Origin: Gemmatimonadota bacterium
Lineage (GTDB): Bacteria > Gemmatimonadota > Gemmatimonadetes > Palauibacterales > Palauibacteraceae
Assembly (NCBI GenBank): GCA_963666735.1
Contig: OY762926.1
Location: 608,001 to 672,000 of the forward strand
Length of the DNA stretch: 64,000 nucleotides
Direction of reading: 5' to 3'
A program made the position numbers and the translations under genes. The notes under the pieces are model-generated. The model was not told where the DNA came from. It ran no database searches and saw only the letters and a list, made by a program, of their open reading frames with translations. Every line of letters begins with the position of its first letter. The first letter of the stretch is position 1. This document shows positions 1 to 64,000 of this stretch, one piece after another.

Positions 1-973
1 CCATCATTTTCGTCAAATCCAGCGGTACGAAGGGCACTGGGTCCGCCACGGCATCCCTCCACTGGTCGTCAGCTACGGTCGTTGCAATCCACAGATGTCC
101 ACCCGCGTACTTCAAGCCTCTAATGACCGATGGCGCCGGAGCCTCGAGCGGATATCCTTCCAACGGCGGGCCTGGCGTGAACCAGGGGGGGCGCCCCTCC
201 AACCGAACGACCCTGTCCGGATCCGCGGGATCCCACGCCTCGACGGCGTACTCGGTGGGTAGTGCCCGCCACACTCTCCCCTCCTCATCCGTTGCCAGCG
301 GCGAAGGGAAGAAACGGCGCATCGCATCGTCCGTGGGTACGACGGCAATCATCTCGATCGTATTCCCATCCAGATCGATGGCTTGCGTGATCTCGGCGCG
401 CTCCGAGTCGTCGGTGCGCCCCCAGCCCGCCAACACGAACCCCGAACCGGACGCCAGCGCCATGAAGTTAGTCGTGAACCTCGCGCCGATGTCTGTCAAC
501 TGCATCGGCTCCCAAGCCGCGGACAGATGCGTAATTCGCCGAATGAATGGATCGAGCACCAGCACGCCGCCATCGGGCAGGGGCCGCAACATGCCGTGGC
601 CCGGTTCGAAGAACTCGCCCGGACCTTCTCCGCTCCGCCCGAAGCTCTCCCGGTACGTGCCTTGGCCATCGTATACCAACATCTCCGCGCCGTTCTCCGG
701 GGTGGCGAGCACGAAGTCGCCGGACTCGAGGCGCGTGATTATCGAGGGAGATCCGATGGTGCCCGGATCATCCATCGCTCCGAGACTGAGTGCCTCATCG
801 AGCACGACCTCGCACGACGGCGGCTCCGAAGAGATCGGCAACACCTGCTGCGAGGCCGCCATTGCTGGAGCACCCGCGAGGAGGGCGCCCGGCAACCACC
901 ACCGCCGAAGCGATGACGATGACACTGCGCCGACCAGGCGGGTCGGCTCTTGGGCACGCCACCTCAGGTACAT
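1..973 (-). CDS. 6-bladed/NHL-type beta-propeller protein, probably exported; runs off the window start
   Basis: Not in the ORF track. Manual translation from ATG 973 gives MYLRWRAQ...LLAGAPAMAASQQ...MLVYDGQGTYRESFGRSGEGPGEF...DGGVLVLD...DEEGRVW..., open to position 1. GxGxGPGEF is typical of this family. The + strand ORF 123..1013 is its antisense shadow. Confidence 0.85.
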   Translation of the reverse strand, partial: MYLRWRAQEPTRLVGAVSSSSLRRWWLPGALLAGAPAMAASQQVLPISSEPPSCEVVLDEALSLGAMDDPGTIGSPSIITRLESGDFVLATPENGAEMLVYDGQGTYRESFGRSGEGPGEFFEPGHGMLRPLPDGGVLVLDPFIRRITHLSAAWEPMQLTDIGARFTTNFMALASGSGFVLAGWGRTDDSERAEITQAIDLDGNTIEMIAVVPTDDAMRRFFPSPLATDEEGRVWRALPTEYAVEAWDPADPDRVVRLEGRPPWFTPGPPLEGYPLEAPAPSVIRGLKYAGGHLWIATTVADDQWRDAVADPVPFVPLDLTKMM

Positions 974-1560
974 TCGCCAAAACACCAAAACCGGCCATCG
1001 GGCCCGCAACTGATGTTGGGGATACAAAAAGCGGCACGACACCTTGAACTGAGATCATCGGGACTCACGCAATCGCCGATGTTGCGGCAGCTACACCACG
1101 GAATCACGTCATCGGGAGGCGCGGTGGCGTCTGACAAATCCGATGACCCGAGCAATCTGAAAGCGAACCAAGCCTCCTCGCGGCTAAACAGGTTCGACAC
1201 TGCTGTCTCAAGCGCTTGTTCCGCCCGCGAGCCCCGGTCCGTAGGGTGTTGCTCGTACCAAGCTCTTACGCTCCCAATCACCGCCTTCTGTTCGCTGCTG
1301 AAGCGATCATCTTGTGCGGCGCGGGCCAGATGCTCGCTTCGGAGCATGGAGCGAAGATCCTCGTTCCCCCGGCTCGTGATGATTGCGCGTTCCGCTGGTC
1401 CGTACTCAATGAACCTCTCGTAAGTGAGCGTCGGGGAGTCGACGTGCTGCGCGACCGGGTCCGCTGTCGCACACACACCTGCGGGACCGCTATACTCTTC
1501 CCGCTCTTCGGTTAGGCCGGACATCCCGATCCCGGCCGCCGCCGAACACAGGCTAACCAT
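964..1560 (-). CDS. Bacteriocin fulvocin C-related precursor: helical pro-domain plus C-terminal 8-Cys peptide
   Basis: The C-terminal 43 aa (CSCRNIGDC...RC...FC...SCGPDGRFWCFGECT) hold 8 Cys. The middle region TYERFIEYGPAERAII...RSMLRSEHL...SSEQKAVI resembles the pro-region of fulvocin C-related proteins as I recall it. The start may be ATG 1571 with a frameshift. Confidence 0.7.
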   Translation of the reverse strand: MVSLCSAAAGIGMSGLTEEREEYSGPAGVCATADPVAQHVDSPTLTYERFIEYGPAERAIITSRGNEDLRSMLRSEHLARAAQDDRFSSEQKAVIGSVRAWYEQHPTDRGSRAEQALETAVSNLFSREEAWFAFRLLGSSDLSDATAPPDDVIPWCSCRNIGDCVSPDDLSSRCRAAFCIPNISCGPDGRFWCFGECT

Positions 1561-1649
1561 TTCAGCCTCATGAGATTCTCTCTCCTTTTCGGCGGCCTAA
1601 TAACGTGACTAAAACTAGACGCACAACTATCGCTTTTTCACGTGATCCA

Positions 1650-1679
1650 AGTGTAAATTACAATCTTCGAAAATGTCAA
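1650..1679 (-). promoter_or_regulatory. sigma70-type promoter TTGACA-N18-TACACT with overlapping palindrome TGTAA-n-TTACA (1652-1662)
   Basis: The minus strand reads cTTGACAttttcgaagattgtaattTACACTtgg, in an AT-rich patch upstream of the peptide gene. Confidence 0.6.
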
Positions 1680-2045
1680 GCCGTCGAAACCGGCTGAACG
1701 GGATCCGGGGGCGGAGCGGATCGGCGTGACGCAACGGCATTCTCGCCGGTCGCGCCGGAAGTTCGAGGCCGAAGGCGCCGCGGCGGCGGTTCACGGGCGA
1801 AGCACCGCCGCCGGCGTCCGAGGCGGGCGGCGCTGGGCGAGCCGGGGCAGTGGGACAGCTCGGTGCACCCGTGGCTGGAGGAGCGGGCGGCGGAAGGGCG
1901 GGTGCCGGTCTCGATCCGCGACGACGCGACGAGCCGGCTGATGATGGCCCGCTTCGTAGCGCGCGACGACGGGGCGGAGAACCGGCGGGCGATCATCGGC
2001 TACCTTCGCCGCCACGTCCAGCCCGTAGTCGGTGTACACCGACTA
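1677..2045 (+). pseudogene. Degenerate ISNCY/IS1202-like transposase fragment
   Basis: HTH-like GAERIGVTQRHSRRSRRKFEAEGAAAAVHG, then QWDSSVHPWLEER...IRDDATSRLMMARF...YLRRH...VYTD; deletions and frameshifts. Confidence 0.7.
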
Positions 2046-2049
2046 CGCC

Positions 2050-2420
2050 GGACTGCGGCGCAATGCCGACTTCGCAGCGGGGATGGAGCGGGTGCTCGAC
2101 GTCTACCGGCGTCCGTACGATGCGAACTTCCAAGTGGTGTACATGGACGAGACGCCGCGCCAGGTGATCGGCGAGACCCGCACGCCCGTCCCGCCGGCAC
2201 CGGGACGGGCGGCCCGCGAAGAACACGAGTACAGGCGCCTCGGCACCCGCAACGTGTTCATGGCCACCGAACCGCTGGCCGGCCGGCGCCAGACCAAGGT
2301 GACCGGGCGCAGGACCAAGACCGACTGGGGCCGCTTCCTGCGCGACATCGCCGCGCAGTACCCCGGCGCCGCCCGGATCAGGCTGGTGATGGACAACCTG
2401 AACACGCACCGCCCCGGTGC
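2050..2420 (+). pseudogene. IS630-family transposase fragment
   Basis: ADFAAGMERVLDVYRRPYD...VVYMDE...HEYRRLGTRNVFMATEPLAGRR...RRTKTDW...IRLVMDNLNTH; truncated at both ends. Confidence 0.85.
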
Positions 2421-2524
2421 GCCTGGCACGCGGCCAGAGACCGAATCCAAGCCAACGAGGCCGCGTTCCGCCGCGCCTTCGGGATCGTAGAGGCGGCCGA
2501 ACAGCATGACCTCCGCTGATGTCG

Positions 2525-2748
2525 CTGCGGGGTGGCGCTTCGCCCGATGTCCGAGGCGATCGCGGGGAAGGGCACTCCGACCTTCAGCTCCGGCAGCCCC
2601 ACGCCTCCTTCGCCCCCGGCCATGATGCGGTAGCCGCAGGCGATGACGCCGCCGGCAGCACGTCGGCGAACTCGACGGTGAGGACGTTCGCCGGTTCGTG
2701 CGCTATCCGGATCTCCGCCGTGCCGTTCTCATCTCTCCTTTGGATCAT
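2525..2748 (-). pseudogene. Enoyl-CoA hydratase/isomerase remnant
   Basis: RBS GAGGAGAGG then MIQRRDENGTAEIRIAHEPANVLTVEFADVL; after an internal deletion/frameshift, AGGVIACGYRIMAGGEGGVGLPELKVGVPFP (crotonase motif). Confidence 0.7.
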
Positions 2749-2818
2749 GTCCTCTCCTCACCGCTCTCGCCTTGATTCTACTAGCAAGTTAGTTGACCGG
2801 GCGTCCTCGCCCGCCTAG

Positions 2819-4691
2819 GCCTAAAACAAGCGAGTAGGGCTGGCGAGGCGTCACTTGGATTTCGGGCGGCGGATTATGGGCGGAGGAGGCCGCCGGGAAG
2901 CCGTGTTTCCGTGGTTCCGAGGCGGGGATTCGGGGTTTGTCGCTCGGCGGAAGGAGGGTGCGGGGCCGGCGTTTTGCGCGGGGAGACACCGGTCCCCGGG
3001 GAGGCGGTTGACGCCTTCGGGCGAGCCGGGCCCGGCGGCGGGTGCTACGTGAAGCCGGTCCGCTCGATGGTGTTCCAGGTGCTGAACAGGCGGTCCACCG
3101 AGGGCCGCCAGCCGATGATGCGCAGGGTCGTGCGGCGGGCGCGGCGGATGACTTGGCAGGGCACGAGGATCATCTCGCGGACGAAGCGCCTGAACTCCAT
3201 GGCGGTGTATTTCCGGCGGTCGGCCTTCAGGTGCATCATCATCGCCAGGAAGCTCTTGAGGTTCCACGCCAAGGCCGCCATCACCATGTAGGCCCAGTTG
3301 CTCACCAGGTCGTAGACGGGCACGCGCAGCGCGTTCACCCCGTTCTTGAGCTGCGCGATCACGTTCTCCTGGCCGCACCGGGCGTTGGCCAGCCGGACGA
3401 CCTCGGCCGCGCTCACGTCCCTCCGGGTGGTGATGTGGAAGAAGTGGCGGATCTCCTCGATGAGGGCGAGTTCGCCCCTCATCTCGCTGATGTTCTTGCG
3501 CACCACCACCATCCGGTACGTCTTGCGGCACTTGACGGGCCGGTGGTCGAACTCGGCCACCTCCTCGAAGTTGAGCCGCTTGTTCACGTAACCGCGCTCG
3601 CGCACGATCCGCCCCTTCACGTCCTCCCGCCCACTCCGCGTCTTCCCCGTCCGGGACACGTGGCGGGGCTTGCGCTCCAGAGGCTTCCAGTCGTCCTCCT
3701 CCAGCGCCTCGGCCCGCCGCACCAGCGCCGAATGGGCGTCGTAGCCGAAGATGAAGTCCGCCCGCTCGCTCCAGCGGTCGAAGTTGACGGTCAGCGAGAA
3801 GTCCGTGTCCCCGCGCACGCACACCCGCTCCGCGTACGGCGCCACCAGGTCGATGGCCCGGTCGATCCACTCCGCCGCGCCGGCGTGGCTCACCGCGTTG
3901 CCCGGCCGGTTCACCACGTAGAGCACCTCGGCCGTGTTGGCCAGCGACACGACCAGCGGGTGGTAGCCCCACACCTTCTTGTAGGACATGTCCATGCCCG
4001 CCTTCTTGCGGCCCAGCGTGGGCGCCAGCGTCCCGTCCACGTCGATATGGGCCACCGGCTCCAGCAGATCCCGGCCCCGGCCCCGCCACAGCTTGGGCCT
4101 GACCGCGTTGACGCACTCCATGAGCTCGACCACGTCCGACTCGGAGAAGCGCCGCGTGAAGTCGCCCGCCGCCGTCGGACTGGGGATCACGTCCGCGCCC
4201 AGGGCGTCCATGTACGCCGCGTCGTGGCGCAGGCCGTTCAGATCCTCGAGCCGCGCGCCCCCGCACAGCAGGTTGTAGGCGATGTTCAGCACGTGGTCCG
4301 ACTCGTGGTACGGCAGGTGCCGCTTCAGAAGATCCAGTCGCCGGTCGATCTCCCGCGCCAGCGAAAGCTTCGACACCAGGCGCCGCACGGCGCCGATGCC
4401 CCCGAAGCTCATCGCGCTCGTCCGCGCCCCGATCTCGTAGCGGAGCCCGCCCGCCGAAAACACGGGCTTCGGCCGGGAGCCCCGCCGCCTCGCCCCCGCC
4501 CGCCGCGACTCCACTCTCCGCTTCCGCCGGGCACTGTTCCTTCGGCTCTGCCTGTGCGATATTCCGTTCACCGGAAAGGCCTCCTGGTTGGGATCGGGCG
4601 TCCATCGTTCGAATCCGCTATCGACAATCAGGATAAGCCTTTCCGGTACCTTTTAACAAGGGTTCGCGCGTGGATCGCGCCTGTTTTAGGC
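2819..4691 (-). mobile_element. IS1380-family insertion sequence, apparently complete
   Basis: Terminal IRs GCCTAAAACAAGCG (from 2819) and CGCCTGTTTTAGGC (to 4691), flanked by CTAG at 2815-2818 and 4692-4695. An alternative reading is a 6-bp CCTAGG duplication. Confidence 0.9.
3045..4571 (-). CDS. IS1380-family DDE transposase
   Basis: LLKRHLPYHESDHVLNIAYNLLCGG...IDVDGT...GYHPLVVSLANT...RGDTDF...ENVIAQLKNG...NWAYMVMAALAWNL. Confidence 0.93.
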   Translation of the reverse strand: MNGISHRQSRRNSARRKRRVESRRAGARRRGSRPKPVFSAGGLRYEIGARTSAMSFGGIGAVRRLVSKLSLAREIDRRLDLLKRHLPYHESDHVLNIAYNLLCGGARLEDLNGLRHDAAYMDALGADVIPSPTAAGDFTRRFSESDVVELMECVNAVRPKLWRGRGRDLLEPVAHIDVDGTLAPTLGRKKAGMDMSYKKVWGYHPLVVSLANTAEVLYVVNRPGNAVSHAGAAEWIDRAIDLVAPYAERVCVRGDTDFSLTVNFDRWSERADFIFGYDAHSALVRRAEALEEDDWKPLERKPRHVSRTGKTRSGREDVKGRIVRERGYVNKRLNFEEVAEFDHRPVKCRKTYRMVVVRKNISEMRGELALIEEIRHFFHITTRRDVSAAEVVRLANARCGQENVIAQLKNGVNALRVPVYDLVSNWAYMVMAALAWNLKSFLAMMMHLKADRRKYTAMEFRRFVREMILVPCQVIRRARRTTLRIIGWRPSVDRLFSTWNTIERTGFT

Positions 4692-4946
4692 CTAGGCTCC
4701 GCCACAGGGAGAGACCGTCGGTCCGCGGGGCCGTACAACGGTTCGGGTGCGTCCCGGTGTCAAAGCCGCGATCTCTGACGTTGATAGACGGTTGACAGTT
4801 TTGCGATAGATTCAGCTTGCCGCGACCACTCGGACCGGTGTCGGGTTACGGATACCCGGCGGTCGGCGACCTCGGGAGACGCTCGAGGGGACGGCTTGAA
4901 CATCGACGGGCGAGGAACGCGCCCCGAACACAGCGGTGCGAAGCTT

Positions 4947-6197
4947 ATGAAGGCACGTCATTGGGTCACGTTGATCGTCATGCTCATCGCGGGTGCGGCT
5001 GTCGTCGGCATCTTCATGCGGTTGAGCGAGGACGAGGAAGAGGGGCCGGAGACCTTCGGCGATCCCGCCGCGGACTCGGTGGCGGAGGCGGTGCGGGGGA
5101 CGGCCTCCGCCGCTGCCTTCGCCACGGATATCTTCCTTCCCGTCGAGGGGGCCGTCATCCAGCGCGATACTTTCGTGCTCTGGGTTACGGCGAGCGGGCG
5201 CGCCGTGTCTCTCCGCCGCGCGCCGCTCCATGCCGATGTCCAGGGGCCCGTGACGGCGGTGCCGGTGCAGGAAGGGGAGCATGTGCGCGCAGGCCAGCTC
5301 CTGGCGCGGATCGACCCGACGCTCTACGAACTCCGGGCGCAGCGGGCGGAGGCCGGAGTGGCGCGCGCGCAGGCGGAATATCTGGACCGGGTGCTTTTCG
5401 ATGAGGAACTGCCCGACTCGGTCCGGCTGGCTCGTGCCGAGCAGGCTCGCATTCGGGTGAGCCTCCCCGATCAGGAGGCGCAACTCGCGGAAGCGCGCTA
5501 CGAACTGGAGAAGACCCGCATCGTCGCCCCCTTCGCCGGCCTGGTGGCGAACCTCGGGGTGGCGCAGGGGAGCCGGGTCCGGACGGGCGATTCGATCGCG
5601 ACCATCGTGGACCTGTCCGAGATCGACATCGACGCCGGAGTTCTCCACTCCGAACTCCCCCTCATTGAAGTTGGACGGGAGGCGACCGCCACCTTCCCCG
5701 CGCTTCGCGGAGAGGTTTTTGAGGGGCGCGTCGTGAGCGTGAATCCGCTGGTCGATCCCGAGACGCAGACGGCGCGGGTCACCGTGCGCCTGTCGAACCC
5801 CGAAACCCGCATCGTCCCGGGCATGCCGGGGAATGTACGGATCGCCGGCCGGCAACTCGCGGACCGGACGTTCGTGCCGAAAGAGGCCGTCGTCGAGCGG
5901 AGCCGGCGCCAGGTCGTGTTCGTCTTCGAGCCGGGGGCGCCGGGCTCGGAGACGGGGCGCGCGCAGTGGGAATACGTGACGCTGGGCCTCGAGAACGACA
6001 CGCAGTTCGAGATCATCCCCAACCCGGACGGCGACGACACCTTCGTGCCGGCGGGGGGCGAAATCGTGCTCGTCGACGGTCACGCCACGCTCACGCACGA
6101 CGCCCAGGTGCGGATCGACAACCACAGCGAACTCGAGACGCCTTCGGAGCCGCCCGCAGACGGCGGCGAGAACGGCTCCACGGGCGGCTCGCGATGA
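4947..6197 (+). CDS. RND efflux periplasmic adaptor (membrane fusion protein)
   Basis: N-terminal TM anchor, lipoyl-like halves (VQEGEHVRAGQLLARID; IVAPFAG), FEGRVVSVNPLVDPETQTARV. Start chosen at ATG 4947. Confidence 0.92.
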   Translation: MKARHWVTLIVMLIAGAAVVGIFMRLSEDEEEGPETFGDPAADSVAEAVRGTASAAAFATDIFLPVEGAVIQRDTFVLWVTASGRAVSLRRAPLHADVQGPVTAVPVQEGEHVRAGQLLARIDPTLYELRAQRAEAGVARAQAEYLDRVLFDEELPDSVRLARAEQARIRVSLPDQEAQLAEARYELEKTRIVAPFAGLVANLGVAQGSRVRTGDSIATIVDLSEIDIDAGVLHSELPLIEVGREATATFPALRGEVFEGRVVSVNPLVDPETQTARVTVRLSNPETRIVPGMPGNVRIAGRQLADRTFVPKEAVVERSRRQVVFVFEPGAPGSETGRAQWEYVTLGLENDTQFEIIPNPDGDDTFVPAGGEIVLVDGHATLTHDAQVRIDNHSELETPSEPPADGGENGSTGGSR

Positions 6198-7591
6198 GGG
6201 GCGGCGCCGGAGGCTGCTCGCCGCGGGTCCGCGGTGTGGTCGCTCTCGTCCCCCTGCTGATGGCCGGAGGACTTGGGGTCGCGGTGCCGGCGGAGGCGCA
6301 GGGGCCGACACTGCCGGACACGCTCGATATTACGAGGGCGATCCGGATCGCCATGAGCGAGAGTCCCGTGCTGCGGGTGTCCCGGACGCAAGCGGATCGA
6401 GCGGGCGCCGATCAGTTGGCGGCGTGGGGGGCGTTCCTCCCGAGGGCCGGCGTTGACGCCAGTCTCAGCCGGTCAAGTTTCTCCCGGACCACGTTCGTCG
6501 GCGAGGAGGGGCTGTCCGAGACGCTCCCGCAGACCCTCAGCTCTTCGAGCCAGGGAGCGAGTCAGGGGATCAACCTCAATTGGACCCTGCTCGACGGCGG
6601 ACGGCGGTTCTCCGAGATCTCGCGGTCTGCCGCAAGCCTGCGGGCCGCACACCGGCGATACGACGACCAGCAGCGCACTGTGGTTCTGGCAGTGCGCCGG
6701 GAATTCCTGGAAGCACTGCGGCGCCAGGACCTGCTGGAGCTTACCCGGGATCAGATCACCGACCGGGAACTCGAACTTGATATCGCTCGCCGGCGATACG
6801 AGATCGCGGCTGTGGAACGCACCGATGTTCTGGCCGCCCAGTCGCAGCTTCTCGATGCCCGAATCAGGCTGCTCTCGGAAGAAAACCAGTTGCGAAACGG
6901 CCTGAGGCAGTTGGTCGTATCGATGGGCCTCCCACCGGAATCCGGCGATGGTCTCGTACTTACGGGCGATGAGGGGATGCCCCGGGGGCTGCCGAATATC
7001 GACCTGATCGTGGAGTCGGCCGTCACCTCCGATCCCGGCCTCCTGGCCCTCGACGCCGAGCGGTCCGCCGCCGCGGCCTCGTTGTGGTCCGCGCGCCTGA
7101 ACTACCTGCCCACCATCAACGTCGGGCTGGGCTGGGGACGCGGGGAGAACTTCGGTCCCGAGGATTCGTTCTGGCAGTTCGACCCGGGCGACACGAGTCA
7201 CAGATTCAGTATCACCGCCTCCTGGAATCTCTTCGATGGCTTTCGCCGGGAAGTTCAGAACGCCCAGGCGTCGGCCGCCAAGCGACAGGCCGAGGAGGAT
7301 CTGCGGAGCCGGCGGCTGGAAATCGAACGCGATGTCCGTCGCTTCGGCTCGGAAATCGAGGAGTGGGCGCAGACGCTTGAGCTACTGGAGCAGCAATACG
7401 AGATCTCCCGCGAACGCCTCGACATGGAACAGGAGCGCTATCGGCTCGGCACCGCGAGTTTCCTTCAGCTTCAGAGCGCGATCGATGCGGTTCAGCGTGC
7501 CGAGACGTCGCTGATCCAGAACCAGTACAATTACCTGATCGCCTGGGCCAACCTTTCCGAGTACATGGAGGGCAGGCCCGGCAGCCCATGA
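6194..7591 (+). CDS. TolC-family outer membrane efflux protein
   Basis: Signal peptide, AFLPRAGV and YLPTINV repeats, ERYRLGTASFLQL; ATGA overlap with the MFP stop. Confidence 0.92.
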   Translation: MRGGAGGCSPRVRGVVALVPLLMAGGLGVAVPAEAQGPTLPDTLDITRAIRIAMSESPVLRVSRTQADRAGADQLAAWGAFLPRAGVDASLSRSSFSRTTFVGEEGLSETLPQTLSSSSQGASQGINLNWTLLDGGRRFSEISRSAASLRAAHRRYDDQQRTVVLAVRREFLEALRRQDLLELTRDQITDRELELDIARRRYEIAAVERTDVLAAQSQLLDARIRLLSEENQLRNGLRQLVVSMGLPPESGDGLVLTGDEGMPRGLPNIDLIVESAVTSDPGLLALDAERSAAAASLWSARLNYLPTINVGLGWGRGENFGPEDSFWQFDPGDTSHRFSITASWNLFDGFRREVQNAQASAAKRQAEEDLRSRRLEIERDVRRFGSEIEEWAQTLELLEQQYEISRERLDMEQERYRLGTASFLQLQSAIDAVQRAETSLIQNQYNYLIAWANLSEYMEGRPGSP

Positions 7592-7604
7592 CGAGACTCC
7601 GCTA

Positions 7605-10600
7605 GTGGCGCTTCCCGATCTCTCGCTTCGGCGGCCGGTGGCTACGGCGATGCTCTACGTGGGCATCGGCGTGCTGGGCGTGGTGTCGTTCCTCCGTCTG
7701 CCCATCGATCTGCTGCCGGATGTCGCCTTCCCGACGCTGTCCGTGTGGACGACGTATTCGGACGCGGGACCCGCCGAAGTCGAACGCTTCATCACGGAAC
7801 CCATCGAGCAGCAGTTGTACTCGATCCCGGGGGCGCGCCGCATCTCCTCGCGCTCACGGGAGGGGCAGTCGCTCGTGCAGCTCCAGTTCGCGTGGGGCAC
7901 GGACATGGAGTTTGCGACGCTCCACACCCGGGAGAAGCTGGACAACCTGTCCGACCGGCTCCCGGAGGGCTCGGAGCGGCCCACGATTCTGAGATCGGAT
8001 CCGACCAGCGATCCGATCATGACGCTGGCGGTGAGCGGGACCGACCTGCGCAGCCTGCGCGATATCTCAGAAGTCGTCTTCAAGCGCCGCCTGGAGCAGT
8101 TGGACGGCGTCTCGCTCGCGGGGCTGACGGGCGGACCCGAACGGGAACTGCGGGTCATCGTGGACCCGGAGTACCTCGACGTGCACGAGGTCTCGATCAG
8201 CGAGATCTCGAACGCGCTCGACCAGGCGAACTACAACGCCCCCGGGGGCACGATCCAGCGGGGCCGTTTCGAGTACAGCCTGCGCACGCTGGGCCAGTTC
8301 CGGGAGGTGGAGGAGCTGCTCGACGTCGTCATTGCCCGCCCGACGGGGCCCGGAGCCCGTCCGGTACGCCTCGCCGACGTCGCCACCGTCGCCGACACGA
8401 TCGCGGATCTCGAGACGATCGCCCGATTCAACGGAGAGCCGGCCGTCGGGCTGCAGGTGTTCAAGGAGGCGGGGACGAACACGGTCCGCGTGGCGGATGG
8501 GGTGCGCGAAACGCTGGCTCAGCTTGGCGAGGAGTTCCCCGAGGTATCGATCGAGGTCGCCTCCAGCCAGGCGGCCTTCATCCGGGACGCGATCTCGAAT
8601 GTCGTCTCCGCGCTGCTGCTCGGCGGCGCGCTGGCGTTCCTCGTCCTCTTCCTCTTCCTGCGAGATCCGAGGTATCCGCTGGCCATCGGGCTCGCCATTC
8701 CGATCTCGGTCATGGCGGCGTTCGCCCTCTGCTACGCCTTCGACGTCAGTCTCAACATCATGTCCCTCGGCGGCCTCGCGCTCGGGGTCGGCCTGCTCGT
8801 CGACAACTCCATCGTAGTGCTCGAGAACATCTTCCGGCACCGCGAGGAATCGGGCGGGAGCGCGAGGGAATCGGCCGGGCGGGGCGCCCGGGAAGTGGCG
8901 GCCGCGATCACGGCGTCCACGCTCACCACGATCGCGGTGTTCGGTCCGGTGCTGTACGTGGAGGGCGTGGCGGGCGCGCTGTTCGGCGATCTCTCGCTCG
9001 CGGTGACCTTCTCGCTGCTCGCCTCGCTGCTCGTCGCGCTCACGCTGCTTCCGGTGCTCGCGGCCCAGGTGGCCCGGGGGAGGCGGGGAGCTGCAGCGGC
9101 CGATGGCGAAGGCGAGATTGCCGCGTCTGAGCGGCTAGATCCGGCGTGGGCGGAGCCGCCGGGCCGCGTGCGCCGAGTCGGCCGGGCGGTACAGGCGGGC
9201 GCGGCTGCGACCGCGCGAGGCGTCGGGGGCGGGGTGGCCTACGTGGGGCGCTCGGTCCGGCTCACGGGCGTCGATGTCGCGACGGGCGGCGGCAGGTTCC
9301 TCGGTCGCCTCTTCGGTCCCTTCCTGCGGGCTTTCGAGCGCGGGTTCCTCCGTTTCGCCGGGCGGTACGAGCGGACGCTCGAGTGGGCCCTGGAGCACCG
9401 GCTGGGAGTGGTTTCGATCGCCGTCATCGCCCTGGCCGGCGCGGTCGTGCTCGCGGCGTCGCTTCCGCGCGGACTCATGCCGCGCGTCGACGAGCGGCAG
9501 TTCTGGGTCGAACTCAACCTCCCTCAGGGGACGCCGATCCGCACGACGGACGAGGCGGCCCGGAATGTCGAGCGGCTTCTCCTCGACATGGCGGACGTCT
9601 CGGGCATCTTCACGAGAGTGGGCCGCAGCCGGGGCAGCGAACTCGCGGCGCGCGACCTCACGGGACTCAACAACGCGGCCCTCGATGTCCAGCTCGCCGG
9701 ATCGTCCCGGCCGACGCCCGAAGCCATCGCGGAACTCCGCGAGCGGCTCCCGGGGAGCGGACTCGATCCGGCCTTCGTGACGATCGAGACCGGACGGGCG
9801 ACGTCGCTCGGCAGGGCGCTGGCGATCGGGGAAGCCGATCTCGCGGTAAAGGTGCAGAGCGGAGAACTGGATGAACTCGTGCCGGTCGCCGAAGCGATCG
9901 AGACCCGGCTGGAGGGCGTCTCGACGCTGGCGGATGTCCGGCTCGACTTCCTGCGCACGCAGCCGGAACTCGTCATCGAGGTCAACCGGGAGGTGGCGGC
10001 CCGGCACCAGATCACCGTGACGTCCGTTGCGACCGCGATCGAGGACTACCTGCGCGGGTCGGAGACGAGGAACGCCTACTCGGTATTCGCAGACAAGATC
10101 GACATCCGGGTGACGATCCCGGAGGCGGCGCGCCGCGAACTCGACCGCGTGCTCGCGCTTCGGCTGCAGGGCGTGCCGATCGGTGAACTGGTGACGGTCC
10201 GGCAGGGGTTCGGTCCGGTCGAGATCCGGCGGGAGGATCAGAACCGCACGATTCAGGTGCTCGCGGACGTGGCCGATGGCGGACTGCGCACGGCGGTGCG
10301 GGAGGTGGAAGCCGCGATTGCGGATATCCCGCGGCCGGCGCTCACGACCGTGCGCGTGGGCGGCGAGAACGAGGAGATGCAGGAGAGCTTCCGCTCGCTC
10401 ACCTTCGCCTTCGCCCTCGCGCTGGCGCTCGTTTTCCTCATCATGGCCGCGCAGTTCGAGTCGCTCGTGCAGCCGCTCGTCGTCCTCACCGCGGTGCCGC
10501 TCGCCGCGATCGGGGCGGTGACGGCGCTGTGGATCGCGGGGGACGGCCTCAACGCGATGAGCGGGATCGGACTCGTGATCCTCATCGGCATCGTCGTCAA

Positions 10601-11015
10601 CGACGCGATCGTGAAGGTCGACTTCATCAATCAACGAAGAAGATCCGGCCTGACGAAGCGGAATGCGATCCTTGAAGCGGGCCGGCTCAGGCTCCGTCCC
10701 ATCGTGATGACGACCATCACGACCGTGGTTGGGCTGCTCCCGCTCGCCGCCGGGCTGGGAGCCGGGGCCGACCTCCGCGCGCCGCTGGCCGTAGCGGTGA
10801 TCGGCGGTCTCCTCTCCGCGACGTTCCTCACGCTCATCGTCGTGCCCGTGGTATACTCGATCATGGTCGAACCATCCGTGTCGGTGGGGCGGGAACCGGA
10901 CCCGCGGCCCGAGCGTCGCGACCCGGCAGCGCTCCAGCCGAAGCCGGGGTACGGACTCGGCGGCCGCTCCGGGCCGGCGGCTCCGGGCATGGCGCGAGGG
11001 AGCGTGGAACCATGA
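7605..11015 (+). CDS. RND efflux permease subunit 1 (AcrB/SwrC-like)
   Basis: RRPVAT...LPIDLLPD, GLLVDNSIVVLENI, VVNDAIVKVDFI, RLRPIVMTT. Confidence 0.95.
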   Translation: MALPDLSLRRPVATAMLYVGIGVLGVVSFLRLPIDLLPDVAFPTLSVWTTYSDAGPAEVERFITEPIEQQLYSIPGARRISSRSREGQSLVQLQFAWGTDMEFATLHTREKLDNLSDRLPEGSERPTILRSDPTSDPIMTLAVSGTDLRSLRDISEVVFKRRLEQLDGVSLAGLTGGPERELRVIVDPEYLDVHEVSISEISNALDQANYNAPGGTIQRGRFEYSLRTLGQFREVEELLDVVIARPTGPGARPVRLADVATVADTIADLETIARFNGEPAVGLQVFKEAGTNTVRVADGVRETLAQLGEEFPEVSIEVASSQAAFIRDAISNVVSALLLGGALAFLVLFLFLRDPRYPLAIGLAIPISVMAAFALCYAFDVSLNIMSLGGLALGVGLLVDNSIVVLENIFRHREESGGSARESAGRGAREVAAAITASTLTTIAVFGPVLYVEGVAGALFGDLSLAVTFSLLASLLVALTLLPVLAAQVARGRRGAAAADGEGEIAASERLDPAWAEPPGRVRRVGRAVQAGAAATARGVGGGVAYVGRSVRLTGVDVATGGGRFLGRLFGPFLRAFERGFLRFAGRYERTLEWALEHRLGVVSIAVIALAGAVVLAASLPRGLMPRVDERQFWVELNLPQGTPIRTTDEAARNVERLLLDMADVSGIFTRVGRSRGSELAARDLTGLNNAALDVQLAGSSRPTPEAIAELRERLPGSGLDPAFVTIETGRATSLGRALAIGEADLAVKVQSGELDELVPVAEAIETRLEGVSTLADVRLDFLRTQPELVIEVNREVAARHQITVTSVATAIEDYLRGSETRNAYSVFADKIDIRVTIPEAARRELDRVLALRLQGVPIGELVTVRQGFGPVEIRREDQNRTIQVLADVADGGLRTAVREVEAAIADIPRPALTTVRVGGENEEMQESFRSLTFAFALALALVFLIMAAQFESLVQPLVVLTAVPLAAIGAVTALWIAGDGLNAMSGIGLVILIGIVVNDAIVKVDFINQRRRSGLTKRNAILEAGRLRLRPIVMTTITTVVGLLPLAAGLGAGADLRAPLAVAVIGGLLSATFLTLIVVPVVYSIMVEPSVSVGREPDPRPERRDPAALQPKPGYGLGGRSGPAAPGMARGSVEP

Positions 11016-14000
11016 TCGATCTGGCCATCCGCCGACCGGTGGCGACCGCGGCGATCTACGTCGCCCTCTTCGCGCTCGGCGTGACGAGCTTCCGGCTCAT
11101 TCCGGTCGAGGACCTGCCCGAAGTCGAATTCCCCCGCCTCACGGTCACCGCCACCTGGAACGGTGCCTCGCCCGAGGCGTTGGAGGCGTTCGTGACCGCG
11201 CCGCTCGAAACCGTCATCCAGCAGGTCGGCGGCGTCGAGAAGGTCGTCTCGGAGTCCGCCGCCGATGCGCGCGGGACGGGCTCCAGCGCCCGGATCGACA
11301 TCGACTTCGAGCGCGACACGCGCATGGAGTTCGCCCGTCTCGAGCTGAGCGAGCGGATCAACTCGATCCGGGATGAGTTGCCCGAGGGCGTGATGCCCAG
11401 CCTCTCCGAGTATGTCCCCCAGGAATTTGCGGAGGAAGAGGAGCAACTCCTCAGCTTTTCGCTGACGGGGCCCTATACGTTCGCGCGCCTGGGGGAGATC
11501 GCCGAGGAGGAGATCGAGCCGTTCGTGCGGGGACTGCCGGGCGTGTCCGCGGTGGAGGTCTACGGGGCCGAACGCCGCGAGATCGCCGTCGAGCTCGACC
11601 GGAGCCGGCTGGAGGCGCTCGGGCTGCGGCCGCAGGAGATCAGCGCCCGGATCGTCGAGCTTTCCGAGCCGAAGGCCCCGGGATCGGTCGAACTCGATGG
11701 GCGGCAGTTCGCCATCGCGGTCCGCACCCGAGCTCTCGAGGTGTCGGACATCGCGGACATGATCGTCCTCACGCGGCCCGACGGCGCGGTCCGCGTCGGC
11801 GATCTGGGGCAGGTGCGCGACCAGACTGAAGATCCGATGTTCTTCTGGCGCATCAACTCCCAGCCCACGATCTCGATCAACGTGTACCGCCAGTCGGGTA
11901 CGAACGTGATCCAGGTCGCGGACGACGTGAAGGCCGAGATGACCGAACTGGCCTCCGCCCTCCCGGCGGGCGTGGCCCTCGAGTTGCTGCGCGATCAGAG
12001 CGAGAACATCCGGGAGCAGCTCACGGAGCTTCGGCTCCGGGCCATCGCGGCCGCGATCGTGATCTTCATCGTACTCACGATCTTCCTGCGGTCGCTCGGC
12101 GCCGTCCTCGTCGTGTTCGCGACGATCGGCTTCAGCGTCTTGACCGCGGTGAACTTCCTCTACATGGGCGGTTTCTCACTGAACCTGCTCACGCTGTGGG
12201 GACTCGCGTGGGGGTTCGGCCTCGTCGTCGACAACGGCATCGTCGTTCTAGAAAACGTGGAACGTCACCGCCGGGCCGGGGCGGGGCCATCCGATGCCGC
12301 GCGCCGCGGGGCGCGCCAGGTCGTCCTGCCCGTCCTCGCCGCGACGATGACGACCGCGATCGTACTCGTACCCTTCCTCTTCCTGCAGGGGGAGTTGCGG
12401 GTCTACTACCTGCCGCTGTCCTTCGCCGTGGGTTTCTCGATCATCGCGAGTCTCTTCGTCGCGTTCACCTTCGTTCCGGCCCTCGCCTCGCGGGTCGCCC
12501 GCATGCGGGATTCCACCGGGGCCGTGGTCGACCCGGCCCTGACGACCGGGGAAGCCGCGTCGGCGCCGGCCCGGCGGTCCGAACCGTTCTACATCGCGGG
12601 ATACCGGTCGCTCCTCGGGTTCGCCCTGCGGCACCCCGTCGTCATCGCCGCCGTCTGTCTCGGGAGCCTCGCCGGGAGCTGGTATCTGTTCGACGAGCAT
12701 GTGAACACCGGGAGTTACTGGAGCGGCTTCGGCGGGCGCGGCAGCGGTATCTCGATCACGATCAACTTCCCGCGCGGCGCGGGACTGGAGCGCACGGACG
12801 AACTTGTGCGCTCCTTCGAGGCGAAGCTCGCCACCATCGATGAAGTGAAACGCTTCGAGGCCCGGGTCCAGCCGAACTACGCCCGCATGCGCGCGGAATT
12901 CCCCGACGAACTCGAACACACGTCCATCCCGGTGGCCATCAAGGACCAGATGGTGGCCTACAGCTACGGGTTTTCGGGCGTCGACGTCTTCGTGCGCGGA
13001 TACGGTCCCAGCTTCTACGGCGGCGGCTCGAGTCCGCCCAACTACCGCCTCCAGGTGCTCGGGTACAACTATCTGACGGTGCAGGAGATCGCCGAGGAGA
13101 TTGCGTCGCGGCTGACGCGATTCTCCCGCATCCGCGACGTGGACCCGAACGCGACCAGCGGCTTCTTCCGGCGCGACAAGGAATTCGAATACTACGTGGA
13201 GCCGGACCGTGAGGCGCTGGCGGCCTACAATCTCCCCGTCTCGCAGTTGCTCGACTACGTGTCCCGCAACATTGAGGGCCGGCCGTCCGGGAGCCGGATC
13301 AGGGTGGGCGGAGAGGAGGTCCAGTACGCCGTCAAGGTGGACGGGTACCGCGAGTTCGACTTCTACGATCTGAGCGACCTGCGGGTGCCGATCTCCTCCC
13401 GCGAGGAACTCCGGCTCGCCAGCGTTGCGGAGGTGGGGCGCCGGCAGGTCCTGGCCAGCATCCGGCGCGAAGACCAGCAGTATGAGAGGACGGTGGCCTG
13501 GGAGTTCCGGGGGCCGGCAAAGCTCGGCGACGTGGTGCGCGACGCGGTGGTGGACGCGATGGAACTCCCGCCGGGATACAGGATCGAGGAGTCCCGCATC
13601 GGGGGCTGGACGACGGAGGAGACGACGCAGATGTGGGTCGTCCTCGCCTTCTCCATCCTCCTCATCTACATGGTGACCGCGGGGCTGTTCGAGTCGCTCG
13701 CGGCGCCGTTCGTCGTGCTCTTCTCGCTGCCGTTCGCCCTCATCGGGGTCTTCCTCATCTTCTTCTATACCGACGCCACCTTCACCCGCACCGCGTTCAT
13801 CGGCACGATCATGATGGGCGGCATCGTCGTGAACAATGCCATCCTTGTGGTCTACCACATCGGCGAATTGCGCAAACGCATGCCGACGGGCGCCGCGATC
13901 GTGCAGGGGACGCTGGAGCGCGTACGTCCCATCCTCATGACGACGCTGACGACGGTGTTCGGACTCCTGCCTCTCGTCCTCTTCGCCTCCTCCCAGGATG

Positions 14001-14116
14001 AGAACATCTGGAACGCGCTCGCGCTGGCCACCATCGGGGGGCTGATCTCGAGTACCCTGTTCGTGCTCGTCGCAATTCCGGTCGCATATCGTTACATCGT
14101 GGCACGCCGTATCTGA
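11012..14116 (+). CDS. RND efflux permease subunit 2
   Basis: IRRPVAT, GLVVDNGIVVLENV, VVNNAIL, RVRPILMTTLTT; ATGA overlap. Confidence 0.95.
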   Translation: MIDLAIRRPVATAAIYVALFALGVTSFRLIPVEDLPEVEFPRLTVTATWNGASPEALEAFVTAPLETVIQQVGGVEKVVSESAADARGTGSSARIDIDFERDTRMEFARLELSERINSIRDELPEGVMPSLSEYVPQEFAEEEEQLLSFSLTGPYTFARLGEIAEEEIEPFVRGLPGVSAVEVYGAERREIAVELDRSRLEALGLRPQEISARIVELSEPKAPGSVELDGRQFAIAVRTRALEVSDIADMIVLTRPDGAVRVGDLGQVRDQTEDPMFFWRINSQPTISINVYRQSGTNVIQVADDVKAEMTELASALPAGVALELLRDQSENIREQLTELRLRAIAAAIVIFIVLTIFLRSLGAVLVVFATIGFSVLTAVNFLYMGGFSLNLLTLWGLAWGFGLVVDNGIVVLENVERHRRAGAGPSDAARRGARQVVLPVLAATMTTAIVLVPFLFLQGELRVYYLPLSFAVGFSIIASLFVAFTFVPALASRVARMRDSTGAVVDPALTTGEAASAPARRSEPFYIAGYRSLLGFALRHPVVIAAVCLGSLAGSWYLFDEHVNTGSYWSGFGGRGSGISITINFPRGAGLERTDELVRSFEAKLATIDEVKRFEARVQPNYARMRAEFPDELEHTSIPVAIKDQMVAYSYGFSGVDVFVRGYGPSFYGGGSSPPNYRLQVLGYNYLTVQEIAEEIASRLTRFSRIRDVDPNATSGFFRRDKEFEYYVEPDREALAAYNLPVSQLLDYVSRNIEGRPSGSRIRVGGEEVQYAVKVDGYREFDFYDLSDLRVPISSREELRLASVAEVGRRQVLASIRREDQQYERTVAWEFRGPAKLGDVVRDAVVDAMELPPGYRIEESRIGGWTTEETTQMWVVLAFSILLIYMVTAGLFESLAAPFVVLFSLPFALIGVFLIFFYTDATFTRTAFIGTIMMGGIVVNNAILVVYHIGELRKRMPTGAAIVQGTLERVRPILMTTLTTVFGLLPLVLFASSQDENIWNALALATIGGLISSTLFVLVAIPVAYRYIVARRI

Positions 14117-14120
14117 CGGC

Positions 14121-14151
14121 ACGCCCGGCGGCAGGCCTCGGTCTGCCGGGG
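14121..14151 (+). terminator. GC hairpin after the RND operon
   Basis: cggcaggcc-tc-ggtctgccg stem directly after the stop codon; no strong U-tract. Confidence 0.35.
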
Positions 14152-14183
14152 CGCAATACACACAAGAGCTGACGGGGGTCGAG

Positions 14184-14870
14184 ATGGTACGGTCGCGTCT
14201 ATCCAGGTCCGGTTTCAGGCCGGGTTGGCTGCTCCTCGGGTGTCTGGTGGCGGGAGTCGCCTGCGAGGGGGGTGGAGGGCCGAGCGAATTCCTGCGGGAC
14301 CCGGCTTCGGCAGAGGTGAACATGACGGCTCCGGAGACTTTTCAGGCTCGTTTCGAGACTTCGAAGGGAACGTTCGTGGTGGAGGTGCATCGCCAGTGGG
14401 CCCCCAACGGCGTGGACCGCTTCTACAACCTGGTGGAGAACGGGTTCTTCGACGACGTGAGGTTCTTCCGCGTGATCGCCGGTTTCATGGCGCAGTTCGG
14501 GATCAATGGAGACCCGGAGATCCAGAGCGCGTGGCGGGAGGCGAACATCCAGGATGACCCGGTGGTAACGGGGAATACGCGCGGGCGGGTGAGCTTTGCC
14601 CAGACGTCGATGCCGAACAGCCGGAGCACGCAGCTCTTCATCAACTTCGGCGACAACTCGCGTCTCGACGGGATGGGGTTCGCGGCCATCGGCGAGGTGA
14701 TTTCGGGCATGGATGTCGTGGACGCGCTGTATTCCGGGTACGGCGAGGGGGCGCCGGGCGGGAGCGGGCCTAGCCAGGGGCGGATCCAGGAGGAAGGGAA
14801 CGCCTACCTGGAGGCGGAGTTCGCCGAACTGGACTACATCGAGCGGGCGACGATCAGCGGTGGGAACTAG
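14184..14870 (+). CDS. Cyclophilin-type peptidyl-prolyl isomerase (lipoprotein)
   Basis: Lipobox GVAC; FETSKG, WAPNGVDRFYNLV, FFRVIAGFMAQFG, RSTQLFIN. Confidence 0.92.
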   Translation: MVRSRLSRSGFRPGWLLLGCLVAGVACEGGGGPSEFLRDPASAEVNMTAPETFQARFETSKGTFVVEVHRQWAPNGVDRFYNLVENGFFDDVRFFRVIAGFMAQFGINGDPEIQSAWREANIQDDPVVTGNTRGRVSFAQTSMPNSRSTQLFINFGDNSRLDGMGFAAIGEVISGMDVVDALYSGYGEGAPGGSGPSQGRIQEEGNAYLEAEFAELDYIERATISGGN

Positions 14871-16020
14871 CCGGACGGGCAGCCGGACGGGGTCGGCGGC
14901 GCTCCTCTTCGCGGCCATGACGGTGCTGCCGCCCACGGACGCCATGAGCCAGGAGGCGGGACAGGTCGGCGAGGAGCGGCCGCGCGCGCGGGACGCGGGC
15001 GTTCTCATCGGGAGGCTGCCGACGGGACCGCTGAACGCGATCACGGACGTGTCCGGGGTGCGGGTGGGCCACCGCACGGTGTGGGTGGGCGACTCGATCC
15101 GTACCGGAATCACCGCGATTCTCCCGCACGGCGACAATGTCTTCGAGCGGCGGGTGCGGGCGGCGGTGGCGGTCGGGAACGGCTTCGGCAAGCTCGTGGG
15201 GCTGAGCCAGGTCAACGAACTGGGAGAGATCGAAACGCCGATTCTCCTCACGGGGACGCTGAGCGTGTTCCGCGCGGCGGACGCGCTCCTGGACACCCTG
15301 CTCTCGCTCCCGGCGAATCACGACGTGCGGTCGATGAATCCGGTCGTCGGGGAGACGAACGACGGATACCTGAGCGACATCCGCGTGCGCCCGATCCGGC
15401 CCGAGCATGTGCGCGAGGCGCTGCGGACCGCGGCGAGCGGCCCCGTGGAGGAGGGGTCGGTCGGGGCCGGGACGGGGACGATCGCATTCGGCTGGAAGGG
15501 CGGCATCGGAACCTCGTCGCGCCGGTTCGAGATCGGCGGACGGATCGTGAACGTCGGCGTGCTCGTGCAGAGCAACTTCGGCGGCTCGTTGCGGATCGAT
15601 GGCGTGCGCGTGGGAGAGAAGCTTGCCGCGGCCGGCCTGCGCGGAGGGCGCGACCAGGGGGATGGCGACGGTTCCGTGATGATCGTGATCGCGACGGACC
15701 TGCCGCTGGCGCACCGCGAACTGGACCGGGTGGCCGACCGCGGGTTCATGGGGATCGCCCGCACGGGGTCGCACATGTCGCACGGGTCGGGCGACTATGC
15801 GATCGCCTTCTCGACCGGCGAGGGGGCTGCGGTCCGGGACGGACGCTCGTTGTCCCGCGTCTTCGAGGCGGTGGTCGAGGCGACGGACGAAGCCGTCATC
15901 AACTCCCTGTTCGGGGCGACGTCGGTGACGGGGCATCGGGGGCGGACGGTCGAATCGCTCCCGCTCGAACCCACGCTGCGGCTGCTCCGCGAGGCGGGCG
16001 TGCTCGGGACGCCGCGGTGA
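14860..16020 (+). CDS. P1/S58-family (DmpA-like) aminopeptidase
   Basis: NAITDVSGVRVGH, NGFGKLVG, VEEGSVGAGTG, KGGIGTSS, G|S autocleavage site DGSVMIVIATD, HGSGD. Start uncertain (GTG 14860 or ATG 14917). Confidence 0.9.
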   Translation: MGTSRTGSRTGSAALLFAAMTVLPPTDAMSQEAGQVGEERPRARDAGVLIGRLPTGPLNAITDVSGVRVGHRTVWVGDSIRTGITAILPHGDNVFERRVRAAVAVGNGFGKLVGLSQVNELGEIETPILLTGTLSVFRAADALLDTLLSLPANHDVRSMNPVVGETNDGYLSDIRVRPIRPEHVREALRTAASGPVEEGSVGAGTGTIAFGWKGGIGTSSRRFEIGGRIVNVGVLVQSNFGGSLRIDGVRVGEKLAAAGLRGGRDQGDGDGSVMIVIATDLPLAHRELDRVADRGFMGIARTGSHMSHGSGDYAIAFSTGEGAAVRDGRSLSRVFEAVVEATDEAVINSLFGATSVTGHRGRTVESLPLEPTLRLLREAGVLGTPR

Positions 16021-17723
16021 AACCGCTGATTCCCGCATCCGAGCAGCCGCCGCTGCCGCGGGGGCGCTTCATCATCGAAGAGGACCCCGGCCCGGAGGCC
16101 GTGCCGCTTGATGTCCTCTTCGTGGGTGGAGGTCCCGCCGGGCTGGCGGGAGCGATCCGGCTGGCGCAGCTCTCGGCGCGCGACCGCGCGGAGGGCGGGC
16201 CGCTCGCCGGCCTCGAGATCGGCGTGCTCGAGAAGTCGGGGGAACTCGGGGAGCACTGTCTCTCGGGGGCCGTCGTGAACCCGGAAGCCTTTCGGACGCT
16301 CTTTCCGGGTCTCGGCGAGGCGGATCTTCCGCTCCGGGGCCGCGTGGCGGGCGACCGGGTGCTGTTCCTCTCGCAACGCGGGAAGATCCGGGTCCCGACC
16401 CCGCCGTCGATGCGGAACCACGGCCATCGTGTGGGCTCGATCTGCGAGATCGCGCGCTGGCTGGGTGCGAAGGCGGAGGAGCTCGGGGTCAACGTATTCA
16501 CAGGGTTCCCCGCCGAGGCGCTCTTCATGCGCGGAAGGCACGTCCTGGGCGTCCGCACGACGCCGGCCGGCCTTGACCGGGAGGGGAATCCGGCGGGCGG
16601 CTACATGCCGGCCACGGACCTCTGCGCGCGGGCCACCGTTCTTGCCGAGGGGACTCGCGGGCCTCTGAGCCAGGCCTGGCTCGAGCGAGAGGGCGCTGGC
16701 TCGGCCAATCCGCAGATCTTCGCGCTCGGAGTCAAGGAGCTGTGGGAGGTCGCGCAGCCGCCTGATGCGGTCACACATACCATGGGCTGGCCGCTTCCGC
16801 GGGATGCCTTCGGGGGCAGTTTCATCTACCCCATGGGCGAAAATCTCGTGTCCCTGGGTCTCGTCGTGGGTCTGGATGCGCCCTACGTCGACCTCGACGT
16901 GCACGCGCTGTTGCAGCGCTTCAAGCAGCACCCGTTCGTGCGCGAGATCCTGGACGGCGGCGAACTCGTGGAGTGGGGAGCGAAGACGATTCCGGAGGGC
17001 GGATACCACGCCATCCCCGACCGCCTGAGCGGGGATGGGTTGCTCATTGCGGGAGATGCCGCGGGACTCGTGGATGTCGCGTCTCTGAAGGGCATCCACT
17101 ACGCGATGCGGTCGGGCATTCTCGCGGCGGATGCCATCGGCCGGGCCTTGTCGGACGGGCACGACGGGGCGGACGGAGCGGAGGGCGCTGTCTCCGCGGC
17201 TCGACTGGCGTCCTACGACGCGGCACTGAGGGAGAGCCTCATCCGGGATCCGCTGTACCGCAACCGAAACCAGCGGCTCGCCTTCAAGTCCGGATTCTTC
17301 TCGGGCGGCGTCAAGGCAGGGATCATGCAGGCGACGGGTGGCAGGTTCCCCGGTGCCCGCATCCCGAGCGAGCCCGATGCGGCGCGCCCTCGCCGCAAGC
17401 GGCTGGACCTCGAGTCGGTGTATGAAGGGGAGCACGCCGTCGCCAAGGTCGACGCGGTCTTCCGCTCCGGCAACGCGACCCGGGATGACATCCCCTCGCA
17501 CCTCGTCACAGGGGAAGAAGAGGGGGAAGAAGCGGGAGAAGCCGTATCGCCGGAGATGCTGGAGTTGTACGAGAGCCTTTGCCCGGCGGCCGTGTACGAG
17601 CGCGATGGCGACCGCCTGGTCGTGAACGCGCCGAACTGCATCGACTGCAAGGCGACGGATGTCCTGGGACCTCGCTGGATGCCGCGGGAGGGCGGCAGCG
17701 GCCCGGTCTACAAGAGGATGTGA
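16017..17723 (+). CDS. Electron transfer flavoprotein-ubiquinone oxidoreductase
   Basis: DVLFVGGGPAGLA, LSGAV, GVKELWEV, GAKTIPEGGY, KGIHYAMRSG, C-terminal CPAAVYE...NCIDCK...EGGSGPVY. Confidence 0.93.
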   Translation: MKPLIPASEQPPLPRGRFIIEEDPGPEAVPLDVLFVGGGPAGLAGAIRLAQLSARDRAEGGPLAGLEIGVLEKSGELGEHCLSGAVVNPEAFRTLFPGLGEADLPLRGRVAGDRVLFLSQRGKIRVPTPPSMRNHGHRVGSICEIARWLGAKAEELGVNVFTGFPAEALFMRGRHVLGVRTTPAGLDREGNPAGGYMPATDLCARATVLAEGTRGPLSQAWLEREGAGSANPQIFALGVKELWEVAQPPDAVTHTMGWPLPRDAFGGSFIYPMGENLVSLGLVVGLDAPYVDLDVHALLQRFKQHPFVREILDGGELVEWGAKTIPEGGYHAIPDRLSGDGLLIAGDAAGLVDVASLKGIHYAMRSGILAADAIGRALSDGHDGADGAEGAVSAARLASYDAALRESLIRDPLYRNRNQRLAFKSGFFSGGVKAGIMQATGGRFPGARIPSEPDAARPRRKRLDLESVYEGEHAVAKVDAVFRSGNATRDDIPSHLVTGEEEGEEAGEAVSPEMLELYESLCPAAVYERDGDRLVVNAPNCIDCKATDVLGPRWMPREGGSGPVYKRM

Positions 17724-17751
17724 GCCCGGCGGGCCGACACGGCCTGCCGGG

Positions 17752-18987
17752 TCAGCGCGCCCCGGTCGCCCGCGCGGCGTTCCAGCCGAGGAGCGAGAAC
17801 GCGTCGGCGACCTGCTCGTACCCCGTCCGCATGAGGAAGGCGGAGTTCTTGCCGAAGCTCTTCGCGCCCAGGATGAAGAAGCCCGGTTCGGGATTCCTCA
17901 AGGTCTCGGGTCCGAGCGTGCCCCCGGCGATGCAGCAGTCGGCGGGCGCGCCGTCCGGCCCGCCCTGAGCGGCGAGAAGCGCGGCGGAGACGCCCATGGG
18001 GCCGAGGGACGCGTAGCAGGCGTGCATCTGGAGTTGGCGATAGAGCCGGTCGTCGGGCTCGTAACCCACGTTCGCCACGATCCGGTCGAAACGGTCGCGC
18101 CGTATCTGCCCGGCGATCTCGAGGTCGACCTCGAATCCGCTCGAATCGATTTGCGTCACGGCGAGCAGCCGGCTTCGGGAGAGCCACTCGCAACCGGGCG
18201 GCGGTTCGGCGGCGATCGCGCTGGCGCGGCGCGTGAGCTTCACGCGCTCGGGAAGCGGGTCGTCCGCGATCGCCTGCAGCGGGGCGCTGCGAGCCTCGCG
18301 GCTGGCCCAGGTGAACCGCGTCCCCGGGACGGCGCGGGCCAGGGCCCCGAGGGCGCAGGCCGTGGTGGCGGCGGAATGTCCGCTGCCGAGGAGCAGCGTG
18401 CGCCGTGCCGCGTAGCGCTCGCGGTGGGCGCCGAGCGCATCCGGGACGTGGTATTCGATCGCCTGTCGCGCGGACCGCTCGCCGATGGCGGGGGTGCCGC
18501 CCGGGCCCGCCCGGTTGGGCCGCCCGTAGGTCCCCGAGCAGTCGAACACGGTCCGGGCGAACACCTCGGTCTCCGCGCCGTTCTCCTCGAGAAGAAGCCG
18601 GAAGGGATGGTCGGCCCGGGCTGCGTCGCCGAGCGCCTCGCCCTTCAGCCAGTCCGCCCGGGCCACGTCACGCACGCGGGCACCCTCGCGGACCTCCACC
18701 CGCGGCTGCAGGGCCGCGGCCAGGGGCAGGAGATAGTGCGCCCGCAACTCCGAGCCCGTGAGCAGCGCCCCCGCCGCCGGCAGTTCGACCCCGCGGCCGC
18801 GCAGAATCTCCAGCCCGGCCGGCCCCGCGTTCCACTCGAAGGGGGAGAAGAGTCGCAGCCAACCCCAGGCGCGGACGTGATCCGCCACCGCCCCGGCGTC
18901 GACCAGGACCGCCCGGAGTCCGCTGCGGGCCGCGCGGGCCGCGGCTTCGAGCCCGATCGGTCCGGCTCCGATGATCGCAAGATCCAT
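17752..18987 (-). CDS. FAD/NAD(P)-dependent oxidoreductase (flavin monooxygenase/YpdA-like)
   Basis: IIGAGPIG FAD motif, WGWLRLFSPF, DCSGTY, GSGHSA, GAKSFGKNSAFLMRTGYEQV. Confidence 0.8.
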   Translation of the reverse strand: MDLAIIGAGPIGLEAAARAARSGLRAVLVDAGAVADHVRAWGWLRLFSPFEWNAGPAGLEILRGRGVELPAAGALLTGSELRAHYLLPLAAALQPRVEVREGARVRDVARADWLKGEALGDAARADHPFRLLLEENGAETEVFARTVFDCSGTYGRPNRAGPGGTPAIGERSARQAIEYHVPDALGAHRERYAARRTLLLGSGHSAATTACALGALARAVPGTRFTWASREARSAPLQAIADDPLPERVKLTRRASAIAAEPPPGCEWLSRSRLLAVTQIDSSGFEVDLEIAGQIRRDRFDRIVANVGYEPDDRLYRQLQMHACYASLGPMGVSAALLAAQGGPDGAPADCCIAGGTLGPETLRNPEPGFFILGAKSFGKNSAFLMRTGYEQVADAFSLLGWNAARATGAR

Positions 18988-19081
18988 CGCGTGCACGGGT
19001 GCTGGCTCCAAATCCTCTGGTTCGCTGACGTCTCGACCGCCCGGTCTTCCCGCTGATTCCCTGGCAACCTACTCTCAGGCG

Positions 19082-19846
19082 ATGATGGATCGCGAGAACC
19101 CGAAGCGGGCGAGCGCATCGCCTCCGGATTGGGCCCCGGGCCCCATCACGCGATGGCTGACGCCGGTCACTCGCTGGATCATCACGAATCTCGTGGCTCC
19201 GCCCTGCGTGTTCCTTCTCTTCGGTGTCCTCAATCGAACGCGAATCTACGGGCGCCGACGAATGTCCCACGTCCCGAACACGCTCGTCCTCTCGAATCAC
19301 CAATCGATGATCGACTCGTTTCCGATCGCCTACTACCTGTTTTTTCCCGAGAAGGCGTTCAGACCCCACCTCGCGCCCTGGAATGCGGCCGCGGCGGAGA
19401 ATTTCTTCAAGAACCCGCTGTTCGCATGGGTGTTCCACCAGTTCAAGTGCATTCCGGTGCGGCGCGGCCGCCGCGATCTGAGGGCGATGATTCGCTCGGC
19501 AAGCGCGCTTCGAACGGGGACGCTCACGCTCTTCCCGGAGGGTACGCGTTCGCGGAACGGCAAGGTCGGACGGGGTCGGGCCGGCGCGGGCATGGTCATT
19601 CTCCAGAACCGCCCACAGGTGGTCCCGATCACGCTGGAGGGGCTGGACCGCGTCCTTCCCATAGGCGCCCGCCTGCCGCGGATCGGGCAGCGCGTTTCGA
19701 TCTACGTGGGTCGGCCCGTGCCGTACGACGACCTGGCCGCCGAAGGCCGTTCGCGAGAGAGCGCCCAACAGATCGTCGATCGCGTGATGGCACGGATCGA
19801 CTTCCAGCAACGCGTTCTCCGGCGGCTGCGCCGCGCCCGCGCGTAA
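19082..19846 (+). CDS. Lysophospholipid (1-acyl-G3P) acyltransferase, PlsC family
   Basis: NHQSMID (HX4D) and FPEGTRS motifs. Confidence 0.9.
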   Translation: MMDRENPKRASASPPDWAPGPITRWLTPVTRWIITNLVAPPCVFLLFGVLNRTRIYGRRRMSHVPNTLVLSNHQSMIDSFPIAYYLFFPEKAFRPHLAPWNAAAAENFFKNPLFAWVFHQFKCIPVRRGRRDLRAMIRSASALRTGTLTLFPEGTRSRNGKVGRGRAGAGMVILQNRPQVVPITLEGLDRVLPIGARLPRIGQRVSIYVGRPVPYDDLAAEGRSRESAQQIVDRVMARIDFQQRVLRRLRRARA

Positions 19847-19903
19847 CAGGCCACGGCGCGCCGGGCGCTGGACATCCGCGGTCGGATCCGACATTCTTCC
19901 CGC

Positions 19904-20041
19904 ATGACCATCACACTTTATTACGTCCTCGTGACGATTATGCTCGGACTGCTCGTGGGTCTGCTCATGGGCGGTGGTTTCGCGTTCGCATGCCGGCTCC
20001 GTGAGCTCGATGCGCCGGACGGGGAGGTCCCGCCGGGCTGA
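19904..20041 (+). CDS. 45-aa single-pass membrane protein, hypothetical
   Basis: Manual translation MTITLYYVLVTIMLGLLVGLLMGGGFAFACRLRELDAPDGEVPPG; TGGACA-N17-CATTCT promoter ends 6 nt before the ATG. Confidence 0.6.
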   Translation: MTITLYYVLVTIMLGLLVGLLMGGGFAFACRLRELDAPDGEVPPG

Positions 20042-20200
20042 CCGCACCAGACCGCATTCGCCGATCCCTCCGAACCGCGCACCTTCTTCCCGATTTTGTG
20101 ATCGCGCGCTACTTTACTGGGCTGTGAAGAGTGCGTATTCAGGCCGGAAACGTCCCGCTGCCCGTTTGCGAGCGGAGCGTCCCGGCCGTCAGAGGTGGAA

Positions 20201-20452
20201 ATGACAAAAACCTTCCAGGATGACGACGGGCGCCGGTGGAAAGCATGGCTCGCTTCGCGCGAGGTTTTCTGGCCGGACCCGAACGAAAAGGCTCCGCCCG
20301 ACGATTTCGAGGCGGTCGTGTTCGTTTGTTTCTCCGACCCCCACCAGACCCAGCGGCGGCTTCGGCTCCCGCAGGGTTCGTTCGAGCAGCTCAGTCTCGA
20401 TGATCTCAAGAAGCACTTCAAGAAGGCGAAACTCGATCCCGCCATCCGGTAG
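20201..20452 (+). CDS. Small hypothetical protein
   Basis: RBS GAGGTGG; MTKTFQDDDGRRWKAW...LKKHFKKAK; protein-like composition. Confidence 0.75.
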   Translation: MTKTFQDDDGRRWKAWLASREVFWPDPNEKAPPDDFEAVVFVCFSDPHQTQRRLRLPQGSFEQLSLDDLKKHFKKAKLDPAIR

Positions 20453-20598
20453 CCGTCCGTACGCAAACTCCCGCGTCCCGGCCGAAGGCGGCCGCGCGGG
20501 GGAGCTTGCCGCGGACCGGAACGGGTTTGCGCCTCCCGACCCGGGCGCCCGGGACTCCCTCCGATGTTTTCACCGATACCGAAAGGCCTCGTGACAGA

Positions 20599-21723
20599 AT
20601 GACCGCCGCCGCCGGAAAAGGACTGGAAGGCGTCGTCGCCTCGCAGACTTCACTCAGCTTCATCGACGGGCTCAAGGGCATCCTCGTCTATCGGGGCTAC
20701 AACATCCACGAACTCGCTCCGAACGTTTCGTTCCCCGAGAGTGTGTTCCTGCTCTGGAACGGACGGCTGCCGAGACGTACGGAACTCGACGAGTTCGAGT
20801 CGGCTCTCGCCGCCCAACGCGCTCTGGATCCGCGAACGGTGGAAGGCCTGAAGGGTCTCCCGGCGGAGACCGTCCCGATGTCGGCGCTTCGGACAGGAGT
20901 CTCCCTCGAGGGCGTGTACGATCCCGATGCCGAGGACAACTCGCTCGAGGCGAACCGGCGCAAGGCGGAACGGCTCGTGGCGCGGACCCCGGCCATCATC
21001 GCGGCGATCCACCGCATTCGGCAGGGGCTGGAGCCGCTGGAGCCCGACCCGACGCTCTCGCTGTCCGCCGACTTCGTGAGGATGGCGAACGGCGAGCCGG
21101 GCACGGAGGAAGCGGTCGAGGCCCTCGACAGGACGCTCCTCCTCTACCTGGACCACGGGTTCAACGCATCCACGTTCGCCTGTCGCGTCATCGCCGCCAC
21201 GCTCGGGGACATGCATTCCGCCGTGACCGGCGGTGTCGGGGCGCTGAAGGGCGAGTTGCACGGCGGAGCGAACGCGAGGGCGATGCACACGCTGATCGAG
21301 ATCGGTGATCCGGAAAACGTCGGACCATGGCTCGACAGGGCGTTTGCCGAAAAGCGGAAGATCATGGGCTTCGGCCACCGGGTCTACAAGACGGAGGATC
21401 CGCGGGCGACGCATCTCCGTGAGATGTCCCGTGTGCTCACCCAGCAGGCGGGGCTCGAAAAGTTCTACGAGATGTCCCGCAAGCTGGAAGACCGGATGGT
21501 CTCCGAGAAGGGGATCAATCCGAACGTCGACTTCTACTGCGCCACGGTCTACTACGCGCTGGGCATTCCGATCGACCTCTACACGCCGCTGTTCGCGATG
21601 GGGCGCATGGGCGGCTGGACGGCGCACGTCATGGAGCAGCACGCCGACAACCGGCTCATTCGGCCGCGTGCGGAGTATGTGGGTGAGATGGACCTGCGCT
21701 GGGTGCCGATGGACCAGCGCTGA
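20599..21723 (+). CDS. Citrate (or 2-methylcitrate) synthase
   Basis: KGLEGVVA, DHGFNASTF, LHGGAN, MGFGHRVYK, NVDFY, RLIRPRAEY. Confidence 0.95.
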   Translation: MTAAAGKGLEGVVASQTSLSFIDGLKGILVYRGYNIHELAPNVSFPESVFLLWNGRLPRRTELDEFESALAAQRALDPRTVEGLKGLPAETVPMSALRTGVSLEGVYDPDAEDNSLEANRRKAERLVARTPAIIAAIHRIRQGLEPLEPDPTLSLSADFVRMANGEPGTEEAVEALDRTLLLYLDHGFNASTFACRVIAATLGDMHSAVTGGVGALKGELHGGANARAMHTLIEIGDPENVGPWLDRAFAEKRKIMGFGHRVYKTEDPRATHLREMSRVLTQQAGLEKFYEMSRKLEDRMVSEKGINPNVDFYCATVYYALGIPIDLYTPLFAMGRMGGWTAHVMEQHADNRLIRPRAEYVGEMDLRWVPMDQR

Positions 21724-21792
21724 GCCGAGGCCGCGGAAAGGGCTGGAGCGGGCCGGAGCCTGCCGCGTCCGGCGCCGGCCATCACGCCAACG

Positions 21793-21839
21793 GAAGCGGG
21801 CCGCAGGCCTCCACGGCTGCCGGGCCCGCTTCTTTCGTT
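21793..21839 (+). terminator. Rho-independent terminator
   Basis: GAAGCGGGCC...GGCCCGCTTC stem followed by TTTCGTT. Confidence 0.6.
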
Positions 21840-21874
21840 GAGACAAGCTCGAGAACAAGGTCGAGACAAGGAAG

Positions 21875-23326
21875 GTGTCGGTGGAGATACGCTCGGGGAT
21901 ACCTGTCGACCGGGAACTGGATGCGCTCGTGGTCCCATGGTTCGATGGCGCGGACGCGACGGGAGAGTGGTGGGAACACCCCGCGGCCGCCTGGCTGGAG
22001 GGCCGTGGAGGCTCCGGGGAGATGTCGGGTTGGGTGCGGCTCGGGGCTCCGGAGACCCCGGATGTCTTCGTCGTCCGCCTGGACGCCGGAGCGAGGCCGG
22101 TGGCCGAGTCGTGCCGGCGCGCGGCGGGGGCCGGGGCCAGGGCGGCTCGCGAGCGCGGCCTCGGGTCGGTCGGGTTCCGCGTCCCGGAGACGGCGGACGG
22201 CGCGGTGTGGCAGGCGTCCGCCGAGGGACTCGCGCTGGGGGACTGGCGTTACGACGGGCTCCGCGACACGGAGGGCCGGACCGGCGCGCCGGAAGAACGG
22301 GTCCTCCTCGCGGGGGGCGAAGCCGGCCGGGATGCCGAGGCCGCGGTGCGGCGGGGGTGTGTGCTCGCCGCGGCGCAGAACGCCACGCGCGAACTCGTAA
22401 CGCTGCCGGGCAACGTGGCGACCCCGCGGTACCTCGCAGCCGAGGCGGAGCGGCTGGCGGGAGAGCATGGCTTCCGGGTTGAGGTGCGGGATCGGGAGCG
22501 GCTGGAGGAGGAAGGATTCGGGGGTCTCCTCACCGTGGCCCGCGGGTCCGTCGAGGAGCCGCGCTTCATCGAGATGGAGCACGAGGGTTCGGGGGGAGAT
22601 CCGGTCGTCGTGGTCGGCAAGGGCGTGACGTTCGATGCGGGAGGGATCTCGCTCAAACCCGCCTCGGGCATGGAGGACATGAAGTACGACATGGCGGGCG
22701 CCGCGGCCGTGTTCGGAATCATGATCGCGGCGGCGCGCCTCGAAATCCCGCAGCGCGTGATCGGCCTCGTGCCCGCGACGGAAAACCTCCCGGCGGGGGA
22801 TGCCGTGAAGCCGGGGGATGTGATCCGCGGGCTCTCGGGCAAATCGATCGAGGTCATCAACACGGACGCGGAGGGTCGCCTCATCCTGTCGGACGCACTC
22901 ACGTACGCCCAGCGGTTGGATCCGGTGGCGATCGTCGACATGGCCACGTTGACCGGGGCCTGCGTCATCGCCCTCGGCCATCACGCGGTGGCGGTGCTCG
23001 CGAACGACCGGGGTATCGCGGACGAGTTGTCGGAGGCCGGTGAAGCAACGGGTGAACGGACGTGGCCTCTGCCGCTGTGGAAGGCGTATCGAGCCCAGCT
23101 CGACTCCGATATCGCGGACATCAAGAACATCGGTGGCCGAGGCGCGGGCACGATCACCGCGGGCTGGTTCCTGCGCGAGTTCGTGTCGGACGACGTGCCC
23201 TGGGCCCACCTCGACATCGCGGGTACGGCATGGGCGAAGGAGGCGCGCGGCTGGCAGCCGAAGGGAGCCACCGGGGTTGGCGTCCGGCTCGTCCATGAAT
23301 GGCTGCGCGTGCGCGAGCGAGGGTGA
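21875..23326 (+). CDS. pepA: Leucyl aminopeptidase (M17)
   Basis: VGKGVTFDAGG, MKYDMAGAA, NTDAEGRL, HLDIAG. Confidence 0.95.
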   Translation: MSVEIRSGIPVDRELDALVVPWFDGADATGEWWEHPAAAWLEGRGGSGEMSGWVRLGAPETPDVFVVRLDAGARPVAESCRRAAGAGARAARERGLGSVGFRVPETADGAVWQASAEGLALGDWRYDGLRDTEGRTGAPEERVLLAGGEAGRDAEAAVRRGCVLAAAQNATRELVTLPGNVATPRYLAAEAERLAGEHGFRVEVRDRERLEEEGFGGLLTVARGSVEEPRFIEMEHEGSGGDPVVVVGKGVTFDAGGISLKPASGMEDMKYDMAGAAAVFGIMIAAARLEIPQRVIGLVPATENLPAGDAVKPGDVIRGLSGKSIEVINTDAEGRLILSDALTYAQRLDPVAIVDMATLTGACVIALGHHAVAVLANDRGIADELSEAGEATGERTWPLPLWKAYRAQLDSDIADIKNIGGRGAGTITAGWFLREFVSDDVPWAHLDIAGTAWAKEARGWQPKGATGVGVRLVHEWLRVRERG

Positions 23327-25155
23327 CGAAGTTCTTCGTCCGCGCCCTCGGCGCGCTGCTGCTCGCGGTTGGGGGCGCCTCTGCGGCCCACGCCCAGGAG
23401 CCGCCGGTTTCGGACAGCCTGGAGGTCGTGCCGGATTCGGTCCTCGCGGCGTTCGCCGACAGCACGCCGCGACGGGCACAGAGCTTTCCGGGGCGGCTGA
23501 CGGGCCTGCGCGGCCCGGCGCACGAGATCTTCGACTGCGACCGGGAGTGCGTGCATGCGTCGCCGTCCTTCACTCTCCTCGAACTCCTTCTCGAGCGCGT
23601 TCCGGGAATCACGGGGGTTCGCGGCGAGTTCTACCAGGGACCCCACCACGTCTTCGACGGCGGCTTCGGACCCGGGTTCGCGACCCTCTACATCGATGGC
23701 CGCGAAGTCCTCTCCCTCTCCCGGGCCCAGGCCGATCTCCGGCGCGTGTCGCTGAACTACGTCGACCGGGTGCGCGTGTATCGCGGCGCGGACGGGCTCG
23801 TCATCGATGTCGACCTCATCCGCCACGACGGGATCCAGGCCTACTCGCGCGTCAGCGGAGTGACCGGAGATCCCCGCTCCGAGATCCTCGACGCCGTCTT
23901 CGCCAACCGGTTGGGAGGGGCGTCGAACGTGGAAGCCTCCTTCGAGAGGTATGATGTCCAGGACCGGCAGAACAATCAGGACCGATTCGCGGTACAGGGC
24001 CGCTTCTCGTGGATGCCGCGCTCGAACGATTTCGGGGCTCAGCTCGAGTATCGTTCCGAGACCATCGAACGCACCGGGCTCGACACGCTCGAGTTCTCGC
24101 GCAGGGAATTCGTGCTCCGGACGCGGGCGAACCTCGGAGAACGGGCCCAGGTTGAAGCCTACGGGCAGGCCACGAGCTTCACGGATGTCGTCGACAACCT
24201 CCCGGACAGCATATCGCCGCCCCAACGGGGCGCGGATGGCGCCGGCCTGCGATTCTTGGCGCGACCCGGATCGGGGGCCGTGTCGATGGGCCTCCGCTTC
24301 GCCGGGCGCGACGCCTACGCATCGCGCCTTGCGGACTTCTCCGCCTGGCAGCCCATCGGTCCGTTCGCGCTCGAAGGCGGGGCGGAACTCGCGAGCTGGA
24401 ACGAGTTTCCCACGAAGTCCTGGCGGGCGGGGCTGGCCTTCCGGGAGACGCTCCTCTTCCCGATCGAACTGCGGGCGTTCACGGCGGAGGGCACCCGGGG
24501 CATCGGCTTTCCCCAACATGCCATGCTCGACAGCCTCGAGACTTCGGAATTCGTGCTCGCGGACAGCGTCCGGTTCGACTCCCGCGGCGCCTCGGCGGCC
24601 CTCGCGATCGGGCCGTTCAACCTCTCCGGCCGCTACGCGGAGCAGCGGATGGACCGGCAGTTCGGCTTCGGTGCGCCCTTCGACGGGCTCGTCGTCGCGG
24701 ACACGGGGGAGGTGGACGTCACCTCGGTGGAGGCGCGCTTCGACGGACCGGTCGTGCCGCTCGGCGTGCTGCTCCGGGGCGTGGAACCGATCCGCCTGCG
24801 CGCTTCATGGCGGAAGTTCGATTCCCGCGGCGCCGAGACCCTTTTTCTCCCCGAACGCCTGTTCCGCACGGAGCTATACCTGTACGACACCTTTTTCGAG
24901 GAGAACCTTCGGATCTGGGTGTCCGTGTTCGTCGACCGGCGCGGCGCGCGGCTGGTCCCGGTGCCCGGCTCGCCCGATCCGGCGATGCTGGACGCCGACA
25001 GCTGGATGGGGGGACACCTGATGTTCAAGATCGGCGACTTTCGGTTCTTCTGGCGTTTCGGCAACCTGGGCGGGGACGAGATCGGAGATTTTCAGGGGGC
25101 GCTGTTCCCCCGGCAGCTCAACGTGTTCGGCCTTCGCTGGGAGTTCTTCAATTGA
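23323..25155 (+). CDS. Outer-membrane beta-barrel protein with plug-like N-domain (TonB-dependent-receptor-like)
   Basis: Signal peptide ASAAHA|Q; LLERVPGI...LYIDG...VDRVRVYRGA plug-like motif; C-terminal FGLRWEFFN beta-signal. Confidence 0.65.
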   Translation: MTKFFVRALGALLLAVGGASAAHAQEPPVSDSLEVVPDSVLAAFADSTPRRAQSFPGRLTGLRGPAHEIFDCDRECVHASPSFTLLELLLERVPGITGVRGEFYQGPHHVFDGGFGPGFATLYIDGREVLSLSRAQADLRRVSLNYVDRVRVYRGADGLVIDVDLIRHDGIQAYSRVSGVTGDPRSEILDAVFANRLGGASNVEASFERYDVQDRQNNQDRFAVQGRFSWMPRSNDFGAQLEYRSETIERTGLDTLEFSRREFVLRTRANLGERAQVEAYGQATSFTDVVDNLPDSISPPQRGADGAGLRFLARPGSGAVSMGLRFAGRDAYASRLADFSAWQPIGPFALEGGAELASWNEFPTKSWRAGLAFRETLLFPIELRAFTAEGTRGIGFPQHAMLDSLETSEFVLADSVRFDSRGASAALAIGPFNLSGRYAEQRMDRQFGFGAPFDGLVVADTGEVDVTSVEARFDGPVVPLGVLLRGVEPIRLRASWRKFDSRGAETLFLPERLFRTELYLYDTFFEENLRIWVSVFVDRRGARLVPVPGSPDPAMLDADSWMGGHLMFKIGDFRFFWRFGNLGGDEIGDFQGALFPRQLNVFGLRWEFFN

Positions 25156-25186
25156 TCGACCGGGTGCCGCTTCGGGAGACATCGAC

Positions 25187-26068
25187 GTGATTCGCAGCAT
25201 GACCGGCTACGGCTCGGCGACCGTGACGCGGGAGAGCGGGACGGTCACGGTTGAAGCGCGCTCGGTGAATTCCCGGGGGCTTAAAGTCGTGGTGAAGGCG
25301 CCCCCGGGAGGGGAGCGCTGGGAAGGCGACCTTCGCGCCCTCGCCGAATCCCTGGCCCGCCGCGGCCGCCTGGACCTGTTCGTCCGGGTGGAGAGCATGC
25401 CGGACGCGGGAAACACGAGTCTGGACGAGGCACGCGTGCGGGAAGTACTCGATGCGTGTGCCCGGCTCCGGGATGACTTCGGCGTGTCCGGCGAACCGGA
25501 CATGGCTTCGCTGCTTCGCGTGGGCGGCATCTTCCGGAAGGCGGGCGGCGAGGGCGCGGAGTTCGAGCCGGATCCGAACGATGTGAAGCAGGCTGCGGCG
25601 GACGCGCTCGACCTGCTGGTGGAGATGCGGGATCGGGAGGGCGCTCGACTCGAGGTCGATCTTCGGGGGCGGCTGGCGGGCATCCGGGGCGCCGTCGATG
25701 GTGCGGAGACGCTGGCGCCGGAACGCCTCGAACGCGAACGGCGCCGGCTTCGCGAGGCGGTCGACGGCCTGGCCGGGAAGGGCCTGGATGAGGATCGACT
25801 GATGCGCGAGATCGCGCTCATCGCGGACCGCTGGGAGATCAGCGAGGAGCTGGTGCGGGCCCGCTCGCATGTGGAGGCCTTCGAGGAGTTTCTGGACGGC
25901 CCGGCCGACGAGCCGGTGGGGCGGCGGCTCGGCTTTCTCGTCCAGGAGTTGCAGCGCGAAGTCAACACGCTGGGCGCAAAGGCGAACGACCCCCGCATCT
26001 CGCGACTCGTGGTGGAGGCCAAGAACGAGATCGAGAGGCTCCGGGAGCAGGTGGAGAACGTCGAGTGA
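25187..26068 (+). CDS. yicC: YicC/YloC-family endoribonuclease
   Basis: MIRSMTGYG, RSVNSR, GRRLGFLVQELQREVNTLGAK, REQVENVE. Confidence 0.95.
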   Translation: MIRSMTGYGSATVTRESGTVTVEARSVNSRGLKVVVKAPPGGERWEGDLRALAESLARRGRLDLFVRVESMPDAGNTSLDEARVREVLDACARLRDDFGVSGEPDMASLLRVGGIFRKAGGEGAEFEPDPNDVKQAAADALDLLVEMRDREGARLEVDLRGRLAGIRGAVDGAETLAPERLERERRRLREAVDGLAGKGLDEDRLMREIALIADRWEISEELVRARSHVEAFEEFLDGPADEPVGRRLGFLVQELQREVNTLGAKANDPRISRLVVEAKNEIERLREQVENVE

Positions 26069-26730
26069 GCCCCGCGCCATCCGGGGCCGGTACCCTCTTT
26101 CCCGTCATTCTCTCCGGACCTTCCGGGGCCGGGAAGACGACGATCCGAGATCGGTTGCTCGCCAACGCCGGCTCCCCCGGATTCCTGTTCTCGGTCTCGA
26201 TGACGACGAGAGCGCCGCGCGCGGGAGAACGGGATGGCGTGGACTACCGGTTCGTCTCGCGGACCCGGTTCGAGGCGCTGGTGGACGCGGGGGCCATGCT
26301 CGAACACGCGACCGTCCACGGCGAACGCTACGGGACGCCGCGCGACAATCTCGAGCGGGCGCGGAACGCAGGCGCCCATCTCCTGCTGGACATCGACGTG
26401 CAGGGGGCTCGGCAGGTGTGGGAGGCCGTCGCGGACGTCCTCTCGATCTTCATCGTCCCGCCCACCGGGAAGCGGATTGCGCGGCAACTGCGGGGGAGGG
26501 GCAGCGAAAATCCGGAGCAACTCCGGCGCCGGCTCGCGAACGCGCGGTCGGAGCTGCGCGCCGCGGCGGAGTTCGATCGTCTCGTCGTCAACGACCGGAT
26601 CGAAAACGCGGTCGCCGAAGTGTCGGCACTCGTCGCGAAGGGACTCGTGCCTCCTCGCCGCCTCGAGTCGGCAGAGCGGCGATACGTGAAACGCATCATC
26701 GGCGAAATCGGGGAGTTGGATACCGTTTGA
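26065..26730 (+). CDS. gmk: Guanylate kinase
   Basis: GPSGAGKTT, TTRAPRAGERDGVDYRF, LDIDVQGA. Confidence 0.95.
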   Translation: MSPAPSGAGTLFPVILSGPSGAGKTTIRDRLLANAGSPGFLFSVSMTTRAPRAGERDGVDYRFVSRTRFEALVDAGAMLEHATVHGERYGTPRDNLERARNAGAHLLLDIDVQGARQVWEAVADVLSIFIVPPTGKRIARQLRGRGSENPEQLRRRLANARSELRAAAEFDRLVVNDRIENAVAEVSALVAKGLVPPRRLESAERRYVKRIIGEIGELDTV

Positions 26731-26830
26731 CGCATGTGGTAGATTCCCGAACGGGCGCGGTCCGGCCGGGACCGCCGCGCGGAATGCCATGGACGGCGCT
26801 GGACCCTGAGGGTCGAGGGAGAGAAATAGA

Positions 26831-27052
26831 ATGAAGGTGTTTACGCCGGACGCCGTGGCGAAGGCGGCGACCAACAAGTACCTGGGCGTACTCGTCGCCG
26901 CGAAGTATGCGCGCGAACTCAACGCCCTCCCGTTGGAGCGCTCGCCATACGGCGCGGAGAAGCTGACGACGGTCGCCGCGGACGCGCTGACCTCGGAAGA
27001 AAAGAAGCTGCAATACCGGCTCGTCCGGGCGCGCCCCACCCTGATGCCCTAG
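26831..27052 (+). CDS. rpoZ: RNA polymerase omega subunit
   Basis: NKYLGVLVAAKYARELN; gmk-rpoZ-coaBC synteny. Confidence 0.85.
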   Translation: MKVFTPDAVAKAATNKYLGVLVAAKYARELNALPLERSPYGAEKLTTVAADALTSEEKKLQYRLVRARPTLMP

Positions 27053-27068
27053 CGCACCCGGCGCCTCC

Positions 27069-28286
27069 GTGCGGCCCTTCGATGGTCGTCGCGTGTTGCT
27101 CGTCGTGTCCGGCGGGATCGCCGCGTACAAGAGCGCGATCCTCACCCGCCGCCTGATCGAGGCCGGCGCCGGGGTCGAGGTCATCCTGACCGCGGCGGCC
27201 GAGCGCTTCATTGGACGCGTCACTTTCGAGGGGATGACCGGTCGCCCGGCACACGCGTCGCTGTGGGACCGGCCCATGGCGCATCTTGATCTCGGGCTCG
27301 AGGCCGATGTGGTCGTGGTCGCGCCCGCGACGGCCAACCTCATCTCCCGGCTCGCGGCCGGCGCCGCGGACGATCTGGCGACGACCGCCGTGCTGGCCTC
27401 GCCGGCTCCGGTGATCGTCTGTCCCGCAATGAACACGCGGATGTGGGAGCATCCGATCACGCAGGCGAACGTCGCGCGGCTGGCCGGGGCCGGCTACGCG
27501 ATCGCCGGGCCGGACGACGGTCCGCTCGCGGAAGGGGAAAGCGGGCCGGGGCGGCTGGTGGAGCCGGAGGAGATTCTGCCGCGCATCGGGCGGGCGCTGG
27601 AGAGGGCGGCCGGTCTGCGCGGGCGGAAGGTCGTCGCCACGGCGGGGCCGACCAGAGCCGCGCTGGATCCCGTCCGCTTCATCTCGAACCGCTCCTCGGG
27701 CCGCATGGGGTTCGCGCTCGCCGCGGCGGCCTGGCGGCGTGGGGCCGAGGTCACGCTCATCAGCGGGCCCGGCCGGATGCCGCGACCCCCGGGGCCCGGC
27801 GCGGTGGAGGTCGAGACGGCCGGTGAGATGCTGGCCGCGCTGGAGACGGCGTTGACGGATGCCGACATCCTTCTGATGGCTGCAGCCGTCGGCGATTTCG
27901 AGCCCATCGACCCGGCGCCCTCGAAGATCAAGAAAACGAACCGGACCGGGAACGGGTTCGATCTCGCGCTCCGGGCGGGACCGGATTTGCTGATGGAGAC
28001 GCGGACGTTCCGCGAACGGAAGGGCATCTTTACTCTGGGTTTCGCGCTCGAGACGGAGGATGCTGTTGCCCGCGGCCGAGACAAACTCGAGCGGAAGGGC
28101 ATGCATCTCGTTGCGGTGAACTCGGCCGTGGAGCCCGGCACGGGATTCGAGTCCAGGACGAACCGCATCACGCTGATCGACCGGAGCGGTAGGGTCGAGG
28201 AGTTGCCTTTGGCGGAGAAGACCGAGTTGGCGGACGAGTTGCTCGACCGGATCGAAGCCGCGTTCCCGGCGGCGGTCGAGGGGTGA
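27069..28286 (+). CDS. coaBC: Phosphopantothenoylcysteine decarboxylase/ligase
   Basis: SGGIAAYK, APATAN, PAMN, TAGPT...DPVRFISNRSSGRMG, GFALET. Confidence 0.96.
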   Translation: MRPFDGRRVLLVVSGGIAAYKSAILTRRLIEAGAGVEVILTAAAERFIGRVTFEGMTGRPAHASLWDRPMAHLDLGLEADVVVVAPATANLISRLAAGAADDLATTAVLASPAPVIVCPAMNTRMWEHPITQANVARLAGAGYAIAGPDDGPLAEGESGPGRLVEPEEILPRIGRALERAAGLRGRKVVATAGPTRAALDPVRFISNRSSGRMGFALAAAAWRRGAEVTLISGPGRMPRPPGPGAVEVETAGEMLAALETALTDADILLMAAAVGDFEPIDPAPSKIKKTNRTGNGFDLALRAGPDLLMETRTFRERKGIFTLGFALETEDAVARGRDKLERKGMHLVAVNSAVEPGTGFESRTNRITLIDRSGRVEELPLAEKTELADELLDRIEAAFPAAVEG

Positions 28287-29074
28287 ACCCGCCGGATGCC
28301 GGGGCCCGGGCGCTCGCGCAGGCTTTTCTGGAGCAGACGCTCTCCGCGGAGGGGAATGCGCTCATGCTGGAGCATGCGACGCGCGAAGAGGTCGTCCGCC
28401 GCCTGGTCTCGGCCGGGCGCGCGGCGCGAGGGGGCGCTGTCACTCCGGGCGCGAGGACGAGCCCCGACGCCCCGGCAACGGGGCCGAAGATCGCGGAGGC
28501 GCCGGATCTGGAGACGCTGGCCGCACTCGTCGCCTCCTGTTCTCGCTGCGCGCTTCATGAATCGCGAAAGAACCCGGTCTTCGGGGAGGGGGCGGCGGAC
28601 GCCCGCGTCGTGTGCGTGGGGGAGGCGCCCGGGGCGCGAGAGGATGAGACCGGCCGCCCCTTCGTCGGCCGGGCGGGCCACCTGCTCGACCGGCTGCTGA
28701 TGTCGATCGGGCTTCCGCGCACGTCCGTGTACATCTGCAACGTGCTGAAGTCCCGACCGCCCCGGAACCGCGACCCGCTCCCGGAGGAGGTCGCGGCCTG
28801 CGCTCCCTTCCTCCTGAGGCAACTCGCGCTCATCGAACCCGAGGTGATCATCGCCTTCGGCGCCTTCGCCGCCCGCACGCTGCTCGAAACGAAATCCGCG
28901 CTGGGCCGGCTCCGAGGCACCGTTCACCACTATTCCGGGTACCCCGTCGTCGCCACCTACCACCCGGCGGCGTTGCTCCGCAACCCGGCCTGGATCCGGC
29001 CGACGTGGGAGGACCTGCAGATTGTGCGGCGCATGCTCGATGGCGTCGGAGATCGCGAGGCCCGTATTGGTTGA
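28283..29074 (+). CDS. Uracil-DNA glycosylase, family 4
   Basis: CSRC, VFGEG, GEAPG..ED..GRPFVGRAG, YHPAALLRN. Confidence 0.93.
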   Translation: MNPPDAGARALAQAFLEQTLSAEGNALMLEHATREEVVRRLVSAGRAARGGAVTPGARTSPDAPATGPKIAEAPDLETLAALVASCSRCALHESRKNPVFGEGAADARVVCVGEAPGAREDETGRPFVGRAGHLLDRLLMSIGLPRTSVYICNVLKSRPPRNRDPLPEEVAACAPFLLRQLALIEPEVIIAFGAFAARTLLETKSALGRLRGTVHHYSGYPVVATYHPAALLRNPAWIRPTWEDLQIVRRMLDGVGDREARIG

Positions 29075-30452
29075 GACGGCGATCAGTCTCCCCAGCGACG
29101 GGATCGAGGCCCGACGCACGCCCTGGTCCGAGGAAGCCGAGATCTCGGTCCTCGGGGCGATGCTCATCGACGGCGACGCCGTGGCGACCGCCCTCGAGCG
29201 GATCGACGATTCCGCCTTCCACCGGGAAGGCAATCGCAGGATCTTCCGCGCGATGGTGCGTCTGTACGGCCGCGGCGATGTGATCGACGCAGTCACGCTC
29301 GCGGACGAACTCCAGACCGCGGCGGAACTCGACGGTGTCGGAGGGATGGCGTACCTCGCAAGACTGGTGGACGCCGTGCCCACCGCCGCCCACATCGCCT
29401 ACCACTGCCGGATTCTGCGCGACAAGACGGTGCTTCGGCGGCTCATTTCCAGCGCCACCGAGATCATCCAGGACGCCTACGAAACAGGGTCGGGCGAAGT
29501 TGACGAGACGCTCGACCGCGCGGAGCAGCGGATCTTCGAGATCTCGCAGGCGGAGCAGCGCGGGACCTTCGTCCGCATCAAGGAGGTTCTGCGCTCGACG
29601 ATGGACCGGATCGACGAACTCGTGCGGAACCCGGGCTCGATCACCGGCGTCGCGTCGGGATTCGCGGAACTCGACCGGATGACGGCCGGATTCCAACCCG
29701 CCGATCTTGTCGTCCTCGCCGGGCGGCCCTCGATGGGCAAGACGGCCCTCGCGCTGAACATCGCCCAGCATACGGCGATCGGCGAGGATGTCCCGGTGGC
29801 GATCTTCTCGCTTGAAATGTCGAGGGAGTCGCTCGTCCAGCGGATGCTGAGCGCGGAATCCAAGGTGGATTCGAGCCGCATCCGGACGGGGCGCTTGTCG
29901 TCCGACGACTTCACGCGACTGGCGAGCGGAGCGGGACACCTGAACACGGCCCCGATCTGGATCGACGACACGCCCGCGATCTCGCCCATCGAACTCCGTG
30001 CCAAGGTGCGGCGTCTGCACGCGGAGGTCGGAGTCGGGCTCGTCGTGCTCGACTACCTGCAGCTGATGTCGGGCGGAGCGCGGGTGGAGAACCGGCAGCA
30101 GGAAATCAGCGCGATTTCGCGGTCGCTGAAAGCGATCGCCAAGGAGGTGGGCGTGCCGCTCCTCGCGCTCTCCCAGCTCTCGCGAGCGCCGGAGCAGCGC
30201 GAAGGGAATCGTCCGCGCCTCTCGGACCTGCGCGAATCGGGAGCGATCGAACAGGACGCGGACGTGGTCCTCTTCATCTTCCGTGAGGAGATGCACCGGA
30301 AGCCGGAAGAGGTGGAGGAACGGGGACTGGCGGGGAAGGCCGAACTCATCGTGGGCAAGCAGCGCAACGGGCCGACCGGAACCGTCGAACTCTATTTCCA
30401 CAAGGCCTTCACGGCGTTCGAATCCGTGAGCCGCCGCCCGGGCCCCGACTAA
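29067..30452 (+). CDS. dnaB: Replicative DNA helicase
   Basis: GRPSMGKT, FSLEM, DYLQLM, LSQLSR, SDLRESGAIEQDAD, KQRNGPTG. TTG start inferred. Confidence 0.96.
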   Translation: MVETAISLPSDGIEARRTPWSEEAEISVLGAMLIDGDAVATALERIDDSAFHREGNRRIFRAMVRLYGRGDVIDAVTLADELQTAAELDGVGGMAYLARLVDAVPTAAHIAYHCRILRDKTVLRRLISSATEIIQDAYETGSGEVDETLDRAEQRIFEISQAEQRGTFVRIKEVLRSTMDRIDELVRNPGSITGVASGFAELDRMTAGFQPADLVVLAGRPSMGKTALALNIAQHTAIGEDVPVAIFSLEMSRESLVQRMLSAESKVDSSRIRTGRLSSDDFTRLASGAGHLNTAPIWIDDTPAISPIELRAKVRRLHAEVGVGLVVLDYLQLMSGGARVENRQQEISAISRSLKAIAKEVGVPLLALSQLSRAPEQREGNRPRLSDLRESGAIEQDADVVLFIFREEMHRKPEEVEERGLAGKAELIVGKQRNGPTGTVELYFHKAFTAFESVSRRPGPD

Positions 30453-31180
30453 TGCGGCCGCGAGGCCCGGCGGCTCCCCGCGGCGTGGGCGCCGTCGTCG
30501 TCGCGGCGGGGCAGGGGCATCGCTTCGGCGCCCCACGGCCCAAGCAGTTCGTCGACCTGTGCGGCATGCCGGTGCTCGCCTGGTCGGTACGGACGTTTCT
30601 CGACCATCCCGACATCGACCGGGTCGCGCTGGTGCTGTCTCCGCCGCGGGCGGCGGCGCCCCCGGCATGGCTTCCGGATGGGATTCTCGTCGTGCCGGGC
30701 GGCGTGTTTCGGGCCGATTCCGTGCGCGCCGGCGTCGAAGCCCTGGCGGGGGATGTCGAGACCGTGCTCGTCCACGATGGGGCGCGTCCGTTCGTGTCGG
30801 CCGAGCTCGTTTCCCGCGTCGCGAACGGAGCCCGCGGGGGCCCGGTGGTGCCGGTGATCGCCGTGGAAGACACCGTGAAACGGGTGGACGAGGGAGGATG
30901 GATCGAGGAGACCGTGCCACGCGAGCAGCTCCGCCGCGTACAGACGCCACAAGGGTTTCCGGCCGAGGTCCTGAACCGTACTCACGCCCTCGAGGATGCG
31001 GGCGCATGGGAGGCGCAGGACGCCGCGGCGATCACGGACGACGCGTCGCTGTGCGAGAGGCTCGGCATCGACGTTGCCACCGTGGAGGGGGATCCGGCGA
31101 ACCTGAAGATCACGACCGCGCGCGACCTCGCGCTGGCGCGCGCCATGGTTGAGACCGGGTTGATCGCTGCGGGGAACTAG
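30452..31180 (+). CDS. ispD: 2-C-methyl-D-erythritol 4-phosphate cytidylyltransferase
   Basis: AAGQGHRFG..PKQF, VHDGARP, QTPQGF, TDDA, NLKITT. Confidence 0.94.
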   Translation: MRPRGPAAPRGVGAVVVAAGQGHRFGAPRPKQFVDLCGMPVLAWSVRTFLDHPDIDRVALVLSPPRAAAPPAWLPDGILVVPGGVFRADSVRAGVEALAGDVETVLVHDGARPFVSAELVSRVANGARGGPVVPVIAVEDTVKRVDEGGWIEETVPREQLRRVQTPQGFPAEVLNRTHALEDAGAWEAQDAAAITDDASLCERLGIDVATVEGDPANLKITTARDLALARAMVETGLIAAGN

Positions 31181-31213
31181 TGTTATGCAGACGGGAGCGG
31201 GAACGGTATCGAC

Positions 31214-31891
31214 GTGGTGAAGTGGCGCGAGTGGGCGGGCGCCCCGGGGTCAGCCGGACCGGGCCGGGCGCCGGGGGCCGAAGATGAAGCATTCGACCGG
31301 GCGGCGGTGCTGCTCGACGCGGGGGGGGTCGTGGCTCACCCGACTTCGACGGTATACGGGCTGGGTGGCCGTCCGTGGCCGGAGGTCGACGCGCGGATTG
31401 CCGCGATCAAACGGCGGCCGCCGGGGCCGCTGATTCGGCTTGCCGCGAGCCGCGCTGCGCTCATCGAGGCGCTGCCCGGGATGGGGTGGACGGAGGCGGC
31501 GCGCCGGATTGCCGACGCCTTCTGGCCGGGACCGCTCACGCTGGTGCTGGAGGACGGGAGTCGCACCGGAGCTGCCGTGCGCGTCGACCCTCATCCGGTC
31601 GTGCGACGCCTCCTCGATCGAGCCGGCGGGCTGATGACGTCCACGAGCCTGAACGTGACGGGGAGACCCCCGGCGAGGACGGGCGGGGAGGTGCGGGCCG
31701 TGCTGTCGAGGGTCGGAGCCGAGGCGGGAACCGTGGGTTGGCTCGACGTGGGCAATCTCGCCGGTTCGACTCCGTCGACCCTCGTGCGGGTGGCGGGGGA
31801 AGCGGTCGAGATTCTGCGGGAGGGCGCCGTGCCGGCGACGGACATCACCCGGGTCCTCTCGCCGCATCCTCTCGGAAGACCGTCCCCATGA
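31214..31891 (+). CDS. tsaC: L-threonylcarbamoyladenylate synthase (YrdC/TsaC domain), divergent
   Basis: HPTSTVYGLG, KRRP, FWPGPLTLVL, STSLN, STLV, LREGAV. Start uncertain. Confidence 0.85.
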   Translation: MVKWREWAGAPGSAGPGRAPGAEDEAFDRAAVLLDAGGVVAHPTSTVYGLGGRPWPEVDARIAAIKRRPPGPLIRLAASRAALIEALPGMGWTEAARRIADAFWPGPLTLVLEDGSRTGAAVRVDPHPVVRRLLDRAGGLMTSTSLNVTGRPPARTGGEVRAVLSRVGAEAGTVGWLDVGNLAGSTPSTLVRVAGEAVEILREGAVPATDITRVLSPHPLGRPSP

Positions 31892-32379
31892 ACCTCCTCT
31901 TCGTCTGCACCGGCAACATATGTCGCAGTCCTCTGGCCGAGGTGATCGCGCGGGCGGAAGCCGACGCACGGGGGTGGGCGGAGGTCTCGTGCGCATCGGC
32001 GGGGACCTTCGCCCTTCCCGGCCGGCCGGCCTCGGGTCCCGGGATCGCGGTCGCCGCCGCGCACGGACTCGACCTCGCGGGGCACGCCTCCCGGGAGCTC
32101 TCGCCGGAGCTGGTCGAGTGGGCCGACGTGATCATCGGCATGGAGGCGTCGCATGCCGGGGCGGCCGCACGCCTGGCTCCGGACGCGGCCGTCCACGTCA
32201 TGACGGATTTCCTGCCCCCGGGCCACAGCCGGCACGAAGGCGGGGTCCCCGATCCGTACGGCGGAGATATCGAGATGTACGAAGCGACGCGCGAGTTGCT
32301 GATGCGGGCCGTGCGGGGGCTCTTTGACGCGCTCGACGAAGAGGGACGAGGAGGAGACGCGAGGGAGCCGGGGTCGTGA
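31888..32379 (+). CDS. Low-molecular-weight protein Tyr/Arg phosphatase
   Basis: LFVCTGNICRSPLAE (CX5R) and PDPYGG. Confidence 0.93.
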   Translation: MNLLFVCTGNICRSPLAEVIARAEADARGWAEVSCASAGTFALPGRPASGPGIAVAAAHGLDLAGHASRELSPELVEWADVIIGMEASHAGAAARLAPDAAVHVMTDFLPPGHSRHEGGVPDPYGGDIEMYEATRELLMRAVRGLFDALDEEGRGGDAREPGS

Positions 32380-33263
32380 CGCTCCGCTTCGTGCTCCTGG
32401 GGGATCCCGTGCGGCACTCGATTTCACCCGCGATGCACCGCACGGCCTTTGAACTCCTCGGACTCGACGCGGAATACACCGCCCGGCGGACTGCTTCCGG
32501 CGAGGTCGGATCGATCATGCGGAGCGCGGACGTGGCCGGCGGAAACGTGACGCTCCCGCACAAGCTCCGGGCGGCCCGAGCGCTCACGCGACCGAGCGCG
32601 GCGGTGCGAGCGACCGGGGCGTGCAATTGCTGGTGGCGGCGAACGGATGGCGGACTCGCGGGGGACAACACGGACGTCGGCGGGCTCCGCATCGCCCTTT
32701 CCCGTATCGGCTTCCAGCCGCAGGGCGCGCGCGTGCTCCTCCTGGGCGCCGGGGGCGCGGCCCGGGCCGCGGTCCATGCACTGCTCGAAGGCGGAGTGTC
32801 ATCCGTCGAGATCCTCAACCGGACGCCGGCACGGGCACACGCGCTGCGAGATCGGGCGCTGGCGCACGCGACCGACGCCGACCGCCCGGCGGACGCCGTG
32901 CGTGTAGCCGCGGCGCCGCACCCCGGCGCGACGTACGATCTCGTGCTGAATTCGACGAGCCTGGGGCTTTCGCCCGGGGATCCGTTTCCCCTCGACCTGG
33001 GTCCGGGAGGGCACGGGGGGCGGTTCGGCGCAGCCGTCGACATGGTGTACGCCGCGGGAGGGACGGCGTGGATTCGACACGCGCGCACGCTCGGCATCCG
33101 GGCCGCGGATGGACTTGACATGCTCGTGGGCCAGGCGGTGCTCTCGCTCGAGCGCTGGTTCCCCGGCATCGAGGCCCCATTCGAGGCGATGCGAGAGGCA
33201 GCTGTGGCTGAACTCGCAGCGCGGTCGGGGCCGGAACCGGGGGCCGGATCGGGCGACGGGTGA
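32376..33263 (+). CDS. aroE: Shikimate dehydrogenase
   Basis: GDPVRHSISP, NVTLPHK, NTDVGG, GAGGAARA, DGLDMLVGQA. Confidence 0.93.
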   Translation: MTLRFVLLGDPVRHSISPAMHRTAFELLGLDAEYTARRTASGEVGSIMRSADVAGGNVTLPHKLRAARALTRPSAAVRATGACNCWWRRTDGGLAGDNTDVGGLRIALSRIGFQPQGARVLLLGAGGAARAAVHALLEGGVSSVEILNRTPARAHALRDRALAHATDADRPADAVRVAAAPHPGATYDLVLNSTSLGLSPGDPFPLDLGPGGHGGRFGAAVDMVYAAGGTAWIRHARTLGIRAADGLDMLVGQAVLSLERWFPGIEAPFEAMREAAVAELAARSGPEPGAGSGDG

Positions 33264-34096
33264 GTGCCGCGCCTCGTGCGGGCCGGCTCCGTCTCGTTGG
33301 CCGGGCTGCCGCCGCGGCCTTCGATGCGCTCGTGCCCGCGGCGTGTGTGGGCTGCCGCCGCGGCGTCGCTCCCGATGGCCCGCCGCTGTGCGTCCTGTGC
33401 CGGTCACGACTCCCGCGGCTGGCGAATCCCCGCTGCCCGCGCTGCGCTCAGCCGCTCGGCAACATCGCGGCCGCGGCCGGGGCACCCGTGCGGTGCGGCA
33501 CCTGCGAGGAGTGGCCCGACAGCCTGGCGGCGGCCGACGCGCCCTTCGCCTTTGAAGGTCTGGCCGCCCGGACGGTGCGCGCCCTCAAATACGACCGTTG
33601 GCGTGCACTCGCTCCGTGGATGGCCGCCCGCATGGCTCCCGGCGCCGAAGCGATCGCGTCCCGGATCGACGAAGGCGCGCCGTGGCTGATCCCGGTGCCG
33701 CTCGCGCCCGCCCGGCAGCGGGAACGGGGATTCAATCAGGCGGGGGAACTGGCCCGCGCCCTTGCCGGCCGCGGTGTCGGGCCCCTGGGGCTGTTCCTCG
33801 CCCGCCGCCCGGGAGGCGGGCGCCAGGCCGGCGTCCGCGGAGCTCTGCGCCGCGCGAACGTACAGGGCCGCTTCCGGTTGCGCGCCGGCCTCCCTCATGA
33901 GCGCCGGAGCGCCATGATCGTCGATGATGTGCTCACCACGGGAGCCACCGCGATCGCCTGCGCCGAGACGCTGGCCGAGGCTGGATTCCGCAACGTGGCC
34001 ACCGTTAGTTTTGCGCGCACCTTGCGTCCCCTGGACGGGGACGAGTCACCGACCGGGCGCTTCGCCCCTGATCCTTCCCGAGAGGAATCCGAATGA
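33260..34096 (+). CDS. comF: ComF-family phosphoribosyltransferase with double zinc ribbon
   Basis: CxxC pairs, [20 protein letters not shown]. Confidence 0.9.
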
Positions 34097-35121
34097 GTGT
34101 GAGGGTTGCCATCAACGGTTTCGGCCGCATCGGCCGGAATATTCTCCGTGCGGCGCTTCAGAGCCCGCGCGGGGACCTTGATTTCGTTGCGATCAACGAT
34201 CTCACGGATGCGGCGACGCTCGCCCATCTGTTCAAGTACGACTCCGTGCATGGGCGCTTCCCCGGCGACGTGCGCGTGGACGGGGGAGAACTCGTCCTGG
34301 GAGAGGAGCGTGTGCGCGTCTTCTCCGAACGCGACCCGGCCAACCTTCCCTGGGCGGAACTCGGCGTGGACGTCGCGGTCGAATCCACCGGGATCTTTCG
34401 CAAGAAGGAAGATGCGACCCGGCACATGAGCGCGGGCGCGAAGAAGGTCATCATCTCCGCCCCCGGCGTCGAACCGGACATCACGCTGGTCCTGGGCGTG
34501 AACGCGGATGAATACGACCCGGCGAGGCATGACGTGATCTCGAACGCGAGCTGCACGACCAACTGCATCGCTCCGGTCGTGAAGGTCCTGCTGGACCGCT
34601 TCGGCTTCGAACGCGGTCTCATGACGACCGTTCACGCGTACACGAACGGCCAGCAGCTCCTCGACCTGCAGCACAAGGATCTCCGGCGTGCCCGCGCCGC
34701 CGCGCTCTCGATCATCCCCACGACGACGGGCGCGGCGAAGGCCGTGGGTCTCGTTCTTCCGGAGGTGAGGGGACGACTCGACGGGATGGCGATGCGCGTC
34801 CCGACGCCGGACGTGTCGATCGTGGACCTCGTGGCCACCGTGTCGCGGAGCACGTCGGCGGGCGAGATCAACGCCGCGTTTCGCGAGGCTGCGGAAGGGC
34901 CGCTCGACGGCGTGCTCGAATACACCGATGAACCGCTCGTATCCGTCGACTTCACGGGACACCCCGCCAGCGCGATCATCGACGCACAGTCGACATCGGT
35001 CATGGACGGCACGCTCGTGAAGGTCATTTCGTGGTACGACAACGAGTGGGGGTACTCGAATCGCCTGGTGGACCTGGCGAGTTTCGTCGGAGAGCGTCTG
35101 CCCGCCTCCGTCGGGGCCTGA
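34093..35121 (+). CDS. gap: Glyceraldehyde-3-phosphate dehydrogenase, type I
   Basis: [27 protein letters not shown]. Confidence 0.98.
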
Positions 35122-35141
35122 GCGGCCCGAACCGCCCTCTC

Positions 35142-36338
35142 GTGGCCAGGACCCTGCGCGACCTCCCGGCCGATCTGGCCGGGAAGCGGGGACTCGTGCG
35201 AGTGGACTACAACGTGCCGCTCGACGCGGGGCAGGTTGCGGATGCGACGCGTATCGAAGCATCGCTGCCGACGCTCCGTTGGTTGCTGCGGCGTGACGCC
35301 CGGCCGGTGTTGCTCTCGCATCTGGGCCGGCCGGCCGGGCGCCCGAATCCCGCGCTGTCGCTGACGCCCGTGGCCTCCGCGCTCGCCGGCCTCCTCGGGG
35401 CCGAAGTCCTCTTTTCCGCCCCGTGCGACGGGAAGGATGCGCTCCGCGCCAGCCGCGAACTGCGAAGCGGGCAGGTCCTCCTTCTGGAGAACACGCGCTT
35501 CCTGCCCGGGGAGACCGCGAACGACGAAGCGCTCGCCGGCCGCCTCGCCCGACTCGGCGACTTCTTCGTCAATGACGCTTTCGGGACGCTGCACCGCGCG
35601 CACGCGTCGACGACGGGCGTGCCCGCCCGGCTGAACCCTGCCGCGGCGGGGTTGCTCGTCGAGCGCGAAGTGGCGGCGCTGGGCGCGCTCGACCGACCGC
35701 GCCGTCCGTTCGTCGTCGCCTTCGGAGGGGCCAAGATTGGCGACAAGATCGAACTCGTGCGCCGCTTCGTGGAACGCGCCGATCTGATCCTCGTGGGCGG
35801 CGCCATGGCGAATACGTTCCTCCGTGCACAGGGGATCGAGACCGGAGCCTCGCTCGTCGAGGAGGCGGCGCTCGACCTCGCCCGGTCGATCCTGTCCACG
35901 GGGGAGGAACGCATCCGGCTGCCGACCGACGTGATCGTCGTGGACCGGTCGAGCGGGGCGGAGGCGGGCGTCGCCGACGTGCGGGTCGATGCGATCGAGC
36001 CGGGGATGGCCGCCCTGGACATCGGACCCGAGTCTCGCGCTCGCTACGCCGAGGCGCTGCGCGGGTGCGCCGCCTTCTTTTGGAACGGTCCCATGGGCCT
36101 GTTCGAAGACCCGCGGTTTGCGGCGGGGACGCTTGCCATCGCGGAAGCCGCCGCGGAGGTGACCGCGGCGGGCGGGTTCACGGTCATCGGGGGCGGCGAC
36201 TCCGCGGCGGCCATTCGCCGGGCCGGGCTTCTCGACCACGTATCGCATGTCTGCACCGGGGGCGGAGCCGCCCTCGAGTACCTGTCGAGCGGGCGCTTGC
36301 CCGGACTCGATGTTCTCGTCGAAGGGAGGCGTCCGTGA
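35142..36338 (+). CDS. pgk: Phosphoglycerate kinase
   Basis: RVDYNVP, SHLGRP, LENTRF, NDAFG, WNGPMG, GGGDS. Start GTG 35142 (or coupled CTG 35118). Confidence 0.96.
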   Translation: MARTLRDLPADLAGKRGLVRVDYNVPLDAGQVADATRIEASLPTLRWLLRRDARPVLLSHLGRPAGRPNPALSLTPVASALAGLLGAEVLFSAPCDGKDALRASRELRSGQVLLLENTRFLPGETANDEALAGRLARLGDFFVNDAFGTLHRAHASTTGVPARLNPAAAGLLVEREVAALGALDRPRRPFVVAFGGAKIGDKIELVRRFVERADLILVGGAMANTFLRAQGIETGASLVEEAALDLARSILSTGEERIRLPTDVIVVDRSSGAEAGVADVRVDAIEPGMAALDIGPESRARYAEALRGCAAFFWNGPMGLFEDPRFAAGTLAIAEAAAEVTAAGGFTVIGGGDSAAAIRRAGLLDHVSHVCTGGGAALEYLSSGRLPGLDVLVEGRRP

Positions 36339-37099
36339 GTCAGCCGCGTACCCCCGTGTTCGCCGCGAACTGGAAGATGTGCCACGGCCCCGATGAGACC
36401 GGGACGTTCGTGGAACGGTTCGCGGCGCTCCACAGACGCCGCAGCGACGCGACGGTGGTCGTGTTCCCCCCCGCCATCAGCCTGACGGCCTTTGCGGCGG
36501 CGGCCTCCGGGCGTCCGGATCTGGAGTTCGGCGTGCAGGACGTACACACCGAGGTCGAGGGTGCGCACACGAGCGGCATCTCGGCGGGCATGGTCCCCGC
36601 GACCGGCGCCGCCTGGGCGCTGGCGGGCCACTCGGAACGCCGGCGGGAATTCGGCGACAGCGATGCGGACGTGGGGCTCAAGCTGGTTCGCATTCTGGAG
36701 GCCGGACTCCGTCCCGTCCTGTGTGTGGGCGAGACGCTCGAGGAGCGCGAGTCCGGACGGCTCGCGACGGTGCTCGAAACGCAGATTCGGGAGGCCCTCC
36801 GCCCACTCGACCAGGAGGACCGAACCCGTCTCGTATACGCCTACGAGCCGGTCTGGGCGATCGGCACCGGGCGTACGGCGAGCCCCGCCGATGCCGCGGA
36901 GGCCCACGCCATCGTCCGTGACCGGCTCGCGCAGGCGGAGGGATGCGACGCCGAACGGGCGGTGATCCTCTACGGCGGAAGCGTCAAGCCGGCCAACATC
37001 GACGCGCTCCTCTCCGCCCGGGGCGTGGACGGCGTACTCGTGGGGGGGGCGAGTCTCGATCCCGACAGTTGGGCCTCGATCTGCGCGGCGGGCGAATAA
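36335..37099 (+). CDS. tpiA: Triosephosphate isomerase
   Basis: ANWKM, GHSERR, AYEPVWAIGTG, LYGGSVK, LVGGASL. Confidence 0.97.
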   Translation: MSQPRTPVFAANWKMCHGPDETGTFVERFAALHRRRSDATVVVFPPAISLTAFAAAASGRPDLEFGVQDVHTEVEGAHTSGISAGMVPATGAAWALAGHSERRREFGDSDADVGLKLVRILEAGLRPVLCVGETLEERESGRLATVLETQIREALRPLDQEDRTRLVYAYEPVWAIGTGRTASPADAAEAHAIVRDRLAQAEGCDAERAVILYGGSVKPANIDALLSARGVDGVLVGGASLDPDSWASICAAGE

Positions 37100-37100
37100 C

Positions 37101-37129
37101 TGGCACGGTCTCGGCGGCGACTCTAGGTT
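37101..37129 (+). promoter_or_regulatory. Putative sigma70-type promoter for secG
   Basis: TGGCAC-N17-TAGGTT. Confidence 0.35.
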
Positions 37130-37157
37130 AGTCCACCGATCCAACCATAGCGGGTAG

Positions 37158-37628
37158 ATGATGTTCACGTTTCTGATCGTATTGATTTCGCTGATCGCGC
37201 TCGTGCTGTGCGTGATGATCCTCATCCAGTCCGGCAAGGGCGGCGGGCTCGCCGCCTCCTTCGGCGGAGCCTCGTCCTCCACGGACTCCTTCATGGGCGG
37301 CCGGCAGGCGGCCAACGCGTTGACGAAGATGAGTTGGTACGGCGGGGGGAGTTTCCTCTTCCTCGCGCTCGTGCTGACCGTCCTCTCCGCCCGTCCGGAT
37401 GCGGCGCCCGAATCGATCCTGCGTCAGGGATTTCCCGGTCAGCAGAGTCTCCCTGAAGCGCCGGCTTCTCTGCTGGAGCTTTCGCCCGACCTCGAAGGAG
37501 GTTTCGAAGAAGGCGCCCCGTCCGAAGAAGGCGCCACGCCTGGGTCGGAGGAGGGCGCCGCGGGTTCGGAAGGGACGGAAGGCGACGACGGGAATCCCGA
37601 TTCCGGAAGCGGGAACCCCGGCCAGTAA
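37158..37628 (+). CDS. secG: Preprotein translocase subunit SecG with acidic C-tail
   Basis: ILIQSGKGGGLAASFGG...LTK, two TM helices; tpiA-secG synteny. Confidence 0.93.
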   Translation: MMFTFLIVLISLIALVLCVMILIQSGKGGGLAASFGGASSSTDSFMGGRQAANALTKMSWYGGGSFLFLALVLTVLSARPDAAPESILRQGFPGQQSLPEAPASLLELSPDLEGGFEEGAPSEEGATPGSEEGAAGSEGTEGDDGNPDSGSGNPGQ

Positions 37629-37646
37629 CCGGCCAGCGACCGATCG

Positions 37647-38297
37647 TCAGTCGGTATCGGCCATGCCCCGCGCGGGAGGTCGAGGGTCCTCCGCGAACGC
37701 GTCGCTCGGCAGATCCGGAAACTCGACGTACCGCTCCTTCTCCTGCGCCTCCGCGAGCCAACGCTCGAACCCGGACGGGACGAGCCCGTCCGTGCCGCAT
37801 CGATCCCGCGCCGCCGTCACCGCAAGGTGGTCGGCGTAGGTGTTCTTCACGTCTCCGGCGTGTCCCCGGGTCCAGCGCCACTCGACGCGATGGCGCGCGG
37901 CGATCCGCACGAGTTCCCGCCAGAGATCGAGGTTTTCGATCGGCCCGCCCTTCCGGCGCCAGCCGCGGCGAGCCCAGCCATGTACCCACTCCTTCATGCC
38001 CCGGATGAGATATTGGCTGTCGCTCGTGAAGACGACGCGACACGCCTGCCGCAGGGCGCCGAGCCCGACGATGCCGGAGGTGATCGCCATCCGGTTGTTC
38101 GTCGTATCCGGATCGAAGTGGGCGAAGTCCCGCCGGTACCAGCCGCGCCGCTCATCGAATCGTTCGATGAGGCCGGCGGCGGCCCCCGGATTCCGGCGAT
38201 TCTCGAACTGGTTGCCGAGGCAGGACTCGTCGGCGAAGATATGAACGAGCGGAGCATCGGTCCCGCTCTCCCGCCCGGGTCCGGAGTCGGTGGTCAA
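37647..38297 (-). CDS. rnhA: Ribonuclease HI, atypical active site
   Basis: ADESCLGN, TTNNRMA, SDSQY, WARRGW...NLDLW, WTRGHAG...N..AD.LA; TTG start after GGAGG. Confidence 0.88.
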   Translation of the reverse strand: MTTDSGPGRESGTDAPLVHIFADESCLGNQFENRRNPGAAAGLIERFDERRGWYRRDFAHFDPDTTNNRMAITSGIVGLGALRQACRVVFTSDSQYLIRGMKEWVHGWARRGWRRKGGPIENLDLWRELVRIAARHRVEWRWTRGHAGDVKNTYADHLAVTAARDRCGTDGLVPSGFERWLAEAQEKERYVEFPDLPSDAFAEDPRPPARGMADTD

Positions 38298-38380
38298 CGC
38301 GCCTCCCGAAGCTTGGGTGCGCGGGCCGCGAGCCGATGCCCGGGTCCCCGCACCTTCAACCGCCACATTGGACGCGCCCC

Positions 38381-39517
38381 GTGAGCGAGACGCAAGCACG
38401 CCCCGGATACCTCCTGCTCGAAGACGGCCGCCGATTCGACGGCGCCTATGTGGGCCCCGAGACCGAGACCGCCGGCGAAGCCGTCTTCACGACGGTGATG
38501 ACGGGATACCACGAAGTGCTCACGGATCCTTCATTTGCCGCGCAGATCGTCGTCATGACCGCGCCCATGCAGGGAGTCTACGGCATTCGCGATCCCGACG
38601 TTCAATCGCGGCGGCCCTGGGTCGCGGGCTTCGTCGTGAGGCACCTTTCGCACGAGACCGGGTCCGGGCCGGCGGATTCCACGCTGCCCGAGTACCTCGC
38701 CTCGCACGGGATTCCGACCCTGATCGGCGCGGACACGCGGGCGCTGACGCGCCATATCCGCGATGCGGGCGCAATGCGTGCGGTCGTGGCGCACGATGGG
38801 GTGGCGCCGGAGCGGGCCGCGGAACGCCTGGCCGCCGAGCCGGAGATGTCCGGTCGCGACCTCGCGACGGCCGTCTCGACGCCGGAACCGTACGAACTCG
38901 ATCCCCTCGACGGGTCGACCGACCGCGGCCTCGTGCTTTGCCTGGACTATGGAGTCAAGACGCGCAGCCTCGATCTCTTCCGCCGCGAGGGATACCGCGT
39001 GCGCGTCGTCCCGTGCGATACGGACGCTGAAACGATGCTGTCCGCCCGCCCGGACGGCGTCTTCGTCTCGAACGGACCGGGCGACCCGGAGGCGGTGCCG
39101 GGCGCGGTCGAGCGCATCCGCGCGCTCAGCGACGCGGGGGTCCCGCTGTTCGGAATCTGCCTCGGACATCAGCTCATCGCGCGGGCCTTCGGGGGCACGA
39201 ACTACAAGCTGCCCTATGGGCACCGGGGCGGGAATCACCCCGTGCTCAACCATGCCACGGGCGCGGTGGAGATCACCTCGCAGAATCACGGTTTCGCAGT
39301 GCTGGAAGAAGAGGGGCGGATCCGGGGTGGAGACGAACTCGAGGTCACGCACCGAAATCTGAATGACGGCACCGTGGAAGGGCTGGTCCACCAGGAGCGG
39401 CCGGTGTTCGCGGTACAGTACCACCCCGAATCGGCTCCGGGACCTCACGACAGCCGATACCTGTTCAGCCGCTTCGTCGAGACGATGCGGAATTGCGGAA
39501 GCCCCGCCTCGAGTTGA
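38381..39517 (+). CDS. carA: Carbamoyl-phosphate synthase small subunit
   Basis: LLLEDG, GEAVF, SNGPGDP, GICLGHQ, TSQNHGF, QYHPE. Confidence 0.96.
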   Translation: MSETQARPGYLLLEDGRRFDGAYVGPETETAGEAVFTTVMTGYHEVLTDPSFAAQIVVMTAPMQGVYGIRDPDVQSRRPWVAGFVVRHLSHETGSGPADSTLPEYLASHGIPTLIGADTRALTRHIRDAGAMRAVVAHDGVAPERAAERLAAEPEMSGRDLATAVSTPEPYELDPLDGSTDRGLVLCLDYGVKTRSLDLFRREGYRVRVVPCDTDAETMLSARPDGVFVSNGPGDPEAVPGAVERIRALSDAGVPLFGICLGHQLIARAFGGTNYKLPYGHRGGNHPVLNHATGAVEITSQNHGFAVLEEEGRIRGGDELEVTHRNLNDGTVEGLVHQERPVFAVQYHPESAPGPHDSRYLFSRFVETMRNCGSPASS

Positions 39518-39628
39518 CTCCGCGGTGTGCGTCGATACTACGCGTTGAACGTTGGCGATATGTTGTCTAGGTTGCGATGGGCATCCCCCAAGGACTCACA
39601 GACCCACTTCCACGGACCGTCGCGTGAC

Positions 39629-40528
39629 GTGACCCACGACAAGCGAAACACGGTGATCGCCCTCCTGGCGTTGTTCGGCCTCTTCGGTGTGGGTGCGATC
39701 CTGTCGATCTGGTGGACGGTGGGGAATACGTCGTTTCTCGCCGGGGGACGGGTCGCGGTCGTCCCTCTGCGGGGCGTGATCGCGGACGAAGCAGGGTTCA
39801 CGAAGGCGCTCAACGGTTTTCGCGAAGACCCCAGCGTGCGCGCTTTCGTGATCGAGATCGAGTCTCCGGGAGGTACCGTGGGGGCCTCGCAGAGCATCTT
39901 CGAAGCCATTCGCGACCTGCGGGACGACGACGACCGGCCCGTCCTCGCCTGGATGGGCGATGTGGGAGCCTCGGGGGGGTACTACGCCGCAGTCGGGGCC
40001 GACAGCGTGTACGCGCTGCCCGGCACGATGACCGGATCCATCGGCGTCATCATGGAATTCCCCAACGCGGAGGAGTTGTTCCGCAAAGTCGGCGTCGGCT
40101 GGGAGGTCGTGACAAGCGGCGCGCACAAGGATCTGGGTGGCCTCGCACGCGCCCTTTCTCCTGCGGACCGCGAAATCCTCGAGGAAATCGTGCGCGACGT
40201 ACACGAGCAGTTCGTCGAGGTGGTGTCCGAAAACCGGAGCCTGGACCGGGAGACCGTCCTCGGGCTGGCGGACGGCCGGATCTTTACGGGCCGGCAGGCG
40301 AACGAAATCGGACTCATCGACGGCCTCATGACCCTGACGGAGACCATTGCACTCGCCGGCCGGATGGCGGGCCTGGGAACGGACCCGGCGATCGTGCGGC
40401 CGCGTGAGCCGACCATCGGGCTGTTCGATCTGCTCGGAGGGCTGAGCATCGGCGATGCACGGACATGGATCGGAACGGTAGCGCCGCTGCGCCCGGGCGC
40501 GCCGAGACTCCTCTTTGAACTCAGATAG
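39629..40528 (+). CDS. sppA: Signal peptide peptidase SppA (short form)
   Basis: ESPGG, ASGGYY, TGSIGV, SGAHKD, DGRIFTG. Confidence 0.93.
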   Translation: MTHDKRNTVIALLALFGLFGVGAILSIWWTVGNTSFLAGGRVAVVPLRGVIADEAGFTKALNGFREDPSVRAFVIEIESPGGTVGASQSIFEAIRDLRDDDDRPVLAWMGDVGASGGYYAAVGADSVYALPGTMTGSIGVIMEFPNAEELFRKVGVGWEVVTSGAHKDLGGLARALSPADREILEEIVRDVHEQFVEVVSENRSLDRETVLGLADGRIFTGRQANEIGLIDGLMTLTETIALAGRMAGLGTDPAIVRPREPTIGLFDLLGGLSIGDARTWIGTVAPLRPGAPRLLFELR

Positions 40529-40592
40529 GTGCTCCCATCCCGGAGCAAGACGCCAAATACACAGGGTTGCACAACGCTCGGAGGAGAGGGAG

Positions 40593-40892
40593 ATGACGAA
40601 GGCGGATCTCATCGAACAGGTCCACGAGGCCATCGGCCCCGGCGTGACGAAGAGGGACTGTGCCGCGGTGGTCAACGCGTTTCTGAACGCGGTAAAGGGA
40701 GCCGTTGTGCAAGGCAATCACATCGAGATTCGCGGCTTCGGGACGTTCAAGGTGCGGGAGCGCCGGACCCGCATGGCGCGCAATCCGCGCACGGGCGATC
40801 CCGTTCGGGTGCCGCAGAGGAAAGTGCCCGTCTTCAAGCCCTCGCGCCTGCTGCGCGACGAGGTGGCGGCGAGCCTGGAGGACCGGAGCTGA
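40593..40892 (+). CDS. HU/integration host factor (beta-like) DNA-binding protein
   Basis: MTKADL...IEIRGFGTF...ARNPRTG...FKPS. Confidence 0.95.
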   Translation: MTKADLIEQVHEAIGPGVTKRDCAAVVNAFLNAVKGAVVQGNHIEIRGFGTFKVRERRTRMARNPRTGDPVRVPQRKVPVFKPSRLLRDEVAASLEDRS

Positions 40893-40916
40893 ACCGGCCG
40901 CACCGAGTGCGGGCGG

Positions 40917-42098
40917 TCAGCCGAAGAAGTCGGCGATCCGTTCCAGTCCCTCTTCCAGGACTTCGCGTTCCACGGCGAAGTTGAAGCGCAGGTGCCCCGG
41001 AGAGCCGAACGGCTCGCCGGGCATGCATGCCACCTGGGCATCGGCGAGCAGCCGCTCGGCGACGTCGAGCGATGTAGCGCCGCGGTCGGTGAGCCGTCCG
41101 TAGAAATACAGGGCGCCGTCCGGCTGGAACGCCTCGATCCCGTCGATCTTCGCGAACATCGATAGCCCCAGTTCCCGGAGTTCCGAGAGCCTGGACAGGA
41201 GATCCGTGACGAACGCCTCGCGGGGAGCGCTCTCGCCGAGCGCGGCCGCGGCGGCGTGCTGGGAGGGGCCGACGGCCCCGGACGTCGTCTGTCCCTGCAG
41301 ATCGGCCATCTTGCGGACGACGTCCGGCGGCCCCACGGCATACCCGATTCGGAACCCCGGCATGCAGAACGCCTTCGAGACGCCGTCGAGCAGGATCGTC
41401 CTCTCCCCGCGCTCCGCGATGTCGAATACGGACGGCGCGGGGGCCCCGTAGGCGAGCCGGCGGTAGATCTCGTCGGACAGCACCCAGATCCCGTGTCGGT
41501 CCGCCCACGCCATGATCCCGCGCAGCAGATCGGTCGGGATGACGGCCCCGGTCGGGTTTCCGGGACTGTTGAGCATGAGCCCCCGGGTCCGCGGCGTGCG
41601 GGCAGCCTCGAGATCCTCGACGGTCGGCGCGAACCCCCCGTCCCAGGTCGTCTCCACGATGACCGGCTCCGCCCCCGCGAGTCGGACGATCGTCGTATAG
41701 CTCGGCCAGTAGGGGGAAGGCACCAACACTTCCTCGCCGGCGCCGAACAGGGAGTAGCAGCAGTTGAACAGCGACTGCTTCACGCCCGCGCTCACGATCA
41801 CGGAGTCCGGATTCACCCTCTCCGCGGCCGTCGTCTCACGCAGGTAGCGCCCGATCGCGTCGCGCAGTTCGGGAAGCCCTGACGTCGGAGGATATCCCGT
41901 CTTCCCCTGCTCGATCGCCCGAATGCCGGCGCGTGCCGCGAACGGCGGGGCGGGATACTGCGGCTCGCCGGCCGAGAGGTCCACGACCGGAACCCCCGCC
42001 GCCCTCAGTTTCCGGGCGCGGGCGGCGAGCACCAGCGTGGCCGATGCTTCGAGCCGGGCGACGTTCGGGGAAAACTGCGTAGCGGGCACGGCGGGCAC
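40917..42098 (-). CDS. PLP-dependent class I aminotransferase (aspartate aminotransferase-like)
   Basis: AGEP, GLPELR, NSPGNPTG, SDEIY, SKAFCMPGFRIGY. Confidence 0.93.
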   Translation of the reverse strand: MPAVPATQFSPNVARLEASATLVLAARARKLRAAGVPVVDLSAGEPQYPAPPFAARAGIRAIEQGKTGYPPTSGLPELRDAIGRYLRETTAAERVNPDSVIVSAGVKQSLFNCCYSLFGAGEEVLVPSPYWPSYTTIVRLAGAEPVIVETTWDGGFAPTVEDLEAARTPRTRGLMLNSPGNPTGAVIPTDLLRGIMAWADRHGIWVLSDEIYRRLAYGAPAPSVFDIAERGERTILLDGVSKAFCMPGFRIGYAVGPPDVVRKMADLQGQTTSGAVGPSQHAAAAALGESAPREAFVTDLLSRLSELRELGLSMFAKIDGIEAFQPDGALYFYGRLTDRGATSLDVAERLLADAQVACMPGEPFGSPGHLRFNFAVEREVLEEGLERIADFFG

Positions 42099-42114
42099 TC
42101 TTGTCGAAGGGGTT

Positions 42115-42140
42115 GATCGGATTTGAGATCGGATTTGAGA
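42115..42140. repeat. 12-bp tandem direct repeat (GATCGGATTTGA x2)
   Basis: Directly visible in the divergent intergenic region between the aminotransferase and the moa operon. Confidence 0.8.
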
Positions 42141-42193
42141 GAGGGCTGCCGCACCCCTATCTTACGGCTGCTGATGGTACGCGGGGAGAGTCC

Positions 42194-42469
42194 ATGACGA
42201 CAGAGACGGCAAGCGCGTTGGCCCCGGCGGCCGTGTTGGCCGCCACGCGAGATTTCTTCCTCGGAGACGACCGGATGGTTGACGCCTGGGTCGATACCGA
42301 GAGCGATACGCACATCGCGTTCTGCACCTTCAGGGGCAACCTCGCGGTTGCGGCTTTCCCGGATCCCGAGGGGCATGACGGGACGCGGGTCCGGGTGACG
42401 ACGCTGCGCGAAGAGGGAATCGTGCCGCGGCTCCTCGCCCACCTCGCGCTGGCGAGCGCGCGCCCATAA
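42194..42469 (+). CDS. Hypothetical protein at the head of the moaDE operon
   Basis: RBS GGGGAG, ATG 42194; TAATG coupling to moaD. Confidence 0.65.
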   Translation: MTTETASALAPAAVLAATRDFFLGDDRMVDAWVDTESDTHIAFCTFRGNLAVAAFPDPEGHDGTRVRVTTLREEGIVPRLLAHLALASARP

Positions 42470-42720
42470 TGGATCGGATTTCGGTTCGCACCCTCTTTTT
42501 CGGCGTGTATGGCGAACTTGCCGCACGAAGAGAGGGCTCGGCGGAACTCGCGGCGGACAGCACCGTGGCGGACCTCGTCGATGCCCTGCGCGGGACGGGG
42601 GGCCTGGACTGGCTGCCGGATCGGGTCGTCGTCGCCGTCAATCAGAATTACGCGGACTCCGGCACGACCCTCTCCGATGGGGACGAGGTCGCCCTCATCC
42701 CTCCCGTGGCGGGCGGCTGA
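42469..42720 (+). CDS. moaD: Molybdopterin synthase sulfur carrier
   Basis: VAVNQNY...DGDEVALIPPVAGG C-terminal di-Gly. Confidence 0.95.
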   Translation: MDRISVRTLFFGVYGELAARREGSAELAADSTVADLVDALRGTGGLDWLPDRVVVAVNQNYADSGTTLSDGDEVALIPPVAGG

Positions 42721-42724
42721 GCCG

Positions 42725-43222
42725 ATGTCACAGGGGTCGCGCGACCGCGTCCGGGCATGGATCACGGGCGAGAGTCTGGACGATTTCGCCCTGTTCGAGG
42801 ATATTGTCGGAGACATCGGGTCCGTGGCGGACGGCGCGCTGCTCTTTTTTCAGGGGCGGGTCCGCGGCACGAACCGCGGCCGTGCGGTGTCGCGTCTTTC
42901 CTACGAGGCGTACGGCGAGATGGCGGAGCGGGAACTGTCGGCCATCTGCCACGAGGCGCTGGAGAAGTTCGCAGTGGGCTCCGTCGCCGCGGCCCACCGC
43001 GTGGGCGAACTCGCGCTGGGAGAGGTGAGCGTGGCGATCGCGGTCACGTCGGAACACCGCGACGATGGGTACCGGGCGTCGCGCTGGATTATCGAAACGA
43101 TCAAGGTCAGACTGCCGATCTGGAAGCATGAACACTACGATGATGGTGAATCGCACTGGGTGGGAGCCCCGATTCAGGGGGCGGAAGCCCTGCCCGGGGG
43201 GTCACGGCTGAAGAAGGTCTGA
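42725..43222 (+). CDS. moaE: Molybdopterin synthase catalytic subunit
   Basis: FQGRVR, LSYEAY, HRVGEL, SEHR, PIWKHEHY.DG..W. Confidence 0.95.
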   Translation: MSQGSRDRVRAWITGESLDDFALFEDIVGDIGSVADGALLFFQGRVRGTNRGRAVSRLSYEAYGEMAERELSAICHEALEKFAVGSVAAAHRVGELALGEVSVAIAVTSEHRDDGYRASRWIIETIKVRLPIWKHEHYDDGESHWVGAPIQGAEALPGGSRLKKV

Positions 43223-43292
43223 TCAAGGGCCGCCTGATGGCGCCGGAGGCAACCGGCCTTCGGGCACAGGCGCCCAAATCGAGGAGGACGCC

Positions 43293-43415
43293 ATGTTCAA
43301 GATGGTCCGCAACCTGCTGGTCGTTGCCATGATCGCGACGGTTTCTTTCGCCGGAGACTGTGGCGATGACGACGACAACATGATGATGCAGGAAAACGTC
43401 TCGGCTATCAGCTAG
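43293..43415 (+). CDS. 40-aa exported/lipoprotein-like peptide
   Basis: Perfect RBS GAGGAGG; MFKMVRNLLVVAMIATVSFAGDCGDDDDNMMMQENVSAIS; below the ORF-track cutoff. Confidence 0.7.
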   Translation: MFKMVRNLLVVAMIATVSFAGDCGDDDDNMMMQENVSAIS

Positions 43416-43524
43416 CCGTCCGTAGCGGGGCTCCGCGCCGCTGGAACGTGGCGCGGAGTCCCTCCACTCGCCGCTCTCGGCTGGAGGGGCGACGAGGCTC
43501 CTCGCAACCCTCACTACCGGTGCC

Positions 43525-44505
43525 ATGAGAGATCAGTTCGGCCGCCGTATCCGGTATCTTCGGATCTCGGTCACGGATCGGTGCAACCTTCGGTGCACGT
43601 ACTGCATGCCGGAGGAGGGACTGGCCTGGATCCCCAAGCCGGAGATGCTCGCGTACGAGGAGATCGCCGAGATCGTGCGCCAGATGGCCGGTCTCGGACT
43701 GGAGCGCGTCCGCATCACGGGCGGAGAACCGCTCGTTCGCAGGGATCTTCCGGACCTCGTGCGCATGATCTCCGCGGTGCCGGGCATCGACGACATCTCC
43801 CTCTCCACGAACGCCATCCTGCTGCCCCGTTTCGCGATGGCCCTCAGGGAAGCGGGCGTCGCACGCGTGAACGTCAGCCTCGACACGCTCGACCGCGACC
43901 GCTTCGAGGAGATCGCCCGGCGCCCGGCGCGGCGCTTCGATGAAACGATGGTGGGTCTCCGCGCCGCGGAGGAGGCGGGCTTCGCTCCGATCAAGATCAA
44001 CTGCGTCATCATGCGGGGCCTCAACGACCATGAGGTCGTGGACTTTGCGGAGATCACGCGGGAGCGGCCGTGGCATGTGCGCTTCATCGAAGTGATGCCG
44101 GTGGGACAGAACCTTCATCTCACCGACCGTTTCATCTCGGCGGACGAAGTGCTCGAGAACATCCGCGCGATCGAGGAGCTTCGGCCGGACTCGGGACCGC
44201 GGGGGAACGGGCCCGCCGTGTACTATCGCTTTCCGGGCGGCGCCGGGACGGTGGGTGCGATCACGCCCCTCTCCCACAACTACTGCGAACGCTGCAACCG
44301 TATGCGGCTGACCGCCGATGGGAAGCTGCGGACGTGCCTGTTCGGCGACCACGAGGTCGATCTGAAGGGTCCGCTGCGTGAGACGGGCAGTATCGACGGT
44401 GCGGTGGCGGAGGCGCTCGCCGGGAAGCCGAAGCGTCATTATCTGGAGCTGGGGACGGCGGCCGGGAGCGGCGGGCTCGCGGCGCTGAGCCAGGTGGGGG
44501 GCTGA
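43525..44505 (+). CDS. moaA: GTP 3',8-cyclase (radical SAM)
   Basis: DQFGR..YLRISVTDRCNLRCTYC, TGGEP, CERCNRMR...CLF, C-terminal VGG. Confidence 0.97.
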   Translation: MRDQFGRRIRYLRISVTDRCNLRCTYCMPEEGLAWIPKPEMLAYEEIAEIVRQMAGLGLERVRITGGEPLVRRDLPDLVRMISAVPGIDDISLSTNAILLPRFAMALREAGVARVNVSLDTLDRDRFEEIARRPARRFDETMVGLRAAEEAGFAPIKINCVIMRGLNDHEVVDFAEITRERPWHVRFIEVMPVGQNLHLTDRFISADEVLENIRAIEELRPDSGPRGNGPAVYYRFPGGAGTVGAITPLSHNYCERCNRMRLTADGKLRTCLFGDHEVDLKGPLRETGSIDGAVAEALAGKPKRHYLELGTAAGSGGLAALSQVGG

Positions 44506-44741
44506 TGAGCTACGAGGAAAGACTCCGGCACAGGGATCTGCTCGAACGCGCCGCGGAGCTGCGCAAGCGGCTGGAACTGGAAGACGGCGGTTCCCCGATG
44601 CGGCGCGAGGAAGGCCGGGAACTGGCGGCGATTCTGGAGGCGACGCTGACCGAGGTCGGCCCGGAGCGCTGGGATCGGGTGATGGAGGTCGTCGCAAGCG
44701 AAGCCGCGCGCAGGGCCGGCGCCGGGTCGATTTTCGACTGA
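44505..44741 (+). CDS. Small helical hypothetical protein
   Basis: TGATG coupling to moaA; fills the gap exactly. Confidence 0.6.
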   Translation: MSYEERLRHRDLLERAAELRKRLELEDGGSPMRREEGRELAAILEATLTEVGPERWDRVMEVVASEAARRAGAGSIFD

Positions 44742-45127
44742 CCGGCGCCGATTCGCCGCACCGCGGGCTCCTCGCGGCCGGGTTTCTGCTCGCGGGCCTG
44801 GGGGTCGCCGCCGGAGCCTTCGGCGCCCACTCGCTCGAGGGTCGCCTTTCGGCGGAGAACCTCGCGGTCTTCGACACCGCGGCTCGATACCACATGCTGC
44901 ACGCCCTCGGGCTCATCCTCCTCGGCCTTGCGGCGGCGCGCTGGCCGGATGCGGCATGGAGGTGTCCCGGGCTGCTGATGCTGTGTGGCGTCGCGGTGTT
45001 CAGCGGTACGCTCTACGCCCTCTCCCTCTCCGGCATCGGCTGGCTCGGCGCGGTCACGCCAATCGGGGGGGCCGCACTCATCGCCGGATGGCTCTGGGCG
45101 GGCTGGATCGCTCTGACTCGAATCTGA
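44738..45127 (+). CDS. DUF423 (YgdD-like) membrane protein
   Basis: GAFGAH, TAARYHMLHA, FSGTLY, TPIGG...GW; needs an upstream CTG start. Confidence 0.85.
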   Translation: MTGADSPHRGLLAAGFLLAGLGVAAGAFGAHSLEGRLSAENLAVFDTAARYHMLHALGLILLGLAAARWPDAAWRCPGLLMLCGVAVFSGTLYALSLSGIGWLGAVTPIGGAALIAGWLWAGWIALTRI

Positions 45128-45220
45128 CCCGGCCGTGTACTTGACGCCCGCATAGGTTCAGGCTGTAGAACTGTAGAAGCGGACTCGCGAGCGGCCGTCC
45201 CCCGAAACCGAGAGGTCTGA

Positions 45221-45775
45221 TTGGCGATCAAGAGCGACGGTTGGATCCGGCGCATGGCACGCGGGCACGGGATGATCGAACCCTTCGCCGACCGCCAGAT
45301 CCGCGACGGCGTCATTTCGTATGGCGTCAGCAGTTACGGCTACGACATGCGGGTCGCCGACGAATTCCGGATCTTCCACAACGCGCTCTTTCCGGTCGTC
45401 GACCCCAAGCAGTTCGATGAACGCTCCTTCCTCGAATACTCGGGCGAGGTCTGCATCATCCCCCCGAACTCCTTCGCGCTCGCGCGATCGATCGAGTATT
45501 TCCGGATTCCGCGGACCATCCTTACGATCTGCGTGGGGAAGAGCACGTACGCGCGCTGCGGTCTCATCGTGAACGTCACGCCCTTCGAACCCGAGTGGGA
45601 GGGACATGTGACGCTCGAGATATCGAATACCACGCCGCTGCCCGCCCGCGTGTACGCGAACGAGGGGATCGCGCAGGTCCTCTTCTTCGAGGCGGACGAG
45701 GTCTGCGAGGTCAGCTACGCGGACAAGGCCGGCAAGTACCAGGGTCAGACAGGAGTTACGCCCCCCAAGCTCTAG
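45221..45775 (+). CDS. dcd: dCTP deaminase
   Basis: [44 protein letters not shown]. Confidence 0.97.
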
Positions 45776-46644
45776 CCGCCCGCGGCAGGCTCCCGGCCGG
45801 CCGGGAGCCGGGCGGCCAGCTCGCCCAACAGGCGGGCCAACAGCCGCGGATGCTGCTCCGTCAGCACGTGGCCGCCGTCCCTGGACAGCGTGAATCCACA
45901 TTCGAGTCGTGCGGCGAGACGCCGCGCGGCGGCGACGGGTATCCTCGGGTCATGCGCCCCCGCGATCACGTGCGCGGCGACCGGGCGGCGGGGCATGCGA
46001 TCCTCCAGCTCCGAAGGGCGCCAGTCGCAGAGGATGCGCAGGAGCGTCCGAGCCTGGCGTGGGCTCCCCCAGGGCCGGGCGTAGGCGGCTACCAGATCCG
46101 GAGGGGCCCGGAAGGCAGGACCGCACGCCCGCCGTAGGATCAGATGGCCCAGCGGCGCGTGAAGCGGCGCCAGGAGGCTCCCGACCGCCCCCCGCACCGT
46201 GGACGACCGCAACAGCCGCAGAACGGCCGGGCTCCGGATCTCCGGCGTGACCGGGTTCGAGAGGAGGAGTCCGGAGATGGACTGTTCCGCCCGCGCGAGT
46301 GCGAGCGCGAGCGCGGCGCCCTGGGAGTGCCCGGCGACGAGCTGCGGGCGGGGACCGTCCGGCGCCAGCGCCCGTACAAGCTCGCGCAGCCGGCGCACCT
46401 CATCGTCCAGCGTGTACGAGAGTCCCGGTCGCGCGTCCGATGCGCCCCGCCCCGGCAGGTCGGGAAGCCAGCACTCCCAGCCCGGATGCGCTTCGACGAA
46501 GAGTTCGGCGACCGGCCGCCATGCCCGGCCGTGGGCACTGATCCCGTGCAGGAAGAGGGCGGGGCGTCCCCGGCCCATGATCGCCACACGCGCCGTGCCG
46601 TCGCGGATCGCGACGTTATGCATGACAGCCTGCTCTCGACTCAT
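45772..46644 (-). CDS. Alpha/beta fold hydrolase
   Basis: FLHG, DLPGRG, GHSQG nucleophile, Asp (GAHD), His (GGH). Start uncertain. Confidence 0.88.
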
Positions 46645-46759
46645 TCGCTCCCCCTGCATCGCAAGCGTAACTCGCTTGCCGGTGGTACCCCTCCGCGATA
46701 CCTTCGCGGCGCGGGAAAGTGAAGAAATTCACAAGCTCGCACGAGAGGAGCGAACCCCT

Positions 46760-47116
46760 TTGCTCGACCCATATCTCGGCATCCTGATCCTCGCGTTGGT
46801 CGGCGTGCTGAACGCGGCCGCGATGATGGGCGTGTCGCACCTCGTGGGCTCCCGTCGACCGACCCCGGTGAAGGCGAGCCCGTACGAGTCGGGGATTCCC
46901 CCGCTCGGGACGACGCGGGAGCGTTTCTCGGTCAACTTCTACATCGTGGCGATGCTCTTCATCGTCCTCGATATTGAGACGCTCTTTCTCATTCCGTGGG
47001 CCGCGATCTTCCGGGAATTGGGGATGGCCGGGTTCGTGGAGATCACGGCGTTTCTGGCCGTGCTCGGCGTGGGACTCGTGTACGCGTGGAAGAAGGGGGC
47101 CCTCGAATGGGACTGA
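46760..47116 (+). CDS. nuoA: NADH-quinone oxidoreductase subunit A
   Basis: [30 protein letters not shown] start after GAGGAG. Confidence 0.95.
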
Positions 47117-47141
47117 TATCGAGACCGAGGGGAGAGGCGCG

Positions 47142-47843
47142 ATGAAACCGCTCGACACGCTGCCTCCCGGCGCACACCCCGGCCAGGGTCGGATCGACAC
47201 CGGCATCCCGCACAACTGGATGACGACGAAGCTCGACTACGTGATCAACTGGGCGCGCCGCAACTCGCTGTGGCCCATGCCGTTCGGGACCGCCTGCTGC
47301 GCGATCGAGATGATGGCTTCCGCCGCGACCAAGTACGACATCGGCCGCTTCGGAATGGAGCGCATGTCCTTCAGTCCCAGGCAGGCGGACCTGATGATCG
47401 TCGCCGGCCGGGTGACCTACAAGCTGGCCCCGGTTCTGCGTCGGGTCTGGGATCAGATGCCGCAGCCCAAGTGGTGCGTGTCCATGGGCGCGTGCGCGAG
47501 TTCCGGCGGGATGTTCGACAACTACACGATCGTCCAGGGGATCGACACGATCGTGCCGGTCGATGTCTACGTCCCGGGGTGTCCGCCCCGGCCGGAGGGT
47601 CTCATCTACGGACTCCTCATGATCCAGGAGAAGATCAAGGGAGAGTCGCTGGCGGATCCCCGCGCGCGGGACGAGGCTCCGGAGGCGGTTGGACGCCCGA
47701 ATCTGCCCCCCGAAACGATCGAACTCGTCGCCCAGCCCTTCGGCAACTCGACGAACCAGAACCGCATGAGCGGGCTCGGCCCGACCTCCGCCCTTGCCCG
47801 TTCGCGCGACCGGCGCGAACGCCGCCTGGAACACCGGGATTGA
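47142..47843 (+). CDS. nuoB: NADH-quinone oxidoreductase subunit B
   Basis: [27 protein letters not shown]. Confidence 0.97.
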
Positions 47844-47859
47844 CCGGGGCGCTGCGCCG

Positions 47860-49749
47860 TTGACGACCGCGACGACGACCGCGCCTCCGCGCATGGTGCG
47901 GGTCGCGCCCCTCGGCGGGGACGCGGCGAGCCATCCCTCGGTGTGCGCTCTTCGCGAGCGCTTCGGCGACGGCGTGCGGCGGGTGGAGAGCGATGCGCTC
48001 GGCTATCCCGTCGTGTGGATGGACCCCGGCATCAACGCCGAGGCGCTCCGATTCCTCCGCGAGACCCCCGACCAGGCGTACGACCTGCTCGCGGACCTCA
48101 TGGGCGCGCACGGCGGCATCGGAGCCCCGATCCAGGTGTGGTACCAGCTCTGGTCCATGGCGCACGGCCGCCAGCTCCGGATCGCGTGCGAGGTGCCGAT
48201 GGACGACCTCGAGCTGGACAGCGTTACCGACCAGTGGCTCGCCGCCGACTGGCTGGAACGCGAGGTGTGGGATATGTACGGCGTGAGCTTCCGCGGCCAC
48301 CCGGACCTGCGCCGCATCCTCATGCCGGAGAACTACGAAGAGGGCTTCCCCCTCCGGAAGGACTTCCCTCTGCGCGGTCGCTTCAGCCGGTCCACGCAGG
48401 TGAGCCGCGCGCTCTCTCGCGACCTGCTCGACATCTATGCGGTCGAGGAGCTGGAGATGGCGGGCTACGCCGTCACCGAGGACGGAGAGGTGCAGGCTCC
48501 GTCGGAGCGCGCGGCGGAAGGCGAGGCTGCGGCGGGGGGGATCCGCGACGTGAGCCCGGACGAGAAGCCCGAGGACGCGCTCGAGGGCACCCCCATCCTG
48601 ATCAACATGGGGCCGCAGCACCCCGCCACGCACGGCGTCCTCCGGCTCGTACTCCAGCTCGACGGGGAGCGCGTCGTACGCTGCGTCCCCCATATCGGGT
48701 ATCTGCACACGGGCTTCGAGAAAACGTGCGAGTTCCGCGAGTGGAATCAGTGCGTCCCCTACACGGACCGCATGGACTACCTCGCGCCGATGCTCTACAA
48801 CATCGGCTACGCCGGGGCGGTCGAAGCGCTCCTCGATGTCGAGATCACGGAGCGCTGCCGCGTCGTCCGCGTCATCCTCGGCGAGATGAATCGCATCCTC
48901 GGCCACCTCCTGTGGCTCGGGACGACGGCGATCGACATCGGCGCGTTCTCCGTCTTCCTCTACACATTCCAGGAGCGCGAGCGGATCTACAACCTGCACG
49001 AGGCGTACACGGGGGGCCGGATCACGACCTCCGTCACCCGGGTCGGCGGGATGATGGCGGACCTGCCCGTGGGCTGGACGGCGGCGGCGCGCGACTTCGC
49101 GGCCACCTTCCCGGAGACGCTGGACGAGGTCGAGCAGCTCCTGTCGCGCAACGCGATCTGGCAGGGCCGCACGATGGACATCGGGGCGCTCTCCGCGGAC
49201 AAGGCGGTGAGCTACGGCGTCACCGGACCCACGCTCCGCGCGAGCGGCGTGGCGTACGACGTGCGGAAGGCGCGTCCCTACCTCGGGTACGAGGAGTACG
49301 ACTTCGACGTGCCCGTCGGCACCGCGGGAGACGTCTACGACCGTTATCTCGTGCGGCTGGAGGAGATGCGGCAGAGCATCCGCATCATCGAACAGGCGCT
49401 GGACCGGCTGCCGGGCGGCCCGATCAACATCGACGACTACCGGATCGTCCTGCCCCCCAAGGGCGAGGCGATGGGGTCGATCGACACCATGATCTCGCAC
49501 TTCAAGCTCGTGATGGAAGGCGTCCGCGTGCCCGCCGGCGAGACGTGGTACTCCATCGAAAGCTCGAAGGGCGAGTTGGGGTTCGGGGTCATCTCCGACG
49601 GCGGCACGAAGCCCGTCCGCTGCCGGTTCCGCGGCCCGTCGTTCATCAACATCGCCTCCCTTCCGGAACTCGTGAGGGGCGAACTCGTCGCGGACGTGGT
49701 CGCGATCAACGCCTCGCTCGATGTCGTGCTCGGAGAGATCGACCGATGA
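47860..49749 (+). CDS. nuoCD: NADH-quinone oxidoreductase fused subunit C/D
   Basis: EREVWDMYG...HPDLRRIL...PLRKDFP then [14 protein letters not shown]...GEIDR in one frame. Start uncertain. Confidence 0.95.
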
Positions 49750-50342
49750 GCCGGCGCATCCATCCCGCGGTCGCCGGGGCGCAGCCGTTTCAGCTGACGG
49801 CGAGGGAGACTTTCGACGGACCCGTCTTCGAGACGGAGGAGGGGAAGCACCGGCTGGCAGCGGCCCTCTCCCGCTATCCGGCGAAGCAGGCGGCGCTCCT
49901 CCCCATGCTCGGCTTCGTGCAGTCGGTGAAGGGGTGGGTCGAACCCGCGGACATGGTGGAAATCGCCGAGGCTCTGGATCTGACGCCGGCCTACGTGCAC
50001 TCGATCGCGACCTTCTACACGATGTACAACAGGCACCCGGTCGGGCGTCACTTCGTCCAGGTGTGTACGAACATCTCCTGCCATCTGAACGGGGCCGAGG
50101 AGGTGCTGCACGGCTTCCTTGCCGAGACGGGGACGCGGGAGGGCGAGATCTCCGAGGATGGCGAGTTCACCGTGATCGAGGCGGAGTGCCTGGGCGCGTG
50201 CGGGTTTGCCACGGTCGTTCAGGTGAACGACCGCTACCTCGAGGAGGTGACGCCGGGCCGTGTCCCCGAGATCGTCGCGAAGCTGCGGGGGGCGCGCGAC
50301 GGCGCCGCGACGGAGGGGCCGGGCGCGGGGGGCGGCGCATGA
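49746..50342 (+). CDS. nuoE: NADH-quinone oxidoreductase subunit E
   Basis: ATFYTMY, CTNISC, ECLGAC. Confidence 0.95.
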
Positions 50343-51628
50343 GCTTCCCGCACCGGAGCGATCTCGAGACGACGACCCGACTCTCGCGGCACCAGGGTGA
50401 GGCCCGGGCGCGGACGCTCGGCGGCTGGCGCGCGCTGGGCGGCTACGAGGCGCTCCGGAAGTCGCTCGACATGTCGCCCGCCTGGATCACAGAGGCCGTC
50501 AAGGCCTCAGGCCTTCGCGGGCGGGGCGGTGCGGGCTTCCCGACGGGTCTCAAGTGGAGCTTCATGCCGAAGGACGACGGCAAGCCGCACTACCTGTGCT
50601 GCAACGCGGATGAATCCGAACCTGGCGCGTTCAAGGACCGGGAGGTCATCCGCTGGACGCCGCACCTGCTCATCGAGGGCTGCCTGATCGCTTCGCGCGC
50701 CATCGGGGCCGAGCATGCCTACATCTACGTTCGGGGCGAGTTCTTCGAGGAAACTCGGGTTCTCAACGCCGCGGTCGTCGAAGCGTATGAGAACGGTCTC
50801 GCGGGAGATGGGATCCTGGGCTCGTCGTGGTCGTGCGATGTGACGGTCCACGCCGGGGCGGGGGCGTACATTGCCGGCGAGGAGACCGGCCTCATGAACT
50901 CGCTCATGGGGAACCGCGCGGAGCCCTGGGCGAAGCCGCCCTTCCCGGCGCAGGCCGGGGCGTTCGGAATGCCCACGACGGTGAACAACGTCGAGACCCT
51001 CGCGGCGGTCCCCATGATCCTGGAGCACGGCGCGGACTGGTACCGGCAGTGGGGGAGCGACGAGTCGCCCGGGACCAAGCTGTGGAGCTGCTCGGGTCAC
51101 CTCGTGCGCCCCGGAAACTACGAGTTCGCGCTGGGCCTGCCGCTGAGCGACATCATCTTCGAGGCCTGCGGCGGTACCCCATCGGGCAAGCCGGTCAAGG
51201 CCGTGATCCCGGGCGGGTCGTCCACGGCGTTCCTCGGCGGAGACGAACTCGACTGCGCGACGACGTACGAGGGGCTGGCGGAGGCGGGCAGCGCCCTCGG
51301 CACCGCCTCGCCGATCGTGATGGACGAGGACACGGACATCGTCGCGGCCATGCGCCGGATCGCGCAGTTCTACGCGCACGAGTCGTGCGGCCAGTGCGTG
51401 CAGTGCCGCGAGGGCACGTCGTGGGTCGTCCGCATCCTGCAGCGCATCGAGGCGGGGGACGGGCGGCCGAGCGATATCGACACGCTGTACGAGCTGTGCG
51501 AGCAGATGACGGGACGCACGATCTGCGTGCTGGCGGACAGCGTCGTGTTCCCGCTCCGCTCCTCGCTCGACAAGTTCCGCGCCGACTACGAGGCGCTGAT
51601 GAAGCCGACCCTGGTCGCGGCGGGCTGA
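50339..51628 (+). CDS. nuoF: NADH-quinone oxidoreductase subunit F
   Basis: GLRGRGGAGFP, NADESEPG, GEETG, ESCGQCVQCREG...C. Confidence 0.97.
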   Translation: MSFPHRSDLETTTRLSRHQGEARARTLGGWRALGGYEALRKSLDMSPAWITEAVKASGLRGRGGAGFPTGLKWSFMPKDDGKPHYLCCNADESEPGAFKDREVIRWTPHLLIEGCLIASRAIGAEHAYIYVRGEFFEETRVLNAAVVEAYENGLAGDGILGSSWSCDVTVHAGAGAYIAGEETGLMNSLMGNRAEPWAKPPFPAQAGAFGMPTTVNNVETLAAVPMILEHGADWYRQWGSDESPGTKLWSCSGHLVRPGNYEFALGLPLSDIIFEACGGTPSGKPVKAVIPGGSSTAFLGGDELDCATTYEGLAEAGSALGTASPIVMDEDTDIVAAMRRIAQFYAHESCGQCVQCREGTSWVVRILQRIEAGDGRPSDIDTLYELCEQMTGRTICVLADSVVFPLRSSLDKFRADYEALMKPTLVAAG

Positions 51629-51631
51629 GGC

Positions 51632-53245
51632 ATGGCTGAGAACGGCGCGAAGGCGACGGTTACGCTCACGATCGACGGGGTCGAGGTCACGGTCCCGAGC
51701 GGCACCCGCGTCATCGAGGCCGCGGAGCACGTGGGCGTCGTCGTGCCCCGCTATTGCTACCATCCGGGCATCCCCACGCGGCCGGCGCAGTGCCGCATGT
51801 GTCTCGTGGAGGTCGAGGGGCGGCCCAAGCTGGAGCCCTCGTGTACGCTGCGGGCGACCGATGACATGGTCGTGAATACGGCGAGCGACACCGCCCGCAC
51901 GGCCCGCCAGTCGGTCATCGAGTTTCTCCTCGTCAACCACCCGCTCGATTGCCCGATCTGCGACGCCGCGGGGCAGTGCATGCTCCAGGACTACGCGTAC
52001 GTCACGAACCAGCTCGAGAGCCGAGTCGACGAGCCCAAGCGGATCATGGGGCGGGACCGCATCTCCGACGACATCCTCTACTTCGCGGACCGCTGCGTCA
52101 TCTGCACGCGCTGCGTGCGCTTCATGCGCGACGTCGCCGAGGACGATTCGCTCATCGTCGCACAGCGCGGGGACAAGGCATTCATCGACACCTTCCCGGG
52201 GCGCGAACTCGACAACCCCTTCCAGGGGAACATCGTCGACGTGTGCCCGGTCGGCGCGCTCGTGCACGAGGACTTCGTGTTCAAGGCGCGGGCCTGGGAC
52301 ATGGATGCGGCGGCGAGCGTGTGTCCCGGGTGTCCGACGGGCTGCAACGTCACGATCGACACGAAGGAGAACCAGATCGTGCGCGTGAAGCCGAGGCACA
52401 ACGCGGCGGTGAACTCGTGGTGGATGTGCGATTACGGGCGCAAGCACCTCGTGATGACGAACCGCGGCGTGCGAGCCGAGGTCCCCCTCATCCGCGACGG
52501 CGAGCAACTGAGGCCCGTCGACTGGGCGATGGCGCTCGACTGGGTGGCGGAGAAGATCGGCGGCCTCGAGGGAGCCGGCGGGAGCGCGATCGTGTCCCCG
52601 GACGCCTCCAACGAGAATCTGTTCCATGTCTGGAAGCTCCTCGAACGGCTCGGGGTCGCGGGCGCGGCTTTCCAGGTTCCGCGGGGCGAAACCGCCGCCC
52701 TGCCCACGGTGCCGACGCTCAAGCTGAGGGCGGATCGCGCCGCGAACGCGACGGGCGCCGGACTCTTCGGCGGCCATCGCCTGGACGGTCTCCCCGACGG
52801 CCCGGCGGGTGGAGCGCTGGTCGTGCTCGATGACGCCCTCGAGGGAGCCGATGAGGACTTCGGCGGCGCGGCCGACTTCTTCCTCTACCTCGGCACGCGG
52901 CTTCCCGGCGCGGCGCGGCACGCGGATGCGGTGTTCCCGATCGCGACGTTCACCGAGATGGACGGCACGTTCACGAACTTCGAAGGCCGTGTGCAGCGCT
53001 TCCACCAGGCGCTGAGGCCGCCGGGGCTGGCCCGCCCGGGCTGGATGGTGCTGAGCCGCGTGCTCGCCCGCCTGGGAGACGGCGAGGCCATCAACGATGT
53101 GCGCACCGCGTTCGACCGGATGGCGGTGGAGACCCCGGCCTTTGCGGGCCTGACGTGGGACGGGATCGGGCTCAAGGGCGCCCCGGCCGCCGACTCGGCC
53201 GCGGAGGCCGGCGCCATCGCCGATTCCGCGGAGGCCGGCGCGTGA
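51632..53245 (+). CDS. nuoG: NADH-quinone oxidoreductase subunit G (short form)
   Basis: CYHP...CRMC...C, HPLDCPICD..G.C, CVICTRC...CPVG, CPGCPTGC...C. Confidence 0.95.
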   Translation: MAENGAKATVTLTIDGVEVTVPSGTRVIEAAEHVGVVVPRYCYHPGIPTRPAQCRMCLVEVEGRPKLEPSCTLRATDDMVVNTASDTARTARQSVIEFLLVNHPLDCPICDAAGQCMLQDYAYVTNQLESRVDEPKRIMGRDRISDDILYFADRCVICTRCVRFMRDVAEDDSLIVAQRGDKAFIDTFPGRELDNPFQGNIVDVCPVGALVHEDFVFKARAWDMDAAASVCPGCPTGCNVTIDTKENQIVRVKPRHNAAVNSWWMCDYGRKHLVMTNRGVRAEVPLIRDGEQLRPVDWAMALDWVAEKIGGLEGAGGSAIVSPDASNENLFHVWKLLERLGVAGAAFQVPRGETAALPTVPTLKLRADRAANATGAGLFGGHRLDGLPDGPAGGALVVLDDALEGADEDFGGAADFFLYLGTRLPGAARHADAVFPIATFTEMDGTFTNFEGRVQRFHQALRPPGLARPGWMVLSRVLARLGDGEAINDVRTAFDRMAVETPAFAGLTWDGIGLKGAPAADSAAEAGAIADSAEAGA

Positions 53246-54501
53246 ACCCGGTCACCGGCGGCGCCTTCGTTCTCGCCACCGCGGGGAAGGCCCTCGTCTT
53301 CTTCTCGGTGCTGATGCTCGCGGTGATGTTCGCCACGATCTTCGAGCGCAAGGTGTGCGGCTTCATGCAGGACCGGAGCGGCCCGAACCGCGTCGGCCCG
53401 TGGGGACTCCTTCAGGTCATCGCCGACGGGCTCAAGAATCTCCTGAAGGAAGAGACGATGCCGGAGCAGGCGATCCGGCCCTTCTTTCTGCTCGCGCCCG
53501 TCCTCGGGATCCTGCCGGCCACGATCCTCTTCGCCGTGATCCCCTTCGCTTCCCCCATGCCCACGCCGTGGGGACTCGTGGAGATGATCGTGGCGGACGT
53601 GCCGATCGGTTTCCTCTACGTGCTCGCGATCGGTTCGATCGGCGTGTACGGCGTCGCGATGGGCGGTTGGGCCTCCGGCTCGAAGTACTCGCTCCTCGGC
53701 GGGCTTCGCGGCTCCGCCCAGATGGTGAGCTACGAGGTTGCGCTCGCGCTCAGCCTCGTCCCCCTCATCCTCCTCACCGGGGATGTGCGCGCGCCCGAGA
53801 TCGTCTCCATGCAGCAGACGTTCACGGCCGGGCCGGCGACGTACGCGACCTGGTTCATGTTTCCGCTCCTCGTCGGTCTCTTCTTCTTCTTCGTGTCGGG
53901 ACTCGCGGAGACGAACCGCCTGCCTTTCGACCTTCCGGAAGCGGAGGCCGAACTCATCACCGGATACCACACGGAGTATTCGGCGATGAAGTTCTCGATG
54001 TTCATGATCGGCGAGTTCGCGCACGTGATCACGGTCGCCGCGCTCGTCACGGTCTTTTTCCTCGGCGGATGGGACATCCCGTTCTGGCAGGGGGACAATA
54101 TCCGCGTACTCTCCGATGGGACCGTGATCGGGGAGCCGACGTGGTGGAAGACGCTGCTCACGCTCGGCGCGTTCGGCTTGAAGACAGCGCTTCTCGTGCT
54201 CGTCTTCGTCTGGATTCGGTGGACGCTGCCGCGCTTCCGCTACGACCAGCTCATGGATCTGGGCTGGAAGTTCATGCTGGAAGCGGTGACGGTCTACATC
54301 CTCGTCATCGCCTTCGTCATCCTCGGAATCGAGGCGGTCGGCATCCCGGCCGGCGGTTGGTACGCGTTCGTTCTCTTTCTCGTGAATCTTGCACTCGCAG
54401 CGGTCCTCTTCTTCGCCATGGACCGGGGGACGCTGATCCGCGGCGGGGCGAAGGGGGCGAGGTCGACCGGCGGTGGCGCCGGGGAAGGCCAGGGAGGGTA
54501 A
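53242..54501 (+). CDS. nuoH: NADH-quinone oxidoreductase subunit H
   Basis: ERK...QDRSGPNRVG, AQMVSYE, AETNRLPFDLPEAE, PRFRYDQLM. Confidence 0.97.
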   Translation: MNPVTGGAFVLATAGKALVFFSVLMLAVMFATIFERKVCGFMQDRSGPNRVGPWGLLQVIADGLKNLLKEETMPEQAIRPFFLLAPVLGILPATILFAVIPFASPMPTPWGLVEMIVADVPIGFLYVLAIGSIGVYGVAMGGWASGSKYSLLGGLRGSAQMVSYEVALALSLVPLILLTGDVRAPEIVSMQQTFTAGPATYATWFMFPLLVGLFFFFVSGLAETNRLPFDLPEAEAELITGYHTEYSAMKFSMFMIGEFAHVITVAALVTVFFLGGWDIPFWQGDNIRVLSDGTVIGEPTWWKTLLTLGAFGLKTALLVLVFVWIRWTLPRFRYDQLMDLGWKFMLEAVTVYILVIAFVILGIEAVGIPAGGWYAFVLFLVNLALAAVLFFAMDRGTLIRGGAKGARSTGGGAGEGQGG

Positions 54502-54999
54502 ATGCCTGGAGACGTGAAAGTTGTGGAGCGCCCGCGAGCCGAGAGTTCGTATGTGCGCGCGGCGGCGAAGGGGATGTCGATCACCATGCGACACCTCCTC
54601 AGCCCCAACAAGAAGACGCAGCAGTATCCCGACGAGAAATGGGAACTCGCGCCGCGGACGCGCGGAACGCACCGCATGGCGGTGCACGAGGATGGACGGG
54701 CGAAGTGCGTCGCGTGCGGCCTGTGCCCGACCGTGTGCCCCGTGAACTGCATCAAGCTCGTGCCGGCGGAGGACGAGAACGGCGAGCGTTACGCGGCGAT
54801 CTACGAGATCGACGAGTTCCGCTGCATCTTCTGCGGCTACTGCCAGGAAGTGTGTCCGGTCGAGGCGATTCACCTCGGCGTGCACTACGAGAACGCGGAG
54901 TACTCTCGCGAGCGCTGGGTGTACGACCTGGAGCGGCTGGTCGAACAGGAGCACGAGGTCACGGCGCTGTGGGATCCGCAGGACCCGGCGTCGCAGTGA
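54502..54999 (+). CDS. nuoI: NADH-quinone oxidoreductase subunit I
   Basis: Two CxxCxxCxxxCP motifs. Confidence 0.96.
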   Translation: MPGDVKVVERPRAESSYVRAAAKGMSITMRHLLSPNKKTQQYPDEKWELAPRTRGTHRMAVHEDGRAKCVACGLCPTVCPVNCIKLVPAEDENGERYAAIYEIDEFRCIFCGYCQEVCPVEAIHLGVHYENAEYSRERWVYDLERLVEQEHEVTALWDPQDPASQ

Positions 55000-55018
55000 T
55001 GCCGCGATCGATGCCGAG

Positions 55019-55546
55019 ATGATTCAGGACTTTCTCTTCCAGGCTTTCGCCGCGAGCGCGATTCTGGGCGCGGTGATCATGGTCACGCGCCGAAATCCCG
55101 TGTCCGCCGTGATCTTCCTGGTCGGCGTGTTCTTCGCCACGTCGGGCATGTTCCTCATGCTGGACGCGCACTACATCGCGGCGATCAACGTGATCCTGTA
55201 CGGCGGCGCCATCATGGTCCTCTTCCTCTTCGTCCTCATGCTGCTCAACCTGGGACACGCGGACTGGCGCGACCTGAAGGGACCGGTCGGGGGACTCATC
55301 GGCGGTTCGATCTCGATCGCCTTCCTCGGCGTGCTCACGCGGCTCTTCGTCGGTGGGACGGACGCCCGGCCCGTCGTCGATGTCGCGGGCAGCGCGCTGC
55401 GCGAGGCGGCGGCCGAACAGGGGGTCGTCGGCGTCGTGGCCCGGCCGCTCTTCCAGGAGTACACGATCGTGCTCGAGGTGACGGGCGTCCTCCTCCTGGT
55501 CTCGATGGTGGGGACGATCCTGCTGGCCCGCAGGGAGCGGACGTGA
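55019..55546 (+). CDS. nuoJ: NADH-quinone oxidoreductase subunit J
   Basis: [22 protein letters not shown]. Confidence 0.95.
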
Positions 55547-55872
55547 ACGAGGCGGGCATGGCGAGCGCGCTCGGCCTGCACGGACTCATCGCCCTCTTCG
55601 TGAGCGCGATCCTGTTCTCGGTCGGCGTGATCGGCGTCCTCCTGCGGCGGAACGCGATCATCGTGTTCATGTGCGTCGAGTTGATGCTGAACGCCGCGAA
55701 CCTCTCGCTCGTCGCCTTCTCGCGCATGCACGGGATCGAGGGCCAGATCTTCGTCTTCTTCGTCATGGCCGTCGCCGCGGCCGAGGCCGCCGTGGGACTC
55801 GCGATCATCATCGCGATCTTTCGGCACTATGAAGTCGTGGATCTCGACCGCTTCCGGCTCCTGAAGTGGTGA
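55543..55872 (+). CDS. nuoK: NADH-quinone oxidoreductase subunit K
   Basis: RRN...[16 protein letters not shown]. Confidence 0.96.
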
Positions 55873-57962
55873 GTTTCGACGCCGTATCGGGTGCGGGCGC
55901 GCTTGCGTCCGGAGCGGGCGCCTTCGCGGGGCAGGAGGGCGCGGGAGCCGGGTTCCATCCGGTGCTCCCGTGGCTCATCCTCGCCCTCCCGCTGCTCGGG
56001 GCGGCGGTGAACGGCGCCGGGGCCTTCCTGTGGCGCGACGACAAGCGGATCCCGACGATCGTCGGACCCGCGGCGCTGCTCGGGAGCTTCGCGGTCGTCC
56101 TCGTCAACTTCATCGCGATGAGCGGCGCGGAACTGCATGGCGCGGAAGTGGTCCGCCTGTGGAACTGGATCGTGTCCGGGGACCTCCGCATCGGGGTCGA
56201 CCTCCAGTTCGATCAGCTCTCGATGCTGATGTGCATGATCGTGACCGGGGTCGGGAGTCTGATCCACATCTATTCCGTCGGCTACATGCGCGACGATCCC
56301 GGTTATTCCCGCTACTTCTCGTACCTCAACCTCTTCGTCTTCTTCATGCTCGTCCTCGTCCTGGGGGCCAGCTTCCCTCTCATGTTCGTGGGCTGGGAGG
56401 GCGTGGGGCTCTGTTCGTACCTGCTCATCGGCTTCTGGTACGAGAACCGGGACTACGCGAACGCGGGCAAGAAGGCGTTCATCATGAACCGGATCGGCGA
56501 CGCGGGCTTCCTCGTCGCCATGTTCCTGGTCTTCACGGCCTTCGGGACGCTGGATTTCATTCCCGTCCTGGAGGCGGCGGAGGGAACGCTCGCGTACGGC
56601 GGCGTTCTCGTCACCGGCATCACGCTCCTCCTCTTCCTCGGCTGCACGGGGAAGTCGGCCCAGATCCCCCTTCACACCTGGCTTCCCGACGCCATGGCGG
56701 GTCCGACGCCGGTCTCGGCGCTCATTCACGCGGCGACGATGGTGACGGCGGGGGTCTATCTCATCGCGCGCACGAGTGTCCTGTTCGCGCTCTCGCCCGT
56801 GTCCCAGGGGGTGGTGGCGGCGGTCGGGGCGGGGACGGCGCTGTTCGCGGCTTCGATCGCGATCCGGCAGTACGACATCAAGAAGGTGCTCGCGTACTCC
56901 ACGATCTCGCAGCTCGGCTACATGTTCCTCGCCGTCGGGGTGGGGGCGTTCACGGCCGGCGTCTTCCACCTGATGACGCACGCCTTCTTCAAGGCGCTCC
57001 TCTTCCTCGGCGCGGGGGCCGTGATCCACTCGGTGCATCATGCGTGGGCGCACGGAGAGGACGGACACGGCGACGGGGACCACAGCGATCCGAACGACAT
57101 GCGGAACCACGGCGGACTGAGGAAGTTCATGCCCCGCACGTTCGTCTTCATGTGGGTCGCGACGCTCGCGATCGCGGGCGTGCCGCCACTGGCCGGATTC
57201 TTCTCGAAGGATGAGATCATCTGGTACGCGGGCGCGTACGGATATCCGATCCTGTGGGGCGTGGCGCTGGCCACGGCGTTGCTCACGGCGGTGTACATGG
57301 CCCGCCTCATGGTCCTGACCTTCCACGGGGAAAACCGAACCTTCGGGCACGGCGGAGCGCCCCGGGCCGGGCGGAAGCTACACGAGGCGCCCCCGGTGAT
57401 GTGGGCTCCCCTCGCCGTGCTCGCCGTCCTTTCCGTGGTTGGCGGCTGGGCCAACATCCCGGAGGCGCTGCCATTGCTGCCGGCCGTCGAATGGCTGCAC
57501 CACTGGCTCGAGCCCGTGTTCGAGCCCGCGATCGCGGTCAAGGAAGCGCACGGCTTCGTTGCCGGGCACCACGCGCCCGTCGGCGGTGGCGAGGCCCTGT
57601 GGGCGGGGATCTCCGCCGCGGTCGCGATCGCGGCCGTCACGGCGACGGTCCGTGTCCTGTCGCCGAAGCCGGTGCCGACGGAGGCGGAGGCGGTGGCGCC
57701 GACGGGCTTCGCCCGCGTCCTCCACGACAAATGGTACGTGGATGAACTGTACGACCGCGCCATCGTCCGCCCCTCGCTCGCGCTCTGGCGCGCCTGCTGG
57801 CGGATCGTGGATGCGGGCCTCATCGACGGCGCCGTGAACGGGGCGGGGCGGGCCGCCCGCCTCCTCGGATGGGCCGGGGGACAACTCCAGACGGGCCGCG
57901 TGACGACCTATCTCGTCGCCTTCATGCTCGGGGCCCTCCTCGTCCTCGGCGTGCTCTCTTGA
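55869..57962 (+). CDS. nuoL: NADH-quinone oxidoreductase subunit L
   Basis: [52 protein letters not shown]. Confidence 0.97.
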
Positions 57963-59509
57963 TGGCCCTCTACGACGGGCACTGGATCCTGACCGCGCTC
58001 GTGGTCCTCCCCCTCATCGGCGGAGCCGCCTGTCTCGCCGTGCCCGAGGCGCGCGCGAAGACGGTCGCCCTGGCGACGACGCTGGTCCTGTTCGCACTCT
58101 CGCTGCCGCTCTTCTGGACCTTCGACACGGCGGAGCCGGGATTCCAGAACCTCGTCTCCATCGCGTGGGTCGAGGCGTGGGGAATCTCCTATGCGGTGGG
58201 CGTGGATGGGATCTCGATCCTCATGATCCTGCTCACGACCTTCACGATGCCGTTGGCGGTGGCGGGTTCGTTCTCCTACATCCGGCAGCGGCAGCGAGCC
58301 TTCTACGCAATGCTCCTCTTCCTCACGACGGGGATGATCGGCGTCTTCATCGCCCTCGATCTATTCCTGTTCTACGTGTTCTGGGAGATCATGCTGATTC
58401 CGATGTACTTCCTCATCGGCGTCTGGGGCGGGGAGCGCCGGATCTATTCCGCCGTGAAGTTCTTCCTCTACACGGCGGTGGGCTCGCTCCTGATGCTGGT
58501 CGCGATCGTGACCCTCGCCTGGATCTTTCAGGACGGCTCGGGGGCGTGGAGCTTCGCCTACGAGGATCTCGTGTCGCTCGAGCTCGCCCGGCGCGCGCAG
58601 CTCTGGCTCTTCGCGGGGTTCGCGCTCGCGTTCGCGATCAAGGTGCCGCTCTTCCCGTTCCATACCTGGCTGCCCGACGCGCACGTGGAAGCCCCGACGG
58701 CGGGCTCCGTGATTCTGGCGGGGGTGCTGCTCAAGATGGGCGTGTACGGGTTTCTGCGTTTCGGGCTTCCCTTCTTCCCGGCCGCGGCCACGGATCCCAT
58801 CGTCGTCAACACGATGCTCGTGCTGGGACTGATCGGGATCCTCTATGCGGCCTGGGTGGCGGCCGTCCAGCCGGACGCGAAGAAGCTCATCGCCTACACC
58901 TCTGTCGCCCACCTCGGCTTCGTCGTGCTCGGCGTGTTCGGGCTCACGACGCAGGGCATCGAGGGCGGCATCCTCCAGATGGTGAACCACGGGATTTCGA
59001 CCGGGGCGCTCTTCCTCCTCATCGGGATGCTGTACGAGCGGCGCCACTCGCGGCAGATCGCGGACTTCGGCGGCATCGCGAAAGTGATGCCGGTGTTCGC
59101 CTTCGCGCTCGTCGTCGTCGCGCTGTCTTCCGTTGGCCTTCCGGGGACGAACGGTTTCATCGGCGAGTTTCTCATCCTCGTGGGGACGTTCAGGACGCAC
59201 CCGTGGGTCGCGGCGATCGCGACGACCGGCGTGATCTTCGCGGCCTGCTACATGCTGCCCATGGTGCAGCGGATTCTCTTCAACCGCCTCGATCGCGAAG
59301 AAAACCGCACGCTCACCGACGTGAACCGCCGGGAACGCCTGATTCTCGCGCCGCTTCTCGCGCTGATCCTGCTCATCGGCGTGTGGCCGGGCCCCTTCCT
59401 GAACCGGACGCGCGCGTCCGTGGAAGCGCTCATCGAGCACGTGGAGGTGCGGTCGGCCGGCGTGCCTTCGGCGGACGCCGTGTCCGCCGAAGCCGGGGGA
59501 GGGGAGTGA
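57962..59509 (+). CDS. nuoM: NADH-quinone oxidoreductase subunit M
   Basis: FYVFWE, KVPLFPFHTWLPDAHVEAPT, LLKMG, GLPGTNGFIGE. Confidence 0.97.
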   Translation: MALYDGHWILTALVVLPLIGGAACLAVPEARAKTVALATTLVLFALSLPLFWTFDTAEPGFQNLVSIAWVEAWGISYAVGVDGISILMILLTTFTMPLAVAGSFSYIRQRQRAFYAMLLFLTTGMIGVFIALDLFLFYVFWEIMLIPMYFLIGVWGGERRIYSAVKFFLYTAVGSLLMLVAIVTLAWIFQDGSGAWSFAYEDLVSLELARRAQLWLFAGFALAFAIKVPLFPFHTWLPDAHVEAPTAGSVILAGVLLKMGVYGFLRFGLPFFPAAATDPIVVNTMLVLGLIGILYAAWVAAVQPDAKKLIAYTSVAHLGFVVLGVFGLTTQGIEGGILQMVNHGISTGALFLLIGMLYERRHSRQIADFGGIAKVMPVFAFALVVVALSSVGLPGTNGFIGEFLILVGTFRTHPWVAAIATTGVIFAACYMLPMVQRILFNRLDREENRTLTDVNRRERLILAPLLALILLIGVWPGPFLNRTRASVEALIEHVEVRSAGVPSADAVSAEAGGGE

Positions 59510-59510
59510 C

Positions 59511-61037
59511 GTGAGTTACTGGGTCGCGCTCCTGCCGGAAGTCATCCTGTCGCTGGCGGCCATGTTCATCCTCATGCGCGACGCCTTCGTGCGCCCGGGC
59601 GAGGGCGGCGGGGACGCGGCGGCGGGAGGCGGCGCCGGCGAGCAGGGACGGATGTCCGTCGACTGCCTCGTCACGCTGTACTCGATCGCGGGCGCCCTTA
59701 TCGCGAGTCTCTGGCTCATGGACGCCTCCGGTCCGCCGGACGCGATGATCGCGCTCGACGGCTTCCGCGTGGCGGCGGACGTGATCCTGCTCGGCGGAGC
59801 CCTGCTCGTGGTGTCGCTCTCGCGCGACTACCTGAGCCGGGAGGGGATGCGTTCCCCCGAGTTCCATGCGCTGATTCTCCTCGCCCTCGTCGGGATGATG
59901 GTGCTCGTCGCGGCGCGCGACCTCATCCTCCTCTTCGTCGGCCTCGAGCTGATGTCGCTCTCCGTCTACGTCCTCACCGGATACGTGCGGAAGAACCCGC
60001 GCTCCTCCGAGGCGAGCCTCAAGTACTTCATCGTCGGCGCCTTCGCGAGCGCCTTCGTCGTGTACGGGATCGCGCTCCTCTACGGGGCCACCGGGACGAC
60101 GCGCCTGGCCACCGCCGCCGAGCGAATCGCGGCCGCGCCGGCCGGGGGGGATCTCCTCCTCGTCGCCGGCATCGGCCTCCTGCTCATCGGTTTCGCGTTC
60201 AAGATCGCCGCCGTGCCCTTCCATATGTGGGCCCCGGACGCCTACGACGGCGCCCCGACGCCGGTGACCTCGTTCATGGCGACGGGAGTCAAGGCGGCTG
60301 CCTTCATCGCCCTCCTGCGCGTGTTGACCGTGGATCTGGGGGGCGCGGCCGAAGTGTGGAGGGGCGCCGTGTGGTGGCTGGCGATCCTGACCATGATCGT
60401 GCCCAACCTGGTTGCGCTGTCGCAGCAGGATGTGAAGCGGATGCTCGCCTACTCCTCGGTGGCCCACGCCGGATACCTCCTCGTCGGCGTCGTCGCGGCC
60501 TCCGAACTGGGACGATCCGCCTCGCTCTTCTATCTCGCGGCGTACACCGTGGTGACCGCGGGGAGCTTCGCCATCGTCTTCCACGTGGCGGGGCGCGGCG
60601 ACCGGAACCAGCGCGTGCGTGACTACCGGGGACTGGGTTGGCGGCGTCCGATGCTCGGAGCCGCGTTCCTCGTTTTCCTGCTCTCGCTGGCCGGCTTCCC
60701 GCCCACGGCGGGCTTCGTCGGCAAGCTGTACCTGCTTCGGGCCGCGGTGGATGCGGGGGAGATGTCGCTGGCGGTCACGCTCGTTCTGACCAGCCTCGCC
60801 GCCTACTACTACTACCTCCGCGTGGTGTGGAAGATGTATTTCGAGGCGGCCCCGGAGGATGTCCACGCGCCGCCGTCTCCCAAACCGGGGTTCAACCTCG
60901 TGGTCGGGATCTGCGTGGCGCTGATCCTTCTCGGCGGCCTCTTCCCGGGACGCCTCATCGACCGGGCTCGCGATGCCCTCGCGGAAACGCCCGCGCCGGG
61001 CATGGTCGTCCAGGCCGAGGACCCGCCAGCCCCATAA
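59511..61037 (+). CDS. nuoN: NADH-quinone oxidoreductase subunit N
   Basis: EASLKYF, FKIAAVPFHMWAPDAYDGAP, KRMLAYSS, SLAGFPP..GF.GK. Confidence 0.96.
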   Translation: MSYWVALLPEVILSLAAMFILMRDAFVRPGEGGGDAAAGGGAGEQGRMSVDCLVTLYSIAGALIASLWLMDASGPPDAMIALDGFRVAADVILLGGALLVVSLSRDYLSREGMRSPEFHALILLALVGMMVLVAARDLILLFVGLELMSLSVYVLTGYVRKNPRSSEASLKYFIVGAFASAFVVYGIALLYGATGTTRLATAAERIAAAPAGGDLLLVAGIGLLLIGFAFKIAAVPFHMWAPDAYDGAPTPVTSFMATGVKAAAFIALLRVLTVDLGGAAEVWRGAVWWLAILTMIVPNLVALSQQDVKRMLAYSSVAHAGYLLVGVVAASELGRSASLFYLAAYTVVTAGSFAIVFHVAGRGDRNQRVRDYRGLGWRRPMLGAAFLVFLLSLAGFPPTAGFVGKLYLLRAAVDAGEMSLAVTLVLTSLAAYYYYLRVVWKMYFEAAPEDVHAPPSPKPGFNLVVGICVALILLGGLFPGRLIDRARDALAETPAPGMVVQAEDPPAP

Positions 61038-62404
61038 TGCCGATACCCTCCGGAATCTTCCGCGAATACGACATTCGCGGGATCGTCGGGGACGACCTGA
61101 CGGAGACGGCGGCCGAACTCGTGGGGCGCGCCTTCGGGACCGAGCTTGCCGAACGTCCGGCGCCGCGCGTCGTCGTCGGACACGACAACCGACCCTCGTC
61201 TCCAGCCCTCTCGGCGGCGTTGTGCCGCGGTCTTTGCGCGGCCGGCGCCGACGTGACGACGATCGGAACCGTCCCCACGCCGACCCTTTATTTTGCGGCC
61301 ATCGAGTTCGGGACGGACGCGGCGATTCAGATCACGGGGTCCCACAATCCGCCCGAATACAACGGCATCAAGATGGTGCGGGACGGCGGGGCGCTCTACG
61401 GCTCGGCGATCCGGGCCCTCCGAGTCCGGATCGAGGCGGAGGCCTTCGCGTCGGGCCGGGGAGAGATCCGGGAAGCGGAGATCCTCGACCGCTACGTCGA
61501 GGAGATCGCCGCGCGCGGACGGGTCGAGGGCGACGTGCGCATGGTGCTCGATTGCGGGAACGGAGTGGGGAGCGTCGTCGCCGTGCGCGCCCTGACCGCC
61601 GCCGGGATCGACGTGGACGGCCTCTACTGCGAGTCGGACGGAACCTTCCCGAACCACCATCCGGATCCGACGGTGGATGAGTACATCCAGGACCTCATGG
61701 CACGCGTCCGCGGGACCCGAGCGGATCTCGGCGTGGGACTCGACGGGGATGCGGACCGGATCGGCGCGGTGACGGAGGAGGGGGAGATCATCCGCGGCGA
61801 CCACCTGCTTCTTCTGTTCGCGCGAGAGGTGCTGGCGGAGCGGCCGGGGGCCGAGGTCGTGTTCGATGTGAAGTGTTCGCAGGCGCTGCCACGCGTCATT
61901 CGCGCCCACGGCGGCGTTCCCGTCATGTGGAAGACGGGACACTCGCTCATCAAAGAGCGCATGCGGGCCGGGAGATCTCCCATAGCAGGTGAGATGAGCG
62001 GCCATATCTGCTTTGCGGACAGATTCTTCGGGACGGATGATGCGATCTATGCGGCCGCTCGCCTCGCGGGTCTCGTGTCCCGCTCGGGGCGCCCTCTCTC
62101 CGAGTTGGCGGCGGAAATTCCAGGCTACCCCTCCACGCCCGAACTGCGCCTCGACTGTCCGGAGGAGCGGAAGTTCGGCCTTGTGGCGGAGGCCGTGCGC
62201 TTCTTCCGGGAGCGTTACGAGGTCATCGACATCGACGGCGCGCGCGTCCTGTTCGACGGCGGGTGGTTGCTGATCCGGGCGAGCAACACGCAGCCGGTCG
62301 TCGTGGCGCGCGTCGAGGCGGACACGGAAGCGCGCATGCGGGAAATCGCGGACGTCGCTCGGACGTTCCTGTCCGGTCAAGGGGTCGACCTGCCGGCGGT
62401 TTGA
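61037..62404 (+). CDS. Phosphomannomutase/phosphoglucomutase
   Basis: FREYDIRG, TGSHNP..YNG.K, DGDADR, GEMSGH, RASNTQP. Confidence 0.96.
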   Translation: MPIPSGIFREYDIRGIVGDDLTETAAELVGRAFGTELAERPAPRVVVGHDNRPSSPALSAALCRGLCAAGADVTTIGTVPTPTLYFAAIEFGTDAAIQITGSHNPPEYNGIKMVRDGGALYGSAIRALRVRIEAEAFASGRGEIREAEILDRYVEEIAARGRVEGDVRMVLDCGNGVGSVVAVRALTAAGIDVDGLYCESDGTFPNHHPDPTVDEYIQDLMARVRGTRADLGVGLDGDADRIGAVTEEGEIIRGDHLLLLFAREVLAERPGAEVVFDVKCSQALPRVIRAHGGVPVMWKTGHSLIKERMRAGRSPIAGEMSGHICFADRFFGTDDAIYAAARLAGLVSRSGRPLSELAAEIPGYPSTPELRLDCPEERKFGLVAEAVRFFRERYEVIDIDGARVLFDGGWLLIRASNTQPVVVARVEADTEARMREIADVARTFLSGQGVDLPAV

Positions 62405-62469
62405 CGCGAGATTCCAAGCTCTCCGCCACACCCATGCGGGACCCGAAACGGGGGCATGACGAAGATCCG

Positions 62470-63630
62470 ATGAACATTCACGAATACCAGGCGCGGCGGA
62501 TTCTCGCCCGGCACGGCATCCCCGTGCCGGAGGCCGAGGTCGCCGCGACGGCGGAGGAAGCCGCGGGGGCGGCCGAACGCTTCGGCGGACCGGTGGTCGT
62601 CAAGGCCCAGGTCCACGCCGGAGGGCGCGGCAAGGCGGGAGGCGTGAAGCTCGCCGCGACGTCGGCCGAGGCGCGCAGCAGCGCCGAGGCCATCCTCGGG
62701 ATGGAGATCAAGGGAATCGAGGTGCGGCGGGTCCTCGTCGCGCCGGCCGAGGACATCGCATCCGAGGCCTACGTCGGGATTGTGCTCGACCGCGCGCGCC
62801 AGGCGGACACGATCATGGTCTCGTCCGAGGGCGGCGTCGACATCGAGGAGGTGGCCGCGACGATGCCCGAGGCGATCCGAAGGGTCGCCGTGGACCCGCG
62901 CTACGGACTTCTCGCCCACCAGGCCGCCCTCCTCGGCCACCACCTCTACGACGACCCGCGTGCGGCGCGGCAGGCTTCGTCCATCATTGCGAAGCTGTAC
63001 GAGGCGTACCGGGCGAGCGGCGCCACGCTGGCGGAGATCAACCCGATGATCGTGAACCCCGCCGGAGAGGTGAAGGCGATCGATGCGAAGATGAACATCG
63101 ACGACAACGCTCTCTTCCGGCTGCCCGAAATCGCGGCGCTTCGGGACACGGGGGCGGAGAATCCGGCCGAGGTCCGGGCACGCGAGGCCGAGCTTTCCTA
63201 CATCCAGCTCGATGGCAACGTCGGGTGCTGCGTGAACGGGGCCGGCCTCGCGATGGCCACCATGGACCTGGTCAAGTACTACGGCGGCGAGCCCGCGAAC
63301 TTCCTCGACATCGGGGGTTCCTCGAATCCCGGCAAGGTCGTGGCGGCGCTCGCACTCATCACGGAGGATCCGAACGTGAACTCGATTCTGTTCAACATCT
63401 TCGGCGGGATCACGCGCTGCGACGATGTCGCGAACGGGATCGTCGAGGCGACGAGCCGCATGGAACTCGGGGTTCCGATCACGATCCGCCTCACGGGAAC
63501 GAACGAGGAGGAGGGGGTCGCGATCCTCGCTTCGCGGGGCTTCGAGGCGATGGTGGACATGGACCGGGCGGTCGAGACCGCCGTCCGCCAGGGCGCGACG
63601 CGGGGGTTCGCCACGGACGGCGGCCGCTGA
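62470..63630 (+). CDS. sucC: Succinyl-CoA synthetase beta subunit
   Basis: [43 protein letters not shown]. Confidence 0.97.
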
Positions 63631-64000
63631 TGGGGATCTTCATCGGCGACGATACGAGGCTCGTGGTCCAGGGGATCACGGGGCGCGACGGCTCGTTCCA
63701 CACTCGGCAAATGATGGAGTACGGCACACGGGTCGTGGCCGGCGTGACCCCGGGGAAGGGCGGCCGGACGTTCGACGACACCGTGCCGGTGTTCGACACC
63801 GTGGAGGAGGCGGTGGCCGAGGCGAATGCGAACGCGAGCGTCATCTACGTGCCCGCTCGCTTCGCGGCGGATGCGGTATTCGAGGCGGCGGACGCGGGGA
63901 TCGCTCTCATCGTCTGCATCACGGAGGGCGTGCCCGTGGGGGACATGCTGCGCGTGCTGCCGTACGTGCGGGAAAAGGGTGCGCGTCTCATCGGCCCGAA
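63630..64000 (+). CDS. sucD: Succinyl-CoA synthetase alpha subunit (partial, runs off the window end)
   Basis: Manual translation [25 protein letters not shown]...GVTPGKGG...ITEGVP; TGATG coupling to sucC. Confidence 0.95.

Follow-up and report, generated by a model that had tools for sequence, protein, structure and literature searches.

A fulvocin C-related precursor and its beta-propeller neighbour in Gemmatimonadota: a recurrent pairing with a probably decaying copy

Near its first letter, a stretch of 64,000 nucleotides from a Gemmatimonadota genome, called the window here, carries an open reading frame (ORF) that ends in a small domain with eight cysteines. What kind of protein does this gene encode, does the protein leave the cell, and why does the gene overlap one for a beta-propeller? 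Fulvocin C, from Myxococcus fulvus, is a peptide of about 45 residues with eight cysteines, and it offers a first point of comparison. In what follows, G000 is the genome carrying the window, labels such as G002 and G013 stand for other Gemmatimonadota genomes, and labels beginning with L stand for loci. The main features are these:

964..1560, minus strand: fulvocin C-related precursor (NF033852), an ORF of 198 residues that lacks the start of its signal peptide; placed by the ORF, the family model and a comparison of N-termini
967..1095, minus strand: eight-cysteine core of 43 residues, spacing 1,5,9,4,5,7,3, net charge -1
1096..1146, minus strand: acidic, proline-rich linker and presumed site of cleavage; the closest homologues have about 7-8 residues more here
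1147..1473, minus strand: helical pro-domain, residues 30-138, with a conserved lone cysteine (Cys30) and with a near-invariant tryptophan deleted in this copy
1..973, minus strand: NHL/DUF5128-like beta-propeller gene with an N-terminal hydrophobic stretch; its frame is intact and continues beyond position 1 of the window as far as genome position 607,804

The earlier note on this DNA had proposed an ORF of 198 residues with a helical middle region, an acidic linker and, at 967-1095, a C-terminal core of 43 residues with eight cysteines. All of this holds. The core spacings fit the proposed pattern, and in the translated ORF the linker DATAPPDDVIPW stands directly ahead of the core. An AlphaFold model built with 25 sequences is helical over residues 41-140, with a pLDDT of 79-96. 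In the same model the core is of low confidence, with a pLDDT of 43-56. One coordinate has to be corrected: position 1571, the end coordinate given there, is an ATG in another frame that leads to a peptide of 19 residues, and the 198-residue ORF starts at ATG 1560.

The precursor is a member of NF033852, the NCBIfam family "bacteriocin fulvocin C-related protein", with a marginal score. The 198-residue ORF reaches 35.9 bits against a cut-off of 35 (E 1.2e-8, profile positions 10-149 of 150), and the precursor scores 36.5 bits in the genome search. Most of this comes from the pro-domain, and the core alone gives no match to the family model. The long pro-region that precedes the core in this family is present (helical, residues about 35-135, covered by the profile), with one near-invariant tryptophan missing. 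The cut-off is also passed by all 26 homologues scanned, which are 26 of 29 other proteins, three fragments having been left out. Eight homologues are 52-68% identical to the precursor. The closest, WP_419950144.1 from Candidatus Palauibacter sp. (68%), is already named a fulvocin C-related protein by NCBI, and a profile search returned 22 proteins.

The HMM search thus bears out the suggestion that the gene belongs to a fulvocin C-like family. That suggestion had been staked beforehand on the conservation of cysteine spacing among homologues, and the spacing is conserved: none of the eight core cysteines varies across the 25 family sequences aligned, and the last spacings, 7 and 3, are common to nearly all cores compared. 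Given these cysteines and the E value of the family match, a chance ORF was rejected. At least 90% of 34 alignment rows also keep a ninth cysteine, Cys30, where the pro-domain begins. The names of homologues (Ca. Palauibacter at 68%, Gemmatimonadetes, Gemmatimonadaceae) support the phylum that had been guessed, Gemmatimonadota. The idea that the family is rare in this phylum is not supported, since NCBI annotates it there already and the family alignment matches 16 of 401 phylum genomes. Within the order the family model matches 3 of 145 genomes, all of them in this genus. The fulvocin C-related family is also found on Streptomyces plasmids (10 records). On sequence grounds, the precursor is an ordinary, patchily distributed member of an already named family.

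Other searches with the precursor gave no Pfam family, no match among solved structures searched by sequence, and nothing at E <= 0.001 when its model was run through Foldseek. No paralogue occurs in G000, and a related-locus search of metagenome and genome contigs found no relatives. A wide structure search (VIA) returned generic helical bundles with a best Z of 5.3, and barely probed the core. The best ESM Atlas score, 0.88, was to unnamed clusters and is a lead only.

Some relatives have a different architecture. Four actinomycete-type members (P0019, P0026, P0027 and P0028) have at the N-terminus a domain of about 110 residues that contains a CxxC motif and is followed by a twin-arginine-like signal, and three of the four lack Cys30. 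The label "DCC1-like" was considered for this domain and dropped, as it had no support from Pfam, where the domain has no match. Stand-alone ORFs that resemble the pro-domain, of 134-144 residues and lacking both signal and cysteine core, occur in three other Gemmatimonadota genomes (L030:1462-1893, L031:1471-1872, L035:1477-1902).

The neighbouring gene, whose probable ATG is at 973, overlaps the end of the precursor. Its product is predicted to be an NHL-type beta-propeller of a distinct subfamily. An alignment profile of 12 neighbour propellers, compared with the PDB, finds NHL propellers at E values down to 1.8e-36, and the propeller model is all-beta with a pTM of 0.85. Against DUF5128 (PF17170) the window propeller scores 17.3, below the cut-off of 22.9, and three neighbour propellers score above it.

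Adjacency alone would mean little, because G000 has about 82 propellers of this broad kind. A subfamily profile was made from 10 neighbour propellers from outside the genus. Run on G000, it sets two proteins apart at 150 and 119 bits; none of the remaining 80 propellers exceeds 61. These two are, in that order, a lone copy outside the window, at G000:C1 897,658-898,779 on the minus strand, and the window partner, to which the lone copy is 42% identical. Since the subfamily was defined from the neighbours, the leave-group-out scores matter; they are 119-218 bits against a background maximum of 55-61. In a tree that includes the 25 best-scoring other propellers of G000, a moderately supported branch (89/76) separates the 12 neighbours and the lone copy from those 25.

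Propellers of the PAL domain have conserved histidines as metal ligands. The propeller profile matches the PAL domain weakly (E 1.5e-4), and no histidine is conserved in at least 9 of the 12 propeller rows. This counts against a zinc lyase of the PAL type, and a PAL-like peptide-amidating lyase was rejected as the partner.

Of 18 core-bearing Gemmatimonadota loci, 14 have a subfamily propeller no more than 1.5 kb away; these 14 span 6 of 9 genera and 4 of 5 families, a count in which related genomes are not independent. Three core-less loci (L030, L031, L035) and two locus-duplicating fragments (L038, L039) were left out. By genus, the pairing is found at 3 of 4 loci in g1, 6 of 6 in g61, 2 of 2 in g145 and the single loci of g113, g38 and g101; it is absent from the single loci of g73, g53 and g55. 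The four loci with no subfamily propeller include all three of family f4. In G000, a subfamily propeller would be met within 1.5 kb by chance in 0.3% of cases, and a propeller of any kind in 8.7%. Two precursors of G206 share one propeller, and the G013 propeller lies in two frames (85 and 35 bits). A tandem arrangement of precursor, propeller and precursor, with two different cores, is seen at L112 (G206:C1 1,763,300-1,766,000).

The fulvocin C-related family does not need the propeller. Besides the four loci just mentioned, all three Streptomyces regions examined have no annotated propeller of the subfamily kind, and one of them has a convergent WD40 gene. The pairing is one-sided, and the propeller subfamily is not exclusive to peptide loci. 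Of 145 genomes in the order, 34 have it; in the genus 24 of 35 do, against 2 of 35 for the peptide. Among the 30 subfamily loci listed of 61 places, the peptide occurs only in G000 and G002. At 14 of these 30 loci a lone subfamily propeller stands between ribF and rpsO, which is also the position of the lone copy in G000. About seven of the 30 lie near other exported cysteine-rich proteins, several with DsbA-like genes; one such mini-protein was compared with the core and has no profile similarity to it.

One group of these proteins forms a distinct family of exported eight-cysteine mini-proteins of about 76 residues. In four genomes of the genus (L046:3740-4027, L047:3-233, L048:603-842, L049:3188-3460), its gene is found two genes upstream of a subfamily propeller, and at least two of the four have a DsbA-like gene there as well. 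A copy is also found in G000:C1 at about 3,876,819. A propeller of the genus at L044 (G035:C85:698-1648) resembles the partner in G460 (genus g61) and has the same permease-like gene upstream, by transfer or contamination.

The reading preferred here, with a probability of roughly 40%, is that an intact cassette encodes an exported pro-bacteriocin, narrow in range and disulfide-bonded, together with an immunity propeller that binds it, and that the window copy is decaying. It is favoured because the one tested member of the family is cited as a bacteriocin, because loss of the peptide gene is commoner than loss of the propeller, and because orphan partners are expected of immunity genes.

Another model, possible though somewhat unlikely, makes the propeller a partner that serves exported cysteine-rich proteins in general, in their maturation or display, and that would fold, hold or trim them together with DsbA. 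The precursor would then be one interchangeable cargo. The subfamily does occur near unrelated eight-cysteine or cysteine-rich exported mini-proteins, several with DsbA-like genes (L046-L049, L066, L067, L069). Likewise, the four actinomycete-type members have a domain with a CxxC motif fused to the N-terminal side of the precursor, and the lone propeller is kept at one chromosomal site in 14 loci. The model has to contend with the absence of the propeller from 4 of the 18 family loci and from all three Streptomyces regions, and the lack of a conserved histidine counts against a PAL-like zinc lyase as the activity involved.

The core itself varies more than the pro-domain. In a first set of sequences, identity is 0.60 in the core against 0.78 in the pro-domain, and the core is lower in 27 of 28 pairs; in a second set it is 0.42 against 0.63, and the core is lower in 36 of 36 pairs. 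The pairs are not independent in either set. Net charge ranges from -13 to +5 across 16 cores, 11 of which are negative. The window core, at -1, argues against a cationic membrane-lytic peptide, which was rejected on this ground and on the number of negative cores.

Variable cores on conserved pro-domains, neutral or acidic in charge, are also what would be seen if the core were a ligand for signalling or kin recognition, received by the propeller in the periplasm or at the cell surface, with no killing at all. A gene for a sigma-70 region 4 protein beside the G338 cassette would suit such a role. This model is unlikely, however: in the other cassettes read, neither a sensor kinase nor a regulator was seen among the adjacent genes, and reference titles in PMC8708641 present the family's only tested member as a bacteriocin. 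Both the ligand with its receptor and the maturation partner fit the data nearly as well as a bacteriocin with its immunity protein.

Least supported, and quite improbable, is a role directed at a eukaryotic host or grazer, in which the peptide would be a stable disulfide mini-protein of a symbiont. Sponge-derived species are reported among the Palauibacterales in PMC10469786, which would fit. Yet the family and its pairing reach other Gemmatimonadota families, and the family extends to soil Streptomyces. In the genus itself the peptide is rare (2 of 35 genomes), and it is broken at 3 of 4 loci.

The two-gene cassette is a patchy accessory element. In the window its neighbours are an aminotransferase gene on one side and an RND membrane-fusion gene on the other, and two transposase genes lie upstream:

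2032..2490, plus strand: DDE_3 transposase fragment, upstream of the cassette, which we take to be IS630-like
3045..4571, minus strand: DDE_Tnp_1_4 transposase, upstream of the cassette, presumably IS1380-like

At 29 other loci of the membrane-fusion gene in the genus, the site is empty in 22, occupied in 2 and ambiguous in 5. The occupants besides the window are G002 and G017, the latter with only a broken propeller remnant. All three occupants are damaged, and the propellers of G000 and G002 are intact. In G017, the closest relative, about 33 kb of other DNA lies at the same site in place of the precursor and the 5' end of the propeller (L110-L111, G017:C4 610,300-643,600). The window also holds an RND-type efflux set at 4896-14116 on the plus strand (membrane-fusion protein, outer-membrane factor and two tandem AcrB-like genes), whose first gene is kept in 32 of 35 genus genomes. 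At 2455-2820 there is a remnant, with about 220 bases missing, of a small gene common at the site in many genus genomes.

Genes beside other cassettes differ from locus to locus. A DsbA gene lies beside the G338 cassette, and among fulvocin-type loci at that locus only. Genes for ABC-transporter ATPases or permeases lie beside the G473 and G460 cassettes. No protease gene was noticed in the cassette loci read.

Whether the protein leaves the cell depends on the 5' end of the gene, where the window copy departs from its relatives. The features there are:

1650..1679, minus strand: match to a sigma-70-like promoter, TTGACA-18-TACACT (10/12 matches, by consensus only); the conserved start lies about 80 nt downstream
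1582..1587, minus strand: Shine-Dalgarno-like AAGGAG ahead of ATG 1571, conserved with the G002 remnant
1512..1571, minus strand: conserved start codon (1569-1571) and a 19-residue out-of-frame product whose first six residues match homologue N-termini
1552..1556, minus strand: frame break, one base shorter than the orthologous G002 sequence, placed by alignment and by homologue N-termini

Close homologues begin with a short basic stretch followed by a hydrophobic one. In the window, the first six residues of this pattern follow from ATG 1571, and the remainder is found in the 198-residue frame. Alignment with G002 keeps the ribosome-binding motif and ATG 1571 and leaves the window one base short. 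Among 21 N-termini compared, that of the 198-residue form has the weakest hydrophobic stretch (1.8, where the others reach 2.3-3.1), and no positive charge precedes this stretch; a net N-terminal charge of zero is also seen in four homologues. By this comparison of hydrophobicity and charge, the window copy lacks the intact export signal seen in full-length homologues. The term "secreted" used in the earlier note is supported for homologues, and there only by the N-terminal pattern.

The window copy has also lost three residues in frame, independently of the frameshift. Among them is the tryptophan present in 29 of 34 rows; four other rows lack it, three of which are fragments. With a signal region one base short and a near-invariant tryptophan deleted, the window copy is probably decaying, and a real loss of export is quite likely. 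With its signal region out of frame, this copy would export little or no peptide, and its genome would be left with an intact propeller.

A missing base may of course come from an assembly error. As a proxy for such errors, frame breaks were counted in 57 of 67 G002 ORFs, those with G000 orthologues, over about 28,000 aligned residues. Nine of the 57 ORFs were flagged. Eight were rechecked and one was set aside as a tandem paralogue by its coordinates, which left one real break. Assembly errors thus appear to be rare in G000.

Selection on the core gives a sense of timing. Over 35 codons compared with the G002 remnant it has a dN/dS of 0.11, which is purifying, and these codons give no sign of diversifying selection or of long decay, so any decay would be recent. 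For the propellers of G000 and G002, both intact, dN/dS is 0.148.

Other copies are damaged as well. The orthologous copy at G002:C15 has a nonsense codon and a large deletion that removed its pro-domain, and its propeller is intact. The copy at G013:C8 lacks its first 77 or so residues, and that of G233 is split by a frame change. Including the window, the precursor is damaged at 4 of 18 core-bearing loci. A run of 11 G lies upstream of the broken G002 copy (L040:1297-1307); the window has no such run. A poly-G phase switch was rejected as a general feature, because a run of at least eight G or C occurs in 3 of 17 loci and not at the window.

It is rather improbable that the window copy still works, either because the missing base is an assembly error or because an exported product is made from ATG 1560. 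The assembly is a single contig, the remaining frame is open with all eight cysteines kept, and the promoter match is intact; three sigma-70-like promoter sites occur in 800-2000, against a shuffle mean of 0.2. There is a Shine-Dalgarno-like site at ATG 1560, with a duplex energy of -7.7. The value at ATG 1571 is -8.4, as low as in 11.7% of random ATGs, and neither site goes beyond random ATGs. The two energies being similar, the 198-residue form may be made. The case is weakened by the low rate of frame breaks (at most 1 of 57 orthologous ORFs), by the independent deletion of the tryptophan, by a signal region that is the weakest of 21, and by the fact that both other occupants of the chromosomal site are broken.

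For an intact cassette, a pro-bacteriocin with its immunity propeller would work as follows. The signal peptide, whose pattern is seen in homologues, would direct the precursor to the periplasm. There the eight core cysteines, whose conservation is seen in the alignment, would form four disulfides, aided by DsbA and possibly by Cys30 of the pro-domain. The helical pro-domain may hold the core folded or latent, and a housekeeping protease would cleave the linker. The core, mostly neutral or acidic, would then act on a specific target instead of by cationic lysis, by analogy with fulvocin C. Finally, the exported propeller would be the putative binder of the core, as the gene pairing suggests.

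A wider version of this model, which is doubtful, is a phylum-wide conflict system with swappable cargo. One clade of NHL propellers would provide immunity to, or capture of, disulfide-rich bacteriocins, and the fulvocin family would be one of its cargoes, connecting the system with a known antibacterial activity. The copy between ribF and rpsO would be a domesticated orphan immunity gene, and the lone cysteine of the pro-domain a built-in thiol catalyst for folding of the core.

The recurrent propeller partner and its link to the fulvocin family are the new element. The family rests on one peptide purified around 1980, with almost no follow-up in the literature searched, and the partner gene is a first testable handle on its target or immunity. 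The window copy is a poor object for such tests, as it is probably broken; intact pairs, for instance those of G473, G338, G350 and G206, are better.

The closest known counterpart by name is fulvocin C. Its length of about 45 residues and its eight cysteines resemble the window core, a likeness by description and not by sequence; a core-only search did not find mature fulvocin C among 29 candidates. Fulvocin C reportedly has activity, to judge by the titles of Hirsch 1977 and of Tsai and Hirsch 1981, both cited in PMC8708641, and this activity belongs to fulvocin C only.

The NF033852 family shares with the window the pro-domain and a C-terminal core of the form CxC...CG-x6-C-x3-C. The curated cut-off is passed, and a protein 68% identical (WP_419950144.1) bears the family name. 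The window differs in its out-of-frame signal region and in its propeller gene, which is not annotated beside the 3 of 3 Streptomyces members.

Published accounts of fulvocins are few in the literature searched, where no paper citing NF033852 was found. Fulvocins are called partly characterised myxobacterial RiPPs in PMC8708641, and fulvocin C peptides are predicted in Corallococcus (bioRxiv 10.1101/2024.10.08.616840). The name also serves in a keyword filter in PMC12333140. The covered part of PMC13518417 does not mention "fulvocin". The main text of PMC10469786, on the Palauibacterales, does not contain "bacteriocin", "RiPP" or "propeller"; its supplement on biosynthetic clusters may bear on the subject.

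The bacteroidetocins (class IIf; PMC6671954, main text) are likewise disulfide-bonded peptide toxins of Gram-negative bacteria with a thiol oxidoreductase gene nearby. They differ in having a double-glycine leader, a peptidase ABC exporter, four cysteines and no pro-domain, and the word "propeller" is absent from that main text. The neighbouring genes tested within bacteroidetocin clusters gave no immunity according to the same text, which counts against the immunity reading of the propeller. The window does not fit a class IIf bacteroidetocin cluster: its cassette is flanked by aminotransferase, transposase and RND membrane-fusion genes, and homologues of the precursor have Sec-like N-termini.

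The partner resembles the NHL-repeat propellers of TRIM71, Thin and the PAL domain of PAM in its profile match and in its all-beta model. It differs from these and from DUF5128 in scoring below the DUF5128 cut-off, in having no conserved histidine, and in being an exported bacterial protein.

The nearest arrangement is that of the Gemmatimonadota cassettes with a cysteine mini-protein, a propeller and DsbA, on which the literature searched yielded no paper. Like the window, they place an exported cysteine-rich cargo beside a propeller, in a cassette that is accessory and patchy, and the same propeller subfamily occurs among them. The window cargo differs in being a precursor of about 200 residues with a pro-domain, from a named family, and DsbA accompanies fulvocin-type loci at one place only, in G338. 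With it, the mini-protein and propeller cassettes gain their first cargo from a family with reported activity.
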